From: an uncultured Pyrinomonadaceae bacterium | GTDB lineage: Bacteria > Acidobacteriota > Blastocatellia > Pyrinomonadales > Pyrinomonadaceae | Assembly: GCA_902805935.1 (NCBI GenBank) | Contig: CADCUR010000001.1 | Location: 1 to 55,920 of the forward strand | Length of the DNA: 55,920 bases | Direction: 5' to 3' | In this document: positions 1 through 55,920 of the stretch, piece after piece | Layout of the letters: the number at the start of each line of letters is the position of its first letter | Position numbering within the stretch: position 1 is the first letter of the stretch | Notes under the pieces: model-generated | Told to the model about the DNA's origin: nothing | Seen by the model: the letters and a program-made list of their open reading frames with translations, nothing else | Databases searched by the model: none | Position numbers and translations under genes: made by a program

Positions 1-19
1 ATAGTGCCGTAAAATTGAC

Positions 20-964
20 TCAGCTTATTATAGAAACAACTTTTGCCTCGCCCGATTCCGATTGCTGACGCGCGTGATACGACGAGCGCGTGAGCGGCGA
101 TGATTCGACGTGCTTGAAGCCCATTTCCAGACCGATGCGTTTCCATTCGGCAAATTCTTCGGGTGTGACGTAGCGTTCAACCGGCAAGCGGCGTTCATAA
201 GGCTGTAGATACTGCCCGATGGTCATAATGTCGCAGGAAACCGAGCGTAAATCTCGCATCAGTTCGATGACTTCTTCAAACGTCTCGCCCAAGCCAGCCA
301 TAATTCCGCTTTTCGTTTTCATACGCGGAAACTGCGTATCACGATAAAATGCGGCGCGTTCGAGCAAAGTTAATGTTTGCTTATAAATCGCGTCGGGGCG
401 CACGCGGCGGTAAAGACGCGCGATGGTTTCGGTGTTGTGATTCAAAACTTCGGGACGCGCCGCTAAAACAGTATTTAAAGCGTCTTCGTTGCCTTGAAAA
501 TCGGGAATCAAAACTTCGACGCGGCACGCCGGATTCATCCGGTGAACTGTGCGAATCGTTTCCGCCCAATGCGCTGCGCCGCCATCCGGCAAATCGTCAC
601 GATTGACAGACGTGATGACGGCGTGTTCCAAACCTAAATGAGCGACGGCTTCGGCGACGTGGCGCGGTTCTTCCGAGTCTAAATCCATCGGCACGCCTTT
701 GTTGACGGCGCAAAAACCGCAGTGGCGCGTGCAAGTGTCGCCGCCGAGCATAAAGGTCGCCGTTTTGTCCGTCCAGCATTCAAAAATATTCGGGCAGCGC
801 GCTTCCTGACAAACCGTGTGCAGATTAAGTCCGTCAATCAATTTCAAAACCTGGTTCTGATTCGTCGGATCGCCGACGCGGATTTTCAGCCAGTCGGGTT
901 TTTTCAGCCGCTCACGTTTCTTTTTGCGGACGAAATTTTCGATTAAAACTTTTTCTTCAATCAT
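20..964 (-). CDS. lipA: Lipoyl synthase (radical SAM)
   Basis: 314-aa ORF with ATG start. It carries the LipA-specific auxiliary cluster motif (CQEARCPNIFECW) and the radical-SAM motif CTRHCGFC. Length is typical for LipA. Confidence 0.95.
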   Translation of the reverse strand: MIEEKVLIENFVRKKKRERLKKPDWLKIRVGDPTNQNQVLKLIDGLNLHTVCQEARCPNIFECWTDKTATFMLGGDTCTRHCGFCAVNKGVPMDLDSEEPRHVAEAVAHLGLEHAVITSVNRDDLPDGGAAHWAETIRTVHRMNPACRVEVLIPDFQGNEDALNTVLAARPEVLNHNTETIARLYRRVRPDAIYKQTLTLLERAAFYRDTQFPRMKTKSGIMAGLGETFEEVIELMRDLRSVSCDIMTIGQYLQPYERRLPVERYVTPEEFAEWKRIGLEMGFKHVESSPLTRSSYHARQQSESGEAKVVSIIS

Positions 965-1090
965 AAAAAATATAATTTAAAGCCGTATGAAAGCATTTTA
1001 ACATTTTGCCGAAAGCCTACGCGAATTAACCTCAAAAAATACGCCTTGGTAAAGTTAGATGCAGTTTTTCCAAACTTTCCGATTGTCTTT

Positions 1091-1429
1091 TTAACTCAAA
1101 CGAGCGACGACTTTTCCTCGGATATATTCTCTTGTTACTGCTCCGAAATGGCGGCTGTCATTGCTGTCTTCCAAATTGTCTCCGACTAAAAAATAATGTC
1201 CGTGTTCGTTGATTCGCTCTATTCTTTTGACGACTTCGCTAGTTTGTTCGATTGGGTGTTTGGCAATCACGATGTCGCCGACTTCGATTTTCGCCGCTCT
1301 GTCAACGAGAACCGTTTCGCCGTCTTTCAGAGTCGGATTCATTGATTTGCCTTCGCAAATATATTTATAGCGCGAGCCTAGAAAAACCAGGGCGATTTCA
1401 TAAAAGCTGGCTTCGGGTAAATCTCTCAC
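1091..1429 (-). CDS. Short S26-family serine peptidase (signal-peptidase-I-like, SodX-like size)
   Basis: 112-aa ORF with GTG start. It has GKSMNPTL (catalytic Ser), VVKRI (catalytic Lys region) and GDNxxxSxDSR motifs. I see no clearly hydrophobic membrane-anchor helix by eye. Confidence 0.6.
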   Translation of the reverse strand: MRDLPEASFYEIALVFLGSRYKYICEGKSMNPTLKDGETVLVDRAAKIEVGDIVIAKHPIEQTSEVVKRIERINEHGHYFLVGDNLEDSNDSRHFGAVTREYIRGKVVARLS

Positions 1430-1532
1430 TCGTTCTTGGATTAACGCCTCTCCTTCAACTGTTTAATTACGAAACTATTTAACGCGCTCGCGCGGCAGAT
1501 TTCCGTTCGGCGAACGGTAGCCGAAAACTCAT

Positions 1533-1561
1533 TTGACAAAACATTTTCAATTTTCTAAATT
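1533..1561 (+). promoter_or_regulatory. Sigma70-like promoter for the cysM leader
   Basis: TTGACA (1533-1538), 17-nt spacer, TAAATT (1556-1561). It sits about 200 nt upstream of the cysM ATG. Confidence 0.4.
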
Positions 1562-1593
1562 CAGAATATAGACTTTTTTGTAAAGATTCAAAT

Positions 1594-1674
1594 ATGAATA
1601 AATCCCGCCGCAAAAATCAAACTTATCGTTGCTGTTGCAAAACGCACTGGCTAAGATTTGGCGTGAAAATGTGA
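1594..1674 (+). CDS. Candidate Cys-rich leader peptide (26 aa, MNKSRRKNQTYRCCCKTHWLRFGVKM)
   Basis: Hand-translated ATG..TGA mini-ORF that is absent from the ORF track. Three consecutive Cys codons TGC TGT TGC lie at 1630-1638. It sits between a promoter-like element and a terminator hairpin upstream of a cysteine synthase operon. No clear Shine-Dalgarno sequence is present. Confidence 0.45.
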   Translation: MNKSRRKNQTYRCCCKTHWLRFGVKM

Positions 1675-1706
1675 GAATCAACAAACGCTAAAATATAAAT
1701 ATCCAG

Positions 1707-1753
1707 TCGGTCGTAGAACTCGGTAAACCGGAATTCACGACCGATTTTGTTTT
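1707..1753 (+). terminator. Leader intrinsic terminator / attenuator upstream of cysM
   Basis: TCGGTCGT (1707-1714) pairs with ACGACCGA (1737-1744), with extra inner pairing (GAA/TTC, TCGG/CCGG). A TTTTGTTTT tract follows at 1745-1753, ending 11 nt before the cysM ATG. Confidence 0.55.
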
Positions 1754-1764
1754 CGGTGAAAAAG

Positions 1765-2712
1765 ATGGAATCGGCAGTTTTAGAAAAAGATTCAAAAGAA
1801 AACCAAGCGCGTCTGGAAGCGCAAATCGGTAACACGCCGCTCGTTCGTCTGCGCCGCGTCGCGGAAGATTTGCCCGAAAACGTCGAGATTTACGCGAAAG
1901 CCGAACATTTAAATCCGGGCGGTTCGGTGAAAGACCGCGCGGCTCTGGCGATGATTCGGGCGGGCGAAAAATCGGGCGAGCTGACGAAAAATAAAACTAT
2001 TCTTGATGCGACGAGCGGCAATACCGGAATCGCCTACGCGATGATCGGCGCGGCTCGCGGTTATCGAGTTACGCTTTGTTTGCCGAAGAACGCGAGCCTC
2101 GAACGCAAACGTATTTTAAGGATTTACGGCGCGGAAATCATCGAAACCGACCAGATGAATGGCACGGACGGCGCGCAAATTATGGCTAAAGAGCTTTACG
2201 CGAAACATCCCGAAAAGTATTTTTATCCCGACCAATACAACAACGAAGCCAATTGGCGAGCGCATTACGAACAAAGCGCGCCGGAAATCTGGCGGCAAAC
2301 AGAAGGGAAAATAACGCACTTTGTCGCCGGTTTGGGAACTACCGGCACTTTTGTCGGCACGGCGCGCGGGTTGAAAGAACTCAATCCGAAAATTCAAATG
2401 ATTTCGATGCAGCCGGATTCGCCGCTGCACGGACTCGAAGGAATGAAGCATCTGGAAACGGCGATTGTGCCGGGAATTTACGATGCGAGTTTAGCGGATG
2501 AAAACGTCGAAGTAACGACCGAAGACGCGCACGAAATGACGCGCCGTTTAGCGAAAGAAGAAGGTTTGCTGGTCGGTGTCAGCGCGGGCGCAAATGTTTT
2601 CGCCGCCGTGCGTTTGGCGCGGAAATTAAAAACCGATGCTGTTATCGTGACGGTTTTATGCGACGGCGGCGGCAAATACTTGAGCGAAAATTTTTGGAAC
2701 GAGAAGCAGTAG
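1765..2712 (+). CDS. cysM: Cysteine synthase, PLP-dependent (CysM/CysK family, probably the sulfur-carrier-dependent CysM type)
   Basis: The ORF shows a PLP-lysine region (NPGGSVKDR), the SGNTG loop and a GxGTxGT-like loop (GLGTTGT). The ATG at 1765 is preferred over the track TTG at 1747, which lies inside the leader U-tract. Its neighbours are a JAMM peptidase and a CysO-like carrier. Confidence 0.9.
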   Translation: MESAVLEKDSKENQARLEAQIGNTPLVRLRRVAEDLPENVEIYAKAEHLNPGGSVKDRAALAMIRAGEKSGELTKNKTILDATSGNTGIAYAMIGAARGYRVTLCLPKNASLERKRILRIYGAEIIETDQMNGTDGAQIMAKELYAKHPEKYFYPDQYNNEANWRAHYEQSAPEIWRQTEGKITHFVAGLGTTGTFVGTARGLKELNPKIQMISMQPDSPLHGLEGMKHLETAIVPGIYDASLADENVEVTTEDAHEMTRRLAKEEGLLVGVSAGANVFAAVRLARKLKTDAVIVTVLCDGGGKYLSENFWNEKQ

Positions 2713-2731
2713 TTTTTACAAAATTTCAAAC

Positions 2732-3169
2732 GTGATTACATTAACCGAAGAACAAATTTCAGAAATTGAAAAACACGGCGAGCGTGAATATCCGTTTGAA
2801 TGCTGCGGCTTGCTCGTCGGGAGTTTCGCGGCGAACGGAGAAAAACAAGTCGCCGAAATTTTCCCGATTGAGAATGCCCGTGAAGAATCAGCAAAGCATA
2901 ATCGCTCCTTGATCACGCCGCAGGATTTAATGCGCGGAGAAAAATACGCGCGCGGAAAAAAACTCGATATTGTGGGGAATTATCATTCGCATCCAGATCA
3001 TCCGGCAATCCCGTCGCAATTCGATTTAGACCACGCGCTTCCGGTTTGGTCATACGTTATTGTTTCAATCGAAAAGGGAAAAGCGGTTGACGCGCGTTCT
3101 TGGGAAATGGAAAACGACCGCTCGAAATTTAATGAGGAAGAGATTATAAAAATAATGAATCAGGATTAA
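2732..3169 (+). CDS. mec: JAMM/MPN+ metallopeptidase (Mec-like)
   Basis: 145 aa with a complete JAMM motif: E in PFECCG, then HSHPDHPAIPSQFD (HxH-x7-S-xx-D). The GTG start lies 19 nt after the cysM stop. Confidence 0.85.
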   Translation: MITLTEEQISEIEKHGEREYPFECCGLLVGSFAANGEKQVAEIFPIENAREESAKHNRSLITPQDLMRGEKYARGKKLDIVGNYHSHPDHPAIPSQFDLDHALPVWSYVIVSIEKGKAVDARSWEMENDRSKFNEEEIIKIMNQD

Positions 3170-3213
3170 GAATGATGAATGAAAACTATGAAACTATTAT
3201 TCATCATTCTTAA
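3166..3213. repeat. 14-bp perfect hairpin between mec and cysO-moeZ, arms with heptamer periodicity
   Basis: TTAAGAATGATGAA (3166-3179) pairs with TTCATCATTCTTAA (3200-3213) around a 20-nt loop. The left arm overlaps the mec stop codon. Arms read as 7-nt units (TGATGAA TGAAAAC ... TCATCAT TCTTAAT TCATCAT). Confidence 0.7.
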
Positions 3214-3239
3214 TTCATCATTCAGGGAGAAATAAGTTT

Positions 3240-4694
3240 ATGGCAGTAACAGTTGTAATTCCGACTCCGCTTCGACAATTCGCGGGCGGAAAATCGGAAA
3301 TTGAAGTCGAAGCGACGACGGCGGGCGAGGCGTTGGAGAAATTGACGACCGCGCACGCCGATTTGAAAAAGCATCTTTACAACGACCAGGACAAACTGCG
3401 AAGTTTCGTCAACGTTTACGTCGGCGACGAAGACATCCGGCACACGGGCGGCGAAACGACTCCGGTTAAAGACGGCGAAACTATTATGATTGTGCCGTCA
3501 ATCGCGGGCGGAAATTTTGGCGCGGAAGCCAGAGCGGAAAGGGAATTGCCGGCGCTGACGAATGAAGAATACGCGAGATATTCGCGGCATTTGATTTTGC
3601 CGGAAGTCGGACTTGAAGGTCAGAGAAAATTAAAAGCGGCGCGTGTTTTGATGATTGGCACGGGCGGTTTGGGTTCGCCTTTGGGTTTATATCTGGCGGC
3701 GGCGGGCATCGGCACAATCGGCTTGGTTGATTTCGATGTCGTGGACGAGTCGAATCTTCAGCGCCAGATCATTCACGGGACGAAAGATGTCGGGCGACCG
3801 AAAATCGCGTCGGCGAAAGACCGTCTGAACGACATCAACCCGAACACGCGAATCGAAACTTACGAAACGATGCTGACGAGCGCGAACGCTTTGGGATTAT
3901 TCAAAGATTACGACGTGATTGTTGACGGCACGGACAATTTTCAAACGCGCTATCTCGTCAACGACGCTTCGGTTCTGACCGGAAAACCGAATGTTTACGG
4001 CTCGATTTTTCGTTTTGAAGGACAGGCGAGCGTCTTTTGGGCGGAAAAAGGCGCGTGTTACCGATGTCTTTATCCCGAACCGCCTCCGCCGGGACTTGTT
4101 CCGTCGTGTGCCGAAGGCGGCGTGTTGGGTGTTTTGCCCGGCATCGTCGGCACGATTCAGGCGAATGAAGTTATTAAAGTCATTCTCGGCGCAGAAGGGA
4201 TTTTGTTAAATCGTTTATTGCTTTTCGACGCCTGGACGATGAAGTTCCGCGAATTGAAACTTCGCAAAAATCCCGATTGTCCATTGTGCGGAACAAATCC
4301 GACGATTAAAGAATTGATTGATTACGAAGCGTTTTGCGGTCTAAAGCAACCGAATGATGAAAAGAAAGAAGTTTTGGAAGAAATAACGGCGACCGAGTTA
4401 AGCGATTTAATTAAAACGAGCGCCGATGTGCAAATAATTGACGTGCGTGAGCCGCACGAGTACGAAATCGCCAGAATTCCGAATACGAAATTGATTCCGC
4501 TCGGCGAAGTTATCAAACGCGCCAGTGAAATTGACGCGAATCAAACCGCTATCATTCACTGCAAAGCCGGTGGGCGCAGCGCGAAAGCGATTGAAGCGTT
4601 AAAAGCGAACGGTTACACAGGAAAGTTGATTAATCTGAAAGGCGGCATCACGGCTTGGTCGAACGAGGTTGACCGCGAAGTGCCGAAATACTAA
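3240..4694 (+). CDS. moeZ: Fusion protein: ThiS/MoaD/CysO-like ubiquitin-fold domain (aa 1-91, ends AGG) + MoeB/ThiF E1-like adenylyltransferase + C-terminal rhodanese (MoeZ-like)
   Basis: A GGGAGA ribosome-binding site precedes the ATG. The N-terminal 91 aa end in IAGG (nt 3240-3512). The E1 domain has GTGGLGSP, zinc-site cysteines CYRC and CPLCG, and the SCAEGGVLG loop. The rhodanese active site is HCKAGGRS. The frame is continuous with no stop between domains. Confidence 0.85.
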   Translation: MAVTVVIPTPLRQFAGGKSEIEVEATTAGEALEKLTTAHADLKKHLYNDQDKLRSFVNVYVGDEDIRHTGGETTPVKDGETIMIVPSIAGGNFGAEARAERELPALTNEEYARYSRHLILPEVGLEGQRKLKAARVLMIGTGGLGSPLGLYLAAAGIGTIGLVDFDVVDESNLQRQIIHGTKDVGRPKIASAKDRLNDINPNTRIETYETMLTSANALGLFKDYDVIVDGTDNFQTRYLVNDASVLTGKPNVYGSIFRFEGQASVFWAEKGACYRCLYPEPPPPGLVPSCAEGGVLGVLPGIVGTIQANEVIKVILGAEGILLNRLLLFDAWTMKFRELKLRKNPDCPLCGTNPTIKELIDYEAFCGLKQPNDEKKEVLEEITATELSDLIKTSADVQIIDVREPHEYEIARIPNTKLIPLGEVIKRASEIDANQTAIIHCKAGGRSAKAIEALKANGYTGKLINLKGGITAWSNEVDREVPKY

Positions 4695-4703
4695 TAAATG
4701 GAA

Positions 4704-4754
4704 AACGGAAAACGGAAAATGAAATCTTTTATTTTCCATTTTCCGTTTTCCGTT
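4704..4754. terminator. Bidirectional terminator hairpin between convergent moeZ and sodA
   Basis: The perfect 18-bp stem AACGGAAAACGGAAAATG (4704-4721) pairs with CATTTTCCGTTTTCCGTT (4737-4754). The left arm is GGAAAAC GGAAAAC GGAAAAT, three tandem heptamers. Confidence 0.75.
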
Positions 4755-4760
4755 AAACAA

Positions 4761-5402
4761 TTATTCCGCGCGCAGTCTTTCGTAACGCTGCGCGATTGCG
4801 TCCCAATCTACTGTGTCCCACCAGGCTTTCAGATAATCCGGGCGGCGGTTGTTGTATTTCAGGTAATAAGCGTGCTCCCAAACGTCGTTGCCGAGAAGCG
4901 GCTCGACGCCTCGGTGAAACGGCGTGTCTTGATTCGGCTGCGACGCGATTTCTAATTTACCGCCGCTTGCGGTGGTGACGAACACCCAGCCCGAGCCGAA
5001 TTGTTTGACGCCCGCGTCGTTGAATTTCGTTTTGAAATCGTCGAACGAACCGAACGCGCCGTCAATCGCCGTTGCCAAATCGCCCGACGGTTTGCCGCCG
5101 CCGGATTTCATAATCGTCCAGAACATCGAATGATTGATGTGTCCGCCGCCGTTGTTGCGAACCGCGCCGCGCACCTCTTCCGGAACGCCGTCCAAACCGG
5201 AAAGCAATTCCGATAAAGTTTTTCCGTGCAAATCCCGGTGTTGTTCGACGGCTTTGTTGAGATTGTCCACATACGCCTGATGGTGTTTGTCGTGATGCAG
5301 ACGCATTGTTTCCGCGTCAATGACGGGTTCAAGCGCGTCGAAATCGTATTCGAGCGCGGGCAGTTCAAACGGATATTTCTGGTCTTTCGCTTCAGTCGCC
5401 AT
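4761..5402 (-). CDS. sodA: Superoxide dismutase, Fe/Mn family (Mn-type signature)
   Basis: HHDKHH, GGGHINHSMFW and DVWEHAYYLKYNNRRPDYL motifs are present. The ATG at 5402 is preferred to the track TTG at 5411 because of spacing to the GGGAGA ribosome-binding site. Confidence 0.93.
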   Translation of the reverse strand: MATEAKDQKYPFELPALEYDFDALEPVIDAETMRLHHDKHHQAYVDNLNKAVEQHRDLHGKTLSELLSGLDGVPEEVRGAVRNNGGGHINHSMFWTIMKSGGGKPSGDLATAIDGAFGSFDDFKTKFNDAGVKQFGSGWVFVTTASGGKLEIASQPNQDTPFHRGVEPLLGNDVWEHAYYLKYNNRRPDYLKAWWDTVDWDAIAQRYERLRAE

Positions 5403-5450
5403 AATTTTCAATTTTCTCCCTTTTAAGTATGATTAATAAAACGGTCTTGC

Positions 5451-5518
5451 GTTTTCGGTCTTTGGTCTTGGTAAATCTTTAGCGCAAAACTTCATAACCG
5501 CGAACGAAGACCGAAAAC
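5451..5518. repeat. 12-bp hairpin with 44-nt loop downstream of the 2Fe-2S ferredoxin gene
   Basis: GTTTTCGGTCTT (5451-5462) pairs with AAGACCGAAAAC (5507-5518). The arms have 7-nt periodicity (CGGTCTT GCGTTTT CGGTCTT TGGTCTT). No U-tract follows. Confidence 0.65.
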
Positions 5519-5522
5519 CGTT

Positions 5523-5879
5523 TTACTCTTGCGGTCTCCCGCCCGCGTCAATGCCTTCGACGCTCGCCTGGCGAACGACTTTGACGTGCAAATCGTCAAT
5601 TACGCGCATTTGACACGACAGCCGCGTATGGTCGTTTAAGTCTGTTTTTGTCGCTAAGATAACTCGTTCGGGGTCGCCGATTTCGCCCGGGTCGCCGTCT
5701 AAAATCTCGACGCGACAAGTCGTGCATTTGGCGTTTCCGCCGCACCGGTGCAAAATGTCAACGCCGTTGTCTTCGAGCGCCAAAACGAGCTTTCTGTTTT
5801 CTTCGACATCGAAAGCGATTGTTCCCTGCGCCGCTTCCGCCGTTATTCTGAATACTTTTCCGATTGCCGGATCTGACAT
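5523..5879 (-). CDS. 2Fe-2S ferredoxin
   Basis: 118 aa with the cluster-ligand pattern CGGNAKCTTC ... C (RLSCQ), typical of fer2-type ferredoxins. Confidence 0.8.
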   Translation of the reverse strand: MSDPAIGKVFRITAEAAQGTIAFDVEENRKLVLALEDNGVDILHRCGGNAKCTTCRVEILDGDPGEIGDPERVILATKTDLNDHTRLSCQMRVIDDLHVKVVRQASVEGIDAGGRPQE

Positions 5880-5941
5880 AAGTTTTCCTCAAACTCCTTT
5901 GATTTGAATTTGGCATAAATTATAGTTGATTTCAAACGCGA

Positions 5942-6730
5942 CTAAAAAATCGGAAACAACGATTTATTTTCCGTCGGCGGCTGGTCGCCTCGGTATAAGA
6001 CTCGTTCGAGAAATAAACCCGACGGCGGTGCCGTGTGTTTGGCGGCAGCGTTCGATCGAAATTTCAAAAGACGTTCAAAATCAGAAACCGAAGCGCCTCC
6101 GCGCCCGACTTCCGCCAGCATTCCGACGATTCTTCTAACCATTTTCCACAGAAAATGAGACGCGCCGATGCGGAAACATATCAAATCCCGGTCGGTGAAA
6201 ATCTCGCTTCGTTCGACTGCGACGACGGTTGATTGTTTTTTCGTTTCGTCAATCTCGCAGAGCGATTGAAAATCGTGTTTGCCGACGAGCAGCGCGGCGG
6301 CTTCACGCATCGCGTCCGTTTTCAAATCGTCTTTTATCCACCATACGAAATTTTTCGCAAACGCCGTGCGCCGCGTCGAAATTTGGTAAAGATAAAACCG
6401 TTGCACTGCATCGCGTCTGGCGTCGAAGTTTTCCGGCGCGTTTAACACTCTTTTGACGTTGATGTCGTGCGGCAACAAATCGTTGAAGCCGAATTGAATC
6501 TGGCGCGGCGTGACGTTAGCTTTCAAATCAGAAACGCGCAGATGAGCGATTTGCGACACGGCGTGAACGCCTGCGTCGGTGCGTCCGGCACCGCCGAGTT
6601 CGACTTTGCCGGAAAAAAGTTGGTAAGCCGCTTTTTGCAATTCGCCCTGCACGGTATTGGCGTTGTGCTGAATTTGCCAGCCGCGATAACGCGTGCCTTC
6701 GTATTCGATTTCGAGTTTCCAGGTTGGCAT
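5942..6730 (-). CDS. truA: tRNA pseudouridine(38-40) synthase
   Basis: It has YEGTRYRGWQIQ near the N-terminus and the catalytic GRTDAGVHA motif. The ATG at 6730 (MPTWKLEIEYEGT) is preferred. The track start at 6778 would extend the gene into an inverted repeat. Confidence 0.9.
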   Translation of the reverse strand: MPTWKLEIEYEGTRYRGWQIQHNANTVQGELQKAAYQLFSGKVELGGAGRTDAGVHAVSQIAHLRVSDLKANVTPRQIQFGFNDLLPHDINVKRVLNAPENFDARRDAVQRFYLYQISTRRTAFAKNFVWWIKDDLKTDAMREAAALLVGKHDFQSLCEIDETKKQSTVVAVERSEIFTDRDLICFRIGASHFLWKMVRRIVGMLAEVGRGGASVSDFERLLKFRSNAAAKHTAPPSGLFLERVLYRGDQPPTENKSLFPIF

Positions 6731-6735
6731 AATGT

Positions 6736-6865
6736 CATGCGGAGCGCGAAGCGCGGAATGCAGAATCAAGCAGAGCATTGCGCTTTGAAAAATATACTAA
6801 CCGATATGATGTTGAAAACTAAATTGGAAATTTTATTCTGCATTCCGCGCTTCGCACTCTGCATG
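6736..6865. repeat. 31-bp imperfect inverted repeat (29/31) around a 68-bp spacer, in the truA / phosphoesterase divergent intergenic region
   Basis: CATGCGGAGCGCGAAGCGCGGAATGCAGAAT (6736-6766) matches the reverse complement of ATTCTGCATTCCGCGCTTCGCACTCTGCATG (6835-6865) with 2 mismatches. Confidence 0.8.
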
Positions 6866-6917
6866 TAAACGCCTCGCTCTCGCCAAAAAAAGAATGAGCC
6901 TGTAAAATAAAGTAAAT

Positions 6918-7790
6918 ATGAAATTTGTCGAACGAGGGAAGGAAAAATTATCGAAAAGAATTTCGGCGGCGGTCTCGACGGGAACACCGCTGCGCGAACT
7001 GGCGAGCAATATTTCGGTTACGGCGCGTCACGCGCTGGCGGAAGCTGATACTTTGATTGTCGAAACAGTTCGAATTCATTTGAAACGCTTGCCGAAAAAT
7101 CTCGACGGCTGGCGCATCGCACATTTGTCGGACATTCACCACAGTCCCTTCACGAGTCTCGAACATATTTTGCGCGCCGTCGAAATAGCCAATGAATTAA
7201 AACCCGATATGGTATTTTTGACTGGCGATTTCGTTTCGCACGAACGTGAATACATCGAGCCGATGGCGCAAGCGATGGGACGGCTCAAGTCAGAATTCGG
7301 AACTTTCGCTTGCCTGGGAAATCACGACCACCGCACCGATGCGACACTGGTGACCGACAGTTTGCGGGCGGAAAACATCCGCGTTTTAATCAACGAAGGT
7401 TTTCGGTTTTCGGCGCGCGGCGCATCGTTTTGGCTCGGCGGAACAGACGATTATATGGTTGGATTGACTGATTTGCCCGCCGCTTTGCGCGGCTCGTTTC
7501 CCGACGAAATGAAAATGCTCCTGGCACATAATCCAAAAACTTTGTATCGCGCCGCCCGCGCCGGAGTGGATCTGATGTTCAGCGGACATACGCATGGCGG
7601 GCAGGTCAGACTGCGCGACGAGGAAAAGAAAATTCTGCCGCGCCGCCGGTTTGCGAGCGGTCTTTACCGACGCAAAGATTCGCAAATGTATATCACGCGC
7701 GGAATCGGCACGGTCGTTCTGCCGGTGCGCTTTGGCTGCCCCCCAGAAGTTTCTTTAATCGAACTGCGTTCAAGCGGTCTTTGGTCTTAG
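6918..7790 (+). CDS. Metallophosphoesterase (calcineurin-like, YkuE/YaeI-like)
   Basis: It carries the DIHH, GDFV, GNHD and GHTHGGQ motif series. Confidence 0.85.
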   Translation: MKFVERGKEKLSKRISAAVSTGTPLRELASNISVTARHALAEADTLIVETVRIHLKRLPKNLDGWRIAHLSDIHHSPFTSLEHILRAVEIANELKPDMVFLTGDFVSHEREYIEPMAQAMGRLKSEFGTFACLGNHDHRTDATLVTDSLRAENIRVLINEGFRFSARGASFWLGGTDDYMVGLTDLPAALRGSFPDEMKMLLAHNPKTLYRAARAGVDLMFSGHTHGGQVRLRDEEKKILPRRRFASGLYRRKDSQMYITRGIGTVVLPVRFGCPPEVSLIELRSSGLWS

Positions 7791-7870
7791 GGCTTGGGTC
7801 TTCGATCACTCAAGCACATTGGGGTTTAGGAAAACAAAGACCGAAGATCAAAAACCAAAGACCCAAGATT
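7776..7870. repeat. Tandem degenerate heptamer arrays in inverted orientation (imperfect hairpin)
   Basis: GGTCTTT GGTCTTA GGGCTTG GGTCTTC lies at 7776-7803. AAAGACC GAAGATC AAAAACC AAAGACC CAAGATT lies at 7836-7870. GGTCTTTGGT is complementary to ACCAAAGACC. The left array encodes the C-terminus and stop of the phosphoesterase gene. Confidence 0.7.
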
Positions 7871-7873
7871 AAA

Positions 7874-8467
7874 ATGAACGGTATCATCACAATCCCAAAT
7901 CTGCTCACCTTTCTGCGAATGGCTCTCATTCCCGTTTTCGCCATTTTGCTCGTTTACGGTCAAAGCGGTTGGGCATTGCTGACTTTTTTCGTGGCGGGCA
8001 TCTCCGACGGCATTGACGGTTTTGTCGCCCGCCGTTTTAATCAAGAGTCGGAACTCGGCACGATTCTCGACCCGATTGCCGATAAACTTTTGATGACGAC
8101 GGCGTTTATTATCTTAACTCTGCCAAACATTTTCCCGCCGACGCGCCATCTGCCCGTGCCGTTTTGGGTAACTGCCGCTGTCATCGGGCGCGACATTCTT
8201 ATCATCGCCGTTGCCGGCGCGATTTTCATCATCACGAATTTTCGCGGCTTTAAACCGTCTTGGCTCGGCAAGGCAAGCACCGTTGTCCAAATCTTTGCCG
8301 TCGGTTTGGTTCTCGTCGCCGCTATTTTCCCATCGCTGAGAGGTTTTTATTTGCCGACCGTCTATACGACGGTTTTCGCTTTCGCCGTGTTTTCCGGGCT
8401 TCATTACATATTTCACGTTGCCAAATTGATGACGGAAACCAATGCTGGTAAAGGAGAGCGGCTATAA
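7874..8467 (+). CDS. pgsA: CDP-alcohol phosphatidyltransferase (PgsA-like)
   Basis: The complete family motif is present: DGIDGFVARRFNQESELGTILDPIADK (D-G-x2-A-R-x8-G-x3-D-x3-D). The protein is multi-transmembrane and about 197 aa. The ATG at 7874 is preferred, since the track start at 7781 reads through the heptamer repeat. Confidence 0.8.
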   Translation: MNGIITIPNLLTFLRMALIPVFAILLVYGQSGWALLTFFVAGISDGIDGFVARRFNQESELGTILDPIADKLLMTTAFIILTLPNIFPPTRHLPVPFWVTAAVIGRDILIIAVAGAIFIITNFRGFKPSWLGKASTVVQIFAVGLVLVAAIFPSLRGFYLPTVYTTVFAFAVFSGLHYIFHVAKLMTETNAGKGERL

Positions 8468-8498
8468 TTAAATATCTTATCTTTTGTCGCTCACCAAA

Positions 8499-8519
8499 CT
8501 TGACAAGAAGACACTCAAA
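8499..8519 (+). promoter_or_regulatory. HAIR-like (HspR-associated inverted repeat) candidate operator
   Basis: CTTGACA-N7-ACTCAAA matches 11 of 14 positions of the HAIR consensus CTTGAGT-N7-ACTCAAG. It overlaps the -35 box, and an hspR-like gene closes the operon. Confidence 0.4.
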
Positions 8520-8528
8520 TCTTATAAT
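8500..8528 (+). promoter_or_regulatory. Consensus sigma70 promoter of dnaK
   Basis: TTGACA (8500-8505), exactly 17 nt of spacer, TATAAT (8523-8528). It lies about 80 nt upstream of the dnaK ATG. Confidence 0.7.
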
Positions 8529-8605
8529 TTTTTACAGCTCAGGTAAGTTATAGTTTTATCTTTTACGAGTTAAAGCGAGAAATTTTTTATTGGAGAAAAA
8601 CGAGA

Positions 8606-10549
8606 ATGAGTAAAATTATAGGAATTGATTTAGGAACAACAAATTCGGTCGTCGCCGTGATGGAAGGCGGCGAGCCGGTAGTGATTACCAATTCAGAAGG
8701 CGGACGCACGACTCCTTCGGTCGTCGCTTTTACGAAAGACGGCAATCGTCTGGTCGGGCAGGTCGCCAAACGACAATCAGTGACGAACCCGGAAAACACT
8801 TTATATTCCATCAAACGATTTATGGGTCGCCGCTTTGAAGAAGTCGGCGGAGAAATCAAGCAAGTGCCGTATAAAGTCGAAAAGGCGGGCAACGGCGACG
8901 TGCGCATCAATGCCGACGGCAAACAATACAGCCCGCCGGAAATCGCCGCGATGGTTTTGCAGAAGTTGAAACAATCGGCGGAAGATTATCTCGGCTCTAA
9001 AGTTGATAAAGCCGTCATTACCGTTCCGGCGTATTTTAACGACGCGCAGCGGCAGGCGACCAAAGATGCGGGCAAAATCGCTGGTCTCGAAGTGATGCGT
9101 ATCGTCAACGAGCCAACGGCGGCGGCGCTCGCTTACGGTTTGGATAAAAAGAAAGAAGAAACGATTGCCGTGTTCGACTTTGGCGGCGGAACTTTCGATA
9201 TTTCCGTTCTTGAAGTCGGCGAAGGCGTGGTCGAAGTTAAATCAACCAATGGCGACACTCACCTCGGCGGCGACGACGTTGACGAAGAATTGATTAAATG
9301 GATTATTGACGAGTTCAAAAAAGATCAGGGCATTGATTTGACCGCCGACAAAATGGCTTTGCAGCGCCTTAAAGAAGCGGCGGAAAAAGCCAAAGTCGAA
9401 TTATCATCGGCGATGGAAACCGAAATCAACTTGCCGTTTATCACGGCGGACGCTTCGGGTCCGAAACATCTGGTGATGAAGCTGACGCGCTCGAAATTTG
9501 AGCAGTTGGTTGAACCGATTTTGAGAAAATTGATGCCGCCGGTCGAGCAGGCGATTAAAGACGCCGGAATCGAAGCCAAGAACATTGACGAAATCGTTCT
9601 GGTCGGCGGTTCGACGCGCATTCCGAAAGTTCAGGAAATGGTCAAAAACTTTTTCGGGAAAGAGCCGAACAAATCGGTTAACCCGGATGAAGTCGTTGCT
9701 ATCGGCGCGGCGGTTCAAGCGGCGGTTTTGGGCGGCGAAAAAACCGACATTCTGCTTCTCGACGTAACGCCTTTGAGTCTCGGAATTGAAACTTTAGGCG
9801 GCGTGATGACGCAGATGATTACGCGCAACACGACGATTCCGACGCGCAAATCGGAAATCTTTTCGACGGCTTCGGACAATCAAACGTCGGTCGAAGTTCA
9901 CGTAATGCAGGGCGAGCGTCCGATGGCAGGCGACAACAAAACGCTTGGTAAGTTTCACCTCGTCGGCATCCCGCCCGCACCGCGCGGCGTTCCACAGGTC
10001 GAGGTGACTTTTGATATCGATGCGAACGGCATTGTCAACGTTTCGGCGAAAGATGTCGGCACGGGACGCGAGCAGAAAATCACCATTACGGCTTCCTCAG
10101 GTTTGTCAAAAGAAGAAATTGACAAAATGATGAAAGATGCCGAATCGCACGCGGGCGAAGACGAGAAAAAGAAAGCGGAAATCGAAGCCAGAAACCGGCT
10201 CGACGGGCTTGTCTATTCGGTTGAAAAAACTTTCAGCGAAAACAAGGACAAACTCGACCAGGCGGCTTCGAGCGAACTTGAAACCGCCATCTCAGAAGCA
10301 AAAACCGCTTTGAACGGAACTGATGCCGATGCGATGAACAGCGCATTCGACCGTCTGCAAACCGCTTCGCACAAGCTCGCGGAAGTTATTTATAACCAAA
10401 CGAGCGCGAACACCGGCGGGGCAGCGACTGAAGAACAAGCGTCTTCGGCGAGCGCGGGCGGCGACACAACGACATCTTCGACTTCGGGCAGTGGTGACGA
10501 TAATGTGATTGATGCCGAATACGTTGATGTTGACGAAGAGAAAAAGTAA
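8606..10549 (+). CDS. dnaK: Molecular chaperone DnaK (Hsp70)
   Basis: 647 aa with the [18 protein letters not shown] and [10 protein letters not shown] Hsp70 signatures. A GGAGA ribosome-binding site precedes it. Confidence 0.98.
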
Positions 10550-10559
10550 GCAGTGAGCG

Positions 10560-10590
10560 GTGAGCAGTGAGCGTTCTGTTCACTGCTCAC
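10560..10590 (+). terminator. Stem-loop downstream of dnaK
   Basis: GTGAGCAGTGA (10560-10570) pairs with TCACTGCTCAC (10580-10590). The left side is GTGAGCG GTGAGCA GTGAGCG, three heptamers at 10553-10573. The U-tract is weak. Confidence 0.5.
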
Positions 10591-10626
10591 GCTTTCAAAT
10601 CAATTTCAAACGAAATTAATATGGAT

Positions 10627-10666
10627 CAGCAGTAAGTCTTAATCCTTCTGCTTTGACTTACTGCTG
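10627..10666. repeat. 12-bp perfect hairpin between dnaK and dnaJ
   Basis: CAGCAGTAAGTC (10627-10638) pairs with GACTTACTGCTG (10655-10666). Confidence 0.65.
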
Positions 10667-10683
10667 GTTGCTCACTGATTAAA

Positions 10684-11859
10684 ATGGCAAAAAAAGATTA
10701 TTACCAAATTCTCGGCGTCAAAAAAGACGCGAAGGCGGACGAAATCAAAAAATCGTATCGTAAGTTAGCGCGTAAATTTCACCCGGACGTGAATCCGAAC
10801 GACAAAGCTGCCGAGGAAAAATTCAAGGAAATTCAAGAAGCCTACGACGTTTTATCCGACGAGAAAAAGCGCCAGGTGTTCGACCGTTTCGGATATTACG
10901 CCGACAACCTCGACGTAAATTCGCCGTATGGGACGGGCGCAGCGGGCGCGGCGGGCGGCGCGGGCGGATTTGATTTTTCCGGTTTTAATTTCGAGCCGGG
11001 CGGCAGCGGCAGCTCATCGTCGAGTTTTCGGGACATTTTTTCCGACCTTTTCAGCGGCGGCACGAGCGGCAAAACGACTACGGCGCGCGAACCCGAACCG
11101 CCGCGCGCGATGCCCAAAAAAGGCGCGGATATTGAGATGCCGCTCGCATTGAGTTTTGAAGAATCGGTAACGGGTTTGACGACGAACATTACGGTCAACC
11201 GCAGCGAGCAATGTTCGCGCTGTCAGGGCGCGGGCGATACGGGCGGCGCGATTGTTACCTGTCCGACTTGCAAAGGAACGGGACAAGTTCAGCGACAAGG
11301 CGGGAGATTGAATTTCGCGCAGACTTGTCCAGATTGCGCGGGAACGGGACGGCGGCGCGAACCGTGTTCGGTCTGTCACGGCAAAGGCGTCACGCCGAAA
11401 ACTGAGCAGGTCAAGGTGCGCATTCCGGCAGGCGTTGATACGGGGTCGCGCGTGCGGATTCCGAAAAAAGGTCAAGGCGGACGACTTGGCGCGGAACCGG
11501 GCGACTTGTTTATTATCACGAACGTCGGAAAACATAAATTTTTCACTCGTAAAGGCGACAACATTTACGTGACTGTGCCGATTACCGTGCCGGAAGCCGC
11601 TTTGGGCGCGAAGATAGAAGTTCCGACCGTCGAAGGCAAAGCGCAATTGAAAATTCCCGCCGGCACCGAATCGGGACAAAAGTTTCGTCTGCGCGAGCGC
11701 GGCTTTCCCAGCTTGAGAAACCCGAATTTGCGCGGCGACCAGTTTATCGAAGTGCAGATAACTCTGCCGCGCGTCATCTCGGAAGAAACCAAAGAAGTTC
11801 TGCGGCAGTTTGAAAAAGCCAACGCGGAAAATCCGCGGCGGGCAATGGGACTTGAATAG
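10684..11859 (+). CDS. dnaJ: Co-chaperone DnaJ (Hsp40)
   Basis: It has a J-domain with HPD (KFHPDVNP), a G/F-rich linker and four CxxCxGxG zinc-finger repeats. Confidence 0.97.
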
Positions 11860-11940
11860 TCTGGAAAGCCTGCGAAGTCCAGGAAGTGTAGAAAGTCCAG
11901 GAAGAGGAAATTGTTTTTGACTTCACAGACTTTCCAGACT
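11858..11940. repeat. 22-bp (20/22) hairpin between dnaJ and hspR
   Basis: AGTCTGGAAAGCCTGCGAAGTC (11858-11879) pairs with GACTTCACAGACTTTCCAGACT (11919-11940). The arm and loop show roughly 9-nt periodic units ending in GAAG/AAAG. Confidence 0.65.
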
Positions 11941-11968
11941 TCCTGAATTTTCCAAACTTCTTAAACTT

Positions 11969-12373
11969 ATGAAAAGGAAGATTAAGACATACACTATCAG
12001 CGCGGTGGCAGAACTCTTTGACATTCATCCGCAAACTTTGCGGCTTTACGAACGCGAAGGATTGTTGAAACCGTCGCGTTCAATCGGCAACACGCGGCTT
12101 TACGAAGATTCCGACATCGAACGGCTAGAGGTGATTTTGTCATTAACGCGCGATTTGGGCGTTAATCTGGCGGGCGTGGAAATAATCTTGAATATGCGCG
12201 AAAAGATGAATCAGATGCAGAGCGAGTTTGAGCGTTTTTTAGAATACTTACGCACGCACGCCGACGAATTTTCGAGCCGCAGCGATTTGTTTGCGGAAAC
12301 CGAAGCCTTGATTCCCATCTCGCGCGTCAGCGTAACGCGCGTCAGCGTCGAACAGCGCGACGACGAAGAATAA
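11969..12373 (+). CDS. hspR: MerR-family heat-shock regulator (HspR-like)
   Basis: 134 aa with an N-terminal MerR helix-turn-helix (YTISAVAELFDIHPQTLRLYEREGLLKPSRSIGNTRLY). It lies directly downstream of dnaK-dnaJ, as in actinobacterial dnaK-grpE-dnaJ-hspR operons. Confidence 0.75.
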   Translation: MKRKIKTYTISAVAELFDIHPQTLRLYEREGLLKPSRSIGNTRLYEDSDIERLEVILSLTRDLGVNLAGVEIILNMREKMNQMQSEFERFLEYLRTHADEFSSRSDLFAETEALIPISRVSVTRVSVEQRDDEE

Positions 12374-12489
12374 TTTGCCTATTCGCCGCCTCAAACCAGC
12401 CGTCTCTTCTTTACAACAAACTGTTTTTATTACAGAATAACCCTTTCAAAAAGTAATCTCATTCAAATAATTTTCAGGAGAAGTTTAAT

Positions 12490-15400
12490 ATGAAAAACTT
12501 TGTCGGCACGATTGTGCCCGCCGTCCTTTTTGTCTTTTTAGCGGCGTTCGCATTTACCGCGACGGGTTTTGCCCAAGACCTTGATGACGTAACCGTCAGC
12601 GGGCGCGTCGTTGATTCAAACAACGCTCCGATCGTCGGCGCGTCCGTCACGGCGACGCTTGTTACGACGGATGTCGAGCGCACGGTTGTCACCGACGAAG
12701 AAGGACGTTACCGCATCATCGAACTACAGCCCGGACTCTACAAAATCCGCGCTTCGCAAGCTGGCTTCGGCACGAAAGAGACGACCGATTTAGCGACGAT
12801 TGCCGGGCAAAACGTCCAACTCGATTTCTCACTCACGCCCGGCGATGTCCGCGCCGAGCAAACCGTCACAATTAGTGACGAAGACGCTCCGGTCGTAGAT
12901 ACGACGCGCACGGTAGTCGGCGGAACGGTAACGCAGAGAGAAGTCGAAGAACTTCCGAATACTTCGCGCGATGCCTTGGATTTGGTTTTCACGCTTGGCG
13001 GCGTAACTGAAGAACCGCTTTCGACGCGCGATTTATCGGTGGATAAAGGCGGACGTAATGAAAGCGCGCCGCGCAATTCGCCGGAAGAGGTCGGAATTTT
13101 CGCGCTTTCCGGCGGCACGGCTTATTCAAACAATATTACGATTGACGGATTCGATAACAATGACGACCGCGTGGCAGGCGTTCGCTTTCAGCCTTCGATC
13201 GAGTCTATTGACGAAGTTCAAGTTATTACCAATCAGTTTTCATCCGAATACGGTCGCGCTTCCGGCGGTCGCGTCAACATTCGCACGCGCGCCGGTTCGA
13301 GAAGATTCGGCGGACGGGTGTTTTATTTCTTCCGCGATGAAAGTTTGAACGCCAACAGTTGGAGCAATAATCGCCGCCGCGTTCCACGCCCGACGTTCCA
13401 GCAAAATGTTCCCGGATTCACGCTCGGCGGTCCGATTCCTTTCGGTTATTTTAAGAAAAAGACGTATTTTTATACGGCTTACGAATTTGATCATATCTAT
13501 GACCAAACCGTCACGGACACTTACCTTCCGCTGGTGCAAAATCCGCGATTTGCATTGCCCGCGCCGACTAATTCAGAGGTTATTACGGATTTCGGCTCGC
13601 AATTAGGGAGATTTGTTTTCGGTGCCGATACGCCGCGTCGAAAAAACATTTTCACCGCCCGCGTTGACCATAATTTTACCGATACTCATTCGATAGTTGT
13701 TTCTTATCAATTTGGCAACACTAATGACCGAAGACAATTTAACGGCGGGAACCGACTTGCCGAAGCCTTGATTGGCAGACGGAGCAAAACTAACGCCATC
13801 AATTTTACGGACAATTATGTTTTTAACGCTAAAACGGTAAATCAATTTCGCCTTCAGTATTCTGATTTGTCGCCACAGTTTATCTCCACCGGACAAGAAC
13901 AAAATCCGGTGGTAATCATCAGTTTCCGCGAACCGGGACAAACTTCCAACACAAGCTTGCTGGCGGGTTCCTCAACTTTGGGAACCTCTGACCGAAAGGA
14001 AAAGCGGTGGCAGGTGCAGGATTCCTTGACGCGCATCATCGGCGCGCATAATCTCAAATTCGGCTTCGATGTGCAGAATATCAATTCGGAATATATTGAT
14101 TTGACGGACGCGAACGGAACTTTTAACTTCGCCGATCCGCTCGCCACGACGACGATTCCGCAATGCTTGACCAATCCGAATCTGCCGCCGTCGGCGACGA
14201 ATCCTCGCATTAGAGGCGGCGTCAATGCGTTTCCGAGAGGTTGCGTCAGCCGTTTTCGTCAAAACTTTTTCACCGATTCGACGCAGAAGAATACTTATTA
14301 CGGACTTTTCGTGCAAGACGACTGGAAATTGCTCGACAATCTTAATTTGAGTCTCGGGCTGCGCTATGAACGCGAGACGATTATTGACGATACGAATAAT
14401 TTCGGACCGCGTTTTGCCATCGCTTACTCGCCTTTTAAGGACAACAAAACCGTCGTCAGATTCGGCGGCGGAATATTCTACAATCGAGTTTTGCTGCGCA
14501 CGGTGGATGATTTTCAGCGCGGACAAAACGAAGTTATTTTCGACACCAACCGCGTTGCAACGACCGGCGGCGCGAGGGATTCTTATCTGCTCGCCTTGAG
14601 CAACGGTTTTCCGAATACTTTGTCAGCCGATAGCCCTCTTGTTCAGAGGTATATTGCCGAAGGATATAATCAAAACAGTTTTTTCCGCAGTCTCGACCCG
14701 ACTTTGAAAATTCCCGAAAGTTACCAGTTTAACTTGGGATTTGAAAGAGAACTTACCAAAAGTTTTGTTTTTGAAGCTAATCTGACTTATAACCGCACGG
14801 CTCGTCTATGGCGTGAAGTTAATACGAACGCGCCGGTTGTTCCCGCCGGTTTTGTGGATTTGGCAGATTATCTGGCGAACGGCATTAGAAGCGGAAACAC
14901 GCGGTTTGAATTTGCGGGAAGAAATGCGCCGGACAGCCGCACTGTGAGCGGCGTTACGTTTTACAACCTAGACAGCCAAAACACTTCGACAGCGGCGGCT
15001 TCGCCGTACGGAAGAGCTTTAGCCGTTGCTGACGCGCTGCGTCCTAATCCGGCTTTAGGACAAACCGAGCAAGTCGGCTCGCTCGGCAACAGTTGGTATC
15101 GCGGATTGGTTTTGGAATTGCGCCGCCGTTATCGCCAACTCGGTGCTGGCTTCGGCGTATCTGCGCGTTTAGCCTACACGCTTTCCAAACTCGAAGACGA
15201 TGGCATCGTCAACACTTCGTCGGCGCAAACGCCCGGCGATTTTACCAGCGAAAGATCGCGCAGCCTGCTTGACCGCCGCCATCGTTTCGCTTTTTCCGGC
15301 GTCTTCGATACGCCGAAATGGTTCGGCAAATTGCGTTTTTCACCGATATTTCGCTTTGGTTCGAGCGCGCCGTTTAATCTTTCAAACGGCGGCGAAACCG

Positions 15401-15819
15401 CCGATGACCGAAATCTCGACGACGTTAATACCGACCGACCGAACTTTAGCGGAAATCTTGACGATATTGTTTGGAGAAGATTTAACGACCCGGTTAACAC
15501 GGCGGTGAGCAGCAATATTTTTCTTGCGCCGATTGGCAGAGCCGGAAATTTGCCGCGTAACGCCGGACGCGGTCCGCGACTTTATATTTTCGATTTGAGC
15601 ATCAGCCGTGAATTCAAATTCGGCGAAAGAATGCGTTTGCGTCCGCAGATTGAACTCGACAATATTCTAAATATGACTGTTTTCAGTTTCGGTTCGGAAT
15701 TTATTGATGCGACCGGATTTGCCGGTCAACCGACACAAGAATTTCTTAATAACTTTTTGGTGCCTACCAGAGCGTTTCGTCCGCGTCAAATCCGACTCGG
15801 ACTCAGATTCGATTTTTAA
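12490..15819 (+). CDS. TonB-dependent outer-membrane receptor with N-terminal carboxypeptidase-regulatory-like domain
   Basis: 1109 aa with a signal peptide, a CarboxypepD_reg-like beta-sandwich (GRVVDSNNAPIVGASV...EEGRYRI..L.PG.Y) and a plug region. A long beta-barrel ends in the terminal aromatic motif RLGLRFDF. An AGGAGA ribosome-binding site precedes it. Confidence 0.85.
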   Translation: MKNFVGTIVPAVLFVFLAAFAFTATGFAQDLDDVTVSGRVVDSNNAPIVGASVTATLVTTDVERTVVTDEEGRYRIIELQPGLYKIRASQAGFGTKETTDLATIAGQNVQLDFSLTPGDVRAEQTVTISDEDAPVVDTTRTVVGGTVTQREVEELPNTSRDALDLVFTLGGVTEEPLSTRDLSVDKGGRNESAPRNSPEEVGIFALSGGTAYSNNITIDGFDNNDDRVAGVRFQPSIESIDEVQVITNQFSSEYGRASGGRVNIRTRAGSRRFGGRVFYFFRDESLNANSWSNNRRRVPRPTFQQNVPGFTLGGPIPFGYFKKKTYFYTAYEFDHIYDQTVTDTYLPLVQNPRFALPAPTNSEVITDFGSQLGRFVFGADTPRRKNIFTARVDHNFTDTHSIVVSYQFGNTNDRRQFNGGNRLAEALIGRRSKTNAINFTDNYVFNAKTVNQFRLQYSDLSPQFISTGQEQNPVVIISFREPGQTSNTSLLAGSSTLGTSDRKEKRWQVQDSLTRIIGAHNLKFGFDVQNINSEYIDLTDANGTFNFADPLATTTIPQCLTNPNLPPSATNPRIRGGVNAFPRGCVSRFRQNFFTDSTQKNTYYGLFVQDDWKLLDNLNLSLGLRYERETIIDDTNNFGPRFAIAYSPFKDNKTVVRFGGGIFYNRVLLRTVDDFQRGQNEVIFDTNRVATTGGARDSYLLALSNGFPNTLSADSPLVQRYIAEGYNQNSFFRSLDPTLKIPESYQFNLGFERELTKSFVFEANLTYNRTARLWREVNTNAPVVPAGFVDLADYLANGIRSGNTRFEFAGRNAPDSRTVSGVTFYNLDSQNTSTAAASPYGRALAVADALRPNPALGQTEQVGSLGNSWYRGLVLELRRRYRQLGAGFGVSARLAYTLSKLEDDGIVNTSSAQTPGDFTSERSRSLLDRRHRFAFSGVFDTPKWFGKLRFSPIFRFGSSAPFNLSNGGETADDRNLDDVNTDRPNFSGNLDDIVWRRFNDPVNTAVSSNIFLAPIGRAGNLPRNAGRGPRLYIFDLSISREFKFGERMRLRPQIELDNILNMTVFSFGSEFIDATGFAGQPTQEFLNNFLVPTRAFRPRQIRLGLRFDF

Positions 15820-15843
15820 AATCAAGTTGACTTTGATTTTTCA

Positions 15844-15880
15844 GCGAAACGATTTTTTCATAAAAATCGTTTCGCCTTTT
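15844..15880 (+). terminator. Intrinsic terminator after the TonB receptor gene
   Basis: GCGAAACGATTTTT (15844-15857) pairs with AAAAATCGTTTCGC (15862-15875) around a 4-nt loop, followed by CTTTTT. Confidence 0.8.
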
Positions 15881-15962
15881 TACCTTTAAAATTTTAATGA
15901 CTAACGACAATCATTTGTGATAATTTTAAACTGTTGAACATTGTTTGTTCCGCCTTGATTTT

Positions 15963-16724
15963 ATGGATCACGTTTTAGAACAATTTGCTGCGCCCTTCAC
16001 GGAAGTTTCCATCGAGTCGGTTCTTCTTGACGCCGACCTTTTTGTGAAATACCGTTCGCCGGAGAAAGCCTTTTCTCTGCTTAACGAATCAATGGAGCGC
16101 AGCCCGCGCTCGATTCCGCTGCGCGAAAAGATGCGCGAGATTTGTATATCGCAGAAACATCTGGACGAAGCTGCCAAACAATGTCTCGCTCTGGTGAGCC
16201 TGTATATCGGGCGCGAAGATTTCGACGTGGCGTATGACCGGCTTCAGGAAGCGAAATTGTTAGACCCGCGCATTTCCGTCGCGCCTGGCTTGGACGCGAT
16301 TCGCCGCGCGCGCCGTCCCGATTTCGCCACGACGCGCGATAAATCGCCGCAGAATGTTCGCACCGACGTAACTTTCGCGGGCAATCTGGCGTTCGTCAGT
16401 ATTTTCGACGCCGTGCAGGTGATTGAAAATTCGAGAATGACCGGGCTTTTGGTGATTAAATCCGATATGCATCTGGCGAGCGTTTCGTTTAACGAGGGCA
16501 AAATCGTTGACGCCGAAGCCAACGGTCATAACGGCACGAAAGCGTTTCGTGAAATCATCGAAATCAATGGCGGAACGTTTGAATTTTCCACCTCCGAGAC
16601 GGAATTCGCCGTCGTCATCAGCATCACGAGCAACACGAATTTTCTGCTCGACGTTTTAACCGAACTCGACAACGAACGCGCCGAAAAACAAGGACTGCGC
16701 GACTCAAACCTCGTAGATTTCTAA
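15963..16724 (+). CDS. Hypothetical protein with a C-terminal DUF4388-like (PatA-N-like) domain
   Basis: The C-terminal half (FAGNLAFVSIFDAVQVIENSRMTGLLVI...ASVSFNEGKIVDAE...GTKAFREIIEINGGTFEF) resembles my recollection of DUF4388. The N-terminal half is helical and TPR-like. The ATG at 15963 is preferred. Confidence 0.55.
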   Translation: MDHVLEQFAAPFTEVSIESVLLDADLFVKYRSPEKAFSLLNESMERSPRSIPLREKMREICISQKHLDEAAKQCLALVSLYIGREDFDVAYDRLQEAKLLDPRISVAPGLDAIRRARRPDFATTRDKSPQNVRTDVTFAGNLAFVSIFDAVQVIENSRMTGLLVIKSDMHLASVSFNEGKIVDAEANGHNGTKAFREIIEINGGTFEFSTSETEFAVVISITSNTNFLLDVLTELDNERAEKQGLRDSNLVDF

Positions 16725-16882
16725 GACAGGAGTAAAAAAGTGAAAAGATGGAAAATTGAAAAAGTAAATTGAGTTCCGGTACATAACCTTTTTCACCTTT
16801 CCCCTTTTTCGCTTTTCATTTGACTTAAATTCCCGAAAACAACAAAATATAGTGCGTCTTCGCTTCCGCAGCACACTATACG

Positions 16883-19800
16883 ATGTTCAAACTCCAGCGT
16901 CTCGAAATCACGGGTTTCAAATCTTTTGCCGATTACACTGAAATTGTCTTTACCGGCAGCGGAATTACGGCGGTCGTCGGTCCGAACGGCTGCGGCAAAT
17001 CAAACGTTTCTGATTCTATCGCCTGGGTTTTAGGCGAGCAGAAAGCGAAATCGCTGCGGGGCGAGGAAATGAAGGATGTCGTCTTTCAAGGCACGAGCCG
17101 GCGCAAGGCGTCGGGAATGGCGGAAGTCGTGCTGCATCTCGTCCGCGACGAAGAAGCGTTTTTTTCCGACGAAGAATCAGAACTCGAAGACATTGACGCG
17201 AGCCTCGGCAGCTTGGATGAAAATGCGGTTGATTTGGAAGAAATCGAAAATCAACAACTCGAACTCAGCACTCAAGACTCAACACTTATCACTAATGGCA
17301 ACGGTTTTCATTCGGAAGAATACGAAATAGAAAAAGTTCAAGCGGCGCAAATCGGCTCGGTTCAAACAGTCGAAAAAAAAATCAAAACGAGGCGGCACTG
17401 GAAACCGCGCCAGTTCGCGCTTGATTTCGCTCCCGGAGAAGCCGTCTCGGTCACGCGCCGGCTTTATCTTTCGGGCGAAAGCGAATATCTTTTGAACGGA
17501 AAACCCTGCCGTCTGCGCGACATACAGGATTTGTTCGCCGGAACCGGTTTGAGCGGCGCGCATTACGCGCTGATTGAACAGGGACGCATCGGGCAAATTC
17601 TGTCGGCAAAGCCTTCGGACAGACGTAATTTAATCGAAGAAGCGGCTGGCATTTCCAAATTCCGCACGCGCCAGCGCGCCGCCGAAGCACGACTCGAATC
17701 CGCGAAAACGAATTTAAGCCGCATCACCGATATCGTTTCGGAAATAGAAAAACAGGCGAACGCCCTTCGCCGCCAAGCCGCGAAAACGCGCCGCTATAAA
17801 ATCCTGCGCGAAGAATTTCGCCAGACTCTGCGGCAAACCTTCGCCGCCGAAGGCAAACATTTGTCCGAATCGGTCGGCGAGTTAGAGGAAAAATTAAAAG
17901 AAGCGGAAAAAGCCGAGCGCGGCGTTTTTTGGGCGGTCGCCGAAAAGGACGACGCCTTCCGCGAAGCGACGGGCAAAGCGCGCGAAGCCGAAGAAAATTT
18001 GGCGCAGCTCCGCGCCCGGCATTCGGAAAACGCGCTCGAAAGAGACAGAAATTCCCGCGAGAGACAATACAGAAGCGAGCAGATTGCTAATTTAACCGAG
18101 CGTTCTGCGAATTTGCGAGGCGAAATCGAGGCGACCGAGCAACGTCTGAAACTCGTCAAAACGGAAATCAAGCGCCTGGAGAAAGATTCGCTGGCGGAAC
18201 GCGCCGTCGCCGAACGAGCCGAACTCGATTTGCGCGAAGCCGAAAGCGTTTATGGGCGGAAATCGAAGGAACTCAGCGAAATCGAAACGAAACTCGAAAC
18301 CGAACGCGAATCGGTTTTGCGGCATACGGCGGCTTTCGAGCGGCTGACGGAAATCGCCAGGCAATTAGAAAATACCGACGAGCGGTTGCAGGAACGCTTT
18401 GAGGGTTTGCGGCGCGAAGGCGAACGCGCCGACGAAATTTTCGCCGAACACCGAAAGGCGAGTGAGAAACTGGAAAAAACGCTCACGAAAGAGCGCGAAA
18501 AACTGGAAAATCTGCACCGGGAAAAACAACAGATTCTCGAAGAATCAAAAGAAGCGCGAAACGATTTAGACGCTGCCGAAAAGATTTCAAATGATTGGCG
18601 CGAAGAGTTTTTCAAAAAGCGCAACCGACTCGAAACTCTGCGGGAACTCGAAGAGCGAAAAACGATTTACGCGCCGGCGGTGCAGAAACTTTTCGCCGAA
18701 CAAAAGCGAATCGGCGTGAATTTTTTGGGAGTTCTGGCGGACAAATTAAACGTTGACGAGCGGGCGGAAAAAGCGGTTGAAAATTTGTTCGGCAGTTATC
18801 TGCAAACAATTCTGGTCGCCTCCGAAGATGACGCGCGGCTCACGATTCGATTTACGAACGAAAACAATCTCGGTCGAATTTCGATTCTAGTCTGTAATTC
18901 CAAGTCCAAAGTTCAAAGTCCGAAATCCAAAATTCAAAATGAAATCGCAAACTTCATCGGCGTTTCGGAAGAGTTCGCCGGACTTCTGGCGATAGGTTTT
19001 TCGCGCGAAATGGCGGCGCGCCTGGTTGACGATTTTGAAAAATCGAAGGCGAAAAACGGTGAAATTTACGTCGGTCTCGGCGGCGATTTAAACGTCGGCG
19101 GAAAACTTTTCGTCGGCGGCAGGCAAAACGCAAACGAAAAAAACACGTCGCTGCTGGCATTCAAGCGCGAATTGCGCGAGTTGGAAAACGCTGTCAAAAA
19201 GTTGAGCGTTGAAGTTGAAAAAGCAGAGAAAAATACGAGCAAAGCGCGCGAAATTTTAGTCGAAAAGGAAAATAAATTGGTTGATTTGCAGTCGTTTATC
19301 GTCAAGGTCGAGCGCGAGCTTCTTTCCGTCGAAATCGAAGCGAAATCTTTGGCGCAGGAAACCGAACGCGCCGAGCGGCATAAAAAAATCGTCGGCGAAG
19401 AATCGAAACAAATCGAAACGGAACTCGCAGAAATTCAAACTAAACGCAGAGAAGCAAAACTGAATGCGGAAAAAGCCGAGCGAGCCAGAAGCGCGGCATC
19501 GGAGAGTTCGACGAAAATCTCTGACCGATTAAACGAAACCAGACGCGAATTGAACGCGGAGAATCAAGTGCTGAATGAAAAACGCACCGCAGCGGCGACT
19601 TCCGGCGAGCGTCGTCGCTCGGCGCAGAACGCGCTGCGGCGCATCGAAACCGAAAGGGCGGAACTCGAATCGAGAATCGCCAAGCAGAATTTGGAAATCG
19701 CAGAGACGACGAACAAGGCGAACGATTTGCAAAAATCAATCAGCGAGATTGAGCAGAAAGTCGCGCTCTCTGAGACCGAGCAGACGAGCGAGAGTAAAGA

Positions 19801-20683
19801 ACTCGCGGAAATGGCGGCGCAGCTTAAACTGGCGCGCGAGGCGGCGGACGCGATGGCGGCGGAGCTTGCCGAACTGAATAAAAAATCCGCCGAAGCCAGA
19901 AACGAACGCGCGGCGATTGAAATCCGGCAAACCGAGGTCGTTACGCGGCTCAGAAATTTGAACGAGAAATCGCAGTCGGATTTGAATATCGCTTTGGTCG
20001 AATTGGTCGAGAGTGAAACGATTGAAAGCGATTTCGATTTAGAGACGGCGCGGCGGGCGGTCGAAGATTTACGCGAACGAATTGAAAATTTCGGCGCGAT
20101 AAATATGCTCGCGCTCGAAGAACTCTCGGAAACCGAGGAACGGCTGACGTTTTTGACGGCGCAGCGGCAGGACATCGTGGACGGCGTCCATGCGACCGAA
20201 GCGGCTTTGAAAGAAATCAAACAGCGTTCACGGATGCGATTTCGTGAAGCGTTCGAGGCAATAAATCGCAATTTCATAGAATTCTTCCAGGAGCTTTTTG
20301 GCGGCGGGCGCGGCGAGATGACTTTGCTCGAAGCCGAAGACGTTCTTGAAGCGGGAATCGAAATCGTCGCGCAGCCGCCGGGCAAACGTCTGCAAAGCAT
20401 CTTGCTTCTTTCGGGCGGCGAAAAAGCGATGACGGCGATTGCGCTCGTGATGGCGATTTTCCAATATCGCCCCGCGCCGTTTTGTCTGCTCGACGAAGTT
20501 GACGCGCCGCTCGATGACGCAAATGTCGGACGCTTTGTGAATAAAATCGCCGAAATGTCTGAAAATACGCAGTTCATCGTCATCACGCACAACAAAAGAA
20601 CGATGGAGGCTGCCAAAGCTCTCTACGGCGTGACGATGCAGGAAGCTGGAGTTTCAAAAGTGGTTTCGGTAAGATTCGAGTAG
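16883..20683 (+). CDS. smc: Chromosome partition protein Smc
   Basis: 1266 aa with an N-terminal Walker A (GPNGCGKSN), long coiled coils and a hinge. The C-terminal signature is LSGGEKAMTAIAL, with Walker B at FCLLDEVDAPLDD. Confidence 0.97.
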   Translation: MFKLQRLEITGFKSFADYTEIVFTGSGITAVVGPNGCGKSNVSDSIAWVLGEQKAKSLRGEEMKDVVFQGTSRRKASGMAEVVLHLVRDEEAFFSDEESELEDIDASLGSLDENAVDLEEIENQQLELSTQDSTLITNGNGFHSEEYEIEKVQAAQIGSVQTVEKKIKTRRHWKPRQFALDFAPGEAVSVTRRLYLSGESEYLLNGKPCRLRDIQDLFAGTGLSGAHYALIEQGRIGQILSAKPSDRRNLIEEAAGISKFRTRQRAAEARLESAKTNLSRITDIVSEIEKQANALRRQAAKTRRYKILREEFRQTLRQTFAAEGKHLSESVGELEEKLKEAEKAERGVFWAVAEKDDAFREATGKAREAEENLAQLRARHSENALERDRNSRERQYRSEQIANLTERSANLRGEIEATEQRLKLVKTEIKRLEKDSLAERAVAERAELDLREAESVYGRKSKELSEIETKLETERESVLRHTAAFERLTEIARQLENTDERLQERFEGLRREGERADEIFAEHRKASEKLEKTLTKEREKLENLHREKQQILEESKEARNDLDAAEKISNDWREEFFKKRNRLETLRELEERKTIYAPAVQKLFAEQKRIGVNFLGVLADKLNVDERAEKAVENLFGSYLQTILVASEDDARLTIRFTNENNLGRISILVCNSKSKVQSPKSKIQNEIANFIGVSEEFAGLLAIGFSREMAARLVDDFEKSKAKNGEIYVGLGGDLNVGGKLFVGGRQNANEKNTSLLAFKRELRELENAVKKLSVEVEKAEKNTSKAREILVEKENKLVDLQSFIVKVERELLSVEIEAKSLAQETERAERHKKIVGEESKQIETELAEIQTKRREAKLNAEKAERARSAASESSTKISDRLNETRRELNAENQVLNEKRTAAATSGERRRSAQNALRRIETERAELESRIAKQNLEIAETTNKANDLQKSISEIEQKVALSETEQTSESKELAEMAAQLKLAREAADAMAAELAELNKKSAEARNERAAIEIRQTEVVTRLRNLNEKSQSDLNIALVELVESETIESDFDLETARRAVEDLRERIENFGAINMLALEELSETEERLTFLTAQRQDIVDGVHATEAALKEIKQRSRMRFREAFEAINRNFIEFFQELFGGGRGEMTLLEAEDVLEAGIEIVAQPPGKRLQSILLLSGGEKAMTAIALVMAIFQYRPAPFCLLDEVDAPLDDANVGRFVNKIAEMSENTQFIVITHNKRTMEAAKALYGVTMQEAGVSKVVSVRFE
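18898..18939 (+). repeat. Six tandem degenerate heptamers inside smc (in-frame 42 nt)
   Basis: TTCCAAG TCCAAAG TTCAAAG TCCGAAA TCCAAAA TTCAAAA encodes NSKSKVQSPKSKIQ. The word family matches the TonB-receptor repeat at 37161-37195. Confidence 0.7.
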
Positions 20684-20698
20684 CGAGGTTTTAAGGCG

Positions 20699-21001
20699 AT
20701 GAACACGGCGACAACGGAAAATTTTGGGTTAGATAATTTTACAGCGGTGGATTTTCTGGCTAGCGAAGGCAGAACGATTTTAATCAACGACGTTGCGCTT
20801 TACGAACTCGAAGCGAAAAACTATCATCAAATTTCCAGCAGCCGCGCTTCCGCTTTTAGCGGCGGAAAAATTCACCGAATTTTTGGGAATGAGCCGGACG
20901 AAAGGGCAAACTTTCGCGCTGAAAAGTTTTCGCGGCTGGCTAAAGGAACAAAAACAAAATGTTTAAAAAACGATTGGCGAAAACTTTATTGGTCGGTTTG
21001 A
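20699..21001 (+). CDS. Hypothetical protein (uncertain)
   Basis: 100-aa ORF starting 15 nt after the smc stop, with a weak AAGG ribosome-binding site. It overlaps the next ORF by 43 nt. I recognise no motifs. Confidence 0.3.
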   Translation: MNTATTENFGLDNFTAVDFLASEGRTILINDVALYELEAKNYHQISSSRASAFSGGKIHRIFGNEPDERANFRAEKFSRLAKGTKTKCLKNDWRKLYWSV

Positions 21002-21828
21002 GCTTGATTTTAATTTCGACTTTTTCCGCACCCGCTCAAGCGAAACGCAAAACGGCTAAACAGAAAACCGCGAAAAAAGCCGAGCCGGTGAAAGCGCAAA
21101 CCGCCGCCGAAGACGACGCGACACCGGCAATAAAGAAAAATTCGCGCCCCGAAGATGAAAGCCAAATAACTGCAATTGAAAAAACCGAAGAAACCGTAAA
21201 AACAAATGCGCGACCGGCGGCAGCAAGCCAAACTAAACCAATTTATTTTTACGAGTTTTCAAAAGCCGATTTTACAGTTTCAAAAATTAACATCGAACAC
21301 GACGAAAACGGGATAGGAAAGATTACGTTTCAGAAAAAGGATGTCGCCGAGCCGATTACCGAGCCGTTGCAGCTTTCGCTCGCAACTGTCGAACGAGTCA
21401 AAGCAATCTGGCGCGCTTTAAATTTTCTGGATGCGACCGAGAATTATCAAACCGTCAGAGATTATTCGAATCTCGGCGCGATGAAATTCACGATGAAACG
21501 AGACGGTCGCACGCGCGAGGCGACGTTTAATTGGACGGACAACAAAGACGCTAAATCTTTAGCCGACGAATACCGGAAAATCGGACAACAATTCGTTTGG
21601 GTTTTCGATATAAATGTGGCGCGGGAAAATCAGCCGCTTGACGCGCCGCGTCTTCTTGACGCTCTCGACTCATTGATTAAACGCAAGGAAATTTCCGATG
21701 CGGCGCAGATGATCCCGCTTCTAAAGGAGTTAAGCATTGACGAGCGCCTTCCGCTGATTGCCCGCAACCGTTCGACGAAATTAGCCGAAAAAATTGAGAA
21801 AAGCGAGCAGAAAAAAGAGGGCAAATAA
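20959..21828 (+). CDS. Secreted hypothetical protein
   Basis: 289 aa with a clear signal peptide (MFKKRLAKTLLVGLSLILISTFSAPAQA), a Lys/Ala/Thr-rich linker and then a globular part with no motif I recognise. Confidence 0.6.
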   Translation: MFKKRLAKTLLVGLSLILISTFSAPAQAKRKTAKQKTAKKAEPVKAQTAAEDDATPAIKKNSRPEDESQITAIEKTEETVKTNARPAAASQTKPIYFYEFSKADFTVSKINIEHDENGIGKITFQKKDVAEPITEPLQLSLATVERVKAIWRALNFLDATENYQTVRDYSNLGAMKFTMKRDGRTREATFNWTDNKDAKSLADEYRKIGQQFVWVFDINVARENQPLDAPRLLDALDSLIKRKEISDAAQMIPLLKELSIDERLPLIARNRSTKLAEKIEKSEQKKEGK

Positions 21829-21843
21829 TTTATTCGCCCTCTT
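21815..21843. terminator. Hairpin shared by convergent genes (hypothetical protein / kgd)
   Basis: AAGAGGGC (21815-21822) pairs with GCCCTCTT (21836-21843). A-rich and T-rich tracts flank it on either side. Confidence 0.55.
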
Positions 21844-21867
21844 TTATATTTTGCTTTCTTTTTTGTT

Positions 21868-24800
21868 TTACGCGCCCGCCGGGGCGAGTTTCTCCGCGAC
21901 TTCCGGTTTGCTCGCCGCCGAAATTTCGTCGGCGTGTTCTTTGAGAAGCGCGTCGTCCACAAGTTTGCGCTGTTCGAGTTCATGAATCGCGTAACTGCCA
22001 GTCGCCGGTGAAGCCGAAGCCGTTCTGCCGACATAACGTAAACTTAAATCGCTTTTGATTTCTCTCAGACGCGCTTCGACAAAAAACCAGCCGCCCATAT
22101 TTTGCGGTTCTTCCTGCGTCCAGAAAACTTGCGTCGCATTTGGATAAGCGGCGAAAATTTCCTTTAATTTGTCGGCGGGAAACGGATAAAATTGTTCGAG
22201 CCGCACAATCGCCACGCGCAAATCTTTCGATTCTTCACGCGCCACGCTTAAATCGTAGAAAACCTTCCCGGAACACAAAACGACGCGCTTGATTTCCGCC
22301 TTGTTGGTAATCGAAGCGTCGTCAATGACCGGCTGGAAACCGCCGCTGGTCAAATCTTCGATTTTTGAGGTCGCGGCGGGAAGCCGCAGCAGACTTTTCG
22401 GCGTCATTACAACGAGCGGGCGCACCGTTTCCTGTTTCGCTTGCCTGCGAAGCAGATGAAAATACTGCGCCGGAGTCGTCGGATAGCAAACCTGCAAATT
22501 ATTTTCCGCGCAAAGCTGCAAATACCTCTCTAACCGCGCCGAAGAATGTTCCGGTCCCTGACCTTCGTAACCGTGCGGCAGAAGCATCACGAGCCGACAT
22601 TTCTGATTCCATTTGTCTTCGGAAGCGGCGATATACTGGTCAATAATAACCTGCCCGCCGTTGGCAAAATCGCCAAACTGCGCTTCCCACATAACGAGTG
22701 AATCTTCGGCGACGACCGAATACCCATACTCGAAACCGAGAACGCCTTGCTCACTTAAAGAACTGTCGAAAACTTCAAACTTCGCCGGCTCCTCGGTATT
22801 CGATTTCAACTCGCCGAGCGGACACCAGCTTGCTCCGGTTTGCGTGTCATACATCAGCGCGTGACGATGCGAAAAAGTTCCGCGTCCCGAATCCTGTCCG
22901 CTCAGCCGCACATTCACGCTGTCCGTCACCAAAGAACCAAACGCCATCGCTTCGGCGAATCCCCAATCCATCGGAACTTCGCCGGTTCCCATTTTCGCTC
23001 GTCGCGCTAGCTGCCCGACCATTTTCGGGTTGACGTGAAAGTTTTCGGGAACGACCGATATTTTCTCGGAAATTAATTTTAGAGTTTCCTTTGAAATTCC
23101 CGTTTCTAAAATACCCGAGCCGTCTTCCTCCGGCGTCGCGGCAGGCAGAAATTCGCGTTTCGGCTTTTCGTTGGCGATTTGCTTGGCGCGCCGCAGAATG
23201 CCTTCGTATTTTTCGACAACGCGTTCGGTCATCCGGGCGAGGTCCGCTTCGTTGATGACATTTTCACGAATCAGTTTTTGCGCGTAAATATGACGCACGC
23301 CCGGATGCGCTTTGACACGCGCATACATCAGCGGTTGCGTGTAGCTCGGCTCGTCGCCCTCGTTATGACCGAGGCGCCGGAAGCCGACTAGATCAAGCGC
23401 GACATCTTTGTTAAATTCCTGCCGGTAATCAAGGGCGATTTTTACGACGCGAAAGGCTGCTTCGGGGTCGTCGGCGTTAATGTGGAAAATTGGCAACTGC
23501 GTGATCTGCGCTGCGTCGGTCGAATAAATCGAACTGCGAGCCGAATCCGCGCCCGTCGTGAATCCGATTTGATTGTTGATGACGATGTGAATCGTGCCGC
23601 CCGTGCGATAGCCTCTTAAATTCGCCAACTGCAAGGTTTCCATCACGATGCCCTGTCCGGCAAACGCCGCGTCGCCGTGCAGCAGAACCGGCAGAATTTT
23701 ATCGGTTGCCGTATCGCGTTCTTCGCCGGTTTCAAGCAATTCGTCTTGTCTGGCGCGCGCCATTCCTTCGACTACCGCGTCAACGAATTCGAGATGCGAA
23801 GGATTGCTGGCGAGCTGAATTTTCACGTCGTTTCCCGATTTCGTCTTCCGTCGTCCGGTTGCGCCCTGATGATATTTAACGTCGCCTTCGTCTGCCGGAA
23901 ACGCCGGATGCGAAGTGCCTTCAAAAATCGTAAAAATCCTCTCCGCCAAATCGCCCGTCTCCGCGTTTCCGACGATATTCGATAAAACATTCAGCCGCCC
24001 GCGATGCGCCATTCCGAGAAAAACTTCTTCGACGCCTCGTTCCGAAGCGTTCTCGACTAGCTGGTCGAGCAGCGGAATAATCGTTTCTGTTCCTTCGAGC
24101 GAAAAGCGTTTTTGCCCCAAATATTTTTTATGCAAAAACTGCTCGAACTGCTCAGCTTCGATGAGTTTTTGCAGCAGTTCTTTTCTGGTTGCGGCGTCAA
24201 GCGGCACAACGTCAACAAACTGCTGCCGCACTTGTTCGCGTATCCACTGCTTTTCCGTTTTATTTTGAATATGGCGATACTCGATGCCGACCTTGCCGCA
24301 GTAGGCGCGTCGAAGTATCGAAAGAATTTCGCGCAAAGTTGCGGTGCGCGTGCCGTGCAAGCCGCCGGTGATAAATTCGCGGTCTAAATCCCAAATCGTT
24401 AAATCGAAATTCTCCAAATCAAGTTCCGCCGCGTGGTGCGAAGTCATATTCAGCGGATCAATATCGGCGAGCAGATGTCCGCGAATGCGGTAAGCGTTGA
24501 TGAGTTGCAAAACATTCGCCTGCTTTTCGGTTTGCTCGCGGAAATGGTCGCCGCCGAGCAATGACGGATTATAATCCTGCGCGAAACGAAGCGGCGGAAA
24601 GCTGATTTCCAAATCTTTGAAAACTTCGTCGTAAAAATCGTGCTGCCCGATTAAAAACTCGTGAATCTTCGCCAGAAACAAACCCGATTCCGCGCCTTGA
24701 ATCACGCGGTGGTCGTAAGTCGAAGTCAAAGTTAAAACTTTGCTGATGCCGAGTTGCGACAGCACGGCGGCAGTCATCGCTTGATACTCCGCCGGATATT

Positions 24801-25665
24801 CAATCGCGCCGGTTGCGATAATTACGCCTTGACCGCTCATCAAGCGCGGATTCGACGCAACCGTGCCGATTGTTCCCGGATTCGTCAAAGATACGGTCGT
24901 GCCTTGAAAATCTTCGATAACCAATTTTCCGTCGCGCGCCTTTTTCACCTGTTCGTTGTAAGCGACGAAAAATTCGGCGAAGTTCATCCGGTTCGCTCCC
25001 TTGATATTCGGGACGAGCAGATTGCGCGAGCCGTCCTTTTTCTCGATGTCAATCGCAATGCCGAGATTCACATCGTCCGCTTCGAGCCGCGATGGTTTGC
25101 CGTCAACCACGCCGTAACCGAAATTCATTTGCGGATATTCTTTCAAAGATTTGACAATCGCCCACGCGATTAAATGCGTGAAGGAAACTTTACCGCGTCC
25201 CGCCGTTTGCAGATTTTCATTGATGATGCGCCGGTTTTCTTCCAGAACTTTGACCGGCACGCGCCTCAAAGATGTCGCCGTCGGCACGGTCAAACTCAAC
25301 TCCATATTCTCGACGATTTTTTTCGACGCGCCCGTTATCGCCTTCACGTCAACATTCGCGCCGACTGTGACGGTCGGCGCTGTTTGCGGCGTTTGCGGTG
25401 CTGCTGTTGCGATTGTTGCCGTTTGCCGCGCCGCGCCGTTCGTTTTGGTGGTTTCGGTTGCCGGTTTCTCTATTGTCGTCGCCGAACTCTGACCGTTTTC
25501 CGTCGGCACATTACCGTTTAATAAATCGCCGAAATACGCGCGCCACGATTCGTCAACCAAACTTGGGTCTGATTGAAAACGGCTCAGCAAACCCTCGACG
25601 TAGCTGGCATTCGCGCCGAAATTTTCGGCGATGAACTCGGATAAATTAGTTGATTTTTTACTCAC
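21868..25665 (-). CDS. kgd: Multifunctional 2-oxoglutarate dehydrogenase E1 fused to an E2-type succinyltransferase catalytic domain (Kgd/OdhA-like)
   Basis: 1265 aa. The order is an OGDH N-terminal segment, an Ala/Thr/Pro/Gln-rich linker, an acyltransferase catalytic domain (TNPGTIGT..., STYDHRVIQGAESG, i.e. DHRxxxG) and a full E1o ThDP domain (GMAHRGRLNVL, GDAAFAGQG, GYEGQGPEHSSARLERYLQL). No lipoyl domain is visible. Confidence 0.9.
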   Translation of the reverse strand: MSKKSTNLSEFIAENFGANASYVEGLLSRFQSDPSLVDESWRAYFGDLLNGNVPTENGQSSATTIEKPATETTKTNGAARQTATIATAAPQTPQTAPTVTVGANVDVKAITGASKKIVENMELSLTVPTATSLRRVPVKVLEENRRIINENLQTAGRGKVSFTHLIAWAIVKSLKEYPQMNFGYGVVDGKPSRLEADDVNLGIAIDIEKKDGSRNLLVPNIKGANRMNFAEFFVAYNEQVKKARDGKLVIEDFQGTTVSLTNPGTIGTVASNPRLMSGQGVIIATGAIEYPAEYQAMTAAVLSQLGISKVLTLTSTYDHRVIQGAESGLFLAKIHEFLIGQHDFYDEVFKDLEISFPPLRFAQDYNPSLLGGDHFREQTEKQANVLQLINAYRIRGHLLADIDPLNMTSHHAAELDLENFDLTIWDLDREFITGGLHGTRTATLREILSILRRAYCGKVGIEYRHIQNKTEKQWIREQVRQQFVDVVPLDAATRKELLQKLIEAEQFEQFLHKKYLGQKRFSLEGTETIIPLLDQLVENASERGVEEVFLGMAHRGRLNVLSNIVGNAETGDLAERIFTIFEGTSHPAFPADEGDVKYHQGATGRRKTKSGNDVKIQLASNPSHLEFVDAVVEGMARARQDELLETGEERDTATDKILPVLLHGDAAFAGQGIVMETLQLANLRGYRTGGTIHIVINNQIGFTTGADSARSSIYSTDAAQITQLPIFHINADDPEAAFRVVKIALDYRQEFNKDVALDLVGFRRLGHNEGDEPSYTQPLMYARVKAHPGVRHIYAQKLIRENVINEADLARMTERVVEKYEGILRRAKQIANEKPKREFLPAATPEEDGSGILETGISKETLKLISEKISVVPENFHVNPKMVGQLARRAKMGTGEVPMDWGFAEAMAFGSLVTDSVNVRLSGQDSGRGTFSHRHALMYDTQTGASWCPLGELKSNTEEPAKFEVFDSSLSEQGVLGFEYGYSVVAEDSLVMWEAQFGDFANGGQVIIDQYIAASEDKWNQKCRLVMLLPHGYEGQGPEHSSARLERYLQLCAENNLQVCYPTTPAQYFHLLRRQAKQETVRPLVVMTPKSLLRLPAATSKIEDLTSGGFQPVIDDASITNKAEIKRVVLCSGKVFYDLSVAREESKDLRVAIVRLEQFYPFPADKLKEIFAAYPNATQVFWTQEEPQNMGGWFFVEARLREIKSDLSLRYVGRTASASPATGSYAIHELEQRKLVDDALLKEHADEISAASKPEVAEKLAPAGA

Positions 25666-25817
25666 TCTTTTGACCTCTTTTGATAATCGCGGGACTGTAG
25701 ATAATTTTAGCGCAAAAGAGGCGAAAACCTAAGCAGGCAGTAAACGGCGAGCAGTGAACAGATTGTTTTTCGAGTTAAAAGCCGAATTCACATTTCGGAT
25801 TGCAGCGTTTGAGTTTT

Positions 25818-26447
25818 CTAAAATTGCTCGTTGCTTATCGCTTGCTGTTTTATTAACGGATTTTTAATTTTGAGATTTATCTCGATCGGCACTACACGCT
25901 TGAATTTCAGAAACGATTTTTTGAATCGTCCGAAGACGAAAATTCTGCCCGTCACCGTCCATTCGTTTTTCGATTCCTTCATTTCCTTTAACGCGCCGCG
26001 CAAAGCCTGCCCCGCGCCGAGGGAAATTTCAATCGGTTTGGGCAGAGCGGTCGTTTGATTCTTTTTGAACTCAATTGATTCTCGGTATTCTTGCACATCA
26101 ACTTTCAAATTGTTGATGCGAAAGTCGTGAAACGTGAGAAAATCAACGGTGCCGCTCTGAGTTAAAGAATTGATTTCCGCCGAAACCTCAAACGTGATTC
26201 CTGAAAGCGATACGTCGGTCAACTCAGGATCGCCGATTTTTACTGATACTTCGGACTGATCATCGGTCGCCGCTTTTGCGGTTTTATTATCGACGGAGAT
26301 TTTCGCTCGGTGAACTTTATAGCCGCGAATTTCCTTCGGCAAATCCTGAGCGTTGGTCAATGAAAAAGAAAGTAGAAATAAACCGCAAACGAACATTGAT
26401 AAACGCCGAATTTTTTCGCCTGAATTCACTCTATTCATCTTTTCCAT
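25818..26447 (-). CDS. Secreted or lipoprotein-like hypothetical protein
   Basis: 209 aa with an N-terminal hydrophobic signal (LSMFVCGLFLLSFSLTNAQ) and a beta-rich body. It starts 34 nt downstream of the CheA-like gene on the same strand. The start codon is uncertain. Confidence 0.55.
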   Translation of the reverse strand: MEKMNRVNSGEKIRRLSMFVCGLFLLSFSLTNAQDLPKEIRGYKVHRAKISVDNKTAKAATDDQSEVSVKIGDPELTDVSLSGITFEVSAEINSLTQSGTVDFLTFHDFRINNLKVDVQEYRESIEFKKNQTTALPKPIEISLGAGQALRGALKEMKESKNEWTVTGRIFVFGRFKKSFLKFKRVVPIEINLKIKNPLIKQQAISNEQF

Positions 26448-26481
26448 TCTCTAAAGTCTTTAGTTTGCCGCGTTTTTTTTT

Positions 26482-27723
26482 TTACTGCGGCAAAACAATC
26501 TCAAAAATTGTGCCTTTTCCGTTTCGGCTCTTGACGTTTATTGCGCCGCCCGCTTTTTCAACCGCAAACTTTACCGCGTCAAGCCCGGCGCCGCGCCCGG
26601 AAATCTCCGTTACGACAGATTTGGTCGAAAATTCCGGCAGGAAAATTAAATCGAGCGTTTCCTGTTCGGTCAAAATTTTATCGCGGGAAATCAGATTTTT
26701 TTCGACGGCTGTGGCTTTTATTTCGTCCGCGCTGATTCCGCGCCCGTTGTCGGAAACAATCAGGCGCAGATTGTTCGCTTGCGCTGCGAGTTGAATTTCG
26801 ATTTGTCCGCTCGTCTCAAAGGCGTGGTCAACCGCGTTGCGGACGAGATGAAGAAGAGCGTCGAAAACAAGTCGGAGTTTCTCAGGCGAGAGTTCTATTT
26901 CGTCAGAGGAAGCTTTAAATCGAATACGTTTGCTAAGTTTTTTCGCCGTCTCTTCGCCGTGTTTGACGATTTGCGCCAGAACGCCCGGTGCGTCGTTTGA
27001 GAAAACATTTAACGACGAATTGAAAATTATCTCTGCTGCGCCCGCTTCGGCAATCGCTTGAATTTTCGGGCTTGCGGCTGAACTGGCGAAAAGAATCTGG
27101 AAACCGATTACTCCGTCCCCGCTCGATTTCGTTCCGGGCAAAGTAGCGATAATTTCGCCCGCCGCGCTCAAACTTTCCCGAAAGTTTACTAATTTGTCGG
27201 CAAAGTTCGCCGTCTCGAAAGCCACTTCAAAACAGAATATGTTTTTCTCGTTTTCGCCGGCGGCGCGAATCGCGTTTTTTTCCTGAATCGAAAGCTGCGA
27301 GAAAAACTCGTCGGGAACGGCGGGCGGAAAGTCTTTCGCAATCTTTTCCGATTCGGATGTTGGCGGAGTAAGATTCCTGAATCTTTCCCAAAAAGAGTCG
27401 GGAATCTCGAAATTTCTTTGCTCCAAAGATTTGATTAAAAGCCCGATGCCTTCGAGAAAAAGAATTTTCGGCTGACCAACGGTAGTGTTTTTCTCATTTT
27501 TTAAGACGGAAAGCAGCGTTTCGAGTGCGTGAGCTAAACGGCTTGAAGAAGTAAAATCGAAAGTTTGCGCCGTTCCTTTAATGGTGTGCAGCGTGCGAAA
27601 GGCATCGCGCCGAAGCGCATCGGAAATCGCTTCAAAACTAGTATTACTTCTGCGCCAATTTTCGGCTAAAGCGCGGAGATTGGCAACGGCTTCGGTTAGA
27701 AATCGGCGGCGAAAATCTTCCAT
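26482..27723 (-). CDS. CheA-like histidine kinase: Hpt (P1) + HATPase (P4), lacking a CheW-like P5 domain
   Basis: The N-terminal Hpt domain has the phospho-His motif FRTLHTIKGTAQTF. The C-terminal ATPase domain has the N box (HLVRNAVDH), G1 (DNGRGI) and G2 (GRGAGLDAV). The ORF ends right after GKGTIFEIVLPQ, where P5 would normally begin. The ATG at 27723 is preferred. Confidence 0.7.
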   Translation of the reverse strand: MEDFRRRFLTEAVANLRALAENWRRSNTSFEAISDALRRDAFRTLHTIKGTAQTFDFTSSSRLAHALETLLSVLKNEKNTTVGQPKILFLEGIGLLIKSLEQRNFEIPDSFWERFRNLTPPTSESEKIAKDFPPAVPDEFFSQLSIQEKNAIRAAGENEKNIFCFEVAFETANFADKLVNFRESLSAAGEIIATLPGTKSSGDGVIGFQILFASSAASPKIQAIAEAGAAEIIFNSSLNVFSNDAPGVLAQIVKHGEETAKKLSKRIRFKASSDEIELSPEKLRLVFDALLHLVRNAVDHAFETSGQIEIQLAAQANNLRLIVSDNGRGISADEIKATAVEKNLISRDKILTEQETLDLIFLPEFSTKSVVTEISGRGAGLDAVKFAVEKAGGAINVKSRNGKGTIFEIVLPQ

Positions 27724-27737
27724 CACGAGTCGGTGGA

Positions 27738-27813
27738 CAGTAGGCGATAAGCGACGGGCAACAGCAATTTCTAATTCTTAAATCTTAAACTGCCAACCGC
27801 TTACCGCCTGCTG
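27738..27813. repeat. Hairpin (about 16 bp imperfect, 44-nt loop) downstream of nusB
   Basis: CAGTAGGCGATAAGCG (27738-27753) pairs with CGCTTACCGCCTGCTG (27798-27813). There is one mismatch and one G-U pair. Confidence 0.55.
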
Positions 27814-27823
27814 CTCGCTAAAG

Positions 27824-28297
27824 TCAGCGCGAAGAGGCGCGAGTTTTCTCGTTTAAGTTTTCGTCGGTGTTTTCCGGCGCGGGATTTTTTTCCAAATCGT
27901 GTTTAACGGCGTCCAGAATGCCGTTGATGAATTGCGTGGCTTCAAAAGTTGAAAAGCGCCGAGCGATTTCCAGGGCTTCGTTAATGACGACCGTGTGCGG
28001 CGTGTCGGTGAAAAGAAATTCGTAAACCGCCAAGCGCAGCACATTGCGGTCAACAATCGCCATTCGCTCGATGCGCCAATGCTCGGCGCGGGTGCGGATG
28101 GTTTCGTCGGTTCGTTCAATCTCGCGCAAAGTTCCGGCAGCTAGATTATTGGCGAACTCGCGCGTCGCTTCATCAAGCGTCGGTTCGCCGAGTTCGCTCC
28201 AATAGCGGCTCGTCAAAACGCTGCCCTGCGTTTTGGCAACGTCTGCCGCAAATAACATTTGCAGCGCGGATTCGCGTGCTTTACGGCGTGTTCCCAT
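27824..28297 (-). CDS. nusB: Transcription antitermination factor NusB
   Basis: 157 aa with the N-terminal RRKARESALQMLF signature. It lies in the conserved ribH-nusB gene pair. Confidence 0.9.
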   Translation of the reverse strand: MGTRRKARESALQMLFAADVAKTQGSVLTSRYWSELGEPTLDEATREFANNLAAGTLREIERTDETIRTRAEHWRIERMAIVDRNVLRLAVYEFLFTDTPHTVVINEALEIARRFSTFEATQFINGILDAVKHDLEKNPAPENTDENLNEKTRASSR

Positions 28298-28315
28298 AAT
28301 GCTTGTTTCGATTCT

Positions 28316-28825
28316 TCAGACGACGTGCGGAAAAACTTTTTTATTTGACTCGCCGCCGTCCATCGTTTTGTATAAATTCACTAATTCAACCGCCGACATT
28401 GCGGCTTCAAAACCTTTATTTCCCGCCTTCACACCGGCGCGATTGATTGCCTGTTCGAGCGTGTCGGTTGTAACGACGCCGAATGTAACCGGGACGCCCG
28501 TCTGCAAAGCGGCGTTCGTTACGCCTTTGGCAGCTTCGCCCGCGACGTAATCGAAATGAGGCGTTTCGCCGCGAATCACGACGGCGATACAAATCACCGC
28601 GTCGAATTTACCGCTCTGCGCCACGCGTTGCGCCGCCAGCGGTATTTCAAACGCGCCCGGAATTTTGAAAACCTCGACTGAATCTTCACTCGCTCCGAGC
28701 CGCTCAATCGCGTCAATCGCGCCGTCAAGCAGCTTGGTGGTTAAAAAATCGTTCCATCTGGCGACGATAATCGCAAAACGAAAGCCGGCGGCGGTTAGTA
28801 GTCCCTGATGAACTTTTGGTTGCAA
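28316..28825 (-). CDS. ribH: 6,7-dimethyl-8-ribityllumazine synthase
   Basis: 169 aa with [20 protein letters not shown] and the TPHFDYV-like motif ([11 protein letters not shown]). It has a TTG start with an AGGAGA ribosome-binding site. Confidence 0.92.
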
Positions 28826-28864
28826 AATTTTCTCCTACAAAATCGGCGTATATTGTTATCCGCT

Positions 28865-28893
28865 AGTATAAACGGCGCGTCGTGAGGTGACAA
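28865..28893 (-). promoter_or_regulatory. Sigma70-like promoter for ribH-nusB
   Basis: On the minus strand the pattern is TTGTCA, 17 nt of spacer, TATACT. On the plus strand these are TGACAA at 28888-28893 and AGTATA at 28865-28870. The leader is too short (about 35 nt) to hold an FMN riboswitch. Confidence 0.5.
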
Positions 28894-28901
28894 GGGAAAA
28901 A

Positions 28902-29000
28902 GCGACACGGAGATATAGTGACGCGGAGATTTATTGACGAGAGTTTTTTCTTCGTGTCACCGTATCTCCGCGTTACTGCGTCTCATTTTCTCCGTGTCGC
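28902..29000. repeat. Nested double hairpin (12-bp outer and 10- to 14-bp inner stems) overlapping the 3' end of the upstream membrane-protein gene
   Basis: The outer stem is GCGACACGGAGA (28902-28913) with TCTCCGTGTCGC (28989-29000). The inner stem is ACGCGGAGAT (28921-28930) with ATCTCCGCGT (28964-28973). On the minus strand a TTTTT tract follows, so it probably terminates gene 28973-30058. Confidence 0.7.
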
Positions 29001-30058
29001 AAAATTTCCATCAGTGAAAGCTCGCGCCGCACGATTAAAATCATCCCGACCGCTGTCCAAAATAAAATTCGCCCCTTACGAATAATCGCCAAAGTTACGC
29101 CGACGCCCGCGCCGAGCGCCAGAGATTCGGCGACGAACTGCGCTCCGGCTTCGTCAACGCCGATGAGAAAAGGCACGAGTTTGAAAACAATCGTGATAAC
29201 GCGGCTGACCGATTCGAGCAGATACGCGCTGTATAAATTCGGTATGGCATCGCTGATGCGGCTTAAAATAAACAAGACTTCCAAAATGCCGAGCGCATGA
29301 AAAACGATTTGAATGAAAAATATCGGCACAAAACGGCGCGGATTCTGGCGGTAAAATCCGAAAATCAAATCTTCAAAAAGTTTGACCTGCTGCCGCCCCT
29401 CTTCCAAAATTCGGCGCCCAAAATGCCGATTGTAGAACCAGTTACACAGAGAGCTGAGCAGATGCCATTGGCGAATGACCATCACGAAACCGAAACAAAT
29501 CAGAAATAGGACGAAAAGTATAAGCAGATCAACCGTCAAAACCCAAGCATCGGGAAGTTCGACATTTCTTATAAATGCAAACGCACCGAAGGCAATAAAG
29601 AGACCGGTGACCAGCGAATAAAAAAGATTTTCCGTCGCCACCGACGAAAAACCGACGACCAGCGGAACGCGGTTTCTGACGGCGATGGCTTTCGATGTTC
29701 CGCTGATCAAAACGCCGAGCGGAATCAAACTGCTCAACGCTTCGCCGATGATGACCGCCGGCAAAGTATCAGAAAACTTTAATCGGTAAGGGTCGGAAAC
29801 GGACAACCGCCAGGCAGTCGCGCGGCAGGCGATTCGCAGAAAATAAATCAGTATAATCAACGCGAAACCGCCGAACCCGATGCGTCCGATGCCAGCGAAG
29901 ATTTCTCGCACGCCGACCGAATAAACGAAATACACGAATAGCGCGATGCCCAGAACGGTCAGCACCGCGCCGAAGATTTTCAGGCGTTTGATGTTTTTTG
30001 TTTTCCTAAGATTTTGAGTCTTGACGTTCGCGGTCGGGATTTTTATTTCAGGATTCAC
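28973..30058 (-). CDS. Integral membrane protein, UPF0104 / lysyl-PG-synthase-TM (flippase-like) family
   Basis: 361 aa with about 8 predicted transmembrane helices. The N-terminal pattern (KRLKIFGAVLTVLGIALFVYFVYSVG...) and overall layout resemble the flippase-like domain family. The assignment is from memory only. Confidence 0.5.
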   Translation of the reverse strand: MNPEIKIPTANVKTQNLRKTKNIKRLKIFGAVLTVLGIALFVYFVYSVGVREIFAGIGRIGFGGFALIILIYFLRIACRATAWRLSVSDPYRLKFSDTLPAVIIGEALSSLIPLGVLISGTSKAIAVRNRVPLVVGFSSVATENLFYSLVTGLFIAFGAFAFIRNVELPDAWVLTVDLLILFVLFLICFGFVMVIRQWHLLSSLCNWFYNRHFGRRILEEGRQQVKLFEDLIFGFYRQNPRRFVPIFFIQIVFHALGILEVLFILSRISDAIPNLYSAYLLESVSRVITIVFKLVPFLIGVDEAGAQFVAESLALGAGVGVTLAIIRKGRILFWTAVGMILIVRRELSLMEILRHGENETQ

Positions 30059-30145
30059 TTGCTCTTTGCCTTTTGCCTCTTGCGCCTATTATGATTGATG
30101 TTAAAACATAAACATTCGATTACAAAATCAAAGGGAAATTTTAAT

Positions 30146-31327
30146 ATGAACGCAGCAGCTTTAGAACGCGAATATACAAGTAACGCATTAACCGTTTTGT
30201 CAGAAGAGGAAGAACTTTTTCGCGCGTCGGTGCGCGAATTTGCTGAAGGCGAAGTCCGCCCGCGCGTCGAGCGAATGGAACACGAATCGAAACTCGACGC
30301 GGACTTAATCAAACAGTGTTTTGACTTGGGTTTGATGGCAATCGAAACGCCGGAAGAATACGGCGGCGCCGGTTCGTCGTTCTTCAACGCGATTTTAGCC
30401 ATCGAAGAATTAGCCAGAATTGACGCTTCGACATCGGTTTTCGTTGACGTGCAGAACACTCTGGTGACGAACGCGATTATCCGCTGGGCAAGCGACGATT
30501 TGAAACGGAAATATCTGCCGCAGATGGCTGAATCAAAAGTCGGCGCGTATGCTTTGAGCGAAGCCGGAAGCGGTTCGGACGCTTTTGCTCTAAAAACAAA
30601 GGCGATTGACCGAGGCGATTACTGGGAAATCAACGGGCAGAAACTCTGGATTACGAACGGCAACGAAGCGGAAATTTTTATCATTTTCGCCAGCATCAAT
30701 CACGAAGAAGGTTATAAGGGAATCACGGCTTTCATCGTCGAAAAAAGTTTTGAAGGATTTTCGGTCGGCAAAAAAGAAGACAAACTCGGCATCCGCGCCA
30801 GTTCGACGACCGAATTGATTTTAGACAATTGCAAAGTTCCGAAAGAAAATGTTTTGGGCGAGGTCGGCAAAGGCTACAAAGTTTCCATCGAAACTTTGAA
30901 CGAAGGCAGGATCGGCATCGGCGCGCAAATGGTCGGCATCGCGCAGGGCGCGTTTGAAGCCGCTTTGTATTACACGAACGAGCGCGAACAGTTCGGCAAA
31001 AAAATCTCGGACTTTCAAGCCGTGCAGTTTCAACTGGCGGAAATGGCGATTGATTTGGAAGCCGCCCGGCTTTTGGTTTACAACGCCGCGCGTTTGAAGG
31101 ACGCAGGCAAACCGTTTTTGAAAGAAGCGGCGATGGCGAAAGTTTATTCGTCGCGCGTGGCAGAAAAAATTTCGTCAAAAGCGATTGAACTTTACGGCGG
31201 CTACGGCTACGTGAAAGATTACCCGGTCGAAAAATTCTGGCGCGACTCGAAAATCGGCGCGATTTACGAAGGCACGACAAATATGCAGCTTCAGACCATT
31301 GCCAAATTGATTACGAGCGGGAAATAA
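30146..31327 (+). CDS. Acyl-CoA dehydrogenase (short or branched-chain type)
   Basis: ACAD signatures are present: YALSEAGSGSDAF, WITNG, the catalytic-base region YEGTTNMQ and QFGKKISDFQAVQF. The ATG at 30146 has an AAGGGA ribosome-binding site. Confidence 0.92.
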   Translation: MNAAALEREYTSNALTVLSEEEELFRASVREFAEGEVRPRVERMEHESKLDADLIKQCFDLGLMAIETPEEYGGAGSSFFNAILAIEELARIDASTSVFVDVQNTLVTNAIIRWASDDLKRKYLPQMAESKVGAYALSEAGSGSDAFALKTKAIDRGDYWEINGQKLWITNGNEAEIFIIFASINHEEGYKGITAFIVEKSFEGFSVGKKEDKLGIRASSTTELILDNCKVPKENVLGEVGKGYKVSIETLNEGRIGIGAQMVGIAQGAFEAALYYTNEREQFGKKISDFQAVQFQLAEMAIDLEAARLLVYNAARLKDAGKPFLKEAAMAKVYSSRVAEKISSKAIELYGGYGYVKDYPVEKFWRDSKIGAIYEGTTNMQLQTIAKLITSGK

Positions 31328-31455
31328 AATTTCAAACACGAAGCGAGCGAACGTAAAAGATAAAAAGTCGAGCATCTGACAACAAAGTCAGCAATTGCGT
31401 CAAACAGAATCAATTTCATCGTTTCTCATTTTCCGAAAAACTTCTCGTGTTCAAT

Positions 31456-31485
31456 AAAAAAGACGATCAAATGATCGTCTTTTTT
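31456..31485. terminator. Bidirectional intrinsic terminator (acyl-CoA dehydrogenase / S8 protease, convergent)
   Basis: The sequence is AAAAA-AGACGATC (31461-31468), loop AAAT, GATCGTCT (31473-31480), TTTTT. Confidence 0.85.
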
Positions 31486-31508
31486 ATTTGGAATGTTTCA
31501 AACGAAAT

Positions 31509-32936
31509 TTAATTTCCCAGAGCCTTGCCCGCGTTGATTCGTCCGCCAGTTTCGACTTTGCCGTTAAGCGAATCAAGTTTATCAACCGATTTCAAAACTC
31601 TTTCGCGCAATTTTTCGACCGACAATTTCGGCTCGCTTGCCAAAACTAAACCTGCCAAGCCCGCGACATACGGCGTTGCCATTGAAGTTCCAGACGCTTC
31701 GCGGTATTCGTCGCCGAGCCAGGTTGAAAGAATTTCTCTGCCCGGCGCGGCGATATGGACGGTTTTCACGCCGAAGTTTGAGAAAGAAGCCAAGTTATCG
31801 TTTCTATCCAAAGCCGCGACGCTAATGACGTTCGGCAAATTGTAATTTGAAGGATAATGCGGGCTGCGGTCATTACTCGAACCGTTGTTGCCCGCCGCCG
31901 CGACGAATAAAATTCCTTCCTCGCCCGCCGCGCGAATCACGTCTTCGAGCGCCTTTGAATACACCGTCGAACCCCAGCTCGCATTGATGATGCGGACGTT
32001 TACACCGTTGCGCTTGCGGTCAATCGCGTAATTGATCGCTTCAATGGCGTCTTTGGTCGTGCCGAAACCGCCGCGTCCCATAAATTTGAGCGGCATAATT
32101 TTGACTTTCCAATTGATTCCGGCGATGCCTTCGTCATTGTCGCCTTCCGCGCCGATAATGCCGGAGCAATGCGTTCCGTGTCCGTTATCGTCCATTGGGT
32201 CGGAAAGATTATCGGCAGCATTAAAACCTTGCAGATCGTTAAATGTCCCTAACTCTTGGTCACGATATTGCGGAACATTATCGGGACGAAACCACATATT
32301 CGCGGCTAAATCAGTGTGTTTGTAATCAACTCCGGTATCAAGAACGGCAACGACGACATCAGTGCTGCCTTGCGTTTTGATCCACGCTTTGAGCGCGGCA
32401 ACGTCGGCGTTTGCCTTGCCGCCGTTTTGCCCGCTGTTGTTGAGCGCCCATTGTTCGCTGAATTTCGGGTCGTTCGGCGTGACGGGGTTCGATTCGCTTT
32501 CGCGCAAAAGCGCATCGGAAACTGAAAAGACGGTCGGGTCGTCGAGTTTGATTTCATAATTCGGCTCGGCGTATTTCACGAGATTGGACATTTGCGCGTA
32601 TTGCTCGGCAACCGTTTCCGCGTTTCCGTTATCGAGGTCGTCAATGGCAATTAAACCTTTTACTTCTTCGATTTGGTCTTCGATGCGGTCGTTATTTTTT
32701 TCGGCGATTCGTCTGATTTCCGCCAAACTTACGTCGGAGCGAAATTTAACCAGAACTTCCGGCTGTCTTTCGTCAACCGAACGCTTAGGCGCGATCGGTT
32801 TCGGCGTAGATTTAACAGCCGTATTTCTCGAAAAAAGCGGTTTCGACTGCCAAAGCCTAAGCTGTCCCAAAACCGCCGCAAAAGCAATTAATATAACGGC
32901 GATGCAGAAATGTATCCAAAAATTATTACGATTCAT
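31509..32936 (-). CDS. Secreted subtilisin-like serine protease (S8 family) with an N-terminal propeptide-like region
   Basis: The catalytic triad motifs are VAVLDTGVD (Asp), HGTHCSGII (His) and GTSMATPYVAG (Ser). There is an N-terminal signal anchor. Confidence 0.92.
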   Translation of the reverse strand: MNRNNFWIHFCIAVILIAFAAVLGQLRLWQSKPLFSRNTAVKSTPKPIAPKRSVDERQPEVLVKFRSDVSLAEIRRIAEKNNDRIEDQIEEVKGLIAIDDLDNGNAETVAEQYAQMSNLVKYAEPNYEIKLDDPTVFSVSDALLRESESNPVTPNDPKFSEQWALNNSGQNGGKANADVAALKAWIKTQGSTDVVVAVLDTGVDYKHTDLAANMWFRPDNVPQYRDQELGTFNDLQGFNAADNLSDPMDDNGHGTHCSGIIGAEGDNDEGIAGINWKVKIMPLKFMGRGGFGTTKDAIEAINYAIDRKRNGVNVRIINASWGSTVYSKALEDVIRAAGEEGILFVAAAGNNGSSNDRSPHYPSNYNLPNVISVAALDRNDNLASFSNFGVKTVHIAAPGREILSTWLGDEYREASGTSMATPYVAGLAGLVLASEPKLSVEKLRERVLKSVDKLDSLNGKVETGGRINAGKALGN

Positions 32937-33030
32937 TTTTTAAACTCCTGTTGGGCGCGCGGGCGATTCAATCTTTGCTGAACCGCACGAGTTTCCCGTT
33001 TTTCACCAAACTATAAATCCTCAATAAAAT

Positions 33031-33186
33031 TTATTTAGAGCCGTGCTTTTTGTCGCCGCGCGATTTGTCGGCGGATTTTTTGCCGGTCGTTTCAATATCG
33101 GCAATTTTATAAATCGGATCGCCGTTTTTGTCCGCGTCCGGTATCTTTGCCAGTTTCTTTTTTAATTCTTTGTCTTCCATAATCAT
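33031..33186 (-). CDS. Candidate small Lys-rich protein (51 aa)
   Basis: Hand-translated and below the ORF-track cutoff: MIMEDKELKKKLAKIPDADKNGDPIYKIADIETTGKKSADKSRGDKKHGSK. Its ATG lies 1 nt after the stop of the upstream 93-aa ORF (TAA-A-ATG). Confidence 0.3.
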   Translation of the reverse strand: MIMEDKELKKKLAKIPDADKNGDPIYKIADIETTGKKSADKSRGDKKHGSK

Positions 33187-33187
33187 T

Positions 33188-33469
33188 TTACGTCTCAACG
33201 ATACGATTCGTTCCCTGAAATCCGCACAGACGCAGTTGATATTTGTCGGCGCGATATTCGTATTTTTCGCCGTTTGCCGCCAGATTTATCTGCCAGCCGG
33301 TCGAAATCATCTGCGCCGACATCTCATCTTCGACCGGGGCGCCGAGCGACATATCGGGAAAATCCCGCTCGCTGACGGAAACTTCTTTGATTTCGTTTTC
33401 CGAAACGTTCAAACGCTTCGCTAAATCGGCTTTCGCCCGCTCAATCGCGCTGTCCTTATTAAAATTCAT
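33188..33469 (-). CDS. Small hypothetical protein (93 aa)
   Basis: It has an ATG start, no signal peptide and no recognised motif. A minus-strand promoter-like element lies upstream (TTGACT-17-CAAAAT). Confidence 0.45.
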   Translation of the reverse strand: MNFNKDSAIERAKADLAKRLNVSENEIKEVSVSERDFPDMSLGAPVEDEMSAQMISTGWQINLAANGEKYEYRADKYQLRLCGFQGTNRIVET

Positions 33470-33552
33470 TTTTTGTTTCTTTTCCGTCGGATGATAAATA
33501 AATTTTGCGCTTCTTTCGCCGCTTAGTCAATTAAAAAAATGTTACAAAATGG

Positions 33553-33572
33553 GTTTTCCACCTGTGGAAAAC
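33553..33572. promoter_or_regulatory. Operator-like palindrome GTTTTCCAC-CT-GTGGAAAAC
   Basis: This perfect 9-bp inverted repeat with a 2-nt spacer lies about 25 nt upstream of the putative minus-strand -35 box for ORF 33188-33469. Confidence 0.4.
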
Positions 33573-33650
33573 TTTTGGCGAAACGGCTAAACTTCTTATT
33601 TTAAGCCGCTTATCGAGTTTAATCCGCCTGAAATTATTTCTCTAGAAAAC

Positions 33651-33680
33651 TTGTCAAGCTGACCGAAATCCGGCTATAAT
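33651..33680 (+). promoter_or_regulatory. Sigma70-like promoter with no downstream plus-strand gene
   Basis: TTGTCA (33651-33656), 18 nt of spacer, TATAAT (33675-33680). Confidence 0.45.
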
Positions 33681-33686
33681 AAATTT

Positions 33687-33803
33687 TGCTTATCGAAAGG
33701 GACGCCTCGGAAGCGTTTCGATGCGTCGCCAACAAATTTATCAAAAATTAGTATCCGAATATAAATTTAGATGCAAAAAGGCTGTCAAACCGACAGCCTT
33801 TTT
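33687..33803 (+). ncRNA. Candidate small RNA (about 115 nt) bounded by a promoter and a terminator
   Basis: The predicted transcription start lies about 7 nt after the TATAAT box. A 5' stem-loop forms from ATCGAAA...TTTCGAT (33692-33723). The 3' end is the bidirectional terminator at 33775-33803. The only plus-strand ORF is a Lys/Arg-rich reading frame antisense to a real gene. Confidence 0.3.
33775..33803. terminator. Bidirectional intrinsic terminator
   Basis: The sequence is AAAAA-GGCTGTC (33780-33786), loop AAACC, GACAGCC (33792-33798), TTTTT. It overlaps the stop codon of the minus-strand DUF2085-like gene. Confidence 0.8.
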
Positions 33804-34327
33804 ACTCGTCGTTTACTCGGCAGAAAACGGGAAAATTCGATTAACGCCGGAACGATGTATGCCGCGCACGCCGCGCCTAAAATCGCGCCGGTCAGAAACC
33901 GCGAAAAATGCGTGTTTGCCCAAATCTCGAAGAATCCCAATAGCCAGTCAAACGCCATCGGAGCCATCGCCGCAAAAAGCCAAAAGCGCCGAAACGGTTC
34001 GGTTTCCTCAATCCGGCGCAGAAAAGGGTAAATCAGAAAACTGCCGAACAAGCCGAAGTAAATGCCGCAACAACGCGAGCAAACCGCGAAAGCGTGCGCG
34101 CCGAACGAAGGCGAGCGCGACGAATTTTGATGACAAAGAAAACCAAAAAATTTATAAAGCGAATTTGAAACGCCCGAAAAATCATTCGCCTCGGCGAGCG
34201 GCGCCAGCACGATTAGAAAAACCCAAACGAAAACTAAAAAAGCCGCTATGCCCCAGACAAAAAATGCTCGCCGCCGCATTGAAGCGAGGGCGTTTTGCGG
34301 AATATAGCTTTCGATTGTTTCGGGCAT
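33785..34327 (-). CDS. DUF2085-family membrane protein
   Basis: 180 aa with 4 to 5 transmembrane helices and the conserved Cys/His pattern FLCHQNSSRS...FAVCSRCCGIYFG that I associate with DUF2085. Confidence 0.65.
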   Translation of the reverse strand: MPETIESYIPQNALASMRRRAFFVWGIAAFLVFVWVFLIVLAPLAEANDFSGVSNSLYKFFGFLCHQNSSRSPSFGAHAFAVCSRCCGIYFGLFGSFLIYPFLRRIEETEPFRRFWLFAAMAPMAFDWLLGFFEIWANTHFSRFLTGAILGAACAAYIVPALIEFSRFLPSKRRVKRLSV

Positions 34328-34432
34328 TTTAAGTTAACGCCAAGGCGCAGAGCCGCAAAGGGTTTAATAAGCATTAAAAGACTTTTCTAAATTTTCAAAT
34401 AATTTTTTGCGCCCTGGCATTAAAAATTCCTT

Positions 34433-35476
<1,044 letters not shown>

Positions 35477-35611
35477 TTTCCTTCCTTAATGTAGATTTAC
35501 AAATTTATTGTGGCATTCTAACACTTGTCTAACCTGCTTTGACAAGTTATGCTTTTCGGTATCATATTTTTTATAGTGGTTTTTATAAATTGCAAGGAGA
35601 ATTTCTAGAAA

Positions 35612-35908
35612 ATGACGTATATCGTAGCCGAGCCGTGCATCGAATGTAAATACACCGACTGCGCGGCGGTCTGTCCCGTCGAAGCCTTTCACGAATTGCC
35701 TGACAGACTTTTAATCAATCCTGACACCTGTATTGACTGCGACGCTTGTTTGCCCGAATGTCCGGTCGAAGCGATTTTCTCGGATATGTCAATTCCGCCG
35801 GAATACACCGAATGGCTGGCGATCAATGCCGAAGCGGAAAACTACCCGATTATCAGCACGAAAATTCCCGCCCTGCACGGCGCGGGCTGTTCGGGTCCGC
35901 CGGAATAG
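35612..35908 (+). CDS. fdxA: 4Fe-4S (7Fe FdxA-type) ferredoxin
   Basis: MTYIVAEPCIECKYTDCAAVCPVEAF plus the CIDCDACLPECP cluster motifs. The protein is 98 aa. Confidence 0.88.
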   Translation: MTYIVAEPCIECKYTDCAAVCPVEAFHELPDRLLINPDTCIDCDACLPECPVEAIFSDMSIPPEYTEWLAINAEAENYPIISTKIPALHGAGCSGPPE

Positions 35909-35915
35909 TTGAAAG

Positions 35916-35980
35916 GATGAAGGCGGAATGATGAATCAGAACATATTGTTTTATTCATCCTTCATTCTTCCGCCTTCATC
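35916..35980. terminator. Long hairpin between convergent fdxA and TonB-receptor genes, arms with heptamer periodicity
   Basis: GATGAAGGCGGAA (35916-35928) pairs with TTCCGCCTTCATC (35968-35980), with further inner pairing. The left arm reads AAGGATG AAGGCGG AATGATG AATCAGA. The right arm reads TTCATCC TTCATTC TTCCGCC TTCATCT. Confidence 0.65.
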
Positions 35981-35983
35981 TTT

Positions 35984-38275
35984 CTAATTCCACCGAATAC
36001 CAACGCGCAAATTGATGGGCGGGCTGACGGTTCTGATGGGCGTTCTTCCGACTGAGTAACGCGAATTAAAAACGTTTTCGATGCCGACGAAAATCTGCCA
36101 ATACTCCTTAAACCTTCTCGCCGCTAAAGCATCAAGCTGAAAGTACGGTTCAAGCCGAAACAAATTCAAATCATCGTCAAACTGCTCGCTCGAAGCGCGA
36201 CCCTGAACGGCGAAACTCCAATCTTTTTTCGCCCAGCGCGTTTGAAAATTAAATTGATGCCGCGCCGTTTGCGGAACGAACAAATCTTCTAAATTTCTAT
36301 TCGCCGGAAATTCTTCGACGCGCGCGTCCGCCAGCAAATATCCGACTGAAAAACCGAATTCCTTTACTCTCGCTTCCGCCTCGATTTCTAAACCGCGCGT
36401 CCGCGTTGCGCCGACGTTTTGCCGTTGCCTGGTGATTAGATTCGGCGAGGCGAACAAGGTGACGTTTGCCACGGGCTGCGAAATTCGCGTCCAAAAAAAG
36501 TTTCCGCGCAGGTAAAAATCGTTTCGATTGTAACTCGTACCTGCTTCGAAATTTGCCGCTCGTTCGGCGCGCAGATTTACGTTGGCAAGCGTGGCGACAT
36601 TGCCGACGCGAAAGCCGCGATAAAGTTCATTTAAGGTCGGCGCGCGAAAACTTTTTGAGGCAAGCGCGAAAACGGAAAAGTTTTTCGTCGCCTGAACGAG
36701 CAGAGAAATTTGCGGACTAAAAGCCGACTCCGTGCGGTCTGGAAAATCAACCACAGTCGTCTGATTCGTGGCGAGTGTTTTTGTAAGGCTCGAAGCCGCG
36801 AAGTTTTTCCAAACGTCAAATCTCGCGCTCGCCGCCAAAACGAAGCGCGAACCGATTCGCGCAAAGTCCTGAACGAAAAAGCCGAAAGTTTTCTCGCGCC
36901 CGCCTGCGCCGGAAAGCGAAGCGACGCGGTTATTAAAAACTCCGATTTCATCGCTCGCGCCGCGCACTTCTCTCGCTTCAAAACCGGCGACGACGGTTTG
37001 ATTTTCAAAAACGACGGCAGAGGCATTGGCGGACAAACCGACGTTTTGCGCCGGAACGCGCTGCACGCGGTTCAAAGTTTCGCTCGTTCGATCGGCGCTG
37101 ACGGCGGAAAAAATCTGGTCGTAAACTTGTGTTCCGCCGTAAACTCGCCAATCGAGCTTTAAATCCGAAATCCGAAATCCGAAATCCGAAATCGGTGAGT
37201 CGCCGCCGAAAACGAATTGTCTGATATTAGTTCTGTTGGTTTGCAAACCCGTTCCGTTCGTGCGGACTTCGCCGAAGCTAGAAATTTTCAAAAACACATT
37301 CGCCGCATCGCCGAAACTTTTTCCGACGCGCGCCGACAGATTCGAGTTTCGCGCCCCGGCGAAAACGTCAACCGCGCCGCGTACACGCTCGTCAACTGTA
37401 ATGTAACCTTTTGTTTGAAAACTCGCCGCGACGAAATCCGCCGTCCAATCGTTTCGTTTAAACCCGAAAAACGTCGAACCGGAGAAAGTATTTTGCGTTC
37501 CGCCGTAAACTTCCGCCGAAAAATTAAAGTTTTCTTTGGCGCGGCGCGGCAAAATATTCACCGTTCCGCTCAGCGAATTATTGCCGTAGAGACTTGCCGC
37601 GCCGCCGCGCAAAACTTCGACGCGCTCGACGGAAATCGGCGCGACGCGACTCCACTGCACCCAGCCGCCGAAACTGTCGTTGAGCGGAACGCCGTCAAAT
37701 AAAACAAGGCTGCGGCTCGCGCCGCTCGCGCCGACTCCGCGCAAGGATACACCTTGCGCCGTCGGATTGGCGCTGCGGCTTCCGGCGCGGCGAAAAAGCG
37801 AAAAGCTGGCGACTTGCCGCAGCGCGTCGTCAATGGTCGGCGCGGCTGACGCGTTGATTTCGGCGGCGGATAATGTGACGATGCTCGCCGGTGTTTCGCC
37901 GAGACGAGTTTCGGTGCGGTTAGCGGTTACCTGAACCGTTTCGCGCAAGGACTCGGGCGCGAGTGTGAAAACCGTTTGTGCAGAGAAATCTCGCGCTTTG
38001 GCGAACGTCTGGCGTAAAATAGAAAAATCGCGCGCTTCTACAATAAGCGTAAAACCTTCATCGAAATTCGCTTCACAGGCAAAACGTCCTTCCTCGTCAG
38101 TCTCGCAAAGCGAAACAGCGCCGGAATCCGAAACAATTTTTACCCGCGCTTTTTCAATCGGCAAATTGTCCGCATCAACTACTCGTCCGCGCAGAAATTT
38201 CCCAACTGTTTCCTCCTGCGAAAACATTTGAGAAAAACATAGAAAAATTAAAATTAACAAAAACGGAATTTTCAT
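35984..38275 (-). CDS. TonB-dependent receptor with N-terminal carboxypeptidase-regulatory-like domain
   Basis: It has a signal peptide (MKIPFLLILIFLCFSQMFSQ), a CarboxypepD_reg-like segment (GRVVDADNLPIEKARV), a plug (DDALRQVASFSLFRR..., VEVLRGGAASLYG) and a barrel ending in LRVGIRWN. An alternative upstream ATG exists at 38302. Confidence 0.85.
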   Translation of the reverse strand: MKIPFLLILIFLCFSQMFSQEETVGKFLRGRVVDADNLPIEKARVKIVSDSGAVSLCETDEEGRFACEANFDEGFTLIVEARDFSILRQTFAKARDFSAQTVFTLAPESLRETVQVTANRTETRLGETPASIVTLSAAEINASAAPTIDDALRQVASFSLFRRAGSRSANPTAQGVSLRGVGASGASRSLVLFDGVPLNDSFGGWVQWSRVAPISVERVEVLRGGAASLYGNNSLSGTVNILPRRAKENFNFSAEVYGGTQNTFSGSTFFGFKRNDWTADFVAASFQTKGYITVDERVRGAVDVFAGARNSNLSARVGKSFGDAANVFLKISSFGEVRTNGTGLQTNRTNIRQFVFGGDSPISDFGFRISDLKLDWRVYGGTQVYDQIFSAVSADRTSETLNRVQRVPAQNVGLSANASAVVFENQTVVAGFEAREVRGASDEIGVFNNRVASLSGAGGREKTFGFFVQDFARIGSRFVLAASARFDVWKNFAASSLTKTLATNQTTVVDFPDRTESAFSPQISLLVQATKNFSVFALASKSFRAPTLNELYRGFRVGNVATLANVNLRAERAANFEAGTSYNRNDFYLRGNFFWTRISQPVANVTLFASPNLITRQRQNVGATRTRGLEIEAEARVKEFGFSVGYLLADARVEEFPANRNLEDLFVPQTARHQFNFQTRWAKKDWSFAVQGRASSEQFDDDLNLFRLEPYFQLDALAARRFKEYWQIFVGIENVFNSRYSVGRTPIRTVSPPINLRVGIRWN
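37161..37195. repeat. Perfect heptanucleotide tandem repeat (AAATCCG x4 plus AAATCGG) inside the TonB-receptor CDS
   Basis: Read directly at 37161-37188, which holds four exact copies, with a degenerate fifth at 37189-37195. On the coding strand it encodes ISDFGFRISDL. Confidence 0.85.
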
Positions 38276-38651
38276 TGAGTTTAGGATTATCCATTCGTGC
38301 ATACTTAAAAATTAAAACTACATTATAAATTTTCGCCGCGCATTGCCCTCAGAGCAAAATCCCGAACAAAAAATTATGTTGGACAGGTTCGAAAAACTTC
38401 AAAATCGGCGAGCGAGCTTTTCAACGCTTCCGCAAACGCGCCGCGCCGAAAAATTCAAGTCCTTATTCGGCAACGCGTGCCGAAGCCGTCAAACTCGCGC
38501 TCGTTATTTACGAGTTGAAAAAACGAATTTAATTCGGCGCAGATTACCGACGGAACTTTGAACGTCAACGAGTCGGTTCAGTTGCCGAAAAGTTTTTGAA
38601 AATCATTTCCCGCATTAATTTTCCGCCACGCTTTTCAGATACAATCCGGCT

Positions 38652-39089
38652 ATGGAAGATTTTATTTTTCTCGTTCATCTTGCCGCGACGCTTTATTTGG
38701 TCGGCGTGATTTGGATTGTGCAGATTCTGCATTATCCGCTGCTCGAAAATGTCGGAGAGAGCGGCTACGCGAAATACCACAACCGCCACACGTCGCGCAT
38801 CACGCCGGTCGTTGCGCCCGCGATGATTACAGAATTGCTGACGGCTGTTTATTTCGTTTTTGTTTCGCTTGAGAGGATAAACGCCGGTTACTTTTGGTTT
38901 GGTTTGGCGTTGGTTTTGATAATTTGGATTTCCACTTTTCTCGTGCAAGTGCCGCTGCACGAAAAGCTCGGCGCGAGTTTTGATGCCGGTGTTCAGCGGC
39001 GATTGGTGCGAACGAATTGGATTCGCACGGCGGCGTGGACGCTGCGCGGAGCGTTAATTTTATGGATAGTTTGGCTGAAGATAAAATGA
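38652..39089 (+). CDS. Small integral membrane protein (4 predicted TM helices)
   Basis: 145 aa and strongly hydrophobic. It may be DUF1772-like, but this is not verified. Confidence 0.5.
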   Translation: MEDFIFLVHLAATLYLVGVIWIVQILHYPLLENVGESGYAKYHNRHTSRITPVVAPAMITELLTAVYFVFVSLERINAGYFWFGLALVLIIWISTFLVQVPLHEKLGASFDAGVQRRLVRTNWIRTAAWTLRGALILWIVWLKIK

Positions 39090-39229
39090 ATGAAAAGACT
39101 TTTAACAAACGAGAATTGCGAAACGAGAGAGAATGGCTGCCTTTGGATAATTTCATTGAGGCGCATTACACTATTGTTCAGGAAAGAAAATTCTACAAAA
39201 AACCCGTTCGTTTACTGAGGAAAAAATAA
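39086..39229 (+). CDS. Candidate small basic protein (47 aa)
   Basis: Its ATG overlaps the upstream stop (ATGA). The sequence is MNEKTFNKRELRNEREWLPLDNFIEAHYTIVQERKFYKKPVRLLRKK. Its stop lies 1 nt before the next ATG. Confidence 0.3.
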   Translation: MNEKTFNKRELRNEREWLPLDNFIEAHYTIVQERKFYKKPVRLLRKK

Positions 39230-39230
39230 A

Positions 39231-39440
39231 ATGATTGAACCGATTGACCCGAAATCTACCGAAAAGCCGCCGGTGCGGTGCGCCGAGTGCGACCGCATGG
39301 TGGAACATTACAATGTATTTCTCGCTCCGACGAACGAAGAAAAAGTTGTTTGTTGGGAATGTATGCAGCGCGGCGATAAAGGCTTTTTCACCAAACGAGG
39401 TTTTCGGCGCGGCGCGCGCAGCGGATTTATTCCGCGATAA
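39231..39440 (+). CDS. Small zinc-ribbon-like protein (69 aa)
   Basis: It carries CAEC ... CWEC cysteine pairs (CxxC-x24-CxxC) and a basic C-terminus. It appears translationally coupled to the preceding ORFs. Confidence 0.4.
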   Translation: MIEPIDPKSTEKPPVRCAECDRMVEHYNVFLAPTNEEKVVCWECMQRGDKGFFTKRGFRRGARSGFIPR

Positions 39441-39451
39441 AAAAGAATTCA

Positions 39452-39526
39452 GCCACGAACAAACACGAAAAAGCACGAAAGAAATTTTATAAAAATTTTC
39501 GTGTTCTGCGCGTGTTTGTTCGTGGC
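39452..39526. repeat. 16-bp perfect hairpin (plus inner pairing) immediately upstream of def
   Basis: GCCACGAACAAACACG (39452-39467) pairs with CGTGTTTGTTCGTGGC (39511-39526). The arm reads as 7-nt units (CCACGAA CAAACAC GAAAAAG CACGAAA). No U-tract follows. Confidence 0.7.
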
Positions 39527-39536
39527 GAAGAAATTT

Positions 39537-40028
39537 ATGCCTATTAGAAAAATCACTGAATACCCGGAAAAAGTTTTGGCGGAAATCGGCAAACCCGTCA
39601 CGGTTTTCGATGAAGAATTGGAAAACTTGTGCGCCGATATGTTCGAGACGATGTATGAGGCGGAAGGCGTCGGCTTGGCGGCGCAACAAATCGGGCTGCC
39701 GATGCAGCTTTTCGTGATGGACTGCGAAGGCGTCAAACTCGTCGCCGCCAACCCCGAAATAATTGCGACGACGGGCGAACAGTCAAATTCAGAAGGCTGT
39801 CTGTCAATCGGCAAAGTTCCGGCAATCGTCGTCCGCGCCGAACGAGCGACTTTGCGGGCGCAAGACGCCAAAGGCGAATGGTTCGAGCATACCGCCGAAG
39901 GCTACGCGGCGCGCTGTTTTCAGCACGAAACCGACCATTGCAACGGGAAACTTTTTATTGACCGTTTGCCGAAAATGCGGCGCGATATGGTAGTTAAAAG
40001 ATTTCGGAAAGAGAAGAATTGGAAATAA
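39537..40028 (+). CDS. def: Peptide deformylase
   Basis: All three motifs are present: GVGLAAQQIG, EGCLSIG and HETDH. The ATG at 39537 gives MPIRKITEYPEKVL. Confidence 0.95.
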   Translation: MPIRKITEYPEKVLAEIGKPVTVFDEELENLCADMFETMYEAEGVGLAAQQIGLPMQLFVMDCEGVKLVAANPEIIATTGEQSNSEGCLSIGKVPAIVVRAERATLRAQDAKGEWFEHTAEGYAARCFQHETDHCNGKLFIDRLPKMRRDMVVKRFRKEKNWK

Positions 40029-40087
40029 AGAATATAAGTTCGATCAGCGGCGCGAAGACGGAAATGATTTGCAAATAAACTCAAACT

Positions 40088-41335
40088 TTACGCGCTTTCT
40101 AACGACGGTATTTTCGTTTTTGTTTGAACGGTCAAAAGCAGAACGGCGGCGCAAATCGAAACAAACGCGCTAATTAAAAACGCCGCGCTCGCACCGAAAT
40201 AACTATACACTGCGCCGAAGACGATCGAAGCGGGAAGAACCGTGATTGAAAAAGCGAGATTGTAAAATCCGTAAGCCGTGCCGCGTTTCTCCTTCGGAAC
40301 CAAATCGGCGACGAGCGCTTTTTCCGCGCCTTCGGTCAAGCCGAAATAAACGCCGTAAATTATAAACAACACCCACGCCTGCCACGCCGAACCGACGAAC
40401 GCGAAACCCGCGTAAACGAGCGCGTACAAAATCCAACCGGCGAAAATCAAAGTTTTGCGCCCGACTCGGTCTGACAAATCGCCGAAAATCAAAGAACTGA
40501 AAACTTTACTCAAGTGCAGCGCCATCCACAAAAGCGGCAGCACGGCGGGCGCGATTCCGGCTTGTTCGGCGCGGAACAGTAAGAAGGCGTCGGTCGAATT
40601 TGAAAGTGTGAAAAGCGCGACGACCAAAAGAAATCGTTTGAAATTGCCGTCGAATTCCTTGAGAGAAAGTTTTATCGGCGATGAGGACGCTTCTTTCGCC
40701 GATTTTTCGCTTTTGTTTTCTTTTACGAAAAAAACGATAACGAATAAACCGATGACGACCGGAACCGAAGCGAACAGAAAAACCTGTTGATATTCGCTAG
40801 CCGTCGGGCTGCTCGCGTCGGCGGCGAAATAGGAAAGCAGCAGAAACGCGATGACCGGACCGATGACTGCGCCGAGATGATCGGCGGCGCGGTTGAAGCC
40901 AAAAGCCAAACCGCGTTTTTCTTCCGGCACGCTGCCTGCGATAATCGCGTCGCGCGGCGCGCCGCGAATGCCTTTGCCCGCGCGGTCGGCGACGCGGACG
41001 AACAAGACTTGCTGCCAACTGCCGACGAACGCCAGCAGCGGGCGCGTGATGCTCGCTAAAGAATAGCCGAGAAAAACGGGCAGTTTGCGGCTGTCGAATT
41101 TATCGCTTAAATAACCGGAAAAAAGTTTGAGAAACGCGGCGACCGATTCGGCGAAGCCTTCGATAATGCCGATAATCATCGGCGACGCTCCTAAAGTTAA
41201 AGCGAGAAAAGCGGGCAGCAGCGGATAGATTATATCGCTCGAAGTATCGTTGAGCAGGCTGACGAGGCTGAGGGCGAAAACATTGCCCGAAAGATTTTTG
41301 TAGCGGGCGAAAAATCGTTTGATTCGGCTCCACAT
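40088..41335 (-). CDS. MFS transporter
   Basis: It has about 12 transmembrane helices and MFS-like loop motifs (GYLSDKFDSRK, DRVGRK). The ATG at 41335 is preferred over the longer track start. Confidence 0.8.
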   Translation of the reverse strand: MWSRIKRFFARYKNLSGNVFALSLVSLLNDTSSDIIYPLLPAFLALTLGASPMIIGIIEGFAESVAAFLKLFSGYLSDKFDSRKLPVFLGYSLASITRPLLAFVGSWQQVLFVRVADRAGKGIRGAPRDAIIAGSVPEEKRGLAFGFNRAADHLGAVIGPVIAFLLLSYFAADASSPTASEYQQVFLFASVPVVIGLFVIVFFVKENKSEKSAKEASSSPIKLSLKEFDGNFKRFLLVVALFTLSNSTDAFLLFRAEQAGIAPAVLPLLWMALHLSKVFSSLIFGDLSDRVGRKTLIFAGWILYALVYAGFAFVGSAWQAWVLFIIYGVYFGLTEGAEKALVADLVPKEKRGTAYGFYNLAFSITVLPASIVFGAVYSYFGASAAFLISAFVSICAAVLLLTVQTKTKIPSLESA

Positions 41336-41345
41336 TCGGTAAGGA

Positions 41346-41561
41346 TTAACGAGATTTTTTGATCGTCGCCGGTTGTTTGTCCGAACCGCTGCTGCTCGCG
41401 CCGAACCACCACAAGGACACGCCGCCGACCACTGCAATTAAAAGAATCAGCGCGACGATCGCCGCGCGAACCGCCATTTTTAACGCGCGTTTCAGCACGA
41501 AAAACGTCACCGCCGCGACTGCAACCAAAAACACAACCAGAACTACCGCTGCTATTTCCAT
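41346..41561 (-). CDS. Small two-TM membrane protein (71 aa)
   Basis: The internal ATG (MEIAAVVLVVFLVAVAAV...) lies 5 nt after the yacG stop. It has two hydrophobic helices and a polar tail. Confidence 0.4.
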   Translation of the reverse strand: MEIAAVVLVVFLVAVAAVTFFVLKRALKMAVRAAIVALILLIAVVGGVSLWWFGASSSGSDKQPATIKKSR

Positions 41562-41566
41562 AATCT

Positions 41567-41776
41567 TTATTTCGACTTTTCTTTTTCGTTCAGGGCTTTT
41601 TCGATTTGGTCTAAATCTTCCTCGCTCAAAGCGGTCTCCTGCGTCGGCAGGCGAAATTCTTCGTCCGCCCACGCGCCGAAGTCTAACAGCTTGCAGCGTT
41701 CGGAACAAAACGGGCGAAACTCGTTACCGGTGAATTCGGTTTCGCGGTGGCAGCTTGGACATCTCACTATTGGCAT
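41567..41776 (-). CDS. yacG: DNA gyrase inhibitor YacG (zinc finger)
   Basis: The pattern CPSC...FRPFCSERCKLLDFGAWA matches the YacG zinc-ribbon signature. The protein is 69 aa. Confidence 0.8.
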   Translation of the reverse strand: MPIVRCPSCHRETEFTGNEFRPFCSERCKLLDFGAWADEEFRLPTQETALSEEDLDQIEKALNEKEKSK

Positions 41777-41806
41777 AACTCAAAAAACAGATTTATTTTA
41801 ACACAA

Positions 41807-42166
41807 TTATTCACCGCCGAAAGTCGGCGGCGCGGGCGGTGAGTCAAATGATTCCTTATCTGGAATTAGCGAAACGCGCCCCAATATCAGCCAGATTCCG
41901 AGGATGCTCGCCGCCCAACCAAAGATGCTGACGATGATTGTCGCTCCAAAAGGCAAATCGTCAACATCTCTTATCGGTTTTCCCGAAATCGCCATTACAG
42001 CAGCGATGATAAAAAATATAATCCCCGGCAAAATAATTTGCAGCCCGATTCCGACTACGACGGTCAGCAAAGACCAGTTGATAGCATTGCGTCCTGTGTC
42101 CCGCGCCGATTTATAAACGAAATAAGCAGCGATGAAAACCGCGATTAAACCTAAAATAGAGAGCAT
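41807..42166 (-). CDS. Small membrane protein (3 to 4 TM), hypothetical
   Basis: 119 aa and hydrophobic, with no recognised motif. Confidence 0.5.
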   Translation of the reverse strand: MLSILGLIAVFIAAYFVYKSARDTGRNAINWSLLTVVVGIGLQIILPGIIFFIIAAVMAISGKPIRDVDDLPFGATIIVSIFGWAASILGIWLILGRVSLIPDKESFDSPPAPPTFGGE

Positions 42167-42186
42167 TGCGTTAAAATCTCCTGTGT

Positions 42187-42660
42187 TTAATTTTGATCGG
42201 TATCGAATTTTGGCTTCGCGCCGTTCGTCTTTTTATACGTCCCGCTGGCGTTGACATTGAAACCAAAACCGCATTCGCTGTCCACGCCCGTTTGCGAAAC
42301 TTCAATCGCGCCGCGGCGGACGAATTTAATAGTAATTACACACTTTCCGTTTTCGTCGGGAGAAAAAATCGCCGTGTCGCCCGCAATCGCCGCCGTGCCG
42401 TCGGCGGTTCCGACGTTCGCCGACATCTCGCCCGCGCCGGTAATATACGGATAAATTAATTCCAAAGCGACGCGCAGTTTTCCGCCTCCGAGAGCCAGGA
42501 TTTTGATTTCGTTATAGCTGCCTTTGAATTTACCGCCGAAATACGAACGAAAAGTTCCGTTGACTTCCGCTGCGCCGACGGATTTCCTCGTCTGCGCGTT
42601 TGCCGCGCCGACCGCCGAAAATAGAAGAATAAAACCGGCTAAAATTAACAATTTTTTCAT
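42187..42660 (-). CDS. Secreted hypothetical protein
   Basis: 157 aa with the signal peptide MKKLLILAGFILLFSAVGAANAQ. No recognised motif. Confidence 0.55.
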   Translation of the reverse strand: MKKLLILAGFILLFSAVGAANAQTRKSVGAAEVNGTFRSYFGGKFKGSYNEIKILALGGGKLRVALELIYPYITGAGEMSANVGTADGTAAIAGDTAIFSPDENGKCVITIKFVRRGAIEVSQTGVDSECGFGFNVNASGTYKKTNGAKPKFDTDQN

Positions 42661-42767
42661 TTATGCGCGCCTCTCTCGAAAATTAACATTTATTTTACTC
42701 GAATAATCTGGTATATTTTTGCCCAACTCTTTCCGAAATTCAAAGTAATAAAAAGGTAATAAATTTT

Positions 42768-44477
42768 ATGAGTGCAAACGCAGGAACTTTTGGCAATGTC
42801 GGCGCGGCAGAGAACGCCGGGACGCTTGTCGGTGAAAATAAACATCCGAAAGGTCTTTATGTTCTGTTCGGGACGGAATTGTGGGAGCGTTTTAGTTTTT
42901 ATTCAATGCTCGCGCTCTTTACGCTTTATTTGCGCGACCCGGTGGAAGGTTTCGGCTGGACGGCGGCGCAAGCAACGACGCTCTACGCCAATTATTTGAT
43001 GTTCGTTTACGCCAGCCCGCTCATCGGCGGTTTGATTGCCGACCGTATTACGGGCTACCGCAAAGCGGTGATGATCGGCGGATTTTTCTTTATGGCGGGT
43101 CACGGGCTGCTCTCAATTCCCGCGCTGTGGGCGGTTTACGCCGCCCTGACTTGTCTGGTCATCGGCAACGGATTTTTCAAACCGAACGTCTCGACGATGG
43201 TCGGCAATCTTTACCCGGAAGGCAGCCATTTAAAAGACCGCGCCTATAATATTTTTTACATGGGCATCAATATCGGAGCATTTCTCGCGCCGATTGTGAT
43301 GGAAATCGTTAAATCTTATGCGGGCTTTCACGCCGCGTTTGCCGTCGCCGCTTTTGGGATGTTGATTTCGGTTGGGATTCTTTGGTATTTCAAAAATCAT
43401 GTCGAACAGCCTGACGAATTAGCTAATAGAAAATTAAATCGGGAAACGGAAAAAGCGAACACTGCCGCGACTGCGGTTGACGCTCCGCCGACCGGCATCA
43501 GCGACCAGGAACGCGATGAAAATCCGCCGCGTTCGGCAGACCAATCTCGTCAGGATTTAATGAACACCGTGCCGAATTGGAAACGCATTATGGCGTTGAT
43601 TGTTATCTTCGCCATTGTTATTGTCTTCTGGATGGTTTTTCACCAGAACGGTTCGACGCTGACTTATTGGGCGGACGACAACACGGCTTGGAACGTTTCC
43701 GGCACGATTTCAAATTCAATCAACGCCTTTTGGGTGGTCACGCTGACGTTTCCGCTGATTTGGTTTTGGAGTTATCTGGACAAACGCGGCAAAGAACCAG
43801 CGACGCCGACGAAAATGGCAATCGGGATGACGCTTACTGGACTCTCGTTTTTGGTTTTGTGGTATGCGGCGACCATCGGCGAAAATCAAACTCCGACCGC
43901 GCAGCAACTCGCCACCGGCGAATTTCGCATTAACGAGCGGGTCGTCACCAATCTCGGCGCACAAGGCGTGCCGAAAGACGTTCTGGATAAAATCGTCGCT
44001 GCCAAAGACGCGGACGGCAAAAATCTGATTTACGGCGTGAAATTTTCTCCGAAAGCGGACGCGGCGACCGGGCAAATGGTTTCCGGCGAGCAGCAATTAA
44101 TGACCGCGCTCAACACAGTCGCGCCCGGACAAGCCGCGCAATACCGCGACGCATTTTTGCAGCGCGCGCATCTTTTTCGCGTCTCGGCGTTCTGGCTAAT
44201 TTTCGCTTACGCGGTGGTTACATTGGGCGAACTAATGTTATCGCCGATGGGTTTATCCTTAGTCTCGAAAGTCGCGCCGATTCATCTGCGCGGATTATTG
44301 ATGGGCGGCTGGTTTGTCGCAACGGCAATCGGCAACAAGTTGACGCAAATCGGAATTTTCTGGGACATCTGGCTGCAATCAACATTTTTCCTCGTGCTGG
44401 CTGGAATGGCTTTGGTGATGGCGGTGGTCTTGTTCTTCTTGCTGAAGCCTTTGAAAAGAGCAATGCCAGGCGTTTAG
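42768..44477 (+). CDS. Proton-dependent oligopeptide transporter (POT/PTR2 family)
   Basis: PTR2 signatures are present: GTELWERFSFYSM (ExxERFxYY-like) and GNGFFKPNVSTMVG. The protein is 569 aa with two long hydrophilic inserts. Confidence 0.88.
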   Translation: MSANAGTFGNVGAAENAGTLVGENKHPKGLYVLFGTELWERFSFYSMLALFTLYLRDPVEGFGWTAAQATTLYANYLMFVYASPLIGGLIADRITGYRKAVMIGGFFFMAGHGLLSIPALWAVYAALTCLVIGNGFFKPNVSTMVGNLYPEGSHLKDRAYNIFYMGINIGAFLAPIVMEIVKSYAGFHAAFAVAAFGMLISVGILWYFKNHVEQPDELANRKLNRETEKANTAATAVDAPPTGISDQERDENPPRSADQSRQDLMNTVPNWKRIMALIVIFAIVIVFWMVFHQNGSTLTYWADDNTAWNVSGTISNSINAFWVVTLTFPLIWFWSYLDKRGKEPATPTKMAIGMTLTGLSFLVLWYAATIGENQTPTAQQLATGEFRINERVVTNLGAQGVPKDVLDKIVAAKDADGKNLIYGVKFSPKADAATGQMVSGEQQLMTALNTVAPGQAAQYRDAFLQRAHLFRVSAFWLIFAYAVVTLGELMLSPMGLSLVSKVAPIHLRGLLMGGWFVATAIGNKLTQIGIFWDIWLQSTFFLVLAGMALVMAVVLFFLLKPLKRAMPGV

Positions 44478-44506
44478 ATTTTCACCGTAGCGATTGAAAA
44501 AAATGT

Positions 44507-44549
44507 GCGGTTTGAGGTTGTTCGCAGCTTCAAGCCGCGCGTTTTTTTT
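44507..44549 (+). terminator. Intrinsic terminator after the POT transporter gene
   Basis: GCGGTTTGAGG (44507-44517) pairs with CTTCAAGCCGC (44528-44538), giving 11 bp including two G-U pairs. A T8 tract follows at 44542-44549. Confidence 0.8.
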
Positions 44550-44786
44550 CTGAAGAAAATAAATTGCTTTCGCCGGACGCGCCGAAAAAGTATAATGTAG
44601 CGGGCGCTCGCCTCAACGAATATATTGATCGGTTCCATCAAATCTATTAAACTTTGTTCGCTTCGAGAATGGAAATCAATCGAGAATACTGATTTGTTTA
44701 TTGAGACGGACGCATCGCCGAATCGCATCAACGCTTTGCGATTGAAAACCTTATCAACCCCAATTTTCAAAAACAGGTAAAACATT

Positions 44787-46031
44787 ATGAATTTAAAGTT
44801 TCTCGCATTGCGCTTTGCCATAATCTTCTTGACAACCGCTTTTTCGGTTTCAGCGGTTCGCGCCGACGGTGAATACACCGGACAATTCGACACGAAACTC
44901 GTCGCTTTTACGGAAGATACTGAAAGAGTCATTTTCAAACCCGCATCGCGAGACAGTTTGCGCGGCAGCAAAGTGCCGGACGAGGCGGTTCATTTAACTT
45001 CCAATCGGCTAATCAATCCGGTCGGGGCTTCGCTCGTTGCGGTTCTGGTCGAAGAGCAGGACGCCAAGCCTTTGATTTTCGTTGATCTCAACGCCGACAA
45101 CAGTTTCGGCGATGACGAGAAATTCGCTCTGCGGCGCGAAGTGTCCGACAACCCGTATCTCTGGATAACGACGGTCAACGTGCCGATGAAAGACGGTTTT
45201 TTCACTCATTGCCCGATTTACATTCGTTATTTCAGGGATTATCAAACCGACAAAATGACGGTTGGCGATCGTCTGCTCGAACAGTCAACCGGAGTTCTCG
45301 CTCGCGGAACGGTTGACGTAAAAGGCAAAAAAGTTGCAGTCCAATATGCTTACGGTTTAGAAGATAAAAAAATAACGCCGAACATCGGCTGGCTCGGCAT
45401 TGACGCGGACGACGACGGCGAGATTGATATGAACAAACTTTCGCCCGAAGCCGCCCGCGCCGCCGACGAAACAATCGTTTTCCGCATCGGGCAAACTTAT
45501 CTTTCGACGAAAAAAGCCGATGTCGGAAGAAATCAAATCGTGCTGCGCGAGCATCAGGCGAAAGATTATAAACGTAAGGAACTCGCCGTCGGACGAGAGC
45601 TGCCTGATTTTTCGTTTGTTGATTTGGACGGTAAAAAGCGCCGGTTTTCCGAGTTTCGCGGCAAATACGTGCTGCTCGATTTCTGGGGTTTCTGGTGTCC
45701 GCCGTGTCTGAAGGAATTGCCGTATTTGCGCGAGGCATATAAGCGTTTTCAATCGAGAAACTTTGAAATCGTCGGAATGAACACCGATAAATACACGCCC
45801 GAATCAATCAAAAAAAATCTGGAACAAAACGGTATGACGTGGACGCAAGCGCGGCACGACAGCTTTATAAATTTAAAGGACTACGAATTCAGAATCGAAT
45901 CTTTCCCGACCACATTGCTGATTGCGCCCGACGGGAAAATTCTTTCATTAAGCCGCCAGGAAAAAGGCGAGCCGGATTTGCGCGGCAAAGATTTGCTTGA
46001 GACGCTCGACGAAATTCTACCGAAGAAATAA
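44787..46031 (+). CDS. Secreted thiol-disulfide oxidoreductase (TlpA/ResA-like redoxin) with a large N-terminal domain
   Basis: It has a signal peptide and a C-terminal thioredoxin fold with the active site FWGFWCPPC. Confidence 0.8.
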   Translation: MNLKFLALRFAIIFLTTAFSVSAVRADGEYTGQFDTKLVAFTEDTERVIFKPASRDSLRGSKVPDEAVHLTSNRLINPVGASLVAVLVEEQDAKPLIFVDLNADNSFGDDEKFALRREVSDNPYLWITTVNVPMKDGFFTHCPIYIRYFRDYQTDKMTVGDRLLEQSTGVLARGTVDVKGKKVAVQYAYGLEDKKITPNIGWLGIDADDDGEIDMNKLSPEAARAADETIVFRIGQTYLSTKKADVGRNQIVLREHQAKDYKRKELAVGRELPDFSFVDLDGKKRRFSEFRGKYVLLDFWGFWCPPCLKELPYLREAYKRFQSRNFEIVGMNTDKYTPESIKKNLEQNGMTWTQARHDSFINLKDYEFRIESFPTTLLIAPDGKILSLSRQEKGEPDLRGKDLLETLDEILPKK

Positions 46032-46100
46032 CTTCACCAGCGTTGAAAAATTTCCCGCGTTTGCGAGAAAAAAAACTTTCTAATAAACTAAAAGAGTTTC

Positions 46101-46172
46101 GCCCTTGTAGCTCAACGGTAGAGCGCGCGGCTCATAATCGCTCGGTTACAGGTTCGAATCCTGTCGAGGGCA
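46101..46172 (+). tRNA. tRNA with CAT anticodon (elongator Met, or Ile2 if lysidine-modified)
   Basis: It folds by hand into a cloverleaf. The acceptor stem is GCCCTTG/CGAGGGC (one G-U pair), with D arm GCTC..GAGC, anticodon loop CTCATAA and T arm ACAGG-TTCGAAT-CCTGT. The discriminator is A and no CCA is encoded. A G1-C72 pair and no GGG/CCC in the anticodon stem argue against an initiator. Confidence 0.85.
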
Positions 46173-46190
46173 TTCGCTTAAATTTTAGAA

Positions 46191-46220
46191 AAAGACAATC
46201 TGCAACGATTGTCTTTTTTT
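46191..46220 (+). terminator. Intrinsic terminator after the tRNA
   Basis: AAAGACAATC (46191-46200), loop TGCAAC, GATTGTCTTT (46207-46216), with the T run continuing to 46220. Confidence 0.8.
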
Positions 46221-46283
46221 AGCTGTTCGAGCCGGTAAAATAAACGGCAATCGTCCGAATTTATTTTACCGAGCTATAAATCT

Positions 46284-46682
46284 TTAATTCAAAATCATAA
46301 TTTTTCCTTCGCCCGTCACGACCGTTTCGCCGTTTTGATTCGTGCATACAGTTTCAATTGTGATAACGGGCTTGTCCTCGCGGATGTGCGCGACAGTCGC
46401 CGTCGCCGTTACCGTGTCATCAATAAAAACTGGCGCGACGAAACGCATCGTTTGCGACAAATAAACGACCTTGCGCTCTTTGAATTCGTAGCCGAGAACG
46501 GCGGAAATCAATGCGCCGGAAATCATTCCGTGCGCGATACGCCGCTTAAACCGCGTTTTGGCAGCAAACTCTTCGTCCAAATGAATCGGGTTGTAATCGC
46601 CCGACAGATCGGCGAAGGCGCGAACGACTGCATCGGTAATTTGTTTGGTGGTGGAGAATTTATCTCCGATTTTTAAGTCCAT
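46284..46682 (-). CDS. MaoC-like (R)-specific enoyl-CoA hydratase / hot-dog dehydratase
   Basis: 132 aa with the hydratase-2 motif region LSGDYNPIHLDEEFAAKTRFKRRIAHGM. Confidence 0.85.
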   Translation of the reverse strand: MDLKIGDKFSTTKQITDAVVRAFADLSGDYNPIHLDEEFAAKTRFKRRIAHGMISGALISAVLGYEFKERKVVYLSQTMRFVAPVFIDDTVTATATVAHIREDKPVITIETVCTNQNGETVVTGEGKIMILN

Positions 46683-46718
46683 AATTTTTTAGCCGCAGAA
46701 AACTTCGGAAGATTTTTT

Positions 46719-46937
46719 TCAGTGCGGGTGTTTGATTTTTATAATTTTCCCGTCTGAAAATCTCTTTCCAAAATTGTAAATCTTTTGATTTGCTCGGACA
46801 ACGAAACAACCGTCTTTGGTCGTTCGACGGTTATCTTTTATCAATTGAAAAACCTTTTCGTCGCGCGTCGAATCCGCGCAGTTTTCCAGTTCGATTTGAT
46901 TTGCTCGCGCGAAACTGCCGGCTTCCGCCTCGTTCAA
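46719..46937 (-). CDS. Hypothetical ORF, possibly a gene remnant
   Basis: 72 codons with a TTG start and no ribosome-binding site or motif. It is bounded upstream by a stop, and about 200 nt of non-coding DNA follow. Confidence 0.2.
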   Translation of the reverse strand: MNEAEAGSFARANQIELENCADSTRDEKVFQLIKDNRRTTKDGCFVVRANQKIYNFGKRFSDGKIIKIKHPH

Positions 46938-47140
46938 GGCGATAAGCGCGACCAGATAAATTTAGTCGTCTCCGAAGTGGAGCGCTCGACTTATCAAATG
47001 ATTTTCCTTCAAGAGATTTTCGAGCAAGACGGGCGCAGTGTTTTACCGTTCGATAAAACTATAGTCCTCTTTCCGGTTGATAGGGTCGAACCTTTTCGCT
47101 TATTCTAAAATCAAACAAATACTTTCCCGTAAACAACAAT

Positions 47141-49342
47141 ATGAAAAAAATTAAATGGTTATTCGTTGCGGTTTTCGTTTTTTCTTCGATTGCTTTCGCG
47201 CAAGAAAAGTTATTAACGATTGAAGAGATTTTCGGCGATGCAAAAACTCGCGTCGCCTTTAGCGGCAAGCCGACTTTCGGAATGCGCTGGATGGTTGACG
47301 GCACTTCTTATTTTCAAATGCAGCCTGTAGGCGAAGGCGGGCAGCTCGGACTTTACCGCATTGATGCCAAAACCAACAGTTCGGCGCTTTTCTACGATGC
47401 GGCGAAACTCGAAGCGGCTCTCGCCGTCGCCGGTCTGAAAGCAGACGAGGCGAAAAAACTAGCCGGTCAGACGAATTTCAGTTTTAACCGAACACAGACG
47501 GCAACGATTTTAAACTCGAACAACGATTTGTATTTTTACGATTTTTCAAGCGGCGCGGCGAAACGTTTGACGAGCGACGCGGCGGAAGAATTGGAAGCCG
47601 ATTTTTCGCCGGACGGTAAAATGGTCAGTTTCGTGCGCGGCAACAATCTTTACGCGGTTGATGTCAAGAGCGGCAAGGAAACGCAGTTGACGCGAGACGG
47701 CGCGGAAAAGTTTTTCAACGGCACGCTCGTCTGGGTTTATGAAGAAGAGCTTTACGGTCGCGGCAACAAGCGCGGCTACTGGTGGTCCCCGGATTCAAGC
47801 GCGATTGCTTTCCTCAGAACCGACGAGACGCCGGTGCAGAATTTCGTCGTCGTCAATCACGAAAAAACTTATCAAACCGTCGAAAACACGCCGTATCCGA
47901 AAGCCGGAGCGCCGAACCCGACCGTGAAACTCGGCATCGCGGAAATCAAAAACGGCGCGGTGCAGTTTGTTGACACGACGAATTATAAACCGGAAGATTT
48001 TTTGATTTCGCGCGTTGACTGGTCACCCGATTCAAAGCGTGTCGTTTATCAAGCGCAAAACCGCGAGCAGACTTTTCTTGATTTGAACGCGGCGGACAGA
48101 ACGTCCGGCAAAACCGTAACGCTTTTCAAGGAAACTTCACCAGCTTGGGTCGAAGTCGTTGATAATCCGAAATGGCTTAAAGACGGCTCATTCGTTTGGG
48201 AATCGGCGCGCAACGGCTGGAAACATCTTTATCATTTTGCAGCGGACGGCAAATTGATTCGACCGCTGACGAGCGGCGATTGGGAAGTGCGAGATTTTTA
48301 CGGCGCAGACGAAAAAAGCGGTTTCGCGTATTTTTCGGCGACCGCCTTTAACACGACCGCGCCGCAAATCTACCGTGTCAAACTCGACGGCACGGATTTA
48401 AAGAGAATCTCGACCGGCGATGGTTCGCACGCGGCTTCGTTTAATTCTGCCTTCACACATTTCGTTGATACTTACAGCGAGCCGATGACTCCATCGCAAA
48501 CTCGCCTTTACAAAGCCGACGGAACGCTTGAACGAATTATCAACGAAAATAAAGTCGAAGTTTTGTCGCAGTATAAATTGAGCCGACCGGAATTTACGCG
48601 CGTCAAAACGCGAGATAATTTTGAACTCGAAGCGATGATGATAAAACCGCCGGACTTTGACCAAAGCAAAAAATACCCGGTAATGACTTTCGTTTATTCG
48701 GGTCCGCATGCACCGCAGGTTCGCAACAGTTGGGGCGGCACGACCGGAATGTGGTATCAGATGCTCGCGCAGAACGGCTACATTATTTGGGTGATTGACA
48801 ACCGCACAGCTTCGGGCAAAGGCGTAAAATCGGAATATGGACTTTACAAAAACTTCGGCGAAACCGAGTTAAAAGATTTAGAGGAAGGCGTGAGCTATCT
48901 GAAATCTCTGCCCTATGTTGACGGCTCGCGCATCGGGATTTCCGGCTGGAGCTTCGGCGGTTATATGACGGCATACGCTTTGACGCACAGCAAAAATTTC
49001 AAAATCGGCATTGCTGGCGGAACGGTTTCCGATTGGAGTTTATATGATTCGATTTATACCGAACGTTATATGGGAACGCCGCAAAACAACCCGGAAGGCT
49101 ACCGAAAGTCTTCGGTGTTGGCGGCGGCAAAAGATTTGAGCGGAAAATTGTTGCTCGTTCACGGCGTGATTGACGATAACGTGCATCTGCAAAATACCAT
49201 GCAGCTTGTTTACGAATTGCAGAAAGCCGGAAAACAGTTTGATTTGATGCTCTACCCGACGGCGCGGCACGGCGTGACGAATCCGCTTCAGGTCAAACAT
49301 ATGCGGCAGATGATGACGGATTTTATTTTGAAAAATCTTTGA
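47141..49342 (+). CDS. Dipeptidyl-peptidase IV-like serine peptidase (S9B): DPP-IV N-terminal propeller + prolyl-oligopeptidase catalytic domain
   Basis: It has a signal peptide and propeller-region motifs (WSPDS, DWSPDSKR). The catalytic Ser motif is GWSFGGY, with C-terminal Asp/His regions (VHGVIDDNVH, ARHG). Confidence 0.88.
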   Translation: MKKIKWLFVAVFVFSSIAFAQEKLLTIEEIFGDAKTRVAFSGKPTFGMRWMVDGTSYFQMQPVGEGGQLGLYRIDAKTNSSALFYDAAKLEAALAVAGLKADEAKKLAGQTNFSFNRTQTATILNSNNDLYFYDFSSGAAKRLTSDAAEELEADFSPDGKMVSFVRGNNLYAVDVKSGKETQLTRDGAEKFFNGTLVWVYEEELYGRGNKRGYWWSPDSSAIAFLRTDETPVQNFVVVNHEKTYQTVENTPYPKAGAPNPTVKLGIAEIKNGAVQFVDTTNYKPEDFLISRVDWSPDSKRVVYQAQNREQTFLDLNAADRTSGKTVTLFKETSPAWVEVVDNPKWLKDGSFVWESARNGWKHLYHFAADGKLIRPLTSGDWEVRDFYGADEKSGFAYFSATAFNTTAPQIYRVKLDGTDLKRISTGDGSHAASFNSAFTHFVDTYSEPMTPSQTRLYKADGTLERIINENKVEVLSQYKLSRPEFTRVKTRDNFELEAMMIKPPDFDQSKKYPVMTFVYSGPHAPQVRNSWGGTTGMWYQMLAQNGYIIWVIDNRTASGKGVKSEYGLYKNFGETELKDLEEGVSYLKSLPYVDGSRIGISGWSFGGYMTAYALTHSKNFKIGIAGGTVSDWSLYDSIYTERYMGTPQNNPEGYRKSSVLAAAKDLSGKLLLVHGVIDDNVHLQNTMQLVYELQKAGKQFDLMLYPTARHGVTNPLQVKHMRQMMTDFILKNL

Positions 49343-49352
49343 TTCGGAAATA

Positions 49353-49418
49353 AAATTTAACTCAAAAGAAAAACGGCGAAGCGTTTCTGCTTCGCCGTTT
49401 TTCTTTTGAGTTAAATTT
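49353..49418. terminator. Perfect 30-bp hairpin between convergent DPP-IV and slt-like genes
   Basis: AAATTTAACTCAAAAGAAAAACGGCGAAGC (49353-49382), loop GTTTCT, exact reverse complement at 49389-49418. Confidence 0.85.
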
Positions 49419-49423
49419 ATTTG

Positions 49424-51772
49424 TTATTCCGCTTTGTCGTCCAAAACGATTTCGGGAAACTCCTGCGCGAACTGCTCGCGCGGTTTTTCGTCAATCGCTC
49501 CGCGCAGCGGGCGTGACCCAACGTTCGATTTAAAGTTTCCGTTTTCGTCGTAAAGCCGACGATACTGCGCCGAATTGCGGATTACGCCCTGCACGTAGCC
49601 TTTCGTTTCGCGGAACGGAATCGCTTCGACGAATTCGTCCATCTCAAACGGCAACGCCGCTCGCCATTGCGGAACTCTGCCCGGTCCGGCATTATAGGCG
49701 ACCGCCATATATTCGATGCGTCCGAATTTGTCGAGCTGGTCGCGCATATACGCCGTGCCGAGTTCGATGTTCAGCGCGGGCTGAAACAAACTCTCGCCGG
49801 TAATATCAAATGAATTTCCGTATTTCCTCGCCGTCGCCCGCGCCGTCGGAATTAAAAGCTGCATCAAGCCATAAGCGTTTGCGCCGGATTTGGCTCGCGG
49901 GTTAAAAACCGATTCCTGGCGAATCAAACCGGCGACTTGATATGCGTCGAGGTTGCGGCTTTTCGCCCAAAATTTGATGTCGTTCCAATTTGTCAGCGGA
50001 TAAAAAAAGTTCCATTCTTCGCGTCCCATTTCCTCGGGGAACATCTGCGCGTAATCGGGATAACTTTTCGCCAGCGCGAGCAGCGCGTTCGTGTTGTCGC
50101 CGCGGAAACGATAATAACGCGCCAGCGCGAGATTGATTTTCGGGCTGTTAGACGCAGTTTTTTTGGCTTCCTGCAGCTCTTCAAACGCCCAATCGAAAAG
50201 TCCGACCGTGCCGAGTTCGTCCGCGTTTTCGGCGCGCGCCGATTCTCGTTCGGCGGCGGTTTCCGCCGCGACCGTCACGGTTTTTAAGTTGGCGACGGCT
50301 TTGCCGACTGTCGAATCGGCGGCAAACTGCGCGGGCGTTTGGCATTTTCCCTGACCGCGCAAATTCGTCAGACGCTGCAGCGCGAGATAACCATACCAAT
50401 TCGCCGCGTAGCGATAAATCACCGCCTCGTAAAGCGCGCACGCTTCGTTGATTTTCGCCGCCCTTTCGGAATCGCGCGCCGACCAGTAACCGGCTTTGCC
50501 GCGATTCGTCGTGTCTTTGTCGGCGTATCTGGCTAGATGTTCGGTGAGCATCTGCGAGGCGAGCGCGAAGTTTTTGTTATCGTGTTCGAGCCAGGCGAGT
50601 TCAAATTGCGCTCCGGCAACTTCCGCCGCGTTTGGATAAGAGGCGACCGCCGACCGCAAAAAGTAAGAAGCGTCCGCCGTGTTTTTCGCGTCGCGCGCCG
50701 CCGTTCCGACGGCGACAAAGGTTTTCGCTGTCCAATCGCTCACAGGGAATTTGCCGCGCATTTCTTCGGCGACGGTTCGCGCCTGCTGCCATTCTCTCGC
50801 TTTGGCGTAGGCGAGCGCGAGCTGGTAATACGCTTCGGCTTTTTCATTTGCCGACGTCGGAATTTGATTAAACGCGCTATTAGCTTCAGACGTTTTTCGT
50901 AAATTTGCGAAAGCCGTCAGGCGCTTTAAATTTGTCTGCGCCGAATTCTGATTCGGAAAACTCGTCAGCAAAGTCGTATAAGCGTTCGCGGCTTCGGCAT
51001 AGTTTTTTTGGTCGTAAAATTTATCGGCGCGAGTTTTTATTTCTTCAGCCGTCTGCGCAGTTAGGCTTTGTCCAAGAGAAATCAGTCTTGCTTCCGCTTC
51101 CCGGCTCGCTTGCGTGCCTGCGGCGTGAAAATAAGCGCGGCGGTAAAAGTTTGCCGCTTGCTGTTGGTTGATTTGCTGTTCGTAAGATTTAGCCGTCACG
51201 AGCAGCGCGTCGGCGTCGTTTTGACCAATTAAATCCTTTAAAAATTCGGGAACTTGCGCGGCTTGCCCCGATTGCATCGCGCCCTGCGCCCAAAGAAGTT
51301 TCGCGTCGCGCCGTTTCAGCGAATCGGGAAAATCGCGGACGAGTTCGGCAAACGCCTTCATCGCTTCTGTTTGATTGCCCGCCTGTTGCAGAGATTTTCC
51401 GCGCAGCCACAAAGCGTAATCGGCGACGGTGGTTTTTTCGCGGAACACATTCGACGCTAGAATCTGCGCCGCGCCGCCGAAATCATTCGTCTCGTAACGA
51501 ATCCGCGCCCGCAGCAATTTCGCCAGCGCGCCGGTTCTGGTTTCGGAAAATTTATTTTCGACGTCCAGCACCGCCGCTTCCGACGGCAGCTTGCCGTCTT
51601 TCGTCAGCAAGCGCAAAATCTGCGCGGCTTGTTCTTCCGTCATCTGCGAAACAAAAGCCGAACAGCTCGTCGTCAGAGGCGCGAGCAGCAAACCCGCTGC
51701 CAGAAGAAAAATCGTTAAAAGCGAAATTGAACCGAGGCGTGTATTTCTATGCGACATTGTTTTTTGAATCAT
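49424..51772 (-). CDS. slt: Soluble lytic murein transglycosylase (Slt70-like): superhelical TPR-like N-terminal region + SLT domain
   Basis: The C-terminal SLT catalytic motifs are GLIRQESVFNPRAKSGANAYGLMQL and AYNAGPG. The ATG at 51772 (MIQKTMSHRN...) has a GGGAG ribosome-binding site and a signal sequence. Confidence 0.85.
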   Translation of the reverse strand: MIQKTMSHRNTRLGSISLLTIFLLAAGLLLAPLTTSCSAFVSQMTEEQAAQILRLLTKDGKLPSEAAVLDVENKFSETRTGALAKLLRARIRYETNDFGGAAQILASNVFREKTTVADYALWLRGKSLQQAGNQTEAMKAFAELVRDFPDSLKRRDAKLLWAQGAMQSGQAAQVPEFLKDLIGQNDADALLVTAKSYEQQINQQQAANFYRRAYFHAAGTQASREAEARLISLGQSLTAQTAEEIKTRADKFYDQKNYAEAANAYTTLLTSFPNQNSAQTNLKRLTAFANLRKTSEANSAFNQIPTSANEKAEAYYQLALAYAKAREWQQARTVAEEMRGKFPVSDWTAKTFVAVGTAARDAKNTADASYFLRSAVASYPNAAEVAGAQFELAWLEHDNKNFALASQMLTEHLARYADKDTTNRGKAGYWSARDSERAAKINEACALYEAVIYRYAANWYGYLALQRLTNLRGQGKCQTPAQFAADSTVGKAVANLKTVTVAAETAAERESARAENADELGTVGLFDWAFEELQEAKKTASNSPKINLALARYYRFRGDNTNALLALAKSYPDYAQMFPEEMGREEWNFFYPLTNWNDIKFWAKSRNLDAYQVAGLIRQESVFNPRAKSGANAYGLMQLLIPTARATARKYGNSFDITGESLFQPALNIELGTAYMRDQLDKFGRIEYMAVAYNAGPGRVPQWRAALPFEMDEFVEAIPFRETKGYVQGVIRNSAQYRRLYDENGNFKSNVGSRPLRGAIDEKPREQFAQEFPEIVLDDKAE

Positions 51773-51867
51773 CACTCCCGAAATTCTTTGATGCGAAAAA
51801 TGCTTTTCAAGCAATCAAATACACTTTATAATACCAAAGAAATATCGGTTACGAGGAACTATTTGAT

Positions 51868-54021
51868 ATGAAGAATATTATACTCACGCTTGCTTTTTGT
51901 TTTTTGTCAGTTTCGTTTAATCTCGCGCAAACGCCAACGCCGACGCCGATTTCGGTCGAGGACGAAGACGTTGTGAAAATTTCGACGACGCTGATTCAGA
52001 TTGACGCGACCGTCACAGACAAAAACGGCAAAATCATCCGCGATTTGAAGCCGGAAGATTTTGAAGTTTACGAAAACGGCGAGCGGCAGGACATCACGAA
52101 TTTTTCGTTTGTCGCCGCCGGTTCAGAACCCGTTCAAACGCCGGTCGTGCCGAAGAGAACAGAGAAAAATTCCGTTCCCGTGCCGCCCGTTTCGCTCAGA
52201 CCCGAACAAGTTCGCCGGACGATTGCGCTGGTCGTTGACGACCTCGGGCTGTCGTTTGAAAGCGTGTATCAAGTGCGCCGCGCGCTGCGCAAGTTTGTTG
52301 ACGAACAGATGCAGCCGAACGATTTGGTGGCGATTATCCGCACCGGCGGCGGAGCCGGCGCGCTGCAGCAATTTACTTCAAATAGGCAGCAGCTCTACGC
52401 CGCCATCGAAGCGGTTAAATGGAATTCGCTGGGGCGCGGCGGAATCGGCGCATTCGCGCCGCTCGAAGCGACGCCGCTCGAACAATCGAAAGCCGCGGGA
52501 AATAATGTCTCAGAAGAAGACCTCGAAGAAGAACAAAAACAGCTTAAAGGGTTTAACGATTTTCGAGAAGATATTTTTTCGGTCGGAACTTTGGGAGCGA
52601 TAAATTTTATCGTCAAGGGAATGGGCGACTTGCCGGGAAGAAAATCAATTATGCTTTTCTCCGACGGCTTTGCCATCTGCTCGCCCGACAATCCCGACCG
52701 CTGCGCGCGAATCGTTGATTCGGTGCGGCAACTCACCGATTTATCAAACCGTGCCGCCGTTTCGATTTATACGTTCGACGCCCGCGGACTTTTAACTACC
52801 GGTTTGACGGCGGCGGATAATACGAGCGACGTCTCCGCCGAGCGCGTTCAAAATTTGAACAGTTCTCGTTCGGCTGAAATTTTCGATAAACAAGACGGTT
52901 TGGCTTATCTGGCGGAAGAAACCGGCGGACGGACATTTTTCAACAGCAACGACATCAACAGAGGTTTAGACAAAGCTCTCGAAGACCAAAACGGTTATTA
53001 TTTAATCGGGTATCAGCCCGACGGCGAAACGTTCGACGCGAAAACCAGGCGTTTTAACCGACTCGAAATAAAAGTCGCGCGGAAGGGAGCGAACGTTCGT
53101 TACCGAAGCGGATTTTTCGGCATCACCGACGACCAAATCAAAAAAACGCCGAATCAAACCGCCACGCAGCAAATCCACACGGCGCTGACTTCGCCGTTTG
53201 CGGCGAGCGGCGTTGCCCTGCGCCTCAACACGCTTTTCGGAAACGACAAAGAACAAGGCTCGTTCGTGCGCTCGTTGCTGCACGTCAACGCTAAAGATTT
53301 GAAATTCACCGATGAAGCCGACGGCGGCAAAAAGGCGGTCTTCGACGTGCTGGCGATGAGCTTTGGCGAAAACGGCGCTCCCGTTGACCAGATCGCCAAA
53401 ACTTACACGATGAACGTCAAAGGCGACGCTTACGAAAAACTCATCAATGACGGGTTCGTTTATTATTTCACTTTGCCCGTCAAAAAACCGGGCGCGTATC
53501 AATACCGCGTGGCGATTCGTGATAACGCTTCGGGACGACTCGGCTCGGCAAATCAGTTTATCGAAGTTCCGAATCTGAAGAAGAATTATCTGACCGTTTC
53601 GGGGATTGTGCTGGAAAATCTGACCGCCGCGCAATGGCAGAAACTTGCTGCCGCGCCGGAAAATAAGCAACCGAATCAGACCGATCCGATGAGCGACACA
53701 TCGCGCCGAAGATTCGCGCGCGGCTCAATTCTGCGTTACGGTTACGAAATTTATAACGCGCGGCTCGACGCCGCACAAAAGCCGAATCTGTCGGCGCAGT
53801 TGAAAGTTTTCCGCGACGGCAAACCAATTCTCGAAGGCAAAAACGTGCCGCTCGAATTAGCCGACCAAACCGACCGACAACGCTTCAAAGCCACCGGCGC
53901 GTTGAGCTTGGGCAGCGAAATGCAGGCAGGCGAATACGTTTTGCAAATCATCATAACGGACAATCTGGCGAAAAGAAAACGGCAAATTGCCGCGCAGTTC
54001 GTTCAGTTTGAAATTCAATAA
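51868..54021 (+). CDS. Secreted VWA-domain protein (Acidobacteria-type VWFA-related family)
   Basis: 717 aa with a signal peptide. The VWA-like beta-strand and MIDAS region are IALVVDDLGLSFES ... LVAIIRTGG ... IMLFSDG. The overall layout matches the large VWA proteins common in Acidobacteria, judged from memory. Confidence 0.7.
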   Translation: MKNIILTLAFCFLSVSFNLAQTPTPTPISVEDEDVVKISTTLIQIDATVTDKNGKIIRDLKPEDFEVYENGERQDITNFSFVAAGSEPVQTPVVPKRTEKNSVPVPPVSLRPEQVRRTIALVVDDLGLSFESVYQVRRALRKFVDEQMQPNDLVAIIRTGGGAGALQQFTSNRQQLYAAIEAVKWNSLGRGGIGAFAPLEATPLEQSKAAGNNVSEEDLEEEQKQLKGFNDFREDIFSVGTLGAINFIVKGMGDLPGRKSIMLFSDGFAICSPDNPDRCARIVDSVRQLTDLSNRAAVSIYTFDARGLLTTGLTAADNTSDVSAERVQNLNSSRSAEIFDKQDGLAYLAEETGGRTFFNSNDINRGLDKALEDQNGYYLIGYQPDGETFDAKTRRFNRLEIKVARKGANVRYRSGFFGITDDQIKKTPNQTATQQIHTALTSPFAASGVALRLNTLFGNDKEQGSFVRSLLHVNAKDLKFTDEADGGKKAVFDVLAMSFGENGAPVDQIAKTYTMNVKGDAYEKLINDGFVYYFTLPVKKPGAYQYRVAIRDNASGRLGSANQFIEVPNLKKNYLTVSGIVLENLTAAQWQKLAAAPENKQPNQTDPMSDTSRRRFARGSILRYGYEIYNARLDAAQKPNLSAQLKVFRDGKPILEGKNVPLELADQTDRQRFKATGALSLGSEMQAGEYVLQIIITDNLAKRKRQIAAQFVQFEIQ

Positions 54022-54042
54022 AGCAAAATGTAAAAGCCTTTC

Positions 54043-54110
54043 AGATAAAAAGTAAAAGCCGTCTAAAATAAACATTCAAATTTATTTTAGACGGCTTTTA
54101 CTTTTTATCT
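54043..54110. terminator. Perfect 30-bp hairpin between the convergent VWA gene and the following hypothetical gene
   Basis: AGATAAAAAGTAAAAGCCGTCTAAAATAAA (54043-54072), loop CATTCAAA, exact reverse complement at 54081-54110. Confidence 0.85.
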
Positions 54111-54117
54111 TTTGCTT

Positions 54118-55854
54118 CTACGCGCCCGTGCCCGGGTAATTTCCGCCGAGTTTCCCTTCTTCGCCTTCGGCTAAAGAACTGACCAATTCGTAATGAAAAT
54201 AATCGAATTTGGCGGCGACCGGCGGCTGGACGCGCTTGTCATACATATCGCGCGAACGATCAATCGCCTCGCGCAGACGCTCGTATAAATCCTGCGCTTC
54301 GCGTCCTTCGCGGACTTTCTGCTCGTTGTAGAGTTTAATCTCCGAAACGAGCAGCCGCGCGAAACGGCGGGCGTCATTGTGCAAACGGCGTTCGTCTTCG
54401 CCGACTTCAATCGGCAAATCAACATTGCGGTCGCTGAAGCGCGATTTGACGGGCGCGGCATTGACGACTGCGGCGGCTTCACTCGTTGCCGGTTCAAACG
54501 TTCTGCCGTTTGAACTCTCGGTTTTTCCGTTTGATGAACTGCCCGCTTGAACTGGAGAACTTTCAACCGCCTCGAATGGAACGCTTTCAAATCGCGTAAC
54601 TACGTCTGCTTCGATTGGTGATTTTACGACATCAGGCGTCTCCGAAAATTGATAATTGGCAGGCTGATATTCTTGAAAATCGTCTTCGGCAACGACCGGC
54701 TCGTATGATGTTTCTTTTGAAACTTCTTCGGCGACTGCTGTCTGATTCCGTGAACCGGTTGCCGCTTCCGTTTCGTCAACATATTCATTATCTTGGAAGG
54801 AAAAAGTTTCCGTTTTGTCGCTGCTGTCGTCAATGAAAGCCGCATCATCGGGAATTGACACCGGCGCCGTCGAGAATTCCTCGACGGAGATCGTTTCCGC
54901 TTCTTCGAATTGTTCATCCGAAGCAGCTTGATATTCTTCAACCACTTCGCTTTCGGCGAATTCTGCACGGCTTTCATCTGAAACTGATTCTTTTCGATCA
55001 CCGGAAACCGCCTGGTATTGCTGGCTGGTTCGGGCAGTGGGCGCAGCAGCTAAAACTTCGACCGTCAAACCGGCGACGCGCACCAGAGTTTCGAGCGCTT
55101 CGAGATTGACTGCGACGCCTTTAATTCCGTAATCGGCATACAGCACAGCAACGCCGCGACCACGCGCGACGAGCGGAATCGCATACATCCGGTCGGGCTG
55201 TCCGAATTCCAGGCGGCTCAGATAAACCGAATCGTCGGCGTATGTTCCGAATGAACTTTCAACCGCCTTCAGAGACCGAATTGATGCGCCCGGCGCGGTC
55301 GCCGATGCGATGGGGAAAAAAACTTCTCGAACCTTTTCTTCATTCGCTTCACCCTCTTTGCCGAAAACGCGCCAGCCGACGAAATGCTCGTTTTTGACGA
55401 TGAAGAACGCGCCGCGCGGCGTGAATTGCGCCGCGTGTTGTACGAGCGCTTTGAGAATCGTCGCCTGCGAATCCTGCGCGGTGATGTCGTTTACCGCGTC
55501 GCGCAGTAGTTCGCTGATTGCGACGGACGGCGCTGCATCATCAACAACAACCGATTCTTTCCCTATCAGTTCCGCTTCGGCAAGCGCCGTGGCGGTAATC
55601 CGCGCGCCTTCATCGCGCGCAAGGCGCAAATGTTCGATAACCGTCTCGGTGAATCCGGTTTCAAGGCTTCTTTCGGTTTCGAGCCGCGCGGAAAATTCTT
55701 GAAAAACCCCGTCGAGCTGCGACTTATGTTTATCGAATTCCGCTTCGATTTTCTCCCGGAACTCGGAAAACTCCTGCCGCATATCGGCGACGACATTCCT
55801 GAGATGATTCTCGAATTCGGTTCTCAAACTAAGTTCGAGTTCTTCACTATTCAC
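54118..55854 (-). CDS. Hypothetical multidomain protein (N-terminal coiled coil, GAF-like middle region, acidic low-complexity linker, conserved basic helical C-terminus)
   Basis: 578-aa ORF. The middle region (FTPRGAFFIVKNEHFVGWRVFG ... IPLVARGRGVAVLYAD) looks GAF-like. The C-terminus is RRFARLLVSEIKLYNEQKVREGR... I cannot assign a family. Confidence 0.6.
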   Translation of the reverse strand: MNSEELELSLRTEFENHLRNVVADMRQEFSEFREKIEAEFDKHKSQLDGVFQEFSARLETERSLETGFTETVIEHLRLARDEGARITATALAEAELIGKESVVVDDAAPSVAISELLRDAVNDITAQDSQATILKALVQHAAQFTPRGAFFIVKNEHFVGWRVFGKEGEANEEKVREVFFPIASATAPGASIRSLKAVESSFGTYADDSVYLSRLEFGQPDRMYAIPLVARGRGVAVLYADYGIKGVAVNLEALETLVRVAGLTVEVLAAAPTARTSQQYQAVSGDRKESVSDESRAEFAESEVVEEYQAASDEQFEEAETISVEEFSTAPVSIPDDAAFIDDSSDKTETFSFQDNEYVDETEAATGSRNQTAVAEEVSKETSYEPVVAEDDFQEYQPANYQFSETPDVVKSPIEADVVTRFESVPFEAVESSPVQAGSSSNGKTESSNGRTFEPATSEAAAVVNAAPVKSRFSDRNVDLPIEVGEDERRLHNDARRFARLLVSEIKLYNEQKVREGREAQDLYERLREAIDRSRDMYDKRVQPPVAAKFDYFHYELVSSLAEGEEGKLGGNYPGTGA

Positions 55855-55920
55855 TATATTCTTCCTCCGTATGTTGAAAAGACTGCACTTTTTGGGATGA
55901 ATCGGCTGGCAGTTTTGAGT

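Follow-up and report, generated by a model that had tools for sequence, protein, structure and literature searches.

A CysO-type sulfur carrier fused to its own E1-rhodanese in an uncultured Pyrinomonadaceae bacterium, and its predicted release by the adjacent JAMM peptidase

Background

How a ubiquitin-like sulfur carrier obtains a free C-terminal Gly-Gly when its coding sequence runs on, in one frame, into that of its own activating enzyme is the question raised by the locus described here. The window analyzed, a 55,920-nucleotide stretch of contig CADCUR010000001.1, was found to carry the ORF 3240-4694 (+) of a soil acidobacterium, which encodes 484 aa in the order CysO-type beta-grasp carrier (aa 1-91, with a Gly-Gly end), MoeZ/Uba4-type adenylyltransferase (E1), and rhodanese. 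The Gly-Gly is internal to the ORF and not at a free C-terminus, since 393 further residues follow it in the same ORF, and a free Gly-Gly can therefore be obtained only after processing.

The reference for such a system is the CysO/MoeZR/CysM/Mec+ pathway of M. tuberculosis, in which MoeZR thiocarboxylates CysO and Mec+ hydrolyses CysO-Cys (PMC3227635). The same four protein families are present in the two organisms, the E1 has a C-terminal rhodanese in both, and the JAMM gene and cysM are clustered in both. In M. tuberculosis, however, CysO is made on its own, with Gly-Gly as its exact end, and moeZ is found at an unlinked position. In the present locus the carrier forms the front part of the E1 polypeptide, and a maturation cut is therefore needed. 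The M. tuberculosis pathway is credited to Burns 2005, O'Leary 2008, and Voss 2011, the last of these being PMC3227635.

Gene organization and domain architecture

The features of the locus are as follows (coordinates in the window, strand, identity, and basis of the assignment).

1747..2712, forward strand: cysM, PLP-dependent cysteine synthase (O-acetylserine or O-phosphoserine sulfhydrylase); Pfam PALP, NCBIfam, PDB
2732..3169, forward strand: Mec+-type JAMM/MPN+ metallopeptidase, 145 aa; Pfam Prok-JAB, motif, PDB
3165..3214, forward strand: AT-rich intergenic hairpin, downstream of the JAMM gene and ahead of the fusion gene; inverted repeat, folding
3240..3512, forward strand: CysO-type ubiquitin-like sulfur-carrier domain, aa 1-91; Pfam ThiS, CysO alignment, AF2
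3513..3575, forward strand: linker, aa 92-112, joining the Gly-Gly to the RYSRH helix of the E1; neither length nor sequence constant, predicted flexible
3576..4343, forward strand: MoeB/MoeZ/Uba4-type adenylyltransferase (E1) domain; Pfam ThiF, NCBIfam, PDB, fold search
4386..4664, forward strand: rhodanese domain with active-site Cys441; Pfam Rhodanese, motif
4693..4765, no strand assigned: long hairpin in the gap where the fusion gene and sodA converge; inverted repeats I1 and I4, visible in the sequence

A preliminary description of this DNA had proposed a carrier-E1-rhodanese fusion with a carrier ending in VPSIAGG, preceded by a complete JAMM gene and, before that, cysM. The fusion was borne out by Pfam and by the location of the motifs, the gene order was confirmed, and all four HMM searches recommended as a check (ThiS, ThiF, Rhodanese, and JAB) gave matches in Pfam. 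ThiS matched aa 5-91 of the fusion with a score above the cut-off (E 1.7e-9, or 7e-11 when the domain was searched alone), ThiF matched aa 114-348 (E 2e-82), and Rhodanese matched aa 383-475 (E 9e-17). The codons of Gly90-Gly91, at the end of VPSIAGG, occupy nt 3507-3512, and the predicted cleavage site of the carrier lies after nt 3512. The E1 domain contains RYSRH (113-117), the ATP loop GTGGLG (140-145), SCAEGG (289-294, with the crossover-loop Cys290), and a Zn site formed by CYRC (273-276) and CPLC (347-350). In the ATP-loop, SCAEGG, and Zn-site motifs the residues are invariant or nearly so across an alignment (A1) of fused relatives. The rhodanese motif CKAGGR is located at aa 441-446 (nt 4560-4577); its Cys441 is nearly invariant among the fused relatives and is the predicted persulfide donor in thiocarboxylate formation.

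In a search of the PDB, the best match of the E1 part was Uba4 (6yub, E 3e-60), in agreement with the Uba4-like architecture suggested earlier, and MoeB (1jw9) matched at 4e-55. Among the NCBIfam models, PRK08762 (MoeB) was just exceeded (450.7 against a cut-off of 449), and the scores against PRK07411 (MoeB, 571) and PRK07878 (MoeZ, 506) were below their cut-offs of 633 and 647. Synthesis of a separate E1 from an internal start was considered and rejected: only TTG (codon 103) and CTG (codon 106) are available, and the AGGGAA upstream is badly spaced. An internal start could not substitute for cleavage in any case, because the C-terminus of the carrier would stay unfreed.

The JAMM protein has a complete active-site motif of the E...HxHx7Sx2D type, consisting of E23 (in ECCG) and HSHPDHPAIPSQFD at aa 85-98, with the residues H85-x-H87-x7-S95-x2-D98 encoded by nt 2984-3025. 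It was matched by Pfam Prok-JAB with 81.6 bits (E 5e-23, cut-off 25), and its best PDB match was 2kcq_A (E 8e-26). The cysM product belongs to the PLP fold-type II proteins (Pfam PALP, E 4e-75); it scored 362.5 against NCBIfam TIGR01136 (cysKM), above the cut-off of 344, and 378.6 against the cysM equivalog TIGR01138, just under the cut-off of 394. E. coli CysM (2bhs) was its best PDB match (1e-75), followed at a distance by M. tuberculosis CysM (3dwg_A, 2e-55), so that on similarity ranking only it is nearer to the E. coli enzyme than to the O-phosphoserine-specific enzyme of M. tuberculosis. The carrier thiocarboxylate is predicted to be used by the cysM product. The other neighbors of the locus are lipA, an S26/S24 peptidase gene, sodA, and genes for a ferredoxin, TruA, a phosphoesterase, and a CDP-alcohol phosphatidyltransferase. 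As had been stated before, no E2-like (UBC) gene is found among these neighbors, and no E3 gene lies near the fusion locus.

Transcription and integrity of the junction

The reading frame across the carrier-E1 junction was compared with independent assemblies. No stop or frameshift, either of which had been named as a possible objection to the fusion, was found in the ORF check, and the DNA and RNA contigs are in frame. DNA contig X1 is ungapped over 1728-3951, and the Gly-Gly junction is crossed without gaps by RNA contigs X5 (3232-3617), X6 (3226-3610), X4 (3427-3748), and X8 (3466-3793), the RNA support consisting of assembled metatranscriptome contigs that possibly include DNA. RNA contigs also link cysM to the JAMM gene (X6, 2513-2793) and the JAMM gene to the fusion gene (X8, 3014-3334). 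As part of the explanation preferred below, the three genes probably form one transcription unit.

A hairpin of 14 bp had been placed at 3166-3213, after the JAMM gene and before the fusion gene. The hairpin is present but its size was not retained: the perfect arms are of 16 nt (3165-3180 and 3199-3214), and the predicted fold has 20 pairs with a dG of -24.8 kcal/mol (z -4.8). The suggestion that it sets the expression ratio of the two genes found no support in conservation. Similar long hairpins are present in other intergenic regions of the window. In relatives, the median distance from the JAMM gene to the carrier is 31 nt; often the gap measures 0-20 nt or gives way to an overlap, and the hairpins found where a gap exists are non-homologous. 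A role as a conserved regulator was therefore rejected, the hairpin being unconserved, common elsewhere in the window, and read through in the transcript. It does not block co-transcription and is not among the calls of a consensus terminator scan. A variant of the hairpin region with a 14-nt insertion was seen in DNA run X7 and RNA run X8. The hairpin at 4693..4765 is a probable bidirectional terminator. An Rfam scan for a riboswitch or known RNA upstream of cysM gave none, its sole find being a tRNA at 46101-46172.

Structure and kinship of the carrier domain

Structure prediction of the carrier had been proposed as a check and supported its assignment. The AF2 model of aa 1-91 (pLDDT 92.8) has a beta-grasp fold, and the best PDB matches of this model in Foldseek were CysO of A. 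orientalis (4n6e_B, TM 0.90) and CysO of M. tuberculosis (3dwm/3dwg, TM 0.86-0.87). With phmmer against the PDB, the domain was aligned end to end with both proteins (1-91 against 1-90 of 4n6e_B, E 3e-21; 1-91 against 1-93 of 3dwg_C, E 1e-16), and its Gly-Gly fell on the C-terminus of each. The full-length AF2 model was moderate (pLDDT 70, pTM 0.54), too low to read the docking of carrier and E1, and aa 87-98 at the linker had a pLDDT below 50. Judged by its sequence, the fused domain is a CysO orthologue. A second Gly-Gly-ended carrier ORF was found neither in the operon nor in the rest of the 56-kb window.

Fused and split forms in relatives

The distribution of the fusion was surveyed in 80 species-level genomes or loci out of more than 590 matches, the genome scan for carrier loci being performed with a closer Ubl alignment set (A3) as the query. 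The fused architecture is common to more than 120 protein clusters and was present at 50 of the 80 loci, mostly of Pyrinomonadaceae/Blastocatellia; four further loci were frameshifted, all in long-read MAGs. The carrier is stand-alone at the other 26 loci, with the E1-rhodanese gene directly downstream in 23 of them. All 26 stand-alone carriers, among them the genuine short-tailed ones of the close relatives L001 and L003, have 1-41 residues past the Gly-Gly, and processing is therefore needed whether the carrier is fused or split. A carrier ending exactly at Gly-Gly occurs at none of the 80 loci. Cys-rich tails past the Gly-Gly recur in the split relatives; the sequences following the Gly-Gly in split forms include R, KNF, and ...RCICS. 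Short ThiS-only matches in close relatives gave the impression of split genes, but most were contig-end pieces or frameshifts in error-rich long-read assemblies with further broken genes alongside; two, L001 and L003, are true split forms.

At 79 of the 80 loci the carrier is immediately preceded by a JAMM gene, and one accompanies every fused locus examined, which answers the question of spread and co-occurrence raised in the preliminary description; one locus (L054) has no JAMM gene nearby. In L084 the JAMM gene runs into the beginning of the fusion gene, and in L085 JAMM, carrier, E1, and rhodanese form a single chain adjoining a cysteine synthase gene. A gene for CysM and/or Cys_Met_Meta_PP is located upstream at 77/80 loci. 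Among fused relatives the Gly-Gly is invariant down to 39% identity, and in divergent fusions Gly-Gly and RYSRH are separated by 10-23 unconserved residues. In a tree of the E1, fused and split forms interleave, and the two forms therefore appear functionally equivalent. Within the clade there have been several switches between the two states.

That the fusion results from faulty sequencing or assembly, or is a pseudogene joining two genes, could be suspected from frameshifts just past the Gly-Gly in P0123, P0153, L022, L035, L042, and L060. The frameshifted loci are, however, error-prone long-read MAGs in which neighboring genes are broken too (as in L004). Since independent DNA and RNA contigs confirm the frame and the fusion is intact in the clusters and genomes counted above, this explanation is already refuted and its probability is practically nil.

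According to a second alternative, the fused beta-grasp domain is never released and serves the E1 in cis, for docking or regulation, as has been proposed for Ubl-ThiF fusions of the Campylobacter type; a separate free carrier encoded elsewhere transfers the sulfur, and the JAMM protein acts as Mec+ only. Ubl-ThiF fusions co-occur with a stand-alone ThiS, and a different role has been suggested for the fused Ubl (Iyer et al., PMC1779556), several carriers are served by MoeZR in M. tuberculosis (PMC3227635), and only 56 kb of the present genome are visible. The fused domain is, however, orthologous to stand-alone CysO, aligns end to end with crystallized CysO, and shares 74% identity with the free L001 carrier, and neither operon nor window provides another carrier ORF, points that also set it apart from the Campylobacter-type fusion. 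The invariance of the Gly-Gly at a junction where the linker drifts, and the interchange of fused and split states on the tree, likewise argue for release, and a carrier retained for good is quite improbable.

Comparison with known systems

Cleavage of linear carrier fusions by JAMM peptidases is known from DR0402 of D. radiodurans, which cuts MoaD-MoaE, and HvJAMM1, which cuts SAMP1-MoaE, in each case exposing the C-terminal Gly (PMC8832034, PMC4443979). As in the present locus, a beta-grasp carrier precedes a partner enzyme, function depends on an exposed C-terminal Gly, and the cutter, here a predicted one, is a JAMM/MPN+ protein. The partner there is the sulfur acceptor MoaE, in molybdopterin synthesis, whereas here it is the E1, in cysteine synthesis; the cleavage is experimental there and predicted here. 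In QbsE-CF/QbsD and CxnE-decapeptide/CxnF, a short tail past the Gly-Gly is removed by a JAMM protein of the same cluster (PMC5925218). The split relatives, with their tails of 1-41 residues, are exactly alike in this respect, whereas the 'tail' in the window is an entire enzyme of 393 aa. HcyS-Ala/HcyD of Wolinella is another tailed carrier precursor with a JAMM protein.

A third alternative holds that the carrier is freed by autoproteolysis or a housekeeping protease and that the adjacent JAMM protein is used for CysO-Cys hydrolysis only. The linker is predicted to be disordered and hence generally open to proteases, and Mec+ is established as an enzyme of adduct hydrolysis (PMC3227635), a role which the preliminary description had omitted. 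Gly91 must, however, be exposed exactly, which non-specific proteolysis would not achieve, and JAMM proteins are the sole class shown to release sulfur carriers in this way (PMC8832034, PMC5925218). The near-constant adjacency of the JAMM gene, up to its inclusion in the same chain in L085, also speaks against another protease, as does the fact that hydrolysis of CysO-Gly-Gly-Cys and of CysO-Gly-Gly-Asn... is one peptide-bond chemistry. Release by a different protease is accordingly very improbable.

With the eukaryotic Uba4/MOCS3-Urm1 system the locus shares the E1-rhodanese architecture and a beta-grasp thiocarboxylate carrier, but Urm1 is separate, made with a free Gly-Gly, and has no JAMM maturation. 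The bacterial Ubl conjugation operons (E1-E2-JAB, rows 6a-e of Iyer 2006) differ in that no E2 is present here and the E1 has a rhodanese. These comparisons bear on a fourth alternative, that the released carrier is mainly a protein modifier (SAMPylation, urmylation, or TtuB-type), with the E1 activating it and the JAMM protein as deconjugase. The carrier reached 50 bits against the NCBIfam SAMP1 model (cut-off 60), the JAMM protein matched the NCBIfam desampylase model weakly, some relatives are annotated as 'ubiquitin-like small modifier protein 1', and SAMP1 and Urm1 are among the structural neighbors of the carrier; conjugation by Urm1 without an E2 is known (PMC9574740). Against this stand the tight linkage to cysM and/or Cys_Met_Meta_PP, the absence of an E2 or E3 gene nearby, and the CysO proteins as closest characterized homologues, and this alternative is given a slim chance. 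Protein modification is compatible with the data as a side activity and unlikely as the main role.

The architecture itself had been recorded before. Operon type 4c of Iyer et al. 2006 comprises ThiS/MoaD, E1-rhodanese, JAB, and a cysteine synthase in an acidobacterium, and the idea of release by JAB in sulfur-carrier operons was published in the same work (PMC1779556). MoaD-MoeB and MoaD-MoeB-rhodanese fusions were catalogued in Archaea in 2024, the archaeal MoaD-MoeBR fusions having more than 55% identity to acidobacterial proteins (PMC11237513). The domain architecture of these fusions and of operon 4c is the same as that of the window fusion. In both publications (PMC11237513, PMC1779556) the carrier was called MoaD and treated under molybdenum cofactor synthesis, with no connection drawn between the fusion and JAMM or cysM and no analysis of the junction. 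The novelty assigned to the fusion in the preliminary description was therefore too high (PMC1779556, PMC11237513, PMC8832034): the fusion is a real, widespread, and largely anticipated variant of a known pathway, and its novelty is limited.

Proposed pathway

JAMM-dependent release of the carrier after Gly91, followed by the CysO/MoeZ/CysM/Mec+ cycle, is the best explanation and a likely one, because of the invariant Gly-Gly beside a variable linker, the JAMM gene at 79 of 80 loci, the tails of the split forms, and the interleaving of fused and split forms; the cleavage is inferred. The pathway would be protein-thiocarboxylate-dependent cysteine synthesis with the carrier made as the N-terminal part of the E1-rhodanese that activates it. 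The JAMM peptidase would cut Gly91-Asn92; the products would be free CysO, now ending in Gly-Gly, and an E1-rhodanese with an N-terminus matching that of stand-alone MoeZ. By homology, the E1 would then adenylate Gly91 and the persulfide of rhodanese Cys441 would turn the adenylate into the thiocarboxylate, which CysM would join to the PLP-aminoacrylate to form CysO-Cys. Hydrolysis of CysO-Cys by the same JAMM protein, as predicted from Mec+, would yield cysteine and CysO again, and once the first cut is made the carrier would cycle freely. One JAMM protein thus probably performs both carrier maturation and hydrolysis of the CysO-cysteine adduct. The main gain from the fusion would be co-synthesis in equal amounts, and its origin could lie in the loss of the stop codon between adjoining cysO and moeZ genes, which would be an easy event.

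A more speculative extension, considered doubtful, treats the fusion as a zymogen-like switch in which both partners are inactive until the JAMM cut after Gly91, so that the JAMM protein gates the thiocarboxylate pathway. In the uncut state the carrier may lack a free carboxylate, and RYSRH, the N-terminal arginine-finger helix of the E1 located 21 residues past the Gly-Gly, may be encumbered; oxidative stress is one condition under which gating may occur. Once freed, the carrier might also be conjugated to proteins independently of an E2, in the manner of Urm1, and the same JAMM protein might reverse this. Further versions of this control would be seen in the Cys-rich tails of split relatives and in the JAMM-carrier-E1-rhodanese single chain.

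Conclusions

The understanding of sulfur-carrier chemistry is unchanged by these findings. Hundreds of fused proteins are named only 'molybdopterin-synthase adenylyltransferase MoeB', a name that gives no hint of the carrier or of a connection with cysteine synthesis. With three adjacent genes, the locus would be a clean and compact test case in which cleavage and thiocarboxylate are both readable by mass spectrometry. It addresses the question, dating from 2006, whether the JAB/JAMM proteins of bacterial sulfur-carrier operons are maturation enzymes as well as product-releasing ones, and the comparative data sharpen that question, as no carrier in the clade ends at Gly-Gly and what follows it varies from a single residue to a complete E1.

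Operon organization and catalytic motifs

The locus consists of three ORFs of one orientation, cysM, a JAMM peptidase gene and the fusion gene, in which a CysO-type sulfur carrier precedes an E1-rhodanese enzyme. Domains (Pfam) and catalytic motifs, which were found as a full set in the fusion and JAMM proteins, are listed below.

Features of the operon and its products
1747-2712 (+): cysM; PALP
2732-3169 (+): JAMM gene, 145 aa; Prok-JAB; JAMM motif E23 / HxHx7Sx2D
3240-4694 (+): fusion gene, 484 aa; ThiS + ThiF + Rhodanese
Fusion protein aa 5-91: ThiS; carrier C-terminal motif Gly90-Gly91
Fusion protein aa 114-348: ThiF (E1); arginine-finger helix RYSRH, ATP loop GTGGLG, zinc ligands in two CxxC pairs, crossover-loop Cys290
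Fusion protein aa 383-475: Rhodanese; rhodanese Cys441

The NCBIfam MoeB and MoeZ models aligned with the fusion protein from aa 105 at model position 10-14, so that the E1 starts almost directly behind the carrier. The E1-rhodanese part was nearest to Uba4 and MoeB, which, with the Pfam matches and motifs, bears out its preliminary description as a MoeB/ThiF-type adenylyltransferase with a rhodanese domain. E. coli CysM was a nearer relative of the cysM product than the O-phosphoserine enzyme was. Metatranscriptome contigs bridged cysM and the JAMM gene (X6, 2513-2793) and the JAMM gene and the fusion gene (X8, 3014-3334), showing that the three genes are co-transcribed. The operon neighbours were lipA, an S26/S24-type peptidase, sodA, a 2Fe-2S ferredoxin, truA, a phosphoesterase and a CDP-alcohol phosphatidyltransferase; as previously stated, no E2-like gene was found among them.

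The Fe/Mn superoxide dismutase gene (4761-5411, -) and the 2Fe-2S ferredoxin gene (5523-5879, -) are convergent with the operon, an arrangement syntenic in the related locus L004. Since oxidative stress reportedly induces the M. tuberculosis CysO pathway (PMC3227635), their siting may be non-accidental. The only match in an Rfam scan of the window was a tRNA gene (46101-46172, +).

Identity of the carrier domain

The carrier could be aligned over its full length with two crystallised CysO proteins, those of Amycolatopsis orientalis (4n6e_B, E 3e-21) and M. tuberculosis (3dwg_C, E 1e-16), its Gly-Gly falling on the C-terminal Gly-Gly of both. The AF2 model of aa 1-91 (pLDDT 92.8) matched these CysO chains best (TM 0.86-0.90, rmsd 1.6-2.3 A), with SAMP1, Urm1 and MoaD next. 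The N-terminal domain is thus a CysO orthologue, and its earlier reading as a CysO-like beta-grasp fold was confirmed. In the full-length AF2 model the carrier also folded well, and pLDDT below 50 at aa 87-98 suggests that the carrier-E1 junction is exposed and flexible.

Conservation of the fusion

Contigs passed through the junction gap-free: DNA contig X1 spanned 1728-3951, and four metatranscriptome contigs spanned the Gly-Gly junction. The locus was found in public biocrust and soil runs. All 119 other best-scoring clusters shared the fused architecture (81-92% identity, 481-493 aa; the named ones are mostly from Acidobacteriota or Pyrinomonadaceae MAGs), as did deeply divergent 50%-identity representatives (39-60% identity). 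The in-frame fusion proposed in the preliminary description is therefore real and conserved. Some relatives show apparent frameshifts directly behind the Gly-Gly; these occur in long-read MAGs whose adjacent genes are fragmented too.

Survey of related loci

Species-representative genomes were scanned with a carrier alignment, which yielded more than 590 relatives, and the best 80 loci were kept. The carrier was fused to the E1-rhodanese in 50 of these 80 (4 of the 50 reach a contig end) and lay in a frameshifted fusion in 4; it stood alone, followed after 68-330 nt by a distinct E1-rhodanese gene (the split form), in 23, and with a flank lacking an E1 in 3. The expected association with a JAMM gene was upheld, such a gene lying directly upstream on the same strand in 79 of the best 80, and a CysM and/or Cys_Met_Meta_PP sulfhydrylase gene was found further upstream in 77 (two of the remaining three loci are at contig ends). 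L054 (6001-6270) was the sole locus of the 80 without a JAMM gene and CysM within 6 kb upstream; its carrier ends in Gly-Gly-KNF, with an E1-rhodanese gene 168 nt downstream.

When the E1-rhodanese part was used for a neighbour-joining tree, all members of the Blastocatellia clade containing the window were fused. Outside it the two forms are intermingled (L081 and L061 lie among split clades, L069 among fused ones), implying at least three state changes. Fused forms also occurred in MAGs labelled Armatimonadota, Chloroflexia, Eisenbacteria, Elusimicrobia, Vicinamibacteria and Bryobacterales. In a single protein, P0279 (L085, 6001-7860), all four domains (JAMM, carrier, E1 and rhodanese) form one 619-aa chain. 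Its gene is preceded by one for an EamA-family transporter, and behind it are genes for a PALP cysteine synthase, a CysE-like protein with hexapeptide repeats and a tRNA_SAD protein of AlaX-like type. A cut behind the Gly-Gly of P0279 would leave the carrier still joined to the JAMM domain.

In many Pyrinomonadaceae/Chloracidobacterium loci (L006-L010, L013, L017-L021, L023, L025, L028-L031, L033, L034, L036, L038, L067, L079), cysM and the JAMM gene are separated by a Cys_Met_Meta_PP gene of the O-acetylhomoserine sulfhydrylase or cystathionine synthase type, located some 420-750 nt upstream of the carrier, which suggests that the same carrier also supplies homocysteine or methionine synthesis there; this gene was absent from all 56 kb of the window. 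In the fused locus L084 (7595-9307), the fusion gene is directly followed by an Rrf2-type regulator and a 406-aa putative cysteine desulfurase, both identified from ORF translations, and the latter could plausibly supply the persulfide of the rhodanese.

Intergenic hairpins

The inverted repeat at 3165-3214, between the JAMM and fusion genes, is real and stable, and had been suggested to set their expression ratio. This role was not supported: the gap is unconserved in relatives (median 31 nt, often 0-20 nt or overlapping), with non-homologous hairpins where it is long; the repeat was not among the sites listed by a consensus terminator scan; an RNA contig reads through it; and long AT-rich hairpins occupy several of the window's other intergenic regions. 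The repeat is a local polymorphic feature outside the system's design, with a possible modest influence on mRNA stability.

A 14-nt insertion at 3198/3199, ATTCATCATTCTTA, repeats the 3' hairpin arm and is carried by DNA run X7 and metatranscriptome run X8, so that the hairpin is polymorphic between co-occurring strains. The long, often perfect, AT-rich hairpins of the window (3165-3214, 4693-4765, 31453-31488, 49353-49418 and 54043-54110), some with arms of short tandem repeats (e.g., GGAAAAC x3 at 4698-4720), may belong to one class of terminator, or of small palindromic element, found throughout the lineage. Unrelated hairpins of like style were seen at the JAMM/carrier gap of L006, L017, L019, L034, L042 and L058.

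Carrier tails and proposed maturation

No stand-alone carrier among the best 80 loci ended at Gly-Gly; the shortest tails had a single residue (R, K, L) and the longest had 41, and two close relatives from a protein look-up ended in Gly-Gly-VSTEV and Gly-Gly-KSSGQKRI. The residue behind Gly-Gly is unconserved (N, S, A, T, I, V), which fits a JAMM enzyme that reads the body of the carrier and not the leaving group; PfJAMM1 is reported to do so (cited in PMC8832034). In one Terriglobia-type clade (L066, L068, L071, L074, L063, L065), the stand-alone carriers recurrently have Cys-rich ends (SSLRCICS, CARRCICR, ...PLRCICS, MPLRCVCS, ...LLVCCCC, ...GACCQ), including an R-C-[IV]-C-[SR] C-terminus beyond the predicted cleavage site; these genes end at about 6274-6400 of each locus (L071, about 1113-1185).

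Adenylation and thiocarboxylation in the CysO family need a free C-terminal glycine carboxylate (PMC3227635), so a CysO orthologue embedded in a longer polypeptide must be released. From the surveyed context (JAMM gene, sulfhydrylase gene and tails) and precedents in other systems, we infer that the adjacent JAMM peptidase would cut between Gly-Gly and Asn, freeing the carrier. DR0402 of D. radiodurans and HvJAMM1 cut natural MoaD-MoaE and SAMP1-MoaE linear fusions, exposing the terminal Gly (PMC8832034, PMC4443979), and the tailed carriers QbsE and CxnE are paired with the cluster-encoded JAMM enzymes QbsD and CxnF (PMC5925218). Mec+ hydrolyses the CysO-Cys peptide (PMC3227635), and cuts between Gly-Gly and Cys or Asn are one reaction. 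After the first cut the course would be that of the M. tuberculosis CysO pathway: the E1 would adenylate the carrier, the rhodanese persulfide would yield its thiocarboxylate, CysM would form CysO-Cys, and the JAMM enzyme would then free cysteine.

Relation to previous work

An operon of 'ThiS/MoaD + E1-rhodanese + JAB + cysteine synthase', including one acidobacterium, was described by Iyer, Burroughs and Aravind (2006), who proposed that JAB could sever a fused ThiS or MoaD to give a free C-terminus (PMC1779556). MoaD-MoeB and MoaD-MoeB-rhodanese fusions were reported in a 2024 survey of fusion proteins, the archaeal ones >55% identical to acidobacterial proteins (PMC11237513). No publication linking the fusion to its JAMM/cysM context, or testing it, was found in the literature covered, which excluded Burroughs et al. 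(2009). The fusion is a probably JAMM-matured sulfur-carrier precursor within the known CysO pathway rather than a new principle, and its locus lends itself to an easy and decisive biochemical test.
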